Positions 1 to 64,000 of a DNA stretch of 64,000 nucleotides are shown one piece after another. Position numbers and translations under genes: made by a program. A model generated the notes under the pieces. The model did no database searches. It was given only the letters and a program-made list of their open reading frames with translations, and was not told the origin of the DNA. Positions within the stretch are counted from its first letter, which is position 1, and each line of letters begins with the position of its first letter. The DNA is from Amphiscolops sp. MND2022 (lineage: Eukaryota): NCBI GenBank assembly GCA_964187785.1, contig OZ076409.1:54250001-54314000 (forward strand). Reading direction: 5' to 3'.

Positions 1-3000
1 ATGAAAACTTTTTTTCCAACTGTGAAATGTCATGTGGGGTGCTGGGAAGTCGTACATCACTGTGGCAAATTGTCATTCAAATATCTACTCTCACATCTGT
101 TTCCTTCATTACGTTCATTCAATGCCAATTCCTCAACACATTTAGCAGGAATTCGAGACGATTGTTTTAACAGTGTAAAAATGTTTTCCGATGATCCCAA
201 TTGCCCAGCAACTCAACTGTCAGTGTTTGTTGACTATGGAGGCCTTTTTTCAGCACCTTTCGATTTCATAAAGGAAAAATTGCTGATCAGTACGTTCAAT
301 TTCATGAATCACCATTTACTTGTAATGCATTGAATTCTGAAAGCAGTTTTGCTCCGACTGTAATAAAAAATAGAACAACAAAGCCGTTTAGAGAAAACTT
401 TTCACAATGCAGATACAAAATGTATCAATTGGATGCTTCTTTCAAAGGTACTTCCACATAGAGTGGAAGTATCAAGTTCGATAGAATAGAGAAGAACTCA
501 CAACACAATGAGCTGCTCTATTTGAAATACCGAGCTGATACTTTACGAGTTGTGCAACAGTTACAGGCAGATGGTGATATCAGTTCTGATTTCTCTGAGA
601 AGTGACAGGAAATGGTGACCACTTTCGATGTCAATGTGCAGAAAGAGTTTGCTAATGCAAATTTTGTTCCTCTGGAAACAGCTACTTTCATGAAAAAGTT
701 TTGAATCATCTTCCACCCAATTTTACGAGTGCTCACTCAAACACTGCTGTTTCAAACGAAGAAATTGGTAATGATATTACTGATCGAGCAGCTTTAACAT
801 CGCAAACTGATGTTTCTATTGATCAAACAAACGCTGATGAAAATGGAATCCAATGTTACAAACGCGTTTGCATGAGTAAGCTGGGATTTCCTTGCGTCAA
901 GGCGATGAACAAGTCATTGGGTGCCACCCCGACTGTGTTTCAAGTAGAGTCGAAGGACTGTGTGACATTGCTTATCATATCGTCAAACTCCGTTGTGTTT
1001 ATGGATAAGCTTCTAGAGCTGCACATATTGAAACTAGATTTTCTCATTTACACATTGTTGTCTTGTTTCGCAAGAAATAAGGGCAAAAAAATTAGAAATG
1101 CAGTCAAAGCTCATATTTCTGCTCTGAATTCTTATCTTGATGACCACAACCTGTTTTCACTGCTGCAAACTCTCAATTTGGTTACGTGTACGCAAATTCA
1201 TACCCCTCAATGCCTGTAGACAACTGTGAAAACCCAATTATTTTCTTTGAATCAACCTGTCAAAGAACTCGGGGTCTTGTTCCTATCGAAGACTTGTTAT
1301 GTCACAATGGAGTTGCGTATAAACTGTGCCTTGTCGTTGGCCAAAACACTTCAACCTTCTTTCGATATAAGCATTGTGACAAATGGTGGCTTTTGAAACT
1401 TGATAGATTCCATCCCACTGACAAAAAAGATATATTACAACTCTTGCCACGCTATCAGTGGAAGCAGTAAATTTATGAACAGATTATTACTGACTTGCAT
1501 GAAAAGGAAACAAAGGTTGCGCTGGAGAATCTTTATGGACAAACACGGTTCAGCTGTGGGATTCATGCATCCTACTTAAAGTGCGACTTCCCCAATACTA
1601 AATACGTGTGTCAGATGAATCAAAAATGTCGAAACGTTTCTGCGTGGCGATGTCCACAAACTGATTGTAACACAGCTGTTTGTCGGAAACATTTCAATCA
1701 ACAGTCCGGAGATTTTTCACTGTCACCAGTATCGGGGAAACAAAACAGAATTGACGTCTAGTGCAATCCCAAAAGAAGGTAATTATTCTGAATCATGTGA
1801 GATTAAATGTGGACAAGATCCAACAGAGCACGAAGGCTTAGACATTCACGAAGAGGATTTGCCGATAGGATTTTTGGAAGGACCAACAGATGCAGGGATT
1901 TTTAATTCAGATTACCAAGATGAAGTAACTGACGCTGGCGTTACACCAATTCAATACTCCGAAGACAATGACTTGAGGAGATTGGAAGTAACGTCATTCT
2001 GAATGCTGTTTGTAATATTGTTTCCAACAGGTCCAAATATCCTCTACGTTTCATAAAAAAAGATTGGCGATTCCTCCAGAACTTTGTTTCGAAGTGTTCA
2101 TCTCGATCAGTCGTGTTGCAGTATCATGAAGCATTGATATTTCCCTCTCTATTTTATGCTAACGTAGATGAAGTTTATTATGGAGCACTACGATCGTCTT
2201 TGATTGGACCAAAAGAAGTTACAATCATGTTTCAGTTTGCTGAGGCTTTACAACACATACGAACCAAGTTGATGAAATTGTCATTGCCCACTTAATGCGA
2301 ACTTCGTTTAATACCCTTCTCCTTTGATAAGTTTTTAAATTTGAAGTCTCGTAAATTAGACTCCAGGTTCATTGTCAGCAGACGACTGCCTGATGTTTCC
2401 ACTGGAAATGCACAATTTGTCCTGGAACCACGGTTAAAAATGGAAGATAGTCGACGAGTGGTCAACGAATTAGCGGGAGCTTTTCGAGATAAAGATGGCA
2501 CTTTTCTGCTAACAATTACATTAAAGTCTCAAGAAATGTTTGGCGTGGCACCATTGACTATTTTGATTGAGCGAATCACCCAGGAATGCACAGATGACGG
2601 GAGAAAAAGAAAAGAAGGGTTAATGCCTCTGTTCATGATGTTATGGGAAAGAGCTTACACATATTTCAACGAATATTTGATAAAGTCGCCAGAGAAACCT
2701 CTTGGAACAATTATCAGAATATCTCCACGCTTCGAGTTTTAGACGAGTCGACTAACGCGCCTCATATGCATATCGTCATTTGGACACTGGAGGATAAATA
2801 TGACCCAATCATACTGAACAAAGTTGTTGGTAGCTACAGGCAATTGCTGTTCGAGCTAAATAAAATGTATCATTCGCAATCATCATTCATAGAATCAGAA
2901 AAAGAGCAGGACGAACTGTTGATGCTTACTACAGATGCGAACGAGCATACAGATGTTACAAAAATTCAATGATTTGGGAGAATCAATTCGTCGTTTCAAA

Positions 3001-6000
3001 ATCTACAACCGAGTGAAGAAACATTTTTTGAAGATATATTTCGACCACACTGTGAAGAAGCATTGAAACTTAGAAAATGCTGTCCTAGCTCGAAAGAATG
3101 ATCAAATGATTTACAAGTGCAGCGAACAACTCAGAGCCGGGCGAATTAACTATGCCGCTGATTATGGTGAAAAACTTTCTGCTGTTCCCTGTATTTTTGC
3201 CTTGCTTAAATCTAGCATGAATTGTCTTGTGTGACAAAATAAAGTCAGCAGCCTATTTGGCCAAATATGCAGCAGGAGTAGAGGAAAGGGCGACGGTGCA
3301 AATATACGGAAAGTCTGAATTGACAGTGGAAGTCAGTGTCAAACGAATGAACAACATTAAAATCAATGGACCCAAATTGGCTGCCTTGAAAGAGTGACAG
3401 GAAAAGTAACTCAAAGAAAAAAATCATTGCTGCTACAGAATGTATTTGGAGTATGCTAGGCCTCAAGTACACATTTCCAAACTACGAAGTTATTCATTTC
3501 AGCACGCTGCCTTTGGAACAACGTGGAGGAATCATTAGAACAGACGACAATTGCTCCAGAAATGGAAATAGAGATGTCGAGACCCGAAGTTTCTTTATCA
3601 AGTTCTGACAAGAAACACTGACACTGATACCCTTCTCCTTCGATAAGTTTTTAAATTTGAAGTCTCGTAAATTAGACTCCAGGTTCATTGTCAGCAGACG
3701 ACTGCCTGATGTTTCCACTGGAAATGCACAATTTGTCCTGGAACCACGGTTAAAAATGGAAGATAGTCGACGAGTGGTCAACGAATTAGCGGGAGCTTTT
3801 CGAGATAAAGATGGCACTTTTCTGCTAACAATTACATTAAAGTCTCAAGAAATGTTTGGCGTGGCACCATTGACTATTTTGATTGAGCGAATCACCCAGG
3901 AATGCACAGATGACGGGAGAAAAAGAAAAGAAGGGTTAATGCCTCTGTTCATGATGTTATGGGAAAGAGCTTACACATATTTCAACGAATATTTGATAAA
4001 GTCGCCAGAGAAACCTCTTGGAACAATTATCAGAATATCTCCACGCTTCGAGTTTTAGACGAGTCGACTAACGCGCCTCATATGCATATCGTCATTTGGA
4101 CACTGGAGGATAAATATGACCCAATCATACTGAACAAAGTTGTTGGTAGCTACAGGCAATTGCTGTTCGAGCTAAATAAAATGTATCATTCGCAATCATC
4201 ATTCATAGAATCAGAAAAAGAGCAGGACGAACTGTTGATGCTTACTACAGATGCGAACGAGCATACAGATGTTACAAAAATTCAATGATTTGGGAGAATC
4301 AATTCGTCGTTTCAAAATCTACAACCGAGTGAAGAAACATTTTTTGAAGATATATTTCGACCACACTGTGAAGAAGCATTGAAACTTAGAAAATGCTGTC
4401 CTAGCTCGAAAGAATGATCAAATGATTTACAAGTGCAGCGAACAACTCAGAGCCGGGCGAATTAACTATGCCGCTGATTATGGTGAAAAACTTTCTGCTG
4501 TTCCCTGTATTTTTGCCTTGCTTAAATCTAGCATGAATTGTCTTGTGTGACAAAATAAAGTCAGCAGCCTATTTGGCCAAATATGCAGCAGGAGTAGAGG
4601 AAAGGGCGACGGTGCAAATATACGGAAAGTCTGAATTGACAGTGGAAGTCAGTGTCAAACGAATGAACAACATTAAAATCAATGGACCCAAATTGGCTGC
4701 CTTGAAAGAGTGACAGGAAAAGTAACTCAAAGAAAAAAATCATTGCTGCTACAGAATGTATTTGGAGTATGCTAGGCCTCAAGTACACATTTCCAAACTA
4801 CGAAGTTATTCATTTCAGCACGCTGCCTTTGGAACAACGTGGAGGAATCATTAGAACAGACGACAATTGCTCCAGAAATGGAAATAGAGATGTCGAGACC
4901 CGAAGTTTCTTTATCAAGTTCTGACAAGAAACACTGACACTGATACCCTTCTCCTTCGATAAGTTTTTAAATTTGAAGTCTCGTAAATTAGACTCCAGGT
5001 TCATTGTCAGCAGACGACTGCCTGATGTTTCCACTGGAAATGCACAATTTGTCCTGGAACCACGGTTAAAAATGGAAGATAGTCGACGAGTGGTCAACGA
5101 ATTAGCGGGAGCTTTTCGAGATAAAGATGGCACTTTTCTGCTAACAATTACATTAAAGTCTCAAGAAATGTTTGGCGTGGCACCATTGACTATTTTGATT
5201 GAGCGAATCACCCAGGAATGCACAGATGACAGGAGAAAAAGAAAAGAAGGGTTAATGCCTCTGTTCATGATGTTATGGGAAAGAGCTTACACATATTTCA
5301 ACGAATATTTGATAAAGTCGCCAGAGAAACCTCTTGGAACAATTATCAGAATATCTCCACGCTTCGAGTTTTAGACGAGTCGACTAACGCGCCTCATATG
5401 CATATCGTCATTTGGACACTGGAGGATAAATATGACCCAATCATACTGAACAAAGTTGTTGGTAGCTACAGGCAATTGCTGTTCGAGCTAAATAAAATGT
5501 ATCATTCGCAATCATCATTCATAGAATCAGAAAAAGAGCAGGACGAACTGTTGATGCTTACTACAGATGCGAACGAGCATACAGATGTTACAAAAATTCA
5601 ATGATTTGGGAGAATCAATTCGTCGTTTCAAAATCTACAACCGAGTGAAGAAACATTTTTTGAAGATATATTTCGACCACACTGTGAAGAAGCATTGAAA
5701 CTTAGAAAATGCTGTCCTAGCTCGAAAGAATGATCAAATGATTTACAAGTGCAGCGAACAACTCAGAGCCGGGCGAATTAACTATGCCGCTGATTATGGT
5801 GAAAAACTTTCTGCTGTTCCCTGTATTTTTGCCTTGCTTAAATCTAGCATGAATTGTCTTGTGTGACAAAATAAAGTCAGCAGCCTATTTGGCCAAATAT
5901 GCAGCAGGAGTGGAGGAAAGGGCGACGGTGCAAATATACGGAAAGTCTGAATTGACAGTGGAAGTCAGTGTCAAACGAATGAACAACATTAAAATCAATG

Positions 6001-6890
6001 GACCCAAATTGGCTGCCTTGAAAGAGTGACAGGAAAAGTAACTCAAAGAAAAAAATCATTGCTGCTACAGAATGTATTTGGAGTATGCTAGGCCTCAAGT
6101 ACACATTTCCAAACTACGAAGTTATTCATTTCAGCACGCTGCCTTTGGAACAACGTGGAGGAATCATTAGAATAGACGACAATTGCTCCAGAAATGGAAA
6201 TAGAGATGTCGAGACCCGAAGTTTCTTTATCAAGTTCTGACAAGAAACACTGACACTGATAGACATTTTACCAGCAATCAAATTCGAAGTGCCATTCAAT
6301 ACTTTGAGACATCGTTTTCGCTTGACAAAGTCACAATGTTTTATTGCCGACCAGCAGAGCTTCTATTTGTCATGAAAATAGAATACTTTAAATACTTCAT
6401 CTTCACAAAAATAACCAAAAAAACAATTGCCTAAAGTCATGAAGAAAAATTTAGCGAAAAGCATTTGGGTTGACGCCTTTGGTAATAAAGTAGAATTGAG
6501 AAAATGCAGTATTGACGACTTCCTGGGTATTTTGGAGAAAAACAATAAATCATCCTTATTCACGGCGACATTTCAATTATGCTTCCTTTTACAACAATCA
6601 GAATGGTTATCAACATTTATTCAACGAAAACTAGACCGACTCTGCTGTTGTGTTTCCGAATATTATGCCGAAAAACCATCAGAAATTTATTATCAATTTG
6701 TTACTGTCCATGGGTTGTTACGAAACGAAATTTGATCTCTACGAAGAGGGCACACTCATTTCAGCTAACAAAAAAGCTGGACTTCTTTCACAATCAAAGT
6801 CTGTATCAAGACAGATAGGTTATAAATCAGCCAAAACAAATCAACGTGTTAAAAAGAACATAATACTTCATTTTATTGATGACTGATAGC
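1..6890 (+). mobile_element. Degenerate Helitron (rolling-circle) element: N-terminal region plus Rep (HUH/Y2) domain, truncated before any recognisable helicase
   Basis: Fragmented + strand frames give Rep motif 1 (GTFLLTITL, ~2497), motif 2 (RFEF/DESTNAPHMHIVIW, PHMH at 2760-2771, 1-nt frameshift just before) and motif 3 (AAYLAKY, 3254-3268), followed by IAATECIWSMLG, which fits the Helitron post-Rep block. There are many stops and frameshifts, and no Walker A/Pif1 motif was seen. The left end lies outside the window and the right end is approximate. Confidence 0.8.
2311..6261 (+). repeat. Tandem triplication, 3 x 1316-bp unit covering Helitron Rep motifs 1-3
   Basis: Identical ORFs recur at 2341/3657/4973 and 2643/3959/5275. 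The junction trinucleotide ATA lies at 2311, 3627, 4943 and 6259. I saw only about 4 substitutions among the copies. Confidence 0.97.
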
Positions 6891-9189
6891 AAGTCATCTG
6901 TTGATGAAAAATCAACTTAAAAACATTTTCGACCCCAAATATAAAATTCTACATGAAATTTCGGAAAATGAGTCATTTCAGCATAAAATTTTTCTGAAAG
7001 TCTCAATATTTTGGCGTAGTAACAAACAAACACAACGACTATAAACTTCAGTTTATTTTTTTCGAAGCTTGGGTATTTCTTTTAGGTTTTACTTTATTAC
7101 TACTGCTCAATCTCATAAGCGCATAAATAGTTGTGGATTTGGAACTCACAAAAACATTTCGAATTCTGTTGATTGTTCATAATTTTAGAAAGTTTCCGTT
7201 GGACTTCATTTGTTGGGAATACGAATACACAAAAATCTTCATATCGGTTGTTCAGACATTGAGGGCAAATTTTGCGGTAGAAATTCATGACACTTCGCAA
7301 AGACAAAAGAATCACAGCTTCGTTTGGACATTTCTCGCGGTCTTCATTTTACTGAATGTTCAATTTATAATACGCAAAAAAATTTTGAAATTATTCATAA
7401 TTTACATCTCTCCAGAGATAATTTCAACGAGTCAGCATTTTCTCTATTTTCAACTTTTCACTCGAAAACGAAATATTTTTTAATACTAAACGTTCAATAG
7501 AGAATTAGCGAAAAATTAGAGATAAATTAGTAAATGTCTTTATTCATATCATGTTTTTTAATCCGAATTGATGAAACAGGTGGATGATTTTGAGTAGACA
7601 ACTCCGTTTGTTCTACAATAAACCAATTAATTTTTCGTAAATGAATATTGGCATTATCCCTACAGAGAAAATAGGTAAACAGAACGTTTTTTCTTCATTA
7701 ATTCAAAAAGATGCCTGTGTTTGAGATTTGTTCCTTCCCATTATGCTCCAGTAATAAATGATAATAGTTCGGGACTGCTTTATCCTCAGTGCATCCACAG
7801 ATAATCATTACTCTTCTCAATTATAAATGTTTACGAGTATCTTCCTTATCCATTATGACTAACATGGCAGAATTATCCTTCATTACTTTTTTCAGATGAA
7901 GACATCAAGTTACACTCCGGTCACCGGAGTTTCTCAAGCTTTCCTGTCGGTTAAGCTTTATACTCAAGACGCAATACATCCAATTACATCCAAAAGAGAC
8001 GTGAAGAACATGTTAGTGAAGAAACTGAATCATAAAAAAAATCAAGAATTTCACTGTGAAGGTGATTCAGTACAAGTATCTTCTAGCTTATGTAAATTTC
8101 CACAGAGCTGAGGTTTGCATTATTTTCTTCTTACTTTTCTCAGTAAAAATTGCATGTTCAAAATATTTCATCTTAACAGCATGCTCAAGAACTTTATGAT
8201 TCACTCGAGGCTGGATTCCTTAGTGACATGAATGTCAAATTTGAAAAATCAAATGCTTAAGTTCGCAACCCAGAGTTTCGAGACAGTATAACTCATCAAG
8301 TTCAGAACAAAGTTCGCAACAGATCAGACCCGATGCATCCGTGGAATGAAAGACGTCCCAAACCAGACGATGCTAACTCATGTTAAAGTGCTTGTTATTG
8401 AAATTAACTTCTGAGAATTGTTGTCATTTGATCCAACAACGTTAACATCGCTCCTCATTCATGTTGGTATTTTGAATTTTTGTTTGTTGCATTAATTATA
8501 AAAAATTGGTTCAACTCAGCGTTTCAATCTGAAGTCCTTAAATTTACAAATACAACCGCTCTACAAAGCATTTCATTGATATTCCAGAACATCCATTTAA
8601 AAAAGTTTGTTCTTTGATAAATGTTGAAAATTATGTCAAGGTTCTTGGACTTCAATGATGTTTTGCTCTCAAATTTCCTTCGGTTAACAGTTTATTGAAA
8701 GGTCTTTGAAAAGTTACAATGGTCTTAGCTGTGCATGATGATTCCCCAGAAGACACGCAACTGCAGCTGTCCCGAGCAAATCGTTATATAGATTTCAATA
8801 TCTAAAATGCATGTGAAATCAATATCTACTACTACATGATTAATCCATACACTTAGGCCAATGGTTGTTCAAGAATCTCGATTACGCAATACCACCGTTT
8901 GCAAACTATTACCTACAGAACTGTAGCAAAAACCATTCAACTTGTTAATTTAGTAACAATTTGAAGTTTGGTTGGACCTTGTGATGGACATATGGACATG
9001 TCATTTGCCATTTCACTTTTTTCCAAAAGAAAATTCTCGTTGTAGAACACAAACGGAGACGTCTTCTCGAATGAATCCAACTATTTAATCATTTCGACCA
9101 TTGAAAATACCATGTAAAGTGCATCACCAGTTTTCCTTTTGAAGGTTTTACATTAAAAATGACATTTCGAGACAAAATGCTGATTTGTT

Positions 9190-9720
9190 GAAATTATCTT
9201 TGGAGACAGCTATATATCTCAAATACAATTCAAAATGATTTTCTTTTCGTTAGCGTAATATAAATTTAACATACAGGGCTTTTTCGACTGCGATAAATCT
9301 CCAAATGAAGCTGTGATTACTTTATTGTCAACTGTCATGAATTTTTACACCAAACTTTGTCCTCAATGTCTGAACACCGGATATGAAGGTTTTTGTCATA
9401 CATAACTGAGGAACCATCTTTATCAATGGAAAACTTGCAGGAATTATTTGAATTCATTTTAAAGCAATATGTGCTTTGAAGCCCCAATGCAGAACTTTGA
9501 CGCAAAACACCAACATTCACATAATTTGATCATTATACGTTCCGCGCCCCGAAGACAAAGATTGGGTCTTAAAAGTTTCATGCGCCCATGGTTTTGTATA
9601 AATTTTTGCCTCACAAATTTATCCAACAATGAAAATTTTAAGTGAAAAAGCTTTGACGGCTTTAGTTGACGCCACAAACTGTCACCATCGCCCACCGTCC
9701 GTAGGCATGCCTTTCGACGA
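9190..9720 (-). pseudogene. Decayed OTU-like cysteine-protease domain
   Basis: The minus strand reads RTVGDGDSLWRQL (~9700), resembling the OTU Cys box GDGNCLFRA with Cys replaced by Ser. LNLYYANEK/ENHFEL (~9230, via a frameshift) resembles the OTU His box. The region between has stops and frameshifts. Confidence 0.4.
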
Positions 9721-10424
9721 CGTATGCCGAATCCATCCAACAGACGCCCGCGCTTCCCTAGATGAATACATCGGCCATTTGCACACAGGGATAGGCCTGT
9801 GAGCAATCAAGTTTCGTGAAATAGTTTTTTCCTGAAAGTGGTTCGTTGCGTCTGTCATGTTGGATATTCGAAAGTTCGTATTACCATAGTCATTTTTCGA
9901 CAGATGGTTGATCCTTCGTAAGTCTATCAAAATGCGCAATTTTCTTTTCGAAGAACGAACAAAGGACTAGAATATTTGGAATGAGGTAAAGTGGTGAATT
10001 AGTCCGAAGTATTGCATAGGTGCAAGCTCAACATGTAGTTCGTCGCGTAAATGTAATGGTGTTGGTGGTCCTTGTATATAGGTTGGTAAAAAATGTTCCG
10101 GTATTGTTTAGTACTATTGTTATACAGTTGTACTATTGGCGCAATAAATAGCCGATGAAAAGATAGCAGTATGGCATTGATTTTTGGAATATGAATGACC
10201 GACCACTCCTAGGAGCCCAAGTGACTACCATTCACGGTTGAAGTCGGAGATGAGCCCTGTACGTTTCATTTACTCAATGACAATCTAAACTGTTTTGAAC
10301 AATCTAAAAATCTTGACTTCTCGTTTAAAAGTATCGGAAATGTGGTTTTCCGTCTTCTGACATTGAATTCACCTACCAATTACCAATATTTAATACTCAG
10401 CAAAGAACTATGCATACTAATACC

Positions 10425-10700
10425 TCCAGGGTGCTCCCATGAAGAAAAAATCGGAAAGCTAAGCTATTCAAAACTATGAGAAAAGATTTTGTAACGGACT
10501 TCCAGAAGATCCTAAAGGTTTTTTATGCCTAATCTGAAAGATCAGTGCTTGAAATATTTCAAGCGGCAACCAATTTCTCATGATCACATGGATTTGCTCA
10601 TGTGGTGAAGTATTGAAACAACGAAAAAACACCGGATGGAGTAATCTCAAGAGTCGTGCAAGCTTGCAACATAGGGATAATTTGAAAGGAAAGAAAACGA
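10425..10700 (+). mobile_element. hAT transposon 5' remnant (BED-like zinc finger)
   Basis: WICSCGEVLKQRKNTGWSNLKSRASLQH at 10589-10672 matches the hAT N-terminal C-x-C...G-x-SNL-x-x-H pattern. A CAGGG start at ~10427 is hAT-like. Homology stops after ~10700. Confidence 0.55.
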
Positions 10701-11048
10701 AGCAGACGAAGATAGAACTATCCCGTGCAAAAGCGTGTTTGGTTTTGCGTCACTTATCACGAATGCAGTCATCGCCGCGCATTACGTTGCAGAATTCGAA
10801 TAGCATCCAGATTGAAATGCTGGCGGGTATTCCACCGTTCTTCTATCTTTCTCTACGCAGATGGCTCATTGACGAAACAGTGAAAAAAAAGTGCCGGACC
10901 TTGATACCGTTGTTGAGTATTTGGCAAACCAGGGCTAATATCATTGCGTATCCTGATTTCCAGAGCGAGGTTAAGGCCGTAAGTTTCGAGAAAGTACCCT
11001 TCACAATATCAAAACTTTGCCTTGAACTGAAAGGACACCAATACTTAC

Positions 11049-11453
11049 AGCAACTGAGAAACCTCTCAATTCCAGTTCATCATCGTCATGAATTTGATAT
11101 AAATTGCACGCAGTTAGAAGACAAGCATAATGGACTGATGTGACGTTTACTTGGTCATCATTTTCCCCTTTGTTCGCATCTTCAGGGTCAAAGCATGACA
11201 AGAAATCTCCGAGGAGCATTTCATCTACGCGATCTGTCCTACAAATAGCACATTTCGCCCCTGGACTAGCTGGAAAGCATTTGACTACATAATGGCCATC
11301 ATCGACTTCCTTAGGACCGGATTGGTTCGTTTTCTTATTACTTTGTGAGGACTGAGATTGAATGACCAATCTATCAACTTTGGAGGTTCGCCTTGAACTT
11401 TTCCGATTCGTTCCTTTCTCTTTCATGATTTGGGTGCTGAACTGGGCATTAGT
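11049..11453 (-). CDS. Internal exon (405 nt, phase 0/0) encoding the N-terminal half of an extended PHD finger (zf-HC5HC2H; PHF6/PHF7/PHF11/G2E3-like)
   Basis: Acceptor ctctttcag|ACT at 11453 and donor GCT|gtaagt at 11049/11048 bracket 135 open codons. The translation KCAIC...LLGDFL...VHYACLLTACNLYQ...LRGFSVA fits the ePHD pre-PHD signature C-x2-C...H-x2-C-L...L-x-Q...GF. Confidence 0.7.
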
Positions 11454-12704
11454 CTGAAAGAGAAGTCACACAGGGCATGAACAATGTCTTTCTGGTCACA
11501 TGTTTAAAGTAGGCCCCTCCGGGTCACACTACTATTTCTGCTTTAATCTTTCATTAATAATAGAATCATATCTGGAATACCAATACACTCCTGTTTTATT
11601 ATTTAGCGCACAATTAAGCACTGTACCAGTTTATACCGCCTTTATATCTGTTGTTTAAAAAAATCTGTGCATGTAAGTATCATCAAGTATTTCTTTCTAG
11701 AATCAATTTCTGACTAGAATCAATTCAGCCTTTTAGTAGTAATAGTAGTAAATCTCGGACTAAAGCAAATATATATTTGAATGCAGGCGAAGCTCTCCGC
11801 GAAAGTATAATTACCATTCATTCGCTTCATCTCAGTAACTCGGCGCAACGAAAGCACAATTACGAACATTCGCTCGCTTCATCTCAATGACGTCAGCATA
11901 TGAACGCATAATTACCACTCGCTCGTTCCCTCGCAGGAGAATTGTCGTCGGCAGCTTAAGAAATTTAATTCTTACGCTTATAGTCACTGCCGAACAAAAT
12001 ATATGAATTATTCAGTATCGTGCCAAGAATTGTACTGAAAAAAGTAGACTTTTAGAGATTTCAATAATATTCCTGCTACAGCAGAAATAATAATGAGGGA
12101 AATGCAGCAAAGTTGCTGATGAACAAAACAAAGCTATGTATACTACTGATGCAAGTTTTAATGAACAATTTAAATCGAACTCATGATAATCATTGAAGCT
12201 ATCATATTCTGAACACACTAATTGGAATGCACATCAAAACCAAAAGAAGCAAAAGTACATGGCTGCCAGTGATTTCAACTCAACCAGTGGTTGAACTCTG
12301 AACTGAAAAACGGGATACGAGTCAAAATGTCGAAAAATTATTTTAAGTCAGAATACCGATATTTTTCGGCATTCCGTTTTCCAAAACCAATATTTTGCAT
12401 ATGCAGTGTATGCACGCTCGGCCTCACCGTCGCAAAGACCAGCTCCCACTGGGATTCCGGACGTTTCGGCAAAAAAATATGCCGAAACGTCTCAGGCTAA
12501 AAACATTTGCCGGAACGTTTCGTATGATATATGGGGCATATCCGGTGTAGGTTACCAGTCACTTGGCTTAATACCATTTGGCTTAATTTTTTGGTCGAGT
12601 CATTTGGCTTAAAAATTTTAAGTCAAGTGACCACAAAATTAAGCCAACTCCATTCCAACTCAAGGAATAGATATGTCAACTCCCGGAGATATCATAATGT
12701 GGTG

Positions 12705-12930
12705 CATATGCGGTGTATGCACGCTCGCCATCACCGTCGCAAAGACCAGCTCCCACTACGATCGCTTCGCGATCTGAGTTTCCGCTAGGTCTTTGCTCCT
12801 GTTCGACCTCGCTTAACAAGATGGGAATAAAGGCAGCCCCAAGGGGCCGCGGGGCACTAGGTGAAATGGGGACATATCCGAGGCACGTTTTATGCTTTGC
12901 ATCATTCCTACATTAATGGTCTTATCGTTT
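12705..12930 (+). repeat. Dispersed GC-rich short interspersed repeat (SINE/MITE-like), copy 2 of 4
   Basis: It starts CATATGCGGTGTATGCACGCTCG. Related copies are at 12397-12443 (+, short), 13281-13457 (-) and ~18768-18910 (+, diverged). Confidence 0.75.
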
Positions 12931-12949
12931 TTCTACAAAATTCCAGAAT

Positions 12950-14195
12950 TCTACAGAATTCTCTTTCAAGCAAAGAAAACTTGAGAACAACTTTAGAAAA
13001 GGCGGAAAACTATACATACAAATGGAGACAGGTGCTGAATAAAGACAAAACTGAACATTTAAATTTCTCGAAAGAAGTATTTCAGTCCGACTATAAATTT
13101 GTTGAGAGAAGTAAAATACTGGGCCTATGGTTTGAGCGAGGACGGTGGGCGTTTGGATCGAATGAATTTGCGCGAATATGCAATCTGTCACTGAGATCGA
13201 AGTAAAATGGTCAAAGAAAATGAGATCGAATCCATGTTTTCAAATACCTAGCGTTTTCAAATAACAATGTTTTTGGCCGTCGGATATGCCCCCCATTTCC
13301 TCTAATGCCCCGCAGCCCCTTGGGGCCGCTTATGTTCCCATCTTGCTAAGCGAGGTCGAACAGGAGCAAAGACCTAGCGGGAACGGAGATCGCGAAGCGA
13401 TCGTAGTGGGAGCTGGTCCTTGCGACGGTGAGGGCGAGCGTGCATACACCGTATATGATCCCATATTAGGTGGGGAAAACTACCTAAATAATTTTAAACG
13501 CTTTTAAACACTTTACAGGAGCAAAAACCTAGCAAAACCGGAAAAATTCGATCTCAAAACCTTCGATCCATTTTCGATCTCGCTTTTCGCTCACACAAAA
13601 TATCGATCCAAAAATACCCCACCTTGAGCGAGATTTGAGTTTCAAAACACATGCTGCCATTATCTCTGCCTCAGTGGTCAATTTCTGGAAAGAAACTAGT
13701 ATAATTATAACGCAAGGATTAAATCCATTTTACGCTGTACGTATCTTTGATTCATATGTGAAACCACGTGTAACGTACTGTATGACTATATGGTTTCATC
13801 AAAATATGACATCTCTGGACAAGATGTGGTGGAGTGTTCATAAATCTATCTTTGGGAGAGGAAACTACCAGGTATCAAAACACGTAGTCATTGTTTTAAG
13901 TAATATTTGGCCTCCTTCTCTACTCTACACTAATCAAGTATTAATGTTTCTACATTCAACTGCTAGAAGTGCAGATATTCTAAACCCAGGTAATTTAGCA
14001 ATCATACCCCAACAAATTAATATGGTGAGATTATTTCTGGTACACAAACTTTCAATTGTAAATCGTGACCCCGATGAAATTAAGGCAATATACATACAAT
14101 ATGTTACACAATCCTCAGTCAGTACTTTTAAGAAGGAGGTGGATGAGTATTGCAGGCACTTATGGCAACGAGAAATAAAGCAAGGTCTTATGTAC
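12950..14195 (+). mobile_element. Non-LTR retrotransposon RT C-terminal/thumb fragment, interrupted
   Basis: The frame reads LEKAENYTYKWRQVLNKDKTE...KILGLWFE|RDLSFKTH...RIFDSYVKPRVTYCMTIW. Removing the 13141-13623 insert and one TSD copy restores the frame (WFERDLSFKTH). Confidence 0.75.
13141..13623. mobile_element. MULE-type MITE with 9-bp TSD, itself containing a copy of the short repeat
   Basis: A perfect 9-bp direct repeat TTGAGCGAG lies at 13132-13140 and 13624-13632. The ends are imperfect inverted repeats (GGTGGGCGTTTGGATCGA versus the reverse complement GGTGGGGTATTTTTGGATCGA). Confidence 0.8.
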
Positions 14196-14689
14196 TGAAA
14201 TTACTCAGGGCTTAAAGTAAGAAACAGCATCATGAAAATGCTTGCACCATATCCTAGGAAAGTTTCTGTCAAAACGCTACGTGTTCTAATGAATGATTTT
14301 GAAGTACGCGAGGTATTAAAAAGAGCAAAACCAATATTTGTCCCTATTGTAGAGTTGTCGATGATACTGCACATTTCTTATTTTCCAGTGTCTCATGTCA
14401 AGAACACCGAAGGAGTTTCATTAAGGAGCTTCAAAATCAAAACATTGACGAAACGCTAGTTGGTTTGCTAAATTGCGAAAACAAGCATGTGATAAACGCG
14501 TTGGCTGGCTTTATTGCAAGCATCGATTAATTCTTACACCCCTGCAATCCTCACCTGCCTTCCTTCTGTGTCAATTCTATTTATACTACTTACTTTATTC
14601 TGGAATCAATGATAGAAAGTCATTTGTACTGCCACATCCCGGAGGTTAATTGATTATCTTCTTTTTTTTTCTTCTACAAACTGAACCTA

Positions 14690-17600
14690 ACCAGTCTGAG
14701 AGGAAGAGAGAAAAGACTGTATTATTGTATAAGGATAGCTGGTGCCAGTATACAATAAGTGTAGATTGATTTATGCTGAAGCATAAATGATTTTTTCAAG
14801 TTTTACAGGGCGATAAATTAAGTGAAGCGGCAATGACGCCAAGTATGAGATGTATGGATAGGCATACGACTACTTTCCAAAGTTAGATGCTTTCTGTGAC
14901 GACTTTTGACTGTGTGTAGACTTATACTAGTGTCTCTCAAATAGAACGGTAGTGAGTTCCACTTCGAAGAAGAACGATGAAAGAAAGAACTGAAGAGAGA
15001 TACATGACTTTCCACGTATATTATCTGATTAGTGCGATTGTTCCTCCTAAAAATCGCCGTAGGTAATTTTAAAGTGCTCTGGAAGGCTTTTCTAGTATTT
15101 TTGAGATATTGGAACAGAAATACTAGAGATTTCAACTCGATAAGTTGCTTTATTCTAATTATTTTTTTTCTCTCAGATCACTCGACGATTTAAAGCTCGA
15201 ACGGAAGTAGACAGATTTTAATGCCCAGTTCATCTGTTTCTCAAGGGAAAGTAGTAAAGGAGGGGATATTTGAGTGAAAATTATCGCAGAGTATTCGAAA
15301 TGACTGATTATTAGCGCGTAGAAAAGCATAACTAAGACTGTGGTCGGAAATTTGTGTTGTATAGATTCAATAGTTTTTATTCCATTTGCCATGTTTTTCA
15401 GAACCTTTTTTACTTGGGTTCGGAAAGTCAAATGTTGATCTAACGTTATTCCAAGATAGTTACATTCACATTTCTTTTTGACAATTGAGGAGCACACGAC
15501 AACTGTTTCGGAGTCTAGCTGTCTTTTGTCATTTCTTGGAGAAAAAGTTATGAATTCTGTTTTACTGCCATTCAAATTTAGTCGATGGGACTTAAAGTAA
15601 CTTTCAAGTTTCAAAATATTTGTTTGCAAACATTGCAAAGCAATGTCAGGGTCCTGGTGACCACAAAAAAGCAAACAATCATCGGCGTACTGGATAATGC
15701 GAGCATCCTCTGTTATCTGTCCAGTCAGGTCATTGACATATAGGTTGAAGAGCAGTGGTCCTAAAATAGTACCATGGAAACGCCTTGTTTCAGTTCTATC
15801 CAATCCAATTTGACACCATTCAATGAAACCTGCTGCAGTCTATCACTGAGGAAACTTTTTATAAAGCTGATGGTCGAAGATGAGAAACCAAGAGACGAGA
15901 GTTTAGACAAAAGGATTTCATGTGAAAGTGAGTCAAAAGCTTTTGATAAATCCAGCAAGACTGCATGAACTATTTTTCCATCCTGAATTTCTTGTTGAAC
16001 CAATTCGGTGAAAAAAACAGCATCTTCTACTGATACTTTTTTCCTAAAACCAAATTGGAGTGGAGCGAGAAGATTTTTTTCTTCAACGTAAGCTGTAATT
16101 TGCCTATGAATACATTTTTCGAGGATTTTGGAGAACGTTGTTGTTGTCGAAATGGGACGATAATTTTTGGGATCTAGAATGTCATCTTTTTTTTGAAGTT
16201 GGGGGTTATAGTCGCTCTCTTTAACATCGTAGGAAAGACACTTTCATTAATGCACTCATTTGATATGAATGTTGAGTGAGAAGTCAATATTTGCTTTCCA
16301 TCCATTATAGCCCAAGCCGGCACCTTACAAGGACCGGTAGGTTTGTTCGGTTTCAACTCATTGATGATATCGTAACGATCTTTCACTGTGATTGGACTAA
16401 AAGAGAACGAAGAATCACCGGGAAGGAAGGATGGAACTTCATCATTGATATTACCAAAATATTGACCAAGGTTCAAAAATATCAGGCTAAAATGATCGGC
16501 CATTTCCTTGTCATCAACTATCATTTTACCGAATGAATTTCTTACTGCTCCAAGATTGACCGACTTTTTATTTTGCCCTCGGGCGGTATTTATGAAATTC
16601 CATCTCTCCTTAGCGATGCACAGAGAGGAAAAACAGCTCCAGGCAAATTTCTCTTGCTTTTCTTTTAGTACCTTAGAAAGTTGATTTCTAAGTTTTGAGT
16701 ACGTAGACCAGGTTTGAGCAGAGGTATTATTACAGTATTCGTAGTAAGCTGCTTGGCGTGCCTGGGTTAAAGTTTTGCACTCGCTGTCATACCAGGATTC
16801 TTTGAAAAGTTGAGAAAATATTTTTTGACGGGTGCATGCTTTTCCACAACACTAGCTAACATATAGACAAACAGATTGAACATAACAGTAGCATTCGAAC
16901 AATTATAGATTCTAAACCATGGGATATTTGATAGTGACAGACAGAAAGCGGCTTTTTGGTAAGTACCCAAATCGAACTTTTGCAAGATTGTGCACTTCTG
17001 TTTTTCAGCGAAAACGTTTGTGAAAACTACTGAGCCAAAATGATCTGTTTTAAAAGGACTATTAAACACAAAGCATTTACCGTCTCTGATGTTTTCAGCT
17101 ATTAAATAGTCAATGTGTATTTTTGTAGTTTTACAGACACGCGTAGGTAAAATTGGGCTAGCTACGGAGAACCCATATGGCAATATGACTGTTTCTAGGT
17201 TTTCCCGTTCAAGTGGGGTGGGGTAGTCTAAATTGTAATCGCCCATCGTTGTGATGTTTGCAGGTTCGCACGTGGAGTTGTCTATATTTGTTTCTAATTG
17301 TTCAAGGAAATTATATGGAAATTGTTTCGTAGGATTATAAGTTACGTTAATCAACATGATTTTCTTACAATTTTTTGAGAAATCATTCCTACATTCTACC
17401 CAGATGGAGTCGAATTTAGTTTTATCAAAAAAATTTAGATCTTTTTGTTCCCTCGGAGCAAGTTTCAAAGGTACAAAGAGCATTACACCACCACCGTTTT
17501 TTTCGAATTTGCAGAACTTCGGTCACATTTGAAAAGCTCGTGGGTGTTTGAAGCTACATTCCAAAAAACCATGTCATCACTAGGAGTTAACCAACTTTCT

Positions 17601-18650
17601 GAGGTACCCACAATTGCGTTCGGTCCCATGTCGTTCACAAAAGATTTCAACTGAGTATGTTTTTAGATACATTTTGAAAGTTCATGTGGACTATGCGTGA
17701 ATTTTGTTTATTGTTGTCGGACAACTTGGAAAAATTATCAGAGCTAATTTCAGGACCTGGATTTTGCGCAATATCTCCACATAATATCAAAAGAGCTCAA
17801 CGAATGTTAAAAAATCGAACGAACGAAATGCATCAGATATCCCAAGGTTTCATATAAATATTTTAACACTTTTACATGCACTGGCAAGTAGCTCTCTATC
17901 CCAATTTTGCAGTTTATATAGGTTTTCAAATACGAGTTTTTCATTATCTTGCATAAACACAAATATTTTTTCATTAACAGTATGCACTCTAGCAACATCA
18001 TCCCGTTTTCTCATTTCACGAGTTACTTTAGCTCTGATTGGGGTAAGATCATCATTCACAAAAATGTTGGTATTTTTGAGATTGCGCTTGTTTTTCATTA
18101 GCTGATGTTTCGTGTCACGTCTCACAAATTTGGCTATCAGAGGTTTGGGGCCAGACCCTCCGCCAGTTAAACGGTGGCAGGTACTTACGTCATTGGCAGT
18201 AATTTGGACACCGGCCTTTTCAGCAACACTAACCACCTTCGCATAGACGTCCTCGCCTGCTCTTCTTGCACTCCGAAATTGCGGACATTCTCCCTTCGCC
18301 CATACTGCTCTATGCTGTCAGCTTCGATAATTGGCGCCAGGTCCTCCGTGGTTCACCGACTGGCTTTGTTCAGCCCCTCAAATGCACAGAATCCACACAG
18401 GAAAGGCCTCGCGAAGAAATTCTTGGGAATTTGTGTGAGTACAAATACATTTGTCCAGATGACACATCCATTCCCATCCACACCAGGTCCAGTGCATTCA
18501 ATCAGATGGTTGCTACCTTCTTCCTTTTCGCCCTGATTGGTGGAGGATGTTGAAGGGCTTCGCGCAGACGGCATTTCGTCGGGACTTCTGTTTTATCAGT
18601 TAATCTGAAACGACTTATTAAACAGCCGCAGCTATTTATTAAGTTTATCA
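14690..18650 (-). mobile_element. CR1/L2-type LINE, near full length, degenerate (ORF1 + APE endonuclease/RT ORF2)
   Basis: ORF1 (~17820-18570) has DVSTCHRL...PLIAKFVRR...IFVNDDLT. The endonuclease (16767-17650) has GDYNLD, HIDYL and TDH. The RT has KPTGPCKVPAW, VLLDLSKAFDSLSH, GTILGPLLFNLYVND and QYADD (15159-16524). Frameshifts and stops are present and the ends are approximate. Confidence 0.9.
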
Positions 18651-18950
18651 CAACAATTAGGCTAGGTCTGTAGAAAACCAAAAACAAAACCAAGATAATA
18701 CGGGACGTTTCGACATGAAAAATTTGCCGAAACGTCTCGAGTTTTTTTTACCGTCATGTACCCCTCCCACTGCTTCGCGATCTCCGTTCCGGCTAGGCCT
18801 TTGCTCATGTTCGACCTTAGCAAGATGAGAGCATGAGCAGCTACAAAGGGCTGTCAGGCACTAGAGGAAATGAGGACAGATCCGATGCACGTTTTACTTT
18901 ACATCACTTTTTCTACGGATCACAGTTTCGGTCCCTTTCAGAAGCATGAC

Positions 18951-21475
18951 AATTAGGGCCTGAGCTCCTTCTGGTCTGAGCTGGGTTGTCGGATTGATGA
19001 AGATTGGTTATTGTCAATACTTGTTTTGAGATGTTTTTGAGACAAGTGATGACAAAAATAACAGGTACATGTTTACAAACAACAAAAATAAACTGAATTA
19101 GTTTCTTAAAATAATATAATTCATAATAATAAACAGGGTAGTCTGGTTGACCTTTAATGGTCCTTTGAACTTCATCGGCCTCTAACACCCCCGCCCGATG
19201 AGAGACTCTGAGGGTCGTTGTTGGTTGATGATGGCAAATAAGGGGCAGTAATGCTCACGTTTGACTCGGTTTGATATGCAAAAACTTCGAGAAGACTTGG
19301 AAATGTACTCTTTCCCATTATCAGAACAGATTCATCTGCGCGTTCCCACTTGCGCACAGAAAAATTTGAACTGATCTAGGCACTCCTCTTTCGATTTGAG
19401 GAAAAATACCGCTGAGTACCTGATGTAGCTATCCGTAAAATTAATAGCGTTTCGATTGCCACCAAGCGAAGTAGCTAGCATCGGTCTCAAAATGTCGGTG
19501 AAAACGAGATCAAGTTTAGAAGATTTTTTTTTCTCCATTTTTCGCGATACTGGTTGCCGCCGTGACTTAGAAATTTTGCAAACTTCACAACAACAAAGTT
19601 TGTCAAAAGCACTGTGTTTCAAGCTCATTCCCGAAACATGATGAGCCAAACGTTTCAAATTTTAGAAATTGTTGTGAACAAGGCGATGATGCCACAGCAC
19701 CGCTTCTTCGATCTCGCCGGAAAAAGAACAAAGTTCAAATGTCTTTCCTTTCAAAACGTAAAGATTAAAGTGCTCTTCAAAAGGAATTGTTGCTCTTCCA
19801 TTGACAAAAATGCACAGAGATCGTCCAAAAATCACTTGAGCCCCGTTTTGTCTCAACTTGCTTACTCTGATCAAGTTATGAGAATGATCAGGAAGAAAAA
19901 GACAGTCGGAAAATGTCACAGAACGTTCGATCCCTTCTTTGTCCAAAAGTGAAAGAGAAAATGTTCCAACACCCTCACTTTGTGAAAACGTTTCATTCGC
20001 ATTTTTACTTTGCAATGTGTTTCTTCGTTAACGTTGAAGAACAGAGATTGGTCAAAAAACATATGCGAGGAAGCGCCAGGGTCGATGACCGAAGGGTGCT
20101 CCTTCACCTCGCATTTTCGGCTAGTGAGTGCAGTCTCACTACCATCGTAAGAGAAAACTAAGTCCTCAGCTAGGTTTGACTCTCCTGTCTCAGCACTTGA
20201 CCCAGGGTTCAATAGAGGGTTTTTTTGAAACATTTATTCTCTTCATGGCTAAAACGCCTGTAAAAATTGCACCGTGGATACTCTACAAGTGGCTTGTTTA
20301 TCTCCACTTTTACCGCAACACCTACACTTCTCAGTGAACTTTTCAAGTTTACGCGCGGAACTTTTCGCAACAGTTCCTTTGGATAACAAAGGAACATTTT
20401 CATTGCTAGCTGTCGCAATTTGTAGGTTACGAGAACTTTCGAAATTTTTAAATGCTTTCTTTACTTCCGCAAAAGACGCCTTATCTTTCGAAAAATCGTG
20501 CACAGTTTTGAAATAGTCATATTCGGAAGGCCAACCCTTAAGAACTATCGAAGTTAAAATGTTTTCAGAAGTTTTCTCACCAGTGAGCTCCAACTGCTTA
20601 CTTACATACTCCGCTCGAGTCAGGTAGTCAACCATGCTCTCCGTGGGCTCCAATCGCAGGGTTGTGAACTTCTCCAATAGGTTCATCACCCTCGGTGTTT
20701 CGGTGCTGTTGAAGTGGTCCTGGTCCCGCAGTAGTTGCCATGCCTTCGGACCATCACCCTTGCAGTCGTTCGTTAGCATCAGGATACTGCGGCTGTCGAG
20801 ACACTGTACCAAGTTCGCACATAATTCGTACTTCTTTTCAATCGTGCCAGCATCTGTTCCATTCAGCACGTTCAGCAGCTTCTTCGTGAAACAGAACCCC
20901 TCGAATCGCTCCCGCCACACAGCGAAGTCTTCTTCGTTGCCAGAGAATTGCAGATACTGCAAAGGTTGATCCATCGCTCACAAACTCCAGCAAAAGCCCG
21001 AAACAGGCAGAAGGAAGTAACCGAAACAAAATGGGGGCAGCAAAACAGGAATTCCCACGAAGTTAAGCTACAAAGTTAACGGAAGAGGATCGGCGGTAAC
21101 GGACGGCATAAATAGCAAAAATTTTGGATATCCGAGACGCAAAAAGCAAAAAATGGAGAGCGAAAAATAAGATCAGACGAGCATAGTAAGAGATAGCAGA
21201 AAAGGACATTAAAAAAAAACTCACCAAATTGCTGGGTCCATAACCTATTAGGGTCTGAAGTCCTTCTTGTCGTAGCTGGGTTGTCGGATGGATGAAGTTT
21301 GGTTATTGTCAATACTTTATTTTATTTGTTTTTTGAAAAAGTGATTCAGCCAACTGAAGATAAAAATAGCAGGTACCTGTTTGAAAACAACAAAAAAAAA
21401 CTAAATTAGTTCAGTCTGGTATAGTCTGAGGTGGTTGACATTTATTGGTACTTTGACCTTCATCGGTCTCTAACA
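18951..21475 (-). mobile_element. Ty1/Copia LTR retrotransposon, internally deleted (gag, protease, partial integrase; no RT/RNase H)
   Basis: The 5' LTR is 21246-21475 and the 3' LTR 18951-19187; both start TGTTAGAG. The PBS GGTTATGGACCCAGC (21231-21245) is copia tRNA-Met-fragment type, and a PPT-like GGGCGGGGG sits at 19188-19196. The TSD is AAGAC/ATGAC (1 mismatch). Coding motifs: gag 20249-20974 with a degenerate CCHC, protease IDPGAS, LWHHRL, CEVC and integrase SDNGKEY. Confidence 0.93.
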
Positions 21476-21638
21476 AAGACAAAACGCCAAAAAAGGGGTC
21501 CAAAGTTTGGAGCACAATTTTCCACATTCTGACGTTCGCATATTGACTCTACAACTACTACGTAAAACTGAATTGAGACAAGTCAACACAAATAAAACAT
21601 GGCATTTGTTTAAATTTACATTTTGATTGAGACATTTC

Positions 21639-24424
21639 TGTCACAGCCTGCTCACGGTCTGGAATGTTGCTGCAGAAGGGTAGTGATCGGCAGAGGTCAC
21701 GGATGCAATCTGAGATTCCCGAGATGGTGTTTCGGTTACTAGACACAAAGTTTAATCCTAACTTTGAAGCAAACTGTGACTGAAAATAAGAGTCTCACGA
21801 CCGTTTTGCGCAAATCTCAAATGAAAAAGAGCATTGGAAACTAATCAAACTTGAAGGATTTCACGCACTTCCGATAAGACGTTTCGGCCACGACAAAAAT
21901 GTGTTGAGTACTACATCTAAAACAGTATTTTAAGGAAAAGACATTTGAACGATTAGCTAAAATACCATACCTTGATCTATATCAAAAAAGGCATTACACA
22001 AATCCAAAATAGAAAATACTAGGAAATAAGGCTTCAAAACGGTTACGCCTCGCCGAAACAAGACTACTTAATCGCGTCTGAACAGCATTTAAAATGATTC
22101 AGAACGAAGACATATCGCTAAGTAAATAAAGATGGCAGTGGCAATAAAATTATACCATACATGTAACGTCACGAGGACGTAGACAATTTGAAAGGCATTT
22201 TGACTTAGTGACGTCACAACTCCGTCCACGCTAGCTGTAAAATAATTCCAATTATCCGTCATCACTACGTCATGGCCTTGACTGCTACCTAGGAATTCAT
22301 TCTAAATACTCGTCGGCATTGCGTCAAACTGGCCAATCTGCAAAATTTGTCAATACTTTACGTCGTCATGTCGTTGACAAGTTTATGAAAGTTGTTGAAT
22401 TAGACGGTTATAATATTAAAATGTCTATCATTTTGTTAGGAAAATTGAGGATTTCCCAATGCTAAACAGGTACAAACTTTAGTCTTGATATAGTGAACCG
22501 ATTATCTTTTCTCCGATAAAAGTTACATATTTACAAAAAAAATATTGATTCGTTTCTCCAACCTAGGCCCGCGTCAACTCTCCGCCAACAATCGTTTGAC
22601 AAGGATTTTTAGTGAATATTCCTAGTGAATGAAAAAGAAGTCACGGTTCATTTTCATATCATAATATGAACAGCTGTTCGCAACGCCTGCGGCACAATTT
22701 CACAATTTGCCCGACTGTTGATCAGTGCTATCAATATTGATGTGTGTGATCTAAATCTGATGTGCGCATTTTATAACACCTATACTCCCGTTTTCTAACC
22801 AGACGCTGTATTTCATTACTACATCTGTATTTTTTGAAATTTTCATAGCTGACATTTATATTCGTTGTCATTTCGTTGATTAATATTCCTATTTGTTAAT
22901 GTTGTTGTGTCGGTAGTTTGCGACATCTTCTAACAAACCAAAAATTGTGGATGTTAATTGTTCTTGAATAATTAAGTCCTTATCAGATTACTGTACATTT
23001 CTTTCTCCTAGCATCATCCTAAATTGCCATTTTCGAGAATTAGTTTTTTTTATCGAGCTAAAATTCAAAACGAAGTATTGGTTGTTCACGTCAGCGTCAT
23101 CTCCCGCGACCCAAAACCATCTCCCGATGGTCCCGCGAACCAGAACAGTAAAATCGAGAAATAATTCCGGATTGAAAGACTGAATTAAATTCTACTTCCT
23201 GCTTGGTCGGAAACAAAAGGACGCTGAAATGATATGATATGATCATGTTTGATGACTAATACTAATTTGAAATTATCGCGTCTTGAAACTTGACGATATG
23301 TCGACGTATTGTGAGGATCAAAATGACGGAAAAACAGGAAATGACTAAATATTTCATTACAATTAGAGTCTCATTCGTGATCAAATGATGCTAGGAGGTT
23401 ATATAGATGAAGCGTAATGATGCTTGATGGACTCAGTCTTTTGCTTTTGCTAAAATCAGTTTGAACTATTCTACTAGCTTTGATTTCAACTTTTGTTAAA
23501 CGAAACGCTGAAACTCAATTCAAAAATTTCATTCCATGATGTCAACAACTAGAAGCCAGAAAAAAAGATATGTTCAACACCCGAGCACCGAAAATGTAAG
23601 TGAAAGTTTGACTTCACTGTTTTTAGTCGGCGCGTTTTCCTTTTAAGGAAAAATGCCCGACTATAGCAGTGACCTTTTTTTTCTTCAGACTACAATCCTC
23701 ACACTGATCGGTCCACTTTTTACAATTCTGCGCAGAGCACCTGAGGCCAAGTCCGCCCAAGGCAAACTTTACTCCAAAGGGTCCCCCCTTTCATTTTTTA
23801 CTTTTTCAAGGAAACATACAAAACCGGACGTGCCCAAAGGGTCCCCCCTTTGGATTTTTTTCGGAACTGTGCGACTTTCTTTCGAAAATTTTTTAATGTC
23901 CCCAAAGGGTCCCCCCTTTGAGTTTTTTGATATTTTGCAACGGAATGTTTGTTAATAAATCCAGAAGGGTCCCCCCTTTTACATTTTTCGGCACTATGCG
24001 ACTTCTTTTTAAAGAAAAATTTTTTTCAAAAATTTCAATTTTTTTCCAAAAAAAGTGTTTTACGTTTTTTGAGCCTTAGATATGGCGCCGACTTTAGACG
24101 TTCTCGTCTTGTTGAAAGTAAGTGAGGTGCAGGCGAACCAGGACATACTGATGGCAGGTCCGTCGAACACTAAGTCCCCCAGGATTGAAAATAGTAACTT
24201 AGAGAATTTTAGAGCTTCTTTAAAAGACGAAATCCCCTCGGAGATAAAAGGTCTGCTTGTGGAATCCCAGAAAGGAATGCTGAAGTTACTAAGACCTAAA
24301 ACGAATGGAAACACTAGAGAAGAACCAGAAGATGAGCTAGAAAACAAAACGAGTTTCAACACTCCCACCAAGTCAGTTAGAATAAACTCTATCCAAAACA
24401 ACGGCTCGTACACCAGCCGTAACA
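21639..24424 (+). mobile_element. Long solo LTR (A) with ORF running to its 3' end; contains a nested repeat
   Basis: It starts TGTCACAGCC and ends CCGTAACA, with a perfect 5-bp TSD ATTTC (21634-21638, 24425-24429). The ORF begins MMSTTRSQKKR at 23536, is interrupted at ~23630-24112, and resumes ...AGPSNTKSPRIENS...YTSRN up to the terminal A. Confidence 0.8.
23740..24112. repeat. Interspersed repeat with reiterated AAGGGTCCCCC motifs, nested in solo LTR A
   Basis: The motif (CC)AAAGGGTCCCCC recurs at ~23775, ~23835, ~23903 and ~23963 (about 60-bp spacing). It splits the LTR-borne ORF. The left boundary is uncertain and may be ~23630. Confidence 0.6.
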
Positions 24425-24438
24425 ATTTCAACTAAACC

Positions 24439-27335
24439 CAGGGAATTGTCAATTGTGAACCAATTTTTTGGAAATAATTGGTGACCAATTAATTGACTTG
24501 CTTTTTGTTCCAATTATTGTCAATTGACAAAAATCTTGCAGTTATTTGAAATTAATTGATCTTTTATCTAAATGCTCCATTGCGTTGCGTCAACTCACTG
24601 CATGTTGTTTATGTGTACTTGATATACATCTGTTGTTCAGTTTTCAGATCAGATAGTAAAACTGCGTCACTTCTATTGCTCTTTGCAACGCGTAAAACTG
24701 CAGATATGGTCAGTCAAAAAGAGATTTGTGCTCGCTATTTCACGGAAACAACACAGAACTAGGATTTTTGGGAATGTGTTTGTCAGAAACAACTCAGTCA
24801 AAAAGCCGGATCAGGTTGGAGAAACTTGTTTTTTTGCATCAAGTCCCATTAACCAGATTGGCAAGGCAAAAGTGCGCAAAGTTTCACGTCATTTATGGTG
24901 CCAGGCATTCTCGCCACTCCTGACAGAAACTACTCTCACAACAGAATCCCTTCATGATTTTATTATATGAGTGGTTGAAACACTCTACAATAAGTCAATA
25001 AACTGCGTTACGGCTCTAATTGGAGACAATTGCGAAACGAATAAAGCCATTGCCAATCTCTTCAATATTTCATTGATTGGCTGCTACTCGCACAGATTCA
25101 ACCTCGCTTTCAAACTTGCTACAGAAAACACAAGCAACGTTTATCAAAAGCGAACATTCTGATGGGCAAATTCAAAGATACGAAAGGTACCTCACCATTA
25201 AAGACCATTTTATGAAATTCGACAGAGTAAGAGATGTCCTGGAGTTGATCCCTTCAGCCAAAGCAAACAGTGATATTGAGGCGTTATTCGAGGATATGAA
25301 AAAAAGGGTAATTCTGTCTGTCACAGCCTAGAGCTTGTGTTGGACCCGTGGAGCAGCAATAGAGGCAAATGACTCGACCATCTATTGTTTCAAACTGGAG
25401 AAAACTTATCACTTCTTGGGACTTGTTTTACATGTAACCATATATGACTTTTGTACACCAGCATTATTCAAATTTGTTTGCCATTATAGTTAACTGTGCT
25501 CGTAAATTAATACCCATTCATAAACAATTCACTAAATGTTACAAGGTGTTAACATATTTGATGTATAATATCGCTCAACATGATTTGTAGTGAAATGAAT
25601 AAATTATGCATGATTTGTATAATGCATTAGTTAATCTGCCACATTGAGTTTGCAGCATATTGCAGTAGAATATTGCTTTTTTCAACTCAATTATATCTTT
25701 TAGAAGTATGACTCATTATGTCGAATTAATCATACGTGCTACGTTATGCTGAGATTAACACCTGCATTACATATGAGTCATACTACGTGTTGCCACATTT
25801 TTCTCATAAAAGATGAACGGAGTGATGCAGTTTGCGTGTTAACCAATCACAGGAAATTATTCGTCATGCAAGATACTTTTAATAGATAATTGTGTCATGT
25901 AAGAATCTATTTATATAATTTTGGAAAATAACGGAGTGCTATTTTTAGCCATTACATAAAAATGATGTAATGATGATTTCCCAAAAATTGGCTGTCATGC
26001 TGCTAAATATAGCCCAAATTAAAAAGGAGAGTAAGGAACCCGATAATATTCATTCAACAGAAAACTTCCAGACTGATCAGACCTCTCTTTTCATCTTCAC
26101 AACCACTGTTTCAGCTTCGATAATTCAACGTTATGCACATTTTCTTCAATTTCATTTCAACCCAATTTTACTTTGCTTCTCAAACCTAATTAAAATTCTT
26201 CTCTCCAACATTGCATTTTAATCTGGCTAAAATGGGAAACAAGAGAAATAGGAGATCTAGACGAGGACAATCACCCTTACTTGAGAGAGAGTTGAGCGCA
26301 TCAGAAATAGAGACATCACAAGGTAATGAAACCGTTATTGAAACTTTAAGTAACTTTGAAAATGTTAGTTCAGTTAGGGACGAAGAAATAGCTCTAGACA
26401 GCGGAACACAAAATGAAAGCGAAATGCAAATTTGGACCCAAAGAATAACAGATAAAACGAACAAAGAAGTAACAAACTTAAGAAAAGAAATGGATGAAAA
26501 ACTAGAGAAAATACTGGAAGAGATGAAAAATAACAGAAGAACACAGTCCGTACCAAACAGAAGATATCGAGAACAAAACACTCCCAAAGCAGGAATCTCG
26601 AAATACATAAGTAATGAGGACGGTGGAGAAAACGCATCTGAACCAGAAAATCAAGAATGTGAGATACAGGATAATCCTTTTAGGCCATCTAATTTAAACG
26701 AACTTAGAACGCCAATACAACCTTTGAGCATACAAAACATTGATTTAAATGACTCTGTGGTCATAAATGAGGACCGCACATGAGAGGATTATCACACTGT
26801 CACATTGTCACTCCAATAAGAAGACATTGATATTGGGGACGGGAAGTGCCTGTTTGATGCATTTATAGTGGAGTATCCGATTATGGAAAGTATTTTTCCC
26901 GGAACGCGCAGATAAAGTACTCCTCAGACTTTGTGAATGCGAATTTGAAAATTGTTGACGGAACTGAATCACAACTTGTTGAGAGAACCTGAATCGGATA
27001 CAGTAGAAAACCTCAAAAAAGTTGTTGTAATTGTTGAAGAGGCCGATGATTCCGTTGACTTTGCTTCGGGTGTCCTTAAGAGAAAAAATCTTGCAAAAAA
27101 TGTGTATCAAAAGCAACTATCAAGACCTCCGCTTCCGGAGTTCAACATCCAATATAGCCGAACGCTTCTTCAGTAAATATGGTTCCGCATTTAACGACTT
27201 ACGACAGAGCACTCTACCAATGAACTAGGAGGTGCGGCTTTTCCGCAATGTGAACCGCCAGTTTTGGTCAAAAACTGATGTCTCTAAAGCTATGAATGAA
27301 ACATTTGAAGAACATTTTAAGCCACTGTCTTCATA
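24439..27335 (+). mobile_element. hAT DNA transposon, degenerate transposase split by solo LTR B
   Basis: A CAGGGAATTG left end is followed by a transposase from ATG 24706 with a BED-like start and LIGDNCETN...[12 protein letters not shown]. After the insert come SVTLSLQ...LFDAFIVEYP and the dimerisation motif SNIAERFFS (~27155). The right TIR was not found. Confidence 0.85.
25319..26796 (+). mobile_element. Long solo LTR (B, 1478 bp) with ORF running to its 3' end
   Basis: It starts TGTCACAGCC and ends GATTATCACA, with a perfect 5-bp TSD CTGTC (25314-25318, 26797-26801). Excision rejoins hAT NSVTLSLQ. The ORF MGNKRNRRSRR... (ATG 26232) has one stop at 26781 and the frame continues EDYH to the terminal A. 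Confidence 0.92.
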
Positions 27336-27555
27336 GCTAGTTAGTAGTTCCAGGAAATTTCCCCAGTTTCGCTTTAACGGACTCTAGATGATCCGGCCTC
27401 CATTTTTTCCGGCCGCGGGGGAGGGCCCTTCTAAAACTAGTCAATTTTCAAAAAAGCTTCTCTATACTAAAGTAGTTGTAGTACGAGATTCCGATTTCAA
27501 AACGTTCTAAGGCTAGATGTTCTATTTCTAGCCAATCGTCCGTGTCAAATTCTTT

Positions 27556-27712
27556 ACGATAGGTTTTCAAGGCATTTTTCATTTGCTTTTTTTGGCGAGT
27601 GCCTGGATGTATCTGAGTGTCTTTAAAGATTGATTCCCTTCTTAATACATATCCCAGGTGTCTTTTGAAGAAGAAATGAAAGAAACATCAAGCGTGTGAT
27701 AAATGTAGAACA
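27556..27712 (+). repeat. 157-bp direct repeat, left copy (right copy 33029-33185), flanking the RTE-type LINE
   Basis: ACGATAGGTTTTCAAGG...TAGAACA is present twice, with 5 substitutions by eye and no indels. Confidence 0.97.
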
Positions 27713-30700
27713 TTTGGCTCTATGGAAATGCCTTCACGAGCGAAGTTAAAGGCGGCATATTGTTTGCGTAACTTTAGACCTAAACTCCCGGCAGAGCCGT
27801 AGGTATGTGTGATAGATACTGTTAAATGTCAACTGAAGTCTGTGATGGGCGGAAGTTGCCCAGCATACGACACCCACAACCAAATTTTTTCCACCTGCTC
27901 ACGGTTGTATCATACTCTGTCCAAGGACAAGTACGAAACTGTAACTCATGTGTATCCACGTTGTGTCCATAACATAGTAAGTCGTGAACCATGGTTGTAA
28001 CGCAACTATCCAAAGTCAAGTATGAAACTGTAACACTTGGGTAAAGCCCACGGTGTGTTTTCAACACGTTAAGTCGTGGCCCAGTCAAAATCGAGTAGCC
28101 AATGACGCAACTCACACTACTCGGTCAGCTGTCCTAGTTTTTTTAATTCGAACAAAGACTTCTGACGACAACCACGTTGAAGTCTTACATGTGTGACCTT
28201 AACTACGTCTCACACTCGCATTTAGGTGTGGGGCAATTGTTCGTGTTCTTGGATCGGCCTCACAAGCCACCAAGTTTCTCCTTAATCTTAGCCTAGTGAA
28301 AAATAATAAAGTTATAGCACAACCGGTTTCTGGAACGATGTCAAGGTCTTTAGTGGAGGACCCCTCACTATACCTAAAAGCATACCTGTGGAATATACGT
28401 ACTCTAAATTCAGCCGATAATAGCGAGTTATTATCGAACACTCTCCTTTCGAGAGAGTTTGACCTAATTGCTCTGGCGGAAACTCACCTGACCAGCAATG
28501 GTTCAAGTGAGATTGAAATCACGGATTTAGATCGTATACAAGGACTGGTCAATCTTGAGGGCGACGCAAGTCGAACCCTCTGCGGTACTGAACAACCAGT
28601 TTGTTCTACTGCCAGGAGGCATGGGAGAGTTTTCTCGACTGGCCACCTAACCGAAAGTAATCGAGACTCTGCAAGTACAAATAGAGCTCACTTAAATGAG
28701 GGCGTAAGTACACGATCCCTCTGCAGAAACGAGGTACCCGCAGCCTCAACTGCCAGAGATACTGGGACACCTGAATCTCTGAACTGTCAGGTAGCTTGTG
28801 AGACAGTCACGAACAGTAGTAGAGACAATGGCGTAAAGAATCGGGGAGGTTTGAAAACCGTCGATACAATTCCCCCGACATCCTCTAACTCTGCTCAAGA
28901 CAATCTCACACTATCAGGAACTGGGAGTACTCTTAGAAAAAGCACTAGGATTAGAACTACTTCACAGGTGAATGGAACAATTGCAACACCTGTAACGGGT
29001 GAAGCAAACTCTAGCCCTAATGAAGAAATTCTACTCACAAATGCAAATTCTAGGGGAAACATACCAGCTGAAGGTATCACAGTCTCCACAGCAACCGCAC
29101 CTAGCCCCCAAGTTTGCTATGGGAACACCGAAGTAAGAGAAGGCTCGCGATGCTTGTTCCACAGTAGTGGCCCAAGTCTGAACGAACCTAACATTGGTGG
29201 AGTGGCATTTGTCCATCCAAAGAGAATTCGGTGTCACTTTTTTGAACCAGTTTCGAATAGAGTGGCACATGGTGTCTTCTCTAAGGAAGGTATTAAATTG
29301 CATGTAGTTGTTGCTTATGCACCGACAGAAACCAATGGTACAACGGAAGAGTATGAGGAGTTCCTAACCCAGTTAGAGAAAACCTGTAACTCGCACCGGC
29401 GTACACCATTACTTGTTCTGGGCGACTACAACGTAACTATTGGCTCGGGGAAAAATGAACTAGTTCCGAAACACATCGGCAAGTGGCTACCAAGTAAAGA
29501 CTCGTCTGAACACGGTAGCTTACTACTCCAATATTGTGTGAAGAATGACCTCATGATCCTCAACTCTTACTTCTCTAAACCACTTGTAAGGAAATGTAGT
29601 TGTGTTCACCCCAAGACTGATGCACTGTCACTCAAGGACTATGCACTAGTCAAGAACAAGGGAGCCGTAAAAGGTCTCTCTATCAGAGATGTAAGAGCTA
29701 GTTGGAAGGAAAGTAATCGGAAAGACCATGCAATGATTGTTATCATTGCTACTCTGCACGGCGATGTCCGGAAAGCGAAAACTCGACCAATGATGACACC
29801 GAAATCTCAACTTTCACAGAGACAAAAATGTGAACACTTCTTACATTCAAAAATGAACCGTAATAAGTTCCGTCAGGAGCTTAAAGGGGAACTGGAGAAA
29901 ATGCCACACCACACTGACTTACCTAGTGTACTGGACAGAGTGGTCTCGACATGTGAGATAGTGGACACACCAGTGGTCAAAACTGATTGTTGGGCGCACT
30001 TTATCACCTCAGAAGGCTGGGGAATACTGAAAAAGCGTGAAATCGCCTACAGAACATACCTTCAGGACAGAAAAAACCCAGCCTTAGCTCAGATCCTAAA
30101 AACCAATAATCAGCTAGTAAAAACGGTCACAAAAAATGCTAGAGAGAAGGCTTTAGAAGCTGATCTGGCCGAGTTCGCTAGATTGAAGGATAATGGGGAC
30201 TTAAGAGGAGCGTACAGGCAACTGAAGGTAACCTCGAGATCCATAAACATCTCCTGGTTTAAGAGGGGACGGAGGAGCGTCGGACCCTCGAAACAGGGTT
30301 TCTGCCGACACTATAGTGAACTCTTCAATGCCAGACCAGCTCCAGGGGACGACGGCATCGCGAGAACCGCGACTCTCACTACCCAGACCCCCCTGGCACC
30401 TTCTGAGTCTGTTAATTCCCAACAAGAGTTAGTGGAAGAGCGGCGCCTATCCGCGAATCCTACTAATGATGACGGTAGAGGAACACAGACAGAGTTGGTG
30501 AGGGCACTCCCTCATGCATGTGGCTTGGTTGATGAAGAGCCTGACGGCCCCACTCAGTACGATGTCTAAGTCGCTCTAACGCTGAGTAAGAGAGGCAAGG
30601 CGCCGAGCTTGAGCGGGATCACAACGGACCTTCTGAAAACTTTTTCGGATTTGCTAGTAGGGCCACTCCTGGAGCTATTCCAAGTTCATTGGGACAATCC

Positions 30701-33028
30701 AGACTCTGTGCCTCAGAGGTACAAGGATGCCAAGGTGATATCTCTATTCAAAAAAAGGAACCGTAAAGATCCCAGCAACTACTGAGGAATCTTCCTTCTA
30801 GATTCCATAGGTAAGCTCTTTTGTCGAATAGTGTATCGCAGACTCCTGGACTTCTACGGCACGAGAATGGACCCCTACCAGTTTGGCTTCGGTAAACAAC
30901 GAAGTACAGCACAGGCCGTTTAGACCCTGCGAAACCTGATACAAAGGGCCAGAGACCTAAAAAATTGCATGTACCTAGTGTTCATCGACCTTGTCAAAGC
31001 ATTTGATACAGTAGACAGACCTCTAATATTCAAAACACTGGCAGATCTTGGCTTAGCACCAATTGTGCGCAATTTGGTTGAAGCAATTCACACAACTCCA
31101 CATGGAGAGATAACCTCTAAAAGTCGCTTTGCAGTTGAAAGAGGTGTAAGACAAGTGTGTGTAGTGGGCCCCTTCCTATTCAACATTGCAATGGACTACT
31201 TATGCAGGAAATCACTGAATTGCGCGGATCGAGGCTCCACTCTCATTGATCACCTCGCATACGCTGACGACTTAGTGTTGATAGCATATGACGAGAAGAC
31301 TATGCACTTAAAACTGCAGAATCCGAACAATGAGATCATGAAGTTTGGCATGGAAACTTCTGTCAAAAAGACTAAGTGCTTAATTGCGAGTGGGAACACA
31401 AACAAGCCACTGTCTGACATTAAGTTACCAGACGGTCCGAGAGAACAAGTTAACAGTTTCAACTATCTGGGTTGTATAATTGATACTGACAATGACCAGG
31501 CGAGCTTAGTTAGAAATAATTCCACGAAAGCCAGAATTGGACCTGTAAAGTTAAGAGCTGCACTTGTAAATTGATCTTTGACTTTTAAAGTAAAAGCGAG
31601 CCTGCCCGAAGTCTTTATCAAACCAATACTCCTCTATGGTCTTGAGACTGGTGTGACTCGTGAGAGTGACTTGTCTAAATTAAATGCTGTTCTTAATAAG
31701 GCCAGAAGACTGATCCTGCGTGTACAGAACAAACAGGAAATCAGATGTGCTCATCTGGCTGAGCCGATTCAGCTGAGAGACATCCGCATAGAGCTGTGAA
31801 TCAGAAGACTGAACCTATGGTACAGTCTCAAATCCCTCGGGGTTGAGTCAGTCCTGGGCACAGTCAACGATTCCAAAATCTGGCAGCGATGCTGGATGAA
31901 ACAGCTCGAACGCGCTGTGCTAAGCCTCGGCTTAACCTCAGACTGGATTGATGCGCCATTTCGAGTAGGCTTCAGATGTCAAAAAATAGTGCGTGAAGTC
32001 TCTGTAGTGGGAACAAGAACTCACACACTAGAATGCCTTTTTGAGGGTTGTAACTTGACATTCGCCGAAGCCAAAGAACACAATAGACACACTCTCAGAG
32101 ACCACACATCACTATCGGCACAAAGTGTACAATTTGATCTACAAAAGGCAACTTCGTTTGGATGTCCAAAGTCAAATTGTAGTAAGTCCTTTAAAACTAA
32201 AGGCTGGCTCAAATCTCACTTGCAGAAAAACCACAAAAGCGGATCCTTCCTAGGTAACACTTTTGTGTATGCCTCAGAGAATGATGAAATTTCTGTGAAT
32301 GAAGTCCCTGATGAACTGCAGACCGGCCCCAGTGCCAATAGTCAACCCCAGGCATCAAACTTCATCAGAAATAAACGAAGGAGAGCTCTTCGGAGTAATC
32401 CTACCGGAACTGTCGAAATGAGGAACACTCAAGTAGCAAATAGGGGAAGTCTGATAACCGCAGATCCTAGATGCTCTGAGATCCTCAACAACACCGAAAA
32501 TATCACCCTGTCAAGCTCTGACACCTATGCACAGGGAATAATAGCTGCCTCAACGGGTCCTGACATCGCGATGACAGGTAGGCCACCCGGAGGGGTAGTG
32601 AAACTCCCAAAGTGAAATGTCGGTTTCCCGGTTGCCCCAAAGAGCTCCAAACTCTAAAAGGCATCGTGAACCACATGTCACCCGTACATAGAATGTCTTA
32701 CGCCACAGGAGGTATGGTGAGAGCGAGGGCTACAAAGCGGCCCGGTCCCGTGCTTTTTTAGACCAATGTCTTCTAACGTCTGGTCACGTGCATTTACTAA
32801 ATATCGAAAAGTGTCACTTAGATATGGATGTATCTGACTGACGAGGTAGGTGAAAACCTGTAATAAATGAAGCCTACCAATGAATCACCCTCATACACTC
32901 CTGCCTCTAAGTGGCAACTGTTCCACGTTGTTGGAAATAGATAACTAGCAAAAACTTTAAACTTCTTAAAGGCCCATGGCTACATACCGGAGAGCCTAGG
33001 ATTCCATCGTGGCTCAATGGGAGAAGGC
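27713..33028 (+). mobile_element. RTE-type non-LTR retrotransposon, apparently full length
   Basis: A single frame 28296-32615 encodes an APE endonuclease (WNIRTL, ALAETH, YAPT, LGDYN, KDY, KDH), an RT (GKAP, NY*GI, FIDLVKAFDTV, GVRQ, YADD) and two C-terminal C2H2 fingers. The element is bounded by the 157-bp repeats. Confidence 0.92.
28296..32615 (+). pseudogene. EN-RT-C2H2 polyprotein (~1439 codons) with 5 premature stops and no frameshift
   Basis: The ORF track pieces starting at 28296, 30969, 31578 and 31896 are all in one frame. In-frame stops lie at 30567, 30783, 30921, 31572 and 31797. The fingers read CLFEGC...HNRHTLRDH and CPKSNC...HLQKNH. Confidence 0.9.
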
Positions 33029-33185
33029 ACGATAGGTTTTCAAGGCGTTTTTCCTTTGCTTCTTTTGGCGAGTGCCTGGATGTATCTGAGTGTCTTTAAA
33101 GATTGATTCCCTTCTTAATACAAATCCCAGGTGTCTTTTGAAGAAGAAATGAAAGAAACATCAAGCGTGTGATAAATTTAGAACA
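33029..33185 (+). repeat. 157-bp direct repeat, right copy
   Basis: It matches 27556-27712. Confidence 0.97.
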
Positions 33186-33949
33186 AAGTAATCCTACACG
33201 TAGTAAATGAGGTTGAAAAAGATAGGCGTGTATGATATAAACCAACAATAAAAATGGTGATAGACAAATTTGATTACATGTCGTTATAGAGAATCAATTG
33301 TATTGCATGTGAGAATATGAGTCTCAATTACAGGCGGATCAGAATGTTGTGACATTTGTTGGTGCATTTCGGTAAATACTTGTTGAAGCTCTAACTGGAA
33401 CCCAAATTTTGTTTACATTGGACACTTAACGCATCCTCTTCTTTTCCGGACAGTGTTGCCAACCTCCTAGAGAGTCACCTTGCGTGGTTCGTAATGTTCC
33501 TGAGAATTCAAAATGTACGAGATATAAACAGCAAGATGTCAGCCTTTTCATTAACCATCTGTGGAACTTAGGTGGAAAAATACTTTCAACAAGTCGTTTC
33601 AGAAATGTTGCACCAAAACTCCACCAGCTTGTAACATTCTATCGCCCCTTTTCAACTACCAAAAATATGAAGTTGTCAAAATATGATAAATGCTGATTGG
33701 CAATTCTTTCGCCTTAACCGATTACGCTTGGAATATTGGCAGACGTTTTCCTCGGTGTGTCGTTGTGGCAAATGTAAGGAGACTGCATTTCTTTCTGGTA
33801 TGTGATCAATACCATGACATCAGACCTGAAGACATTGACTCATGGAATCTCCTAGACCCTGAAGACTGTAATATCATTATTGACTACGTCTCACATTCAA
33901 CGAAGTTAAACGGAAATGTATAACTCTTCGTTAATGCCTAACCTACTTT

Positions 33950-35230
33950 TATCCAACTCTTAATGCTTTTTTTGTACACCATGTCTGCCACCATAATGCC
34001 ACCATGTCTCAAATTAACTGCCTTGAATTTTCAAGTGTTCACTCTGATGGCGTTAATTGGCAATAAATTGCGATGTCGTCCATGCTTTTTCGAACTGTTA
34101 CAATGTTCTCCCAATAACTAGGTCATCACCATAGAAGAATGAATCACAATCAAGATTTTGTAGAAAATGGTTCAAGTCGATTATGTTGAGGCTAAAATGA
34201 AGCGGGCATAACTTGTCTCCCTGAGCAACACCTCTCGATTGAGCGATTTGTCGAGATCTAAGTCCACTACCGAAAATGTATTGGTAGTTTGTCGCAATTT
34301 TGCTTTTGAGTGTTTTGAGGATTCAGCCAAGAATCCCGAAGCAAAACAACTGTTCAACTAGGTCTCTATCTACCGTGTCAAAAGTCTTTTCATAACAAGC
34401 ATAACAGTTTTGACACATGCCAACATTGTGTAATTTTGGTTCTGACTGAAGTGAATGCGTTTATTGTTGATTTCTTCGCTCGGAAACAGTACTCTGTAGG
34501 TGGAAGGATATACTGGGCTCAAGTATCCAGTCTTTTGTGATTAATTCCGTAAAGATGTTGTATACAGACCAGAAGACGAATAGCTTTTTAGAGGGGTTTC
34601 TCGTAGGAGTAGTTCCGACATATTGGAGTTTTTCCATTTCCTAAGCACACTTGGAAATGCCTGTAAGATAAAGAATTATGTTTCCAAAAATAGGTTTCAG
34701 AAATTCGTTGGTTAAGCCATCCTGTCCACATTCTTTATTAATAGACGCATAGTAAGTTTCCACCAAACTCTCGACATCTGTAAGATCATCGTTAAGAAAT
34801 TAGGGACATTTCCTGTTGGATAAGTAGTAGTCATGATTGCCCGTGTTGGTGTTTTCAGTAACAGGTACAATATTAGGATCGGGAATGTGATACAGAATCT
34901 CGAATAGAGACTGGCAATCCGAGAAAAGAATTTGAGTTAGTGTCTCGATGCAATTTTTCAATCTGAGTATGTCCCGTAATTGGTTTTTATTTGATTCACC
35001 AACAGAGTAAATTTCAGATTTTTTCTTCGGAAAAAACTGTTTCTTTTTGTATTTCATCCTTCGTTTGTAGAGCTTCTCTGTCTCACTATGTTTCTTTGGG
35101 TCAAACATATGAGCGCGATACAACTTTTCAAGGTATTGGTTGAAACTAAAACTTTCTTCAAGAAACGATGGTTTCGAGTTCCATGGGTTCCGGCTGATGG
35201 CTGATTTCTTTGTTTTATCATACATTATCA
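33950..35230 (-). mobile_element. Non-LTR retrotransposon RT fragment (degenerate)
   Basis: The minus strand reads YCFRAKKST, KKTFDTVDR, GVAQGDKLCPLHF and FFYGDDLVIG (~34110-34480), preceded by the linker ORF 34800-35231. Confidence 0.75.
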
Positions 35231-35234
35231 TATG

Positions 35235-35900
35235 TTTCGTCTACAGACACCATCGACAGAAATGTTTGCGATACCAGGAGTAAAATTTTTGATTTGTAAC
35301 TTTCTGGTTTAGGCATGTTTTTGCCCTGTTTGAGGATGGGGGCGATATGACCATGTGTCAAAAACTCATCTTTTTCCACAATCATACTTTTGAGTTTTCT
35401 AGCAATTAAATCACTATCCATGATTCTGCCTCGACAGTATGGTCCTCAGCGGTAAAGTTGTCCGGGCCCGAGGCTCTCTTGTTCTTCCATCGTCGTTCAA
35501 ACTTTTCGACCTTTTCTATCGAAATTGGGTCGGAAGTAAGTTTGGCTGGCAGTATAACCGAGGGTCCCAGTTCATTTGTAAAACATTTTTGAAAATGGGT
35601 AGTGCTTCTCCACATAGCCTAAAAAACACGATGTTAGCAGGAAGAACATATCCCCCAAAGGAAGAGCCAATCATTCTGTTACAAAATTGTTGAACAGTGG
35701 ATTGGGTTGGCACACCCTTCCATATCTACTGACTTTAAGTTCAGTGTTGCAAAAGCAATCATATCTCGACATCAGATCGGAGACGTCTGGGATATCCTTC
35801 CCACATTCTTCTGCCGTCTTACAAAACCATGAAGACAGGGAGGTTTTGCAAAGATTGTGGGTAGCATTTCTGAAGGGCATTTGGCAATTTGGGTTGTGCT
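35235..35900 (-). mobile_element. RTE-like LINE fragment, same family as 42480-45420
   Basis: HFQKCFTNEL...KNKRASGPDNFTAED and PILKQGKNMPKPESY closely match the 43790-44110 region at both DNA and protein level. Confidence 0.85.
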
Positions 35901-36284
35901 AGCAAGTATGGTCTGATCATCATTCTGCGGATTTATCCATGCAGTGTTTGTCCCATTTTGAACAAGATGTGTTGCCGGAATAGCATGTTTTTCAGCAGTT
36001 GACCTGTAGAAAATTGTCTGGCCAAATTCAAAGTCTACGACTGCTGGTAATCTTACCAATTTTCCAAAGATCAATCAAGCAGGGTTGAAACCAGTTAAGA
36101 AAAGTGCAGTTTGCTTGAGAGGCAATTCTTGTTAGGATCAGTCGGACCGTTTGCCGCTCCTGATGTGCTTTATCATTGTTTGATTCAGTGGATACGTTAA
36201 ATACTTGGCTTTGAGTTCATTTTTTGATATTGCTTTGCAGGTTGCAAAGTTGACTTCAATTAAAACATTCGTGGCTTCAATCTC

Positions 36285-36450
36285 ATCGGCTTCGTTAGTT
36301 GAACTTGGAGACGACGGCCCATGGCATTTGCATGTGGAACTTTTCCGGCCTTCATAGGCATCCCATTCGATCGGCTTCGTTAGTTGAACTTGGAGACGAC
36401 GGCTCATGGCATTTGCATGTGGAACTTTTCCGGCCTTCATAGGCATCCCA
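36285..36450. repeat. Local tandem duplication (81-bp unit, 85-bp period) inside Gypsy pol
   Basis: ATCGGCTTCGTTAGTTGAACTTGGAGACG...GGCATCCCA occurs at 36285-36365 and 36370-36450 with one substitution. Confidence 0.92.
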
Positions 36451-38107
36451 GTCGAAAGCCATCAAACATATGACCCACCTTCAAAGTCTCGCTGAGGTGG
36501 TCTTGGGAATCTCTTTGCGCGGGAGAAAACGAACTCCAGTAGTTTTTGGTCATTGTTTGGTTCGAATTTTCGTCCCAGCAAGAATTGTCATAGACAAACG
36601 ATGACATACACTATGGCCAATGCTTCTCTTTCTTCATTAGAATAACGCGATTCAGCTGTCGAAACCTCCTTGACACGTAGATCACCTTCTTGGGACGTAC
36701 TCCGCCGTTGGCGTTTTCTGATGCACCGGCTGTCACAGTGACCTCTTTTTTTTTAGACAGTATGGTTGGACCAAGGGCTTAGAAGCTAGTTCTTTTTCAG
36801 TACATTGAAACCAATTTGACATTTCGTTGTCCATTTGAAGTTCGTAACAGTTTTTCATAATTCAAAGATCGGGCTCAGTTTAGTTGTGAAATTGGAATGA
36901 ACCTCCCGTAAAAAAGAACTGATCCTCAGAATTGTTCCGCTCCTTTGACAATGGACGGTGGTAACATGTTCACAGTTTTATTGAGGTTTCGATCATTTGG
37001 TTGTGTGCCTTTTGATGCAGTGGTGTATCCCAGAATATTTATTTGTTTGGTAATTGTACAAGACGTTGTTTCGTTGATCTTTGGTTTTTGTGTTTTGACT
37101 TTTTTATCTTTCAGTTGATCAGTCATTGATTGTCGTTGCTTCCTGCATTGACTCTCATTATTTCCAAAAAACCAGGACATCATCTTGAAAGATGATAATT
37201 CCTTTCAAACTTTTCAAGGTTTCCTCGGTTCTCTTTGGGAAGATGCCTGAAGCATTTGTCACACCTTATTATAGCCTCTTCACTCGGTAGAGTCTCTGAG
37301 TTGTATTAATGATATCTTTCTTCTGTGCTTCATCATCTAATTTGATTTGATAATCAGCTGACGACAAAACAATCTGGCTCCATTGATTTTGCAAAAGATT
37401 TGGCTTCATTCATTTTGTGAAATAGTGTTTCCGTGTCAGGCAACCGGTAATCGTCGGTCATTGTCTTGGTATTGACATGGACTTTGTAGTCAGCGCATAG
37501 TCGAAGAGACCTGTCTTTTTTTCTTTGCCATACTACATGTGAGGCATTTATCCCTCCATCAGGTTTGACTGGCTCTATGATTCCCTGGGTTTTCAGCTTG
37601 TCCATTTCTTTCTTGACTTGATCCTGTAAGGCTAATGGGTTTTTCTGGGCACGCGAAAACATCATCTTGGCATCTGTTTCAGTGTCATTGTCGAAGGTGG
37701 ACCTTTCACAGTTGGTAAAGGTGCAGTGAGATTCGAATCTTCTAAGTGGTTTATTTCTTTGTTATGTGTAACGTATCGTCCAATGAGGCCAGCAACTCCA
37801 TGTGTGAACTTGCGTCCTTTTCTAGTTGTTTCATAGTCCAATGACCCCTCGTGTCTCATTAAGTGGGCATCATAGGTTTCAACGCATTGCGTATTTTGGT
37901 GATTAGGATGGGTGATTCCAACTTTGCCCACGTTTCCGTCGCAAGTGTTGTGATCGAAAACCCTGAGTCTTCTGCATTTTAAGCTTATGTCCATTAATTT
38001 CTTATTCTTGCCATTCAGGGACAAATTCAACAAGATTTGCTACTCCAACAGGTTGCGTAGAGTACATTTCCTAATCGCTTGTTTTGATGAATTGGTCACC
38101 AATCACG

Positions 38108-38108
38108 T

Positions 38109-38156
<48 letters not shown>

Positions 38157-38186
38157 TCGTTCTTTCTTTCTTTCTTTCTTTCTTTC
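38108..38186. repeat. (TTTC)n microsatellite
   Basis: About 19 units with one interruption, lying between the gag Zn knuckle and the protease. Confidence 0.97.
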
Positions 38187-38491
38187 GTCAGCCACTTTGC
38201 TCACTGTTGCTACAAACGTTCTCTTAGTGCCATTTCATTGCATTAGCTGCAAACTTTGTTGATGCTTGAACTTTCGAAACTTTGATGTGCAGTTTTTGCG
38301 CCACACTTGAGGCATTCTGAAAGTCTTGCGCTGAAGCTGTTTCTGACGTTGCGTGTCTTCTGCAAAATTGCTAAAATATTAGATAACGATGTTGAGTTAA
38401 GGCCTAAAGCACACTGCCTGAGATCTGTACTGGAGTGTTTGTAGTAGCTCTTTCACTGTCAAATTCTTGTTGAGTCGTGGTGCGCCTACAT

Positions 38492-40934
38492 CACGATACC
38501 TGTCGCGCGAAAGTGGAAAGTGATCACTTGGTGTGAAAGTATTTCGGACAAAAAGTCCTGTAGTGTAAATTTGTCAAAGACTGTAGTAATCCATTTGTGT
38601 AGTGGTGCAGCAAAGTGTAATATGAACGCGGTGAACTCTAGTATGCGTAGTTAGTAAAAGGTAAGAACAGTAAAAATTAATCAACTGGACTTTCGATCAA
38701 TTCGTAGGGTGTAGTAAGGTGTAAATTAGTCAAAGCTTGATTGAAAGAAACTTTTTATGAGAATTCATTTTTTTAACTACTAAAAAGTTGGGAATTAGTC
38801 AAAATTTTACTGGTTCACGGTAATTCAATAGTTACTTTAAACACATGAAATTAGATTGAATAGTTTCTTGGCGTTTTATTCCTTTTCTTGACTAAATTAC
38901 ACATTAACATTGACTGAATTATGAAATCATTTTACTAACGGATACGTACATTAACACATACATACATACATACATACAGTGTAGTTTACTTTGGATAACC
39001 CATGCAAACGAATTCTAGTCATTCAGTTGAACAAATTATGTCAATGTAAAATTTAGTGATTTGAACTATCATGACAGTAAGCAAAACTAATAAATTAACC
39101 AAACCTTATGAAATGAATTCTCCTAATTGTTGTGTTCGAATCATTTAGAATTCAATACTAATCGTCATTCAATACTGATGTTTTCTGACATTAACTGAAA
39201 TATCAAGCATTGAAGGGAAACAGAGTATTACCACACGTGTGGTAATATATATAAAATATTACGTTGCTATTTTAACTAGTTGCGTAAATTCTATCTTATC
39301 ATACCAGTAATCTAAATTCATTCATTCATTTGAATGTGACTCTTCACAATAATAAAATCTGATCATGCCAGTAAACAAATTTCATATTATCTGAACTTAT
39401 TCTCAACTACTGAATTTCCTCTGAATTTCGCCCATTTATTTTCATCTGACTTTATCCGTGACCTGGTAAGATCAGATTGGTATCATTCCATTTGATTTAA
39501 CAAATTCAAATTATCTGAATGATCCAATTTACCGGAAAAGCACTTTTTGTTAAAGTATTGAGAATGGAAATGTGAGAAATAAGGAAATAGATGAGAATAC
39601 TCGAAATCAAGTTTTTTCAATAGGATTACTCTCTGAAAAAAATTCTCTATTCTCTAGAAGGCTCTATTCACAACACGCGACAACAAGCAAAAGCACACTC
39701 TCAGGGGATCAATGATGTGTTTTGAACCAATACTAAAGTTGGAACAATAATAAATTATAACAACCTTAAATATCAACAATGTTTGCTGATCAAAGACAGC
39801 AGAAACTAGTTTTGAGTCCGCAAACATCCTCAATTGAACCCTTCTTGAATTTCCTTGTTGAATTTCTTTGTTGAATTTCTTTGTTTACTGGGGTCGTTTT
39901 TTTCGATAATCCTATAGTATGTGGGTCATTGAAGATGAGATCTTGAAGATGAGATGTGGGTATTTCGGGAGTTTCAGTTTTTGGAAATGAAGCTTTTCCT
40001 TCTTCAATTCGGGACACTCCACTTCACAGACTTTCTCCTCGTTTTGCTTACTGTCAAACAAACAAAACATCACTACTTGTTGTCAAAACTTCCAATACTT
40101 TCTTATTCATTGTAAAAATATTGTTCAGCATAAAACCTTTAACAGTTATGAAATTATGAAAAATATGAATTTGTTCTCCAACAAAAACTAACCTACTTTT
40201 TCCTAATCTCGTTTTATGATTGGAACTAAATGCTTACTGATCATGACAGTAAGCAAAAGTTTCAACCGTAACTTCAATCAATTGATCTAATTACCAAAAG
40301 ATCATGTCAATAAACAAACTTTTTGAACATAAATTTTATGGTTTGTATTTTTTCTTATGATAGAATTCGAATCACTTAGAATTTAACACTAATCATCATT
40401 CAATGCTGATCTTTCTTGACAATAACTGAAACATCAACGCATTGAAGTGAAATTGATGCATTGCCATCTTTATAACAATGTTACTATGTTTCTCAATCCA
40501 TCTTTAATATAGTTAAACCAATGACTCACAAAACGCGTAAAATAGGTAAGTTCATTACTGTGCAACGCTAGCAACGCTAGTTTTTTTTCCTTTTACACCA
40601 CTTAGATTACTGTGCTAGACGTTTCGACTAATTTACACCACGTAATTGGTAATACGGTGTAATTCAGTCAAAATGTGTAGTGGAAAGTCGTGTAATTTAA
40701 TCGAAGTCCACAGGACTGCCTTAGTGCGTAAAGCAGTCAACTAGTGTAAACTTTTGCTTCAAAAAATAGGGTTAACCAGTCAATCAGTGAATTCTAGTCA
40801 TTCAGATTAATCAATTATCACACGCTGAATTATGAGAAAAGTGTAACACTGTATTTGTCATAACAACTCACTGTGATTGGTTATTAAGGAAAGTCGTAAG
40901 ATCTGGGACCTTGCTCGCAGGGATAGGTATCGTA
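38492..40934. mobile_element. Non-autonomous 2.4-kb element with short terminal inverted repeats inserted in Gypsy gag
   Basis: The left end CACGATACCTGTC matches the reverse complement of the right end, TACGATACCTATC, at 11/13 positions. AT flanks both sides, and removal restores an open gag frame (KLKLLHVGAPRLNKNLTV). Internal duplicated AT-rich blocks lie at ~39060-39220 and ~40235-40455. Confidence 0.7.
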
Positions 40935-42479
40935 ATGCAAAAGTTTGAGTTTCTCTTCTTTATCTATCAAGCTTGCCAAAATTTGTAGTCTGATCAGTTC
41001 CGCTTACGGGTCTGCGGATGTTTTCAGAGTTTTGATTTTGCAATAACGAGCAGCTTCTCTGAGTCTAGCCAGAAACCCAGTTTCAGACTCATCACTTGCT
41101 TGAGCAGTGAAGCGGAACATCGTTCTTTCGTCAATGACTAATCTTTCGGCAGGGTTCAAATTTGCAGTTATTCGCGCATTAATGTCAGCCTATTTCATGC
41201 CAGCTTTTTTCAACTTTTGCATGTGTTTTGGAACATGTAAGCCACATCAAAGCATCTTCTGGTTTTTGGAGACTCAACAGGATACCCTGCATTTTAAATT
41301 CCAGTCAATTCTTGTCCTGAGAAACTGATTTCAACAGCATTTAAATTGACCAGAAAGTTGTTCATGTAATTTTCTTTTTGGAATCGAGAAAACGGTAACA
41401 TTCCTTTCGACAAACTTCAAGTCAGTTTCAGCTCCGAGAAAATAAATCCTACCGAGAGCAAAACTGATGATGTTTAATATTATTAAACTAACTTTGTTTG
41501 AGTTCGTCACTTCCGTTTTTTCTTTTTTATCGATGGCTTGCTGTTAACTCTTTCGGGTTTTTCCTTTTTGACCACACAACTGAGAACATGTGACTTGAGT
41601 GTATCTCCAACTTGAGACTTGAGTGTATTTTCTTCGGTTCCAACTTGATCGAAGGGATTTTCCTTTTTCGCGTTGACAATATCTTGGTGGACTTCAAATG
41701 ATAGAAGATGTTTTCACTTTTTTTACGTTGACAGTACACAATAGCTGCAGTTTTTGGCTTCAACGATCCGATTATTCCAACTAACTCTTGGAATTGTTTG
41801 ATAAATGTTCGGAAATACTATTGCTAATTATGTCGTGCCAAAGAGGGAACGTTTCGTTCTTGAGCACACCGTGATTGATGATGTTCTGTAATTGTATCAG
41901 TTTACTGTTTGAGAATTAATTGAACACCAAACCTCTTATTTTAGTTGTTTGTTTCTTGAATAACTGTCTTAGGGGAATATTTTAATTTCGTGATGGAATC
42001 ATACAAGCCAGAGGAACCCAGGAAATGTATCATTGCTTGGTCTGGACACCAATTTGTCGTATCACTAGGCAAGGGAAAACCATTGTATCAAAGATTCAGT
42101 TGAAGTCAATAACATTAAGGACACTGAAATGCAAATTAAATAATACATAAGATTATTACACATGATGTTAGAATATACACGAGACGAGGCGACACCTTCG
42201 TTTGTAGAGTTTCTCATTGGGTCATTAAAATGAGCGCAATACAGTTTTTGAAGGTACAGGTTGAAACTGTTAAGTTCTTCATGGAACCATGGTTTTGAGA
42301 CAAGTTGGTTATCGCTTATATCAAATTATCATATACTTCGTCTATACTGATAACATGAAGTTTTTCCAAAAATGAAAGATAAATCGTGAGAGAGTCCAGA
42401 TTAACGTGTTTGGTTCGTGGTTGCTTTGGAGAGAATTGGGGGTTCAAGTCAAAACAAGCAATTGCTAAGTAGTGCTTGG

Positions 42480-45420
42480 TATTGTGGTTTGGTAAAATGT
42501 TGAAACTTGTTCGGTGGGTACGTCCGATATGGCGATTTGATTATCGAAATATTCAAGCAAGTCTTTCCTCTAAACAATTTGTCAACGATCTGACAGTTGA
42601 ATATACCACAATAATTTTTTTCCAGTTTCTATCATCAACAGAATCCAGTAAATGTTCAGCAATATCAAAAATTATCTCCAAATCCGTAAGGGTTGAAAAT
42701 TCACTATCAAGTTTGAGCTAGTTTAGCCTCAGTACTTAGCATACGTTGTGGGACACTAATGTAATATTGATATTTCTTTGTTGTCAACCCAAATGCCTTC
42801 TCTTATATCCATGATTTCTTGGGATAAAAGACCGCAATTTGTAAGGGCATAAAGTGCTCCGTTAAGGATTTTCCTCGGATAGAGATTTTCAAAACCTTCT
42901 TGAAATGTTTTCTTTCAATAAAATCTAGTTTGTTTTCAACTGTGTCATTTGAAAACCAGGTTGAACTAACAAAAATCATGATAGGTCGTATAGATACATT
43001 GTATTTCAATACTTTCAAGGCAGTGTTTTTGCCACAGGAATTTTCCACAGATTTGCATAATTCTTCGAAGGTAATTGACCGAGATTATGTCTCCGATCAA
43101 TGTCCGCTAGATCGTCCAGTGGCGATCTTAACGTTTGGACTTCACTGACGTTTGAGTCAGATCCCGTCAGGGTAGTCTCCGTCGTATCTTGGTTGATGCT
43201 GAGATAAACTCATTGTAGACTTTTGCACTACTTTGAGGAGTTTTTGCTCACAATTTGCTTTTGGCATGATGAGGTCTACATCGTCTGCATATTTCGAAAA
43301 GCTTTAATCTTAAAGGAGTATTCATGATACTTCCATTCAGTTATGTTTTCGAGTCTAAGCAAGCCTTCGTTCACATATACATTGACAGCTAGGCAGACAG
43401 AGAATCACCTTGAGGAACTCATCAGTTGGTCTGAAACTTCCCACCAATCATGCTGTTCAATTTCACAGTCAAGCTGGTGTTGGAAAGTAGAATGATGTCT
43501 AGATTCCCGGGCGCAATAATGTATAGCAGAATTCGACTTAACTGACTACTTCGGACGGAGTCAAAAGTTGTGGACATGTCTAAATGCACTGTCTTGGGAG
43601 AAAACTGCCGCTCTTTAGTGGCTGCATATAACAATTTATGGGTCAGAACAACATCTCCAGTCAATTTGTTTCTCAAGTGAGCATGCTGATTCCTATCGAT
43701 ACGTTCATCCAGGTAACCTACTATTCTTCGTAGGAACATCATTGACAGACGTTTTCGCGATTTCAAGAGTAGAGTTATTGGTCTGTAACACTCTGGCTTA
43801 AGCATGTTTTTGCCCTAATTGAGGATGGGGGCGATATTATCATGCGTCAAAAACGCATCGTTCCCCACAATCATATTATTGAGTTCTCACGCTATAATTT
43901 CACTATCCATGATTTTGCCTCAGCAGTAAGTTCTTCAGCAACAAGGTCCTCAGCAGTAATGTCGTCAAGGCCCGGGGCTCTCTTGTTTTTTAACCGTGGT
44001 CGAAGGTCTTCGAACTCTTCTACTGAAACGGGTTCGAACGTATGTTTGGCTGGCAGTATAATTGATTGTTCCAGTTCATTTGTAAAACACTTTTGAAAAT
44101 GGGTAGTGTTTCCTGACATAGCTGTGTATTGTTGTTTAGTTTTAGCTTCCTTGAACGTTTTCTTGAAGCTTTTCGATATTTTTGCTGGTCCGGTCAAATT
44201 GTTCCGTTCTTCAGCTTGACTTTTCACGTTCTTTTTTTAAAAGTTCTGACTGTCTTAGTTTGATTTCCCCTTGTATGACAGCGCTTTCTTTCTTGCGTTG
44301 GAAAATATTGTATATACTAACAGATTGATAATTCTTTTGCCCTAATGATTTTTGTTGGACAGATAGGTTTTTGGTTACATCGTCAAAACTGGGTTTTTCG
44401 ACAGTTGTTTTTATATTCAGTCGGAAGTCATTTCTTAAGCATAGAGGCGGTGACCAACCGATGATCTGAGTCTATTGGATTGTTGATATGACTTCTCGCA
44501 TTGATCATAGAAGATTTCCCGTTCTGTCTCGGCAGTATGCAATCGATTTGATTGTATGTGATATTCTTTCCTTTTTCTTGCAGAATTGTAGAACAATTGA
44601 CAGGTCCTCTTTTTGAAAAACGTATTACAAGCAATAGAGCCATTCTTCATCAGTGGATCTAGAAGGAGTTCAACATTTTCATTTCTCGAGCATCCAGTTT
44701 TTTATCTGTAACTTCCTGGTTGGAGCATGTTTCTGCCCTGTTTGAGCGATGGGGGCGACAGGACCATGTGTCAAAAACGCATCTTATTCCACAATCATAG
44801 TATTGAGTTGTCCCGCATATAATTCAATATCCATGAAGTTTATCCTTACCGTTCTTCTTCACTCTGTAAATTTCAACTCCCCGTGATTTTGGTTTAGATT
44901 TGAATTGGGCCTTCTTCCGGACTGTGATGTATGCTGTTCTGTCGTCTATATGACTTTGTCGGTCACGTTTACACGTTTTTCTCAAGAAAAGCCAGCTTAA
45001 AAATTAGCCGATCTCTCGAACAGAATTCTCTCGTATGTGCTCTGAGGAACCAGCATCTCATTCGTTTTAGTATCTTGAAGGGCACAGATGTCGACATTCA
45101 AATTCTCCAAATATTCTTCTATGTCCATAATTTTAAATCCGAGACCGCGTACTTTCCATGTATCTACGGTAAAAGTGCCAATTTCAGATTCCCTAGCCTT
45201 TGTTGTGTATTTTGGTCAAATTTGTCTTTTTCAAAATTATTTGTTGAATTTTTTATTTTATTTTGGCCAAAATTGAGTGTTTTCTTTTGCTTGACAAACT
45301 GAAAGTTTGCGTTGGGTTGGCGGTAGCGATACGAGTGTAGTGCATGGATTTGTAGGCGAGGCAGGTAGCTTGTTGATGATGTTTTTCTATTTTCGGTCAC
45401 ATCACCCCACATCGGAAATG
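42480..45420 (-). mobile_element. RTE-like LINE, degenerate (APE endonuclease + RT)
   Basis: Endonuclease motifs are TWKVRGL...DICALQDT (~45070-45165) and NQIDCIL...DSDHRLV (~44450-44560). RT motifs are KRAPGLDDITAED, YRPITLL, LDMSTTFDSV, GVPQGDSLS (43394-43420) and YADD (~43280-43291). Confidence 0.9.
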
Positions 45421-45424
45421 CCCA

Positions 45425-48400
45425 TTTTATCACTTCCCGTCGCAATTTTCGATTTTCTTGGATGAAATTAGAGCCCACTTCCGGTGTGAAGGAGTGGGAT
45501 GAGCGCGCCGACAGCAAGATCCTAAAAAAGGTTTAGACAAAGTCATTCCAGAAAAAAATTCATCTAGTGCAATCATCCACTCGAGACTCCGTGGCTGAAA
45601 CGCAAGCTTCATAAACATCAACGAAGGGAAACTATGAATTTCTCTCAAGAGGCTAAAGACAAACGGCCAAACACGGCGAACCATTAGAAGGATAAGGAGC
45701 AAGTGTCAATTTGTTGCTGACTCCTTGCATTTCCTCAGTCGGAGCTGTCTTGGTGATGTGGTCCCGCACTTTACTCCAATTGGTCATCAACTCAGAATAG
45801 TTTTTTGGAATGCTCTTTTACTCCAGATTACAAATTAAAATTGCCTAAACGAACCCCGTGTTCCCACTTGGCTTTAAATTGAAATACATATCAAGTTAGC
45901 AGGAGGAAACAGATCTTGCGCAATTCTGGAAAAGGTGTAGTCCTTTCCTGATCAAGGCTCCCAGTCTCGAACAGAGGTACTTATTTAGCTGTGTATTTAT
46001 GCTGATCCATCCGGCCGAATACGCACCCTGCCACCTGATGCATTAACTCAATCAAGGAAAAGGAGTCGAAACAGAATGGTAATTTCACCCCATGTGGAAA
46101 CAATGATGACTGGTCCAGAGTTTGGATCAGGGTCGATGGACAACCAAAAACGCTCTCTAGGCCAGGTTTGGTAAAAACTACTGAGAGGACACGAGAGATG
46201 CAGTAGAAAAACCCGAAAGGCTTGCTTCCTTGCAGGTCACGGTAGATCTCTAGCAAGGCGTTCCCATGCTAGAGTCGATTGTGGAGGTTGCAAAGATGCC
46301 GTCTGGTTTTAAATTTGCAGGAGAACTCATGGGAGTCTGACCCTTTGGAGGTCGAGTTGATGGACCTTGCTCTCCACTTGTTGACTGAAGGGCCACAACG
46401 GGGATTCCGTTAGTGTCTCGACAGTAAACAAGACTTCCAGGATCGTCGTCGGAGTTAATCGGTAGCACAAGTATGGGTCTGGGCGAAAACTTATGTAATT
46501 TGATGTAACAAAGACTTCATCATTTGGTACGCAGACGTGACGCAATACTCCGTAGAACGTGATGCACTTGGCTCTGATTGAAAGCTATTGTGGGGTGGAC
46601 TATAGGTAAGGAGATTGGTACGTTCTCACTGAAGTACGTGCGAACTATGGAGCAGCTCGTTCGGTTAGCTGCTCGGGGCTTCTGCCAACTGTGTTCTATA
46701 ATGAGCTTGTTCCTCATCGCAGTGACCACTTTCAGAGTGAAAATCTCCACTGAAACAGGGGAATGATCCTGGATCACAACGCACGTCAGTCCTGTGTCGA
46801 CTCCGACCTCGGAACTATCATAAAGTTCTTCTATATTGCTGACATCCGTTAGAGGAGGACCTTTGCTTGTTGTGGGGAATACTGCCAATCCAGGTGAAGA
46901 TGTCTCGATGGCCTCGAGTTATGCTATTTGGGCGACAACGCTTACTGCCCCGAGGGGCAATTCCACTTGTTCCTCTGCTGTAGAGATATTGTTTGGTTAT
47001 CTTTTTCCTGTTCAAGACACGTGCTGGTAAGGCCTGTCCTGACCACTGGAAGGGGGGCCCATTCTGAGGCTTTAAGATCCGAGTCAATTTACCTGAGATG
47101 AGGGATTGTTTCAGCCAAAGTAGTGATTTCAATGCTTGGATCTCTGTCCGACATTTGGATCACGATCCGGTTCGCAAACGCAGAAATACTTTCTTCGGAA
47201 GGTCCACTGGAAAGCGAGAAGTACGAGCCGGGTCTGCCTTCAAAAAGCACAGGGTCAGGTTGACAACTGTGTTTTCTGGTGATGCCTCGTTCTGTGTATA
47301 CATATCTGAATAAAAGAGGCAAGTTCAGCGGATTCTGTCTTCAAGTAAGTCCCAAATTACCTGCTATAAAATCTTCCGGAAATTAAAAAAATTTAATATT
47401 CAAAGCCTAAAACCAGGATTGGGACTAAAACGGGACAGGAGACAAATGAATGAGATGGAAGAGCCCTGATCAAGCCTAATTTCGTTCAAAAGATTGAAAA
47501 GACCAGACATCTGACCCGCAGTGTTGATGAGATGTTTTAGGAATTCTCAACTGGAACGTACGGGCTCGGGAGCTGTCTGAGATTAATCTTGGTATAAGTG
47601 GATTTAGATTTGACCAAATCTACTGCTGTCCGTGTTCGGCCGAAAGAAGAGAGATGTTGGACGATGGGACTATAATACTAGAATTGTTTGTAAATAAAAC
47701 AAAATGGATAAGACGGAAAAAGGCTAACTAGGAACTTGAATGACTAAATGGATTAAGTACCAACTGAGTAATATAACAAGTAGAAAAAAATGGAGTCGAT
47801 GAGATTTGCGAATTATTTCTTAATACGCCATCAAAGGAACTAAGACGAACACGGAATTGTTTTTGGCTGTCAGAGACATGAGGACGTGCGTGGCCTTCAG
47901 ATACATCTGGAGCCACTTAAAACTCTCAAGTGGTATGGAAGAGACGATACACACTTGATGAAGTCCTTAAAGACTCTCCGCTGTGTTGGGCAAATTAAAT
48001 CTGAATGGAAATTAACAAAGCGAGTGTGGGCTATTACCAAACGCTGTTCAGAAGACTTTATTAGATGAAATGCCGACTGGGAAAGGCAAAACCAGGGATC
48101 GGCACAGCAGGATTGAGGAAACTCTCCTAAACCCTGAGTGAAGAAAAATATCATTCATTCATTTTTATTCTAACTAGACAGTCGCTGTAAACGAATACTC
48201 AAAGAGTGCAGTTCGTCAACACATTTTGCTAAATTTTTGAAGAAAGTAAAAAAAGAAGGCTGTACCCCNNNNNNNNNNNNNNNNNNNNNNNNNNNNNNNN
48301 NNNNNNNNNNNNNNNNNNNNNNNNNNNNNNNNNNNNNNNNNNNNNNNNNNNNNNNNNNNNNNNNNNNNNNNNNNNNNNNNNNNNNNNNNNNNNNNNNNNN

Positions 48401-48963
48401 NNNNNNNNNNNNNNNNNNNNNNNNNNNNNNNNNNNNNNNNNNNNNNNNNNNNNNNNNNNNNNNNNNNNACCTGGACGTAATGTTAGGAAACGGGAATTGA
48501 AATTCTTTAGAAAGACATCTTGATTATGTCATAAAATGTCCAGTTAGACACCAAGACTATGAGTCTTTACCTAACAGAGGGAGATCATCTCAGGAAAGTG
48601 GGATCAGGAACATCGATAATAGAAATGGCCCTGTTAGGCAAAATTGAGTTGCAGATTTAATTGAAATATTATCTAGTGAAATGAACGCCAGATTGTCCCA
48701 AGAAATGGATTCGCTTTTGAGCCTAACTAATGCAGACGCAGATTAGCAGGGCCGTTAGTTCAGCTATAAAGGATAGAGTGTTACCTGAGATACATAACAT
48801 AAGGGGTAATATGCCTTTGGACCACAACGACACTAGGGCGGGTATGTCCTCAGATGACCGAGAATTCTGTAATGTTTTGGTAAGGGCCGAATACAAAATT
48901 TGCAAAGAAGGACTCAAGGTCAGCGTGTGATCGCAGGGAAAATGCGGACTTTCACTCCTTTTA
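45425..48963 (+). mobile_element. 3' part of an LTR retrotransposon: non-coding/antisense-ORF region, PPT and 3' LTR (spans the gap)
   Basis: The purine run AGAAAGTAAAAAAAGAAGG (48241-48259) is followed by TGTA at 48261. After the gap a decayed ORF (NLDVMLG...LSSEMNARLSQEMD...QISRAVSSAIKDRVLPEI) is clearly homologous to the ORF in solo LTR C. The end at ~48963 is degenerate (TA, not CA) and the left boundary is approximate. Confidence 0.6.
48269..48468. other. Assembly gap (200 N)
   Basis: Run of N; the true size is unknown. Confidence 1.
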
Positions 48964-50611
48964 TTTAGGGATTTTTTGGCACTGCAAAATTATGAAAGTT
49001 CACGAATGGTGTTCTTTTTCATAATAAAAAATTTTTTTTCGGACCTCGAGCCGGGAATTGGGCCGTTTGCGGCTTGTTGTTTTCTTTTCAAGTATACAAG
49101 AAAAGAGCAATAATGTCACGCAAATTTGAATCTGTGAAACATCGAAGACTGATAAACTTACGCTGTCGTTAAAATTGCAACAATGACAGAGTAGTTTGGT
49201 TCCTATTCTTGCTTACAAAATCAACGCCAGCGTTCTTGAAGAGTGTGAAACCTAAATCACTGAAAAAATGCATTTCGAAATTGAATCAGTTGAGTCAATC
49301 AATTCATTGTCTTGCTAGTGAATCTACAACCGACGAAAAATAAGTTTGTTTTTTCTTTCCCTTTTGATTCCTGTAGGAATGGGCAGATAATTAGCACCTG
49401 TTTTCGGCATTTTTCTAGCCAATAATTTCAATTTATTTCAACCTAAATCAAATATCTTTTTAAAGGCGAATACTTGAAGGGCAAGTATGCTGATTTTTTG
49501 TGTTTCTTGGTGGATTAACGGCTTATTAGCATTGTTGAAATAAATTATTTTGCTTCTCACATACAGAAATATCATTTTCCTAACATGTTGTCTCATTTTT
49601 AAACAACTTCGGATAGCATGGAGAAGTATTTTTTTAACAAACACTTGCATCAATGTTTGGTCCCAACACACAATCGCATTTCCAAGGAATGTTTAAAGTT
49701 TTTCAGAGGATTTCGTCGTCGAAGATCATTAAATTTATTGTAAGTTAACTTAACCATCAAAAACTAATAAGATGTTTTTCTATAAAAAACACTGTATTCC
49801 GATTTTAAAATGAAACATAGTTGCTCATATTTAACAAAAGGCAGTGTGTGGACTAATACACAATTAAAAAATCAAACATCTTAAGGAAAAACAAAACATT
49901 ACACACTAATAACACTTCAATTGATACAGTAATCTCTCTAAAGTTTCATAATATGCTCAGGTTGTCCTACCTTCCAATCAGCCAATCAGTTTTTGAAGTG
50001 GAAAAAGTTTCAACTTTGTTGTAACAGTTTCTTATGAATGTTTAGTTTTTAACAATAATTTGGGAACCGTGGTCCAAATACCAAACAGTTATCTTAATAG
50101 TCTCTTCCGAGAGAACATTGATCTAGTTTCTGCTTCGAAGAGAAGTTTACCAGTGCTTTCTAGTTTCTTGACTTCTGCAGTGGCCAAGGTCATTGATCCG
50201 TGGAAAGCAGGAAGAAGTTGGTTCAAAGATTTTCCGAACTAGCATGTGTGTCTATAATTTAAAAGTAGTCGACTAGAGAGAATTCTGTGTTTGACTTTCA
50301 GATATGTCGAAAAATCATATTTGTGTTTGTTAAAGCAAGCTTCCACGCCCTAACTCAATTGAGTATTCATCAAAGTTTTCGTTTTTATCAAAGCTGTGTA
50401 GTAGAGATTTCTAATAACTAAGGTGATGAAGAGTAATAAGCAAAATTTTGTGGGGCATTCACCCTGGCCGAGTATAGAGTCTTGATTCCACAAGCCATTT
50501 TGGTTTCGAAATGCCGAAACAAATGTTTCACTCTTTCTCATAAGCTAGCCTCCTGACGTTTTGCTTGAGATAAATTCCACAATTTTTACCTTTTGTGCTG
50601 TGGTCTAAAAA

Positions 50612-53055
50612 GGGTGTCAGGACATTTCGTCCTATGCAATTTCAACCTATGCAATTTCAACTGCTGCCAATTCAACCATTCACAATTTCAACCGCTTGCA
50701 ATTTCATCCGTTCACACTTTCAACCTTTTGCAATTTCAACCTACGGCAATTTCAACCTATCACACTTTCACCTAATTGCTCTCAAACCGTGCTAATTATG
50801 AAAGCCTTTATGGTAATTAGTAAAGCTATAAAAAGAGTCCAGCAACTAACAATAATCTTTCACACTATGAAATGTGATAATTACTTGCAACGTTTTAATA
50901 GTATAAATAGCGAAGTCAACTGAATTGTAACTAGTCCACACAACAAGTCCAATAATTTAGAATCTCCAAGCTCAAAATGTTAATTCAAATCATAAAATCA
51001 AATAGAGGGGGCAATATTGCAGTACACAACGGTTACTGTAACAATCAAAAACAAGTCACTTCAAGTTGCATTCATTGGAGATGCACAAAATACTATTCAA
51101 TTAAATGCCCTGCCGTTTTGAAGACAAACCAGAACGTGGTCATTAGATTGAAAGACAGTCACACTCATGGAAGCGACCCTTCCGAGTGTAGAGCATTTCG
51201 GTAGTCTCCGGCGATTATGCAATCCAGCTTTCATTGCCGAAAAAAGCAAATTTAATCAGAACAGCTTGCCGCAAGCGACAAAGAGAGAATAGAATTGACG
51301 CCCAACCCCGGTTGATCGCCATTTTGACATTCCCGAAGAATTTAAAACCTTTCTTCTGAAAGACAGCGGAAAAGATGACAGCGAACGAATTTTGATGTTT
51401 GGCGATACAACAATGAAAAAATTGCCAAATTTTTCGAAAACATGGCTGATTGATGGAACTTTCAAATTATCACCGGACAATTTTTACCAAATATACACAA
51501 TCCACATTGAGTTAAAAGGTTTTGCACCCCCTTGTGTTTATTTACTACTACCCAACAAACGGAAGAAACCTATTCCCGAATGCTTGAATTGCTCTGCGAA
51601 GAAACAACCGCCAAACCTGATCGCATTCTTGCAGATTTTGAAAAAGCAGCATTGAACCCATTCAGCAAAAAATTTCCCGATGCGAACATTTCATGCTGCT
51701 ACATTCATTTGACACAATCGTTTAACCGTAAAATAAATGAAATTGGTCTAAAAGTTTTTTACGAAAACTGCCCGGATTTCAACTTGGCACTTAGAATGCT
51801 TCCCGCGCTTGCCCATGTCCCGCCCTGTTATGTAAAAGCATCTTTTGAATTAGTAGTAGAAGAAATTGCTGAAGTCATCGATAAGGAGACGTTCGATGAC
51901 ACCATCAGCGAAAAAGTGGACGAACTTGCACTCTATTTTAAAAACACTTATATAGAGGGCCCCACAGGCACGAAAAAAGCACCTTTTCCAATAAAATTAT
52001 GGAACCAGTTCGAGGCTGCTGGCGAAGGTGTGGCAAGGACAACTAAAAGCGTAGAAGGATGGCATTATGGACTTCAAGCTTATTTCACTGGCTCCCAACC
52101 AAACGTATCGTTGTTCCTACGGAATTTGGAGAAAGATTCGAAAATGCAGAAATATAAATACCTTCAAGAGACGACTGGAATTTTTTGTTCCAAGCGCCCC
52201 CGTATAGAAAAAATCAAAAAACAGATGCAAGTCAAACAAAGTGGCTACACTTTCAAGAACGTCTTGCCTCATTTGCGAGCAGTCGCCAACTTTAGATGAA
52301 AACAATGAACTATTTTGCTGCAGTGATTTGTTACTTTTTTGATATGATACTTTTTTGTGAGTGTGTAGTTTTAATTCGCTTTTTGCTCAATTCAATTCTT
52401 TCAATAAGAATAATTTTTAATCAGTTACAATTAACTGGCACCCTGTTGCGTCCTCCCCCGGGTTTGGCGCACTACTCCTCATAACTGCTCTTTGATGTAG
52501 CCACATTAGAACCTTGCCCGTGAAACCACAAGAGCGTGACTGAGGAATTAGACCAACCTTTCAAAGAAGTAGCATTTGTCTAAGGTGTTAATTGTAACTG
52601 AATGTTTTTAAAAAATGAGGAATGTTAATAGCGTTTAACCAAAAACTTTCTTATCACAATTGTTCAGTCACTTCACTTTCACACTTTCAAACAGACGTCA
52701 TCGGTGATAAGTTTTTGATCGCGAATAGCATGTTGTTGAATGCTTTTTCAAATTGTGTCATACGATTACATCATTCTGTCCTTTTTGTACATTGCAAATT
52801 TTAGTGCAACGAAAGTTTTCAATGCGTTCAAAATTATGCGTCTTGACAGTTTGTTTGCTTTTATTTTGCCGCGCTTCGATTATGTTCAATTAGTTTTAGG
52901 ACGTTCGCAAAGAACGCAACGACCTTGAACTAATTAAAATGGGTTGAAATGGCGAGCGGTTGAAATTGCAAGCGGTTGAAATTGCATGCGGTTGAAATGA
53001 CAGCGGTTGAAATTGCATAGATTGAAATTGCATAGGACGAAATGACATGTAACCC
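50612..53055 (+). mobile_element. Mutator-like (MULE) DNA transposon with FLYWCH domain and long repeat-built TIRs
   Basis: The TIRs are GGGT...CATTTCGTCCTATGCAATTTCAA with tandem CAATTTCAACC units (50612-~50770 and ~52940-53055). The transposase 50977-52299 has FLYWCH (IHWRC...C...HTH), DGTFK, CVYLLLPNK, DFEKAA and CCYIHL, with one stop and a frameshift. TAAAAA flanks both sides. Confidence 0.93.
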
Positions 53056-54098
53056 TAAAAAGACTTTTTTGTTTGTAGAGTTGATATTCGGTCTATTGCA
53101 AAAAGTGATAAATCAAATTTCATCAATCAAGTTGAACCGATGGCGTCTGAAGCAATCCACAAATTTAGCAATTTTCATATAAAATTCATCGTTTCATCCT
53201 TAAACATTTTACTACTCACAAGGAGAAAATTGAAACTTGCATATTGAACTAATTCACAAAGCTTAACGATACCGTTTTGCATACTTTTCTCGTACACGAT
53301 GAAACAAGAGGTCTTGAAAGAGTGCCCTGTGGAACAACTTGGTATAATTCGATCCCATCCGATGAAGCTGTTTGAAGAACTACTTTCGGTGTTGACTCTT
53401 TCAAAATTCCGATCATAGATAAATCATTGATCAGCAATGTTAAATGGATAGGCTTCTTCGAAAAAGATTGCTCTGAACGCCAAATGAAATGAGCCCAAGA
53501 GTTCCCGATAAATTCAAGCTTATGAATCTGTAAAACTCTCTGGAAAAGTGTAGATAGTGCAGACGAAATCGAGATTGGTCGGTATTTTGATGAATCTTCA
53601 GTTTTTCAATTTCTTGAAAAATGGTATAGCGTTTGCTTTTTTCAAATTATTTGCGACTTTGTCGCGTTAAAAAAGTGTTGATCAAAAAATTGATTGAGGG
53701 GTTCCCCAAAAATGTTAACATTGTCTTTAAAGACGTAAGCAGGTATGTGTACATGTTCCCACAGGCTTATCTGACTTCAAGTTTTCCATCAGTTTATTGC
53801 ATCGGGGTGCCAGGATGTAAGGAGTAATGCGAACGACCTTTGAGTCGTTTTTTTATTGAGGTTTTGGTAATTAGTTTGTTTTGCCAAGTAGTCTCCAAGT
53901 CTTGAAAAAATCAATTTCATAACGCTCGCGATTTGGTTTTGATCTGCCGAAACATCACTGAAACTGTTTTTAAGGGCCTTAATTCGGGCTGTGGTTTTAA
54001 AAGAATTCTAGCCTCAATGATAAAATTCAGTTTCTCTATTTCTGTTTTGTGATTGTGGAAATTTTTTCCTGTGGTACTTGTTCTGTCATGATTCAAAT

Positions 54099-54458
54099 GA
54101 ATGTGGCAGATTTCGTCCCAGACAGATTTCGTCCCATTTTTAACAGATTTCGTCCCATTTTTGACAGATTTCGTCCCATTTTAGACAGATTTCGTCCCAT
54201 TTTTGACAGATTTTGTCCCGGATTACTAATAGTATGGGAAATTATTCTAATAGTATGGGAAATCGCTCCTGCATTTAGGGCACTAGGTGTATGTGAACAT
54301 AGCTGACTACGTTATAATAATTATTTGGGACGAAATCTGTCAAAAATGGGACGAAATCTGTTTTAATGTTAAAAAATGGGACGAAATCTGTGTGGGACGA
54401 AATCTGTCAAAATTTCCAAGTGGGACGAAATCTGTTTGGGACGAAATCTGTCACTCCC
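54099..54458. mobile_element. MULE-type MITE (360 bp) with TIRs made of CAGATTTCGTCCCA repeats
   Basis: A perfect 9-bp TSD GATTCAAAT lies at 54090-54098 and 54459-54467. About 5-6 repeat units point inward on each arm. Confidence 0.93.
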
Positions 54459-55199
54459 GATTCAAATTGTCGATAAATTGTTGATGGAATTTTTGAGAAT
54501 TGGTATCAACGGAGTTCATGGTACTTCCAATCAGTTCAAACTTCCTCTTAGTTCTGTTTCCTATCCTCTTTTGATGAATCGTAAGATAGCTTTTATCATT
54601 GGGAATAAAAACTCTTTTTTTAGAGATTGACATTTCCAGGGCTCCTTCCAAAATACTGGTGAATACCGAGAACATACGTTCAGCACAAGTTTTTTTCCAT
54701 CGTGTATACCTTTTTGGACCATTTTACTGGTGCTTTTACTTTCGATGTTGGTAATTAGAGAGAGGCAAAATGATCAATTTGTTTGTTGTTACCATTTTTA
54801 AAAGGCGTATCAAACACATACGAATGATATGTTTCAGCTTCGTAATGTTCTGTAATGCTAAAATCTAATTCTAATTTTAATTCGTAGCGTTCCCTCGTTT
54901 CTTGATTAGTGTTGGTCAGTTCTGCAATACTGTGTCAGTTTTAGAACTCTATTGTGGTTTATTTTGTGGGGTTGATTTGGTCGTGTGAGGACATTTCTTA
55001 GAATCACAGACCATCAAACGTCACCATTGTCCATCGTCAAAACTGCTTCATTTTTGATTTGTCTTGGATCAAAAACAAGACTAACATCACCTGGGCTCTC
55101 GACCGCACTCAAATCGCGTTTTTTTACGGTTTTCGGTCTATAGCTTGCGTTTTACGGTTTCACTATACGGTTTCGAAATGAGAAACAATTTTAACATTT

Positions 55200-55345
55200 T
55201 GTTCAAATAGGCTTGAAAAATCCAACAAATCAGTTTCATGTGATAAAGAATTTTCGGAATGGATCAGAGGCGAATGGATTCGTTCATGACGAATAAATAC
55301 ACGTTCAACTGATGCATCACTTTTCACGATTTTCTGCAAAAATTG
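55200..55345 (-). mobile_element. hAT C-terminal dimerisation-domain remnant
   Basis: KIVKSDASVERVFIRHERIHSP resembles the hAT S-x-A-x-x-ER-x-FS...H motif. Confidence 0.45.
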
Positions 55346-57014
55346 ATCCTTGAATACTCGTATAGATAATGGGGGCTCATTGACATCCTCTCCCACAACA
55401 AATTTCAAAACAATTGCCTCAATAAATTGTGCTGCGGTTTGATTTCGATTCGCGGTTCGGTTTATAGTGTGCGGTTTGCGGTTTCTAATTAAATTAGCCA
55501 GAACCCAGAAGATCACTTTTCGTGGCAACTACTTCGTGTGTCACTTATGTTTTGATAGCACTATTTCTAAAAGGCTGAATGTCATAAGGAGATGTTCCTA
55601 AAGAAGTATCAAGCAATTCTCGCAATATTTCAGACATTCAAAAACATTCAAAACGTGTTGAATTGTGTGTTTCCTAATCTCAGTAAACTTTTTCATTTTC
55701 TAGGTTTGTGTTTGAACACCTAATTTTTTTAGATATAAAACTTTTGTTTTTAATTCATTCTCTTCGGTCAATACTTTAAATTACTGTCGATTTGGACATT
55801 TTGTTACGTAATTCTCTTCTTTCGGTTGGCACTTTACAAAATAGAACGTGACTGTTCTAGTGGCTTTTCAGTTTTTTTTCCAATCCCGTTGAAGTGACCA
55901 TAAAAATTCTACAGAATTCCAAAAAATGGAATGATTCAAAGGGTCCTCACTTTCATTGTTCAACATAATTATTCGAATTAAAAGCAATATTTGGGTCCAC
56001 TTTTGGCATTGTGTGACTTTTTGTTGGAAATATTTCTTGTTTCCTAAAAAAGTTTTAATCGTTGGTTTTTAAAAATATTATTCAAAGATAAAGCCTTACT
56101 AAGATCAAAAGGTACACCTTTTGACTTTTTCGGCCTTGTGCGATTTTGTTCAGAAAACATTTTGAAGACTTTTCAGGCTTGAGCGGGAAGTTGATTTACG
56201 CGATCTGGCTTTTCATGATGCCCGAAATTCAAACTTGCATGTTTGAATTTCAGGCATCATTTTTATACACGGCTTTACCTTTAAGGCCACAATTTTTGGC
56301 CTTCAATTACTTGAACTCTGCCAGTGTGTCAACGTGCACTTTTCCATGGTTCAAGCTATCTGCCAAAAATTCCTTAGATTCATGGTGTATCAGGTGTTAA
56401 TTAGAAGCTGATTCTATTGAGCTCTTCTTGAGGTTTCCACAAAATGACAGCGCATCTTGAATAACTCTCAGATTACTTCCTATCTAACTCGACAGCTCAT
56501 CAGTTCAAGTTGAGGGCAAAAAAGTGAGTTCTGACAACTGTCTGTCATGAAGGCTCTCAGAAGTATCGAAAGTACCTGCAAAAATATTTATTAGCACATA
56601 GACTGAGACACGTAAAGGTGAATATTTTCATTTGAATTACTTCAACAACAGAATGGTAAGAAATACTAAACACAGAAAACAACAATAATAAATTACTTCA
56701 AAAAATTTTACAAAAAGGGCAACCTGAAAAGAGATGAGGTGATAATTTATTGACGTATTCAATAATGTATTTCAACATTCACATCAAACAAAAATATTTG
56801 AATTAGCTCAAAAATTTTTTAATTGCAACGCGGGTTCAATTTTTGTCAAAGCTACTAAATGTGTTTATGCATTTGGGATGTTTCAACTGTACTTTCAATC
56901 CCGTTTATGATTTATTATCAAAGAAAGGTTGGCAAGAAATACTACTCTCCGACGCAATTGAACCCTCTGATGATAAAAACACATGTGATTTTTAAAGTAT
57001 TGTCAAAGTTTCCA

Positions 57015-57409
57015 TCAACACCGTTCCTCCATGGGTATGTAAAGTTGAGTAATAACTTTCTCATAACTTCCTGACGCTATTAACTTTAGAGCACTTCCGT
57101 GACTGCCTCTCCGCAAAATACTGGAATCGCTGTGACTCAAATTAGTAGGATGAACCACCGCAAATTCCGAATTCGAGTGCAAGTCTAAACTTCTCTGTTT
57201 TTTCTCGAGTGGTTTTTTGTCGCCAACTTCCAGACTGCTGTGTTGTTTGGTACATATGAGGAGATTGATTTTTTCGTTCGTCTCTAAGTCTTCCAGCTCA
57301 ATTATTTTGTGGTCTTCCGAAAGGTCTGTGATTGGTTCGATTTGAATCACCACATTTGGGGTTGTCGGGGTTGTTGGAACTGTATCTTCAGCGGGTACTC
57401 CATTGGCAC
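57015..57409 (-). CDS. Probable last coding exon of an unidentified host gene (low-complexity C-terminus)
   Basis: The acceptor ttcaattacag|GT at 57409 is phase 1 and the frame is open to TGA at 57015-57017 (...YIPMEERC*). The phase is compatible with the donor at 58058. Confidence 0.55.
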
Positions 57410-58057
57410 CTGTAATTGAAATTGCGCAATAACATTTAACTTGAAATAGTTGCAGAGGTTGCATATCACTGTGTTGCCAAATGGGGGCTGATACAATTTT
57501 GTGTTGAATAATTTCACTAACATAGTTTGAACATATATTTAAATGTTTTTCAGCCGACTTTGTAAAAGCAAATCGTGGAATCTGCTGACATATGCTTTGC
57601 ATGTGATGCATTGGATGCAGCGAAATCCGCTGTTTCAGACTCTAGACATAAGAAGCCACATTTAAGTTTCAGCGGATTTGGCTGCAACAAATGCATTATT
57701 TATCCATAATTGATCTCGAATGAAGCACAACGCGGCTTTAAAAGTGAGACTTCATATGATGATGCATGGCTCTTTTTCATTGAAAGTGTATTTATCAATT
57801 GCATTTCAAGGCAACCTGGGGACATTTTGGTTTTCAGATTGATCATTTTATGAGCCATAAACGTTTATGATTCCAGGTTGACCATAGTAGTCTGGGCCAT
57901 ATATCATTCCAGCTTGATTGTAATAAAATAATAGGAAAACTGTAAAGCTTGAACAGTGGCATTAATGGCACTGCTGACTATGATCAGCTTGGACATAAAA
58001 CCCAGGAATTTATTTTGAGCGTTAGTTTTACAATGCAAGTCTTCGCATTGGTGCTAC

Positions 58058-58715
58058 CTGTGATGTGGCGAGATGAGCTTTCCTGACCAACGGCGACCCC
58101 TTGAATGATGTCATTGTTATGATCCAGATGATCATCATCGTTGATTGGGATGTTAGGAGGTGTATTGCCTTCTGAAGGAGCATCTCCGTGTTCTTCGGGT
58201 AAAGAGACCCATGCTTTGTTGTTCACTGACTTCCGTCTCACGATAGGGTCTGTGTCTATAGTTTGACTTCTAGGCGGGTACTTGCATTCTATGGGACTTG
58301 CAGGTAACGACTCCTCGGGTTTTCCAGACAAAAGGGGTTCCTGTGCCTCGCAAGAAGCATTTGTTGTTTCCTGTGGACTGTCAGTTCCAGTAACCCGGCC
58401 TTGTTTTATAAGTTTGGTCATTTTCGTTAATGATTTCCGATGCTTTTCGAAACTTCGTTTCGTCCAGTGTAAAGAATCTTCTGAATTGACTGAAAGGGAT
58501 AGCTTTTTGTTTCGTGATTGCTTGGATGATGGAGAGGTTTCTGGCTTCGATGATCCGGAGGGTGGGATGTCCACAGCCAGACACCGACCACAGCTCAACC
58601 GTTTCGTACATGACTCCCCGCTGGCTGTACGGTTCAACATGGGAGTGGGGATATCGTCTGGTCTCCTCAATAGAATCTTTTTAGACATGGGCATTTGGGG
58701 AGGGTGTTTGCTTGG
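58058..58715 (-). CDS. Probable internal exon (658 nt) of the same unidentified host gene, S/P/K-rich disordered region
   Basis: The acceptor is ctattcacag|CCA (phase 0) and the donor ACA G|gtagca (phase 1), with 219 open codons between. Splicing to 57409 gives ...RHITG ANGVP... in frame across a 648-nt intron. Confidence 0.55.
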
Positions 58716-59274
58716 CTGTGAATAGGGCGAAGAGTACTTCTGATGTGTTGAAAGGATTGGCTAAAATGATTGGCACAATTAATAAATCTTATAATTATCT
58801 AGAAAAAGTATCCATGGAAAGGAATATTTTGTTCAGTGATCCAGCAGTCGACAGAATGGCAGTTTGGCTTGAAGAAAACAAAATTATAGGCTTTATATAT
58901 TGATACTTTAGCGTAAGTTTCGATGGAAGCCATTGAAATTTGCAAAAACTTCAAATTCCATAAGCTTCGAAAGATTCATTGCAAGTTATCACTTGAAAGT
59001 GTGATTTTTAGTTTCCACCCATATTCCATATGGGAAAGGAAACATTTATATCAGTCGCGTTTTTGTTCACAAAGTTGCCATGCTTCAAATGTGTATTAAG
59101 ATTGAAGGTTGTCACCCATAAAATTCAGCTCACATTAACATAGCGTTGTGCGATATACACTGGTACACATTTTTGGACTTTTTTGGGTATGACCAAAATG
59201 ACCCAGAATGACCAGGAATGACACAAAATGGGCTCGAAAATAACAAAATTTTCCCAATTTTTAACGTTGCTAGG

Positions 59275-59715
59275 CAATTTTTGTCAAATTTTTGACAGAC
59301 TTCGTAACTTAGAGTGTTCAAAAGGGTCAACAAGGAAAGAATTTGTTGTCCAGTGTGCTTTTCCAGAGATAATTGCAGTTTTTCAAAGAAAAAAAATCTA
59401 AAATTGACACCGAATATGACGAAAACTTTCTGAATTTCAAAATTTTAATGCAATTTTTGTCAACTTTTCGACAGACTTTGTGGATTAGAATGTTGAAAAA
59501 AGACAACAAGGAAAACATTTGTTGTCCAGTAGACTTAGTGAAGAAATAAATGCAGTTTCCACATGAAACTGTCTCGAATTGACACAGAAATTGATAAAAA
59601 TGCCAAATTTTGCCAATTTTCATCGTTTTTACTCATTTTTCGTCAAACGTTTGAAGGAATTAATCTTGGATTAGAATGTTAGAACTGTAAAATAAGGGAA
59701 AAAATTTTGTACAGT
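59275..59715. repeat. Diverged tandem repeats, ~178-bp period
   Basis: The block TTTTTGTCAA...GACAGACTT...TTAGA.TGTT...CAACAAGGAAA..ATTTGTTGTCCAGT occurs at ~59278 and ~59455, with a more diverged copy at ~59636. Confidence 0.65.
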
Positions 59716-62186
59716 ACGCTTTTGTCAACAGATGGACACAGTTTGTAATTTTCAATACTTTGTCGTTTTTCATGCAATTTCTGTACAATCTCCGAAAGAT
59801 TTCATGGGTTAGAAATTCCAAACAAATTGAAAATGGAAGAAGTAGCTATGCAGTTTGGAATTAACTCTGCAGCGTTTTGCTTCGAAAACTCTTCAGGATG
59901 ACTCCAAATGAAAAGAAAGATCGAAAACCTTCAACATTTTCACGTTTTATGCAACTTATGTGTACTTTTTGAAATGTTTCAGTTGAACGTTCTGGAAGAT
60001 ATATCCGCAAGCTTTCTTGGAAATTGCCTCTAAATTCACCGCAAACAGTCGAAAAAGTCAAATTTTTTGCTGAATTGTGAAATTTTCAGTGGAAGAACAA
60101 TTGAAATTAGAAAAATGTAGTACACAAAAAACTTGAAAAGTCTCGCGATACCAGGTTCGCAGCAACGTTTTCCAAGACAGAATGTGCAGTTTAATGGTGA
60201 GGAAAGTACCTCAGAAAGACCCAGAATAAGCGAAGAACTCAAAGTGTCATGTTTTCGATTTCTTGCTGTATTTTCTAGGTACTTTTATTGTCATTTCTTT
60301 TCCAAAAATAGTTTAAAAAACTCAGCAACATTCAATCCCAGTATCCAATAGGCGTTTTTGAAGATACAAGAGCACTTTCAATTGAGAATTGGCCTAAAAA
60401 TCACCCATAAATCCAAAAAATGACAAAGAAGCATGTTTTTGGACAAATTCATTCCATATTTTATTCTATCCACAAAATTGTTTGTGGAATAGAAATTGCA
60501 TTGACTCAAACGTTGAAGCAATAGTATCTTCAAAACGCAGCTTGAAAAACAAAAACGAATGAAGTTCCTCAAATTTGACAACAAAGGTGTCAAAAGTTCC
60601 GAATTTTCTCAATTTTTTGAAAACTTGGTCCCAATTTTGCACCCTTTTCCGAATGTTTCCTTTGATTAGAACATCCATAAGCTCAGGGTTGAAACGTGTA
60701 GCTACCGGTATGATTCAAATAAGATATCGGTTAAATTTTCTGCAAAAAATTCTTGAAAATTTTACCCGAGAACGTAAAATTGGTTTTCGACCTTATGTGT
60801 AAAAAATTTGATATTCAACAAGCTCCAAGCAAAATCACTAGGTAAGCTGTTGGCCTTTCAAAGGAAAATCCTTTTGCATTTTCCCAAGTAGGAAGAAAAC
60901 CTCAGAATGATCCGAAATCAAGAAATTTTCATGCAAACTTTTCTAAAATTTTTGAGCTATGTCGTCGTTTAGAATGGTGTAAACATTCAACAACGACTGA
61001 TCTCGGTATCCATTAGGCTCTTTAAAAGGCAGATATGCTGTGTCTTGTTAGAAAAATTCTTCAAATGGACCCCAAGTTGTCGAAAATATCAAAATAATCC
61101 GATTTTTGACGTTTTTGGTGAGGTTATGTTCAAAAATGTTAAGATTTGGTACATTAGGTACTGGTCTCCACCATCAACAACAGAAGGATTAGCTACTTAG
61201 AGTGTTTATAAGTTAGGTGTTTCCTCGAAATTGGTCTAAGGGGAATCAAAATTTGTACAACATTTTGGGGCGTTAATAATCCCGTGTGCTTAGTAGCAAA
61301 TTCTTTTGTTTTTGTGTTCTGTGGAAACTCCTTGTCATATAAACGTCCAAAAGGTGGACGAAAACGGCATAAAACAGCCGAAAGTTGAAAAATTCGACAC
61401 TTCTTGGTTCATTACATCACTTTAGGTAAAACATCGCATTTTTTATAAAAGTATGCTGTTGCAATGTTTTTTGAAGTGACTTAGTTGTTGATTTTTTGGA
61501 TATTCATACCCACGAAAACATCCACAATTTCTATACCAGTTGCATAATAAATTCGAAAGTGGAAAGATTTGACATTTTGGGTTCATTTTATATGCTTGTA
61601 TTAGATTAAAACTCGATATTTATCTATACCAAAGTATGCAAAGTATTTAATTTCTTTGATTTTAAAGACTCTGGAATTTGTTACCTGATGATGGAATTAT
61701 TCGAAAACTGTGCAAAAATGGAATGAAACGCTCGTCTGTGTTGTTGAATTCTATTGTTATTCACTTCGACAAAAACATCAAAAATTGGTACGAAAATGCA
61801 CAAGCTTTGCAAAAATGGAAACTCTATGCTCTTTTTTGGGATTTTTGATGTCTTCCGAAGAAAATAAACATCCGATTCTTCTCCTGAAAAGTATGCTACG
61901 TAGATGAATGTTCCGTTATCAAACTCTGTGCGTAATCATAACACTTACAACAGACAATAGTTGGACGGAAATTGATCGCATAATATAATGAAATTGGAGA
62001 CACGTTCGTTTCCTTGATTGAGTGTTTCTGGGGCATTTTCTTTCGTCCTCGAACTATGTGTGTTTTATAACATATGAAACTTTTCAAAGACTGTTCATGA
62101 TTCGTAGTAGTAAAATTTTGAACTCCCAAAAATGCTCGAATATCTTCGCAGGCATTTGCTATTTTAATATTAATTGAATTTTTATG

Positions 62187-63979
62187 TGTCGCAGGCTGCC
62201 GCTTGTGACGGCACTAAGATAACTACATCGGCATGTGGACAAGACGTAGCACCTGGTACGGTACCCATCTACTGGAAACTAAAACTCCATGAACTTTTAT
62301 GTTGCTTTCATATTTAGACACAATACTTTTGTAAATTAAACGGATAGAAGGCCTTATCGGGAACTGTTCCCACATTTCAATGTTACGACAAACATTTCGT
62401 AGAAGTAAATCCTGAGTTATTTAGATTTCCTAGTTTAATTGTTTGGTATTAGTCTGTTAACATGAATCTGCTATTCAATGTGCTGTAACAATAAAGTCAA
62501 TGCTAAGCTAAACGAAATTAACTGCAAAGCGGTACGGAAACGAGTTCGAGTGAGTTTCCGTACTTTTGCTGCAATGTCACTTGCTTATACATTCTAGCCA
62601 ATCAGAGGCTTGCATCGTTGTGCTGTATTCTAACTATTTGCCGGTTACGGCCACTTGACTAGAGATTAAAGGACCACTAGTGCTGTTTAGGCAAATAGCC
62701 GAGTCCGGCCAATTAAGGTGTTATGCTTACAAAATACTGCGAGTTAGTACTACCAACAAGTGAAGTGAATGATTTCAGTCTGATGGCTTTATTGTATGAG
62801 AAAGACTATTACTGATGCTTTGAAGTGATAATTGTTGGATCATTATATTAACACCAAATAACCGTCTCCGGTCCTATTCCGGCCTTTGATTGATACATTA
62901 AATTGAGTACACCGGCCTTAGTAGGCCTATTTAGTAATTTTACCACTCATGTAAATTGTTCCATTCACATCTTATTTATTATCTCACGTGCCATCTCGTG
63001 TTAAATGCAATTGTCACGTGCCTAGGATATGTGCACTTAAGCAAGCAATGTGATGATGAGTTGCTGTTTATGGAATGTTAATCAGGAATGTTGAATATTT
63101 TACCGGTTGAGTGTTTCGTTTAAGTTGATGCTTTGAAGTGATGAATATTTTGTTCGCCGTAATGGTGACGTTCACCTCGTGACCCGTCAGGGCCACGACC
63201 ATATGATGTTTTCTTGATAAAAAATCTGAGGAATGTGAGTGTCACTTTCTCAGGGGTATATATACCCGTGCCCCTGCAGGAGAGGTCACTAATTTTCCAG
63301 TGGCTACTTTGATGAAGATTGATTTGATAAAAACAGTTCTCTTAGTTTTCCGATTCTATAAATAATTCAATACTTATACTCGGACATTCTCCAATGCCAA
63401 CCTCCAGAAAACAAAAGAAGACTAGAAAGTCCAAAGGACTTGAAATGTTATCAGACATTGAAAAACTAGTTATAATGCTAAGTGAAAATCATATCAATGA
63501 GACTGAAAGGGAAGAGAGTTTAGATAGTACTTCCATGAGGAGACGTGAGGGTGTTGCAAGCAACGACCTTGAAAATGAAGGCGAAAGTTCATATTCTGAT
63601 CATAGGAATGCTAACGTCAGGACAAATGCCCATTACGGCCAAAACTCAGCCGATATGAGTTCTCAAGCTGAAATCAATAGGCTGTCAAGTGAACTGAACT
63701 CTAGAATATCTAGACAGATGGACGAGATGATGAACAACGTCAGCTCTCAGATCCAAAGAGCCATAAATGACGCTATAAGTAATCAAGTCCTACCCCAAAT
63801 TCAAAATGTCATCATGGCCTGATCAAGACGGGTGACTAGAAAAGGATGGGACGTTCCGGCCGAGAGACCGGAAATCAATCCCGAGGTTCAGCGGAATCTG
63901 AATGCGAGAAACAATTTAAGAAATGAACAAGACGTTGGTCACCAAAATGGTGATTTATCTAGTCATAATGTTCATGACA
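62187..63979 (+). mobile_element. Long solo LTR (C, 1793 bp) with ORF running to its 3' end
   Basis: It starts TGTCGCAGGC and ends TTCATGACA, with a perfect 5-bp TSD TTATG (62182-62186, 63980-63984). The ORF MPTSRKQKKTRKSK... starts at 63394, has one stop at 63820, and then stays open to the terminal A. Confidence 0.92.
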
Positions 63980-64000
63980 TTATGAAAAGAACCTTTATCA

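What the first reader, a model, noticed from the sequence alone, without database searches (positions are those of the whole stretch)
27556..33185. Full-length RTE-type LINE flanked by 157-bp direct repeats
Seen: the 5.3-kb element is exactly bracketed by two 157-bp copies with 5 mismatches (~97% identical), a decay level compatible with the few nonsense changes in its ORF. I saw no poly(A) or microsatellite tail. Established: LINE TSDs are usually under 30 bp, but C. elegans RTE-1 is described with direct repeats of roughly 200 bp. Inference: either a giant TSD from widely staggered nicks, or an element-encoded terminal repeat or preferred target repeat, which would be a new architecture for an APE-type element.
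Basis: partly seen in the sequence, partly recalled or inferred. Interest (0 to 1): 0.7.

Follow-up and report, generated by a model that had tools for sequence, protein, structure and literature searches.

The report
Giant duplication flanking rDNA-homing LINE
The 157-bp repeats are a real, unusually long target-site duplication made when a jumping gene that normally homes to one spot in the 28S ribosomal RNA gene landed at a look-alike site elsewhere, and its sister copies carry duplications from 11 to 422 bp (about 830 bp at one rDNA copy).

Summary
Observation confirmed. Window 27556-27712 and 33029-33185 are 157-nt direct repeats with 5 mismatches. They abut a 5,316-bp non-LTR retrotransposon (27713-33028) whose ends are fixed independently by about 15 other genomic copies.

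The 157-mer is locus-specific. It is not part of the element and not a recurrent target repeat. Paralogues of two older repeats run uninterrupted across both of its outer edges.

Nine copies with both ends in hand have private flanking duplications of 11, 13, 14, 32, about 48, 81, about 104, 157 and 422 bp. One rDNA copy has about 830 bp. So this is a giant target-site duplication, and the trait belongs to the family.

New here: copies on contig C867 sit in the 28S rRNA gene at ...GGTGTCAGAAAAGTT|ACCACAGGGAT|AACTGG. Dispersed copies, including this one, sit at degenerate versions of that site (GTGT at -14..-11, T|AC at the nick).

The protein is one ORF: APE, RT and conserved C-terminal C2H2 fingers. 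An ~808-bp non-autonomous partner ("Y") uses the same 28S site with an 11-bp duplication.

The "RTE-type" label is not supported by RTE's structural hallmarks. The clade remains unassigned. No empty allele was found in reads.

The parts
27542..27557 (+). First-nick target motif GTGTCAAATTCTTT|AC. It is a degenerate copy (11 of 16) of the 28S rDNA site GTGTCAGAAAAGTT|AC.
   Evidence: 28S site
27556..27712 (+). 5' copy of the 157-bp target-site duplication
27713..33028 (+). Full-length non-LTR retrotransposon (5,316 bp). Its ends are defined by about 15 other copies at 90-94% identity.
27713..28295 (+). 5' UTR. It holds one copy of a ~370-bp unit (27713-28085) that is tandemly doubled in six other full-length copies.
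28296..32615 (+). Single ORF, one frame, with five in-frame stops at 30567-9, 30783-5, 30921-3, 31572-4 and 31797-9. Order of parts: APE endonuclease split by an S/T/N-rich insert (about 28530-29130), reverse transcriptase (about 30600-31570), then C2H2 zinc fingers (about 32031-32258).
32616..33028 (+). 3' UTR in this copy. Intact sister copies stay open about 130 nt further. It ends ...GGGAGAAGGC with no poly(A) or microsatellite. The last ~100 nt are conserved across subfamilies.
33029..33185 (+). 3' copy of the 157-bp target-site duplication
27446..27666 (.). Older dispersed repeat A. It covers the upstream flank plus 157-mer positions 1-111. Its paralogues are uninterrupted across the left TSD edge.
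33141..33337 (.). Older dispersed repeat B. It covers 157-mer positions 113-157 plus the downstream flank. Its paralogue L033 is uninterrupted across the right TSD edge.

Best explanation
Window 27713-33028 is an old, inactivated, full-length copy of an APE-type non-LTR retrotransposon. Its preferred target is one site in the 28S rRNA gene. This copy landed at a look-alike site on chromosome contig C1. Shown: the family's endonuclease step always starts at T|AC, 11-14 nt downstream of GTGT. This matches the 28S sequence GGTGTCAGAAAAGTT|ACCAC. Shown: the duplication that results varies from 11 to 422 bp at dispersed sites. It is 11 bp for the small partner element Y in 28S and about 830 bp where the 28S site was already split by a Y insertion. 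Inferred: the bottom-strand nick is placed by sequence recognition, plausibly through the conserved C-terminal C2H2 fingers. The top-strand break is not measured from the first nick. In 28S it falls at ...GGGAT|AACTGG. At off-target sites that lack this downstream half-site it falls wherever a usable break occurs. Repair synthesis then copies the interval between the two breaks, here 157 bp. The 3.2% divergence between the two 157-mers dates the insertion, and the five stop codons fit that age.
For: The repeat is exact and abuts the element. Other copies have private flanking repeats that abut their ends: 422 bp at 98.8%, 81 bp at 100%, about 104, about 48, 32, 14, 13 and 11 bp. The 157-mer occurs nowhere else whole. 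Its two parts belong to two different old repeats whose paralogues cross the TSD edges. Rfam LSU_rRNA_eukarya matches the flanks of the C867 copies at 426, 268 and 217 bits. Three of the four assembled copies of this 28S stretch are interrupted at the same nucleotide, by the LINE or by Y. GTGT lies at -14..-11 in 6 of 9 dispersed targets. None of 200,000 random sets of nine reached 6. Eight of nine targets share 9-14 of 16 positions with the 28S site, against about 1.2% of random 16-mers reaching 9. The element E3 is flanked by an 830-bp repeat made of 11 bp + Y + 11 bp, which ends exactly where 28S resumes. The C2H2 Cys and His residues are invariant in 11 relatives, and the region matches YY1, FZF1, GLI and TFIIIA fingers. 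Large TSDs are a known outcome when the second nick is displaced in L1 (PMC5223499).
Against: The rDNA evidence rests on one unplaced contig and one chromosomal rDNA copy, and rDNA is collapsed in assemblies. The 830-bp repeat in rDNA could also come from unequal crossing-over. No common motif was seen at the right-hand (second-nick) edges of the dispersed TSDs. The second-nick rule is therefore inference. No orthologous empty allele was found; contigs of two samples both carry the 5' junction. One dispersed copy (C9) does not match the motif; it sits between tandem Y-type elements.
Confidence: 0.8

Rival explanations
1. The 157-mer is an element-encoded terminal repeat, or a specific repeat that the element prefers as a target.
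For: The repeats bracket the element exactly. Parts of the 157-mer have diverged matches elsewhere in the genome.
Against: No other copy of the family carries the 157-mer at either end; their matches stop at 27713 and 33028. The partial matches belong to two unrelated older repeats and lie nowhere near other family copies. Every other copy has a different flanking repeat.
Confidence: 0.02
2. The element inserted with an ordinary short TSD into a pre-existing local tandem duplication, so the long repeats are older than the insertion.
For: Some family copies lie in tandem arrays. The C6:64.37 Mb copy sits in a 2.25-kb-period array, and the C9 copy lies between tandem Y elements.
Against: The repeats abut both element ends to the nucleotide at four or more independent loci: 157, 422, 81 and 32 bp. 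The 157-mer spans a unique junction of two old repeats and is not tandem in their paralogues. Repeat identity is 97-100%, which is far younger than the surrounding old repeats at 75-85%.
Confidence: 0.05
3. This is a generic, non-specific LINE, perhaps of the RTE group, whose long TSDs reflect host repair conditions only. The rDNA copies and the GTGT motif are incidental.
For: In human L1 the TSD length depends on host nucleotide-excision repair: median 14 bp against about 1.5 kb (PMC5223499). Another LINE-linked 2.55-kb duplication was noted elsewhere in this genome (s1-196546, not tested here). The clade could not be assigned.
Against: The motif is far beyond chance and equals the 28S site. 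The same 28S nucleotide is used by at least four separate insertions, LINE and Y. The structural hallmarks of RTE are not met (PMC1291365).
Confidence: 0.12

Closest known systems
R1 and RT elements of arthropods (R1 clade; APE-type LINEs specific for 28S rDNA)
   Same: They have an APE endonuclease and insert at one fixed 28S position with a short fixed TSD. PMC4640811 states that APE-type target-specific LINEs known so far fall in the R1 and Tx1 clades.
   Different: This element has no gag-like ORF1. Its single ORF ends in C2H2 fingers rather than a CCHC motif. A family profile finds L1 ORF2p and exonuclease III in the PDB but not the R1Bm or TRAS1 endonucleases at E<=1. The 28S position is different, about 450 model positions downstream of the R1 site. 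It has many dispersed off-target copies. Whether mosquito RT uses this same site could not be checked.
R9 of bdelloid rotifers (rDNA-specific, 126-bp TSD)
   Same: It is an rDNA-homing non-LTR element that makes an exceptionally long TSD (Gladyshev and Arkhipova 2009, as cited in PMC9977147 and PMC5035012).
   Different: R9 is a restriction-like-endonuclease element of the R2 lineage with a fixed 126-bp TSD at its rDNA site. Here the endonuclease is APE-type, the rDNA TSD is short (11 bp for Y), and the long, variable TSDs appear at off-target or pre-occupied sites.
Large TSDs of human L1 and of Dualen-4b in Chlamydomonas
   Same: The TSD equals the distance between two uncoupled nicks. For L1, TSDs over 100 bp occur in under 10% of events in HeLa cells and in most events in NER-deficient cells (PMC5223499). 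For Dualen the median is 900 bp (PMC9977147).
   Different: In this family 3 of 9 natural, fixed copies exceed 100 bp and 5 of 9 exceed 45 bp. These long TSDs come with a sequence-specific first nick.
RTE clade (C. elegans RTE-1, BovB, SR2/SR3)
   Same: It has a single ORF with APE and RT, no poly(A) tail, and a split insertion signature with a recognition element about one helical turn upstream of the TSD start (PMC6007223).
   Different: RTE elements are 3.2-3.9 kb with ORFs of 920-1,066 aa. They have very short 3' UTRs ending in AT-rich 3-5-mer repeats, and TSDs mostly of 7-15 bp (PMC1291365, PMC6007223). None of these holds here.

Membership tests
Target-site duplication of a TPRT insertion | Direct repeats abut both element termini exactly | tested here: met
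   the repeat edges are 27712|27713 and 33028|33029, and these are the family-defined ends
Target-site duplication of a TPRT insertion | The flanking repeat is locus-specific and differs between copies | tested here: met
   nine copies have nine different repeats, 11-422 bp
Target-site duplication of a TPRT insertion | The repeated sequence is single-copy in the empty site | tested here: inconclusive
   Paralogues of the two old repeats cross both TSD edges uninterrupted. No orthologous empty allele appears in contigs of two samples.
RTE clade | Element of about 3.2-3.9 kb with one ORF of about 920-1,066 aa holding only APE and RT (PMC1291365) | tested here: not met
   5,316 bp; about 1,440 codons in this copy; extra conserved C2H2 fingers
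RTE clade | Very short 3' UTR made of AT-rich tri- to pentamer repeats (PMC1291365) | tested here: not met
   The 3' UTR is about 280-410 bp and ends ...GGGAGAAGGC with no repeats
RTE clade | RT and EN phylogeny groups the element with RTE-1, BovB or SR2 | not testable with these tools
   No named reference sequences could be obtained. The nearest relatives are unnamed.
R1 clade | Sequence-specific insertion into a multicopy RNA gene | tested here: met
   repeated insertions at one 28S nucleotide
R1 clade | Two ORFs, with a gag-like ORF1 | tested here: not met
   There is no ORF over 63 aa upstream of the APE frame on the + strand. There is a single frame only.
R1 clade | Endonuclease related to R1Bm and TRAS1 EN | tested here: not met
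   Profile A2 against the PDB gives L1 ORF2p at 4e-52 and ExoIII at 1e-8. No R1Bm or TRAS1 EN chain appears at E<=1.
rDNA-homing retrotransposon (functional class) | Independent insertions at the same rRNA-gene position, with off-target copies at look-alike sites | tested here: met
   E2, E3 and Y in C867, and a Y dimer in C6, all lie at GTT|ACCAC. Dispersed sites match 9-14 of 16 positions.

The most novel reading that the evidence does not exclude
This may be a previously undescribed lineage of APE-type, single-ORF LINEs that home to a 28S rDNA site through C-terminal C2H2 fingers, together with an ~808-bp non-autonomous partner. In this lineage the two strand breaks would be specified independently. 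The TSD would then simply report the distance between the two half-sites: 11 bp in intact 28S, about 830 bp when a resident element separates them, and tens to hundreds of bp at off-target sites. That would make the family a natural system for asking how the second-strand break of LINE integration is chosen.
Probability: 0.3. Interest if true: 0.7.

Novelty: new variant of a known kind. Interest (0 to 1): 0.55.

Why it matters
How the second DNA strand is cut during LINE integration is the least understood step of target-primed reverse transcription. This family has a sequence-defined first nick, a short duplication at its home site in 28S rDNA, and long variable duplications elsewhere. That contrast gives a direct, countable read-out of the second step. 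It also shows that LINE insertions in this animal duplicate hundreds of bases of host DNA. A separate note on the same genome reports a 2.55-kb LINE-linked duplication that carries a gene. Finally, it adds an APE-type element with C2H2 fingers to the short list of rDNA-homing retrotransposons. Such elements are of interest as site-specific insertion tools.

Tried and rejected
1. Clade assignment failed.
- The word-index protein searches gave only unnamed relatives.
- The exhaustive search found a 37-39% group of 1,100-1,240-aa APE-RT-C2H2 proteins. None has a useful name; one is labelled as a Thiodiazotropha MAG, probably host contamination.
- The ESM Atlas gave generic names only.
- In the PDB the RT is equally distant from L1 and R2.
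- DUF6451 in more distant relatives could not be linked to any clade.

3. Searching the downstream flanks of three 5'-unknown copies found no nearby long duplicate. Only one of these searches, for the copy at C8:48.5 Mb (locus L022), was exhaustive.

4. The diverged copies at C8:55.45 Mb and C1:79.02 Mb showed no detectable TSD. The C6:64.38 Mb copy lies in a tandem array and was uninformative.

5. The reads showed no joint that skips the element, so no empty allele was seen.

6. A 3'-terminal hairpin has no convincing covariation.

7. Distant metagenome relatives (25-28% identity) have no rRNA in their flanks.

8. The literature searches found no paper showing a retroelement at the 28S sequence ACCACAGGGATAAC. 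They also found no support for the recalled 200-bp repeats of RTE-1.

9. No shared motif was seen at the second-nick edges of the dispersed TSDs.
Full report
**Observation**

The repeat finder on 26500-34500 returns a single long direct-repeat family. It is 157 nt, at 27556-27712 and 33029-33185, 97% identical, with a start-to-start spacing of 5,473 bp. The sequence on either side of each copy does not match. Between the copies, one reading frame runs from 28296 to 32615. It has five in-frame stop codons and no frameshift.

Pfam finds the following in that frame:
- RVT_1 at 4e-20 in this copy, and 2e-37 in the 94%-identical protein P0001.
- A weak endonuclease match (Exo_endo_phos_2).
- Weak C2H2 zinc-finger matches near the C-terminus.

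The genome is a 1.07-Gb eukaryote, and the window is C1:54,250,001-54,314,000.

**Element boundaries and what the 157-mer is**

Searching the genome with the two junction regions finds 14 copies of the 3' end at 90-94% identity, and several more at 72-82%. Eight or nine of the young copies also have 5' ends. In every case the match stops at element position 5316 (window 33028) and at positions 1-6 (window 27713-27718). The family itself therefore defines the element as 27713-33028, exactly the interval between the repeats.

The 157-mer occurs whole nowhere else. Positions 1-111, together with about 110 bp of upstream flank, match an older dispersed repeat at 75-85%. Positions 113-157, together with about 150 bp of downstream flank, match a different old repeat. 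Paralogues of those old repeats run straight across the left and right outer edges of the duplication. This is what a single-copy pre-insertion site predicts.

I paired upstream and downstream flanks for the nine copies whose two ends lay in fetched loci. Each has its own flanking direct repeat that abuts the element.

| Copy | Flanking repeat | Notes |
|---|---|---|
| Window (C1) | 157 bp, 97% | |
| C7:6.73 Mb | 422 bp, 98.8% | |
| C2:100.9 Mb | 81 bp, 100% | |
| C7:35.0 Mb | about 104 bp | 5' copy later split by a 273-bp insertion |
| C9:22.76 Mb | about 48 bp | |
| C6:36.3 Mb | 32 bp | |
| C3:7.13 Mb | 14 bp | |
| C8:60.26 Mb | 13 bp | |
| C2:75.4 Mb | 11 bp | |

Several 5' junctions carry 8-24 extra nucleotides or microhomology, as is usual for LINE 5' ends. 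Locus-specific repeats of variable length mean target-site duplications. The same 157 bp at every copy would have meant a terminal repeat or a target repeat, and that is not seen.

The reads tool showed contigs of two samples spanning the 5' junction and no joint that skips the element. No empty allele was found.

**A result that was not anticipated: the family homes to 28S rDNA**

Three copies lie on the unplaced contig C867. I call them E1, E2 and E3 in order along the contig. The flanks of these copies are 28S rRNA. Rfam LSU_rRNA_eukarya scores 426 bits for the 1.5 kb upstream of E2, 268 bits downstream of E3 and 217 bits upstream of E1.

The insertion point reads ...GGTGTCAGAAAAGTT|ACCACAGGGAT|AACTGG....

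The order along the contig is:
1. The 28S 5' part.
2. E2, a full-length LINE.
3. X, an 830-bp block.
4. E3, a 5'-truncated LINE.
5. X again, 97.4% identical to the first.
6. The 28S 3' part.

X consists of ACCACAGGGAT, an ~808-bp element that I call Y, and ACCACAGGGAT again. Y is therefore a small element sitting in 28S with an 11-bp duplication. E3 is flanked by an 830-bp duplication that starts at the 28S first-nick site and ends exactly where 28S resumes.

Only four copies of this 28S stretch are assembled:
- C1124 is uninterrupted.
- C6:29.066 Mb holds two tandem Y elements at the same point.
- C867 holds two interrupted copies.

Y shares 5' and 3' sequence blocks with the LINE. It has at least 50 dispersed copies at 88-97% identity, often in head-to-tail arrays. 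It is best read as the LINE's non-autonomous partner.

**Dispersed copies sit at 28S look-alike sites**

I aligned the nine dispersed targets at the start of the duplication.
- GTGT lies at -14..-11 in six, and two more match three of those four positions.
- T lies at -1 in eight.
- A lies at +1 in nine.
- C lies at +2 in eight.

The consensus is GTGTnAnAnAnnnT|AC, against 28S GTGTCAGAAAAGTT|AC. The window's site is GTGTCAAATTCTTT|AC at 27542-27557.

In 200,000 random draws of nine 24-mers from the window, none had six sequences sharing a 4-mer at one offset. Eight of the nine real sites share 9-14 of 16 positions with the 28S site, a level reached by about 1.2% of random 16-mers. The exception is C9, which lies between tandem Y-type elements. 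The first nick is thus sequence-directed, and the window copy is an off-target insertion.

**The protein**

Eleven relatives were aligned: the 94% protein P0001 and ten proteins of 880-1,242 aa at 37-39% identity, from unnamed assemblies. They conserve the APE and RT motifs and two invariant Cys2-His2 sets, plus a third nearly invariant set, near the C-terminus.

A profile of this alignment matches the following in the PDB:
- Human L1 ORF2p across both APE and RT (4e-52).
- Exonuclease III (1e-8).
- For the C-terminal part, DNA-binding C2H2 proteins such as YY1, FZF1, ZNF410, GLI and TFIIIA (9e-5 to 0.03).

The profile does not find the R1Bm or TRAS1 endonucleases at E<=1. The relatives have a contiguous APE domain. 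This family carries an S/T/N-rich insert of some 250 aa inside it in all copies examined.

**Mechanism**

Shown:
- The first break lies at T|AC next to a 28S-like motif.
- The 3' end is precise, without a tail.
- The duplication length is highly variable.
- The canonical duplication in 28S is short.
- One duplication spans exactly a resident Y element.

Inferred:
- The fingers, or the endonuclease, read the upstream motif.
- cDNA synthesis is primed from the bottom-strand nick, with A or AC microhomology to the RNA end ...GGCA.
- The top-strand break is chosen independently of the first.

In 28S both nick sites read T^AACT on their own strands, 11 bp apart (my reading). This could explain the short home-site duplication and the 830-bp one. 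At off-target sites I saw no shared motif at the right-hand edges. There the second break may be left to chance or to host factors. That is the proposal for human L1, where TSDs over 100 bp are under 10% of events in HeLa cells but the majority in NER-deficient cells (PMC5223499).

The two 157-mers differ by 3.2%. This is compatible with five nonsense changes in about 4.3 kb of coding sequence.

**Comparison with what is known**

- Typical RTE TSDs are 7-15 bp. RTE elements are 3.2-3.9 kb with very short, repeat-tailed 3' UTRs (PMC6007223, PMC1291365). The element meets none of these, so I do not file it under RTE.
- APE-type target-specific LINEs are reported from the R1 and Tx1 clades (PMC4640811). 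This element lacks ORF1, lacks detectable R1-type EN similarity, and has C2H2 fingers instead of a CCHC motif.
- Exceptionally long LINE TSDs are already known: R9 in rotifer rDNA at 126 bp, and Dualen-4b at a median of 900 bp (PMC9977147).
- A follow-up note on another part of this genome reports a 2.55-kb LINE-linked duplication (s1-196546). I did not test whether it involves the same family.

**Limits**

- The clade is unassigned.
- Only nine copies were measured.
- rDNA is poorly assembled.
- The second-nick rule is an inference.

**Verdict**

The giant-TSD reading is right. The terminal-repeat reading and the RTE label are not supported. The more interesting fact is that this is an off-target copy of a 28S-homing APE LINE whose family habitually makes long, variable duplications.

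Noticed in passing
window 28530-29130; also L036-L043: The APE endonuclease is split by an in-frame S/T/N-rich insert of about 250 aa, between the ...AETHLTSNG and ...FHSSGP...GGVAF motifs. It is present in all family copies examined. It is absent from the 37-39% relatives, whose APE is contiguous (for example P0021, residues 24-255).
   Followed up: partly
L044-L049 (C7:6.73 Mb, C2:100.9 Mb, C2:75.4 Mb, C7:35.0 Mb, C867, C8:60.26 Mb) against window 27713-28085: Most full-length copies carry the first ~370 bp of the 5' UTR twice in tandem. The window copy and the C9 copy carry it once.
   Followed up: partly
L020:1926-2755 (C867:20638-21467) and at least 50 genomic places: An ~808-bp element 'Y' has a LINE-like 5' start (GGCTCTGTTCGAGGTTGCCTTCACGAG) and a 3' block (GGCCCATGGCTACATA...GGC). 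It is inserted in 28S with an 11-bp TSD, is abundant and dispersed, and is often in head-to-tail arrays (for example C6:63956272-63960559). It is probably the LINE's non-autonomous partner. It has no tRNA-like head (ARAGORN was negative on the related ~1.5-kb repeats L060, L061 and L063).
   Followed up: partly
C867:9224-26684; C6:29066095-29068327; C1124:10259-10766: Only four copies of this part of 28S are assembled, and three are interrupted at the same nucleotide. On C867, E1 is followed by a second 28S 5' part, so the contig is a rearranged or mis-joined rDNA unit.
   Followed up: partly
28S site in L048:1451-1479 and L024:2744-2760: The two presumed nick sites in 28S read T^AACT on their respective strands, 11 bp apart. 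This gives a quasi-palindromic target.
   Followed up: no
window 28296-28340 against L036-L043: The ATG that opens the ORF in the window copy (..GTMSRSL..) is Thr in most other copies (..GTTSKSL..). Their open frame starts upstream without an obvious ATG, so the translation start of the family is unclear.
   Followed up: no
L026 downstream flank (C7:54206615-54207214), query positions 88-176: An 89-bp segment recurs at 97-99% identity at many places on C1 and C2. It is a very young short repeat of unknown kind.
   Followed up: no
C6:64367125-64381787 (L064-L066): A diverged (81%) copy of the LINE lies inside a tandem array with a ~2.25-kb period. The array is itself adjacent to three tandem Y elements at C6:64364615-64367126.
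   Followed up: partly
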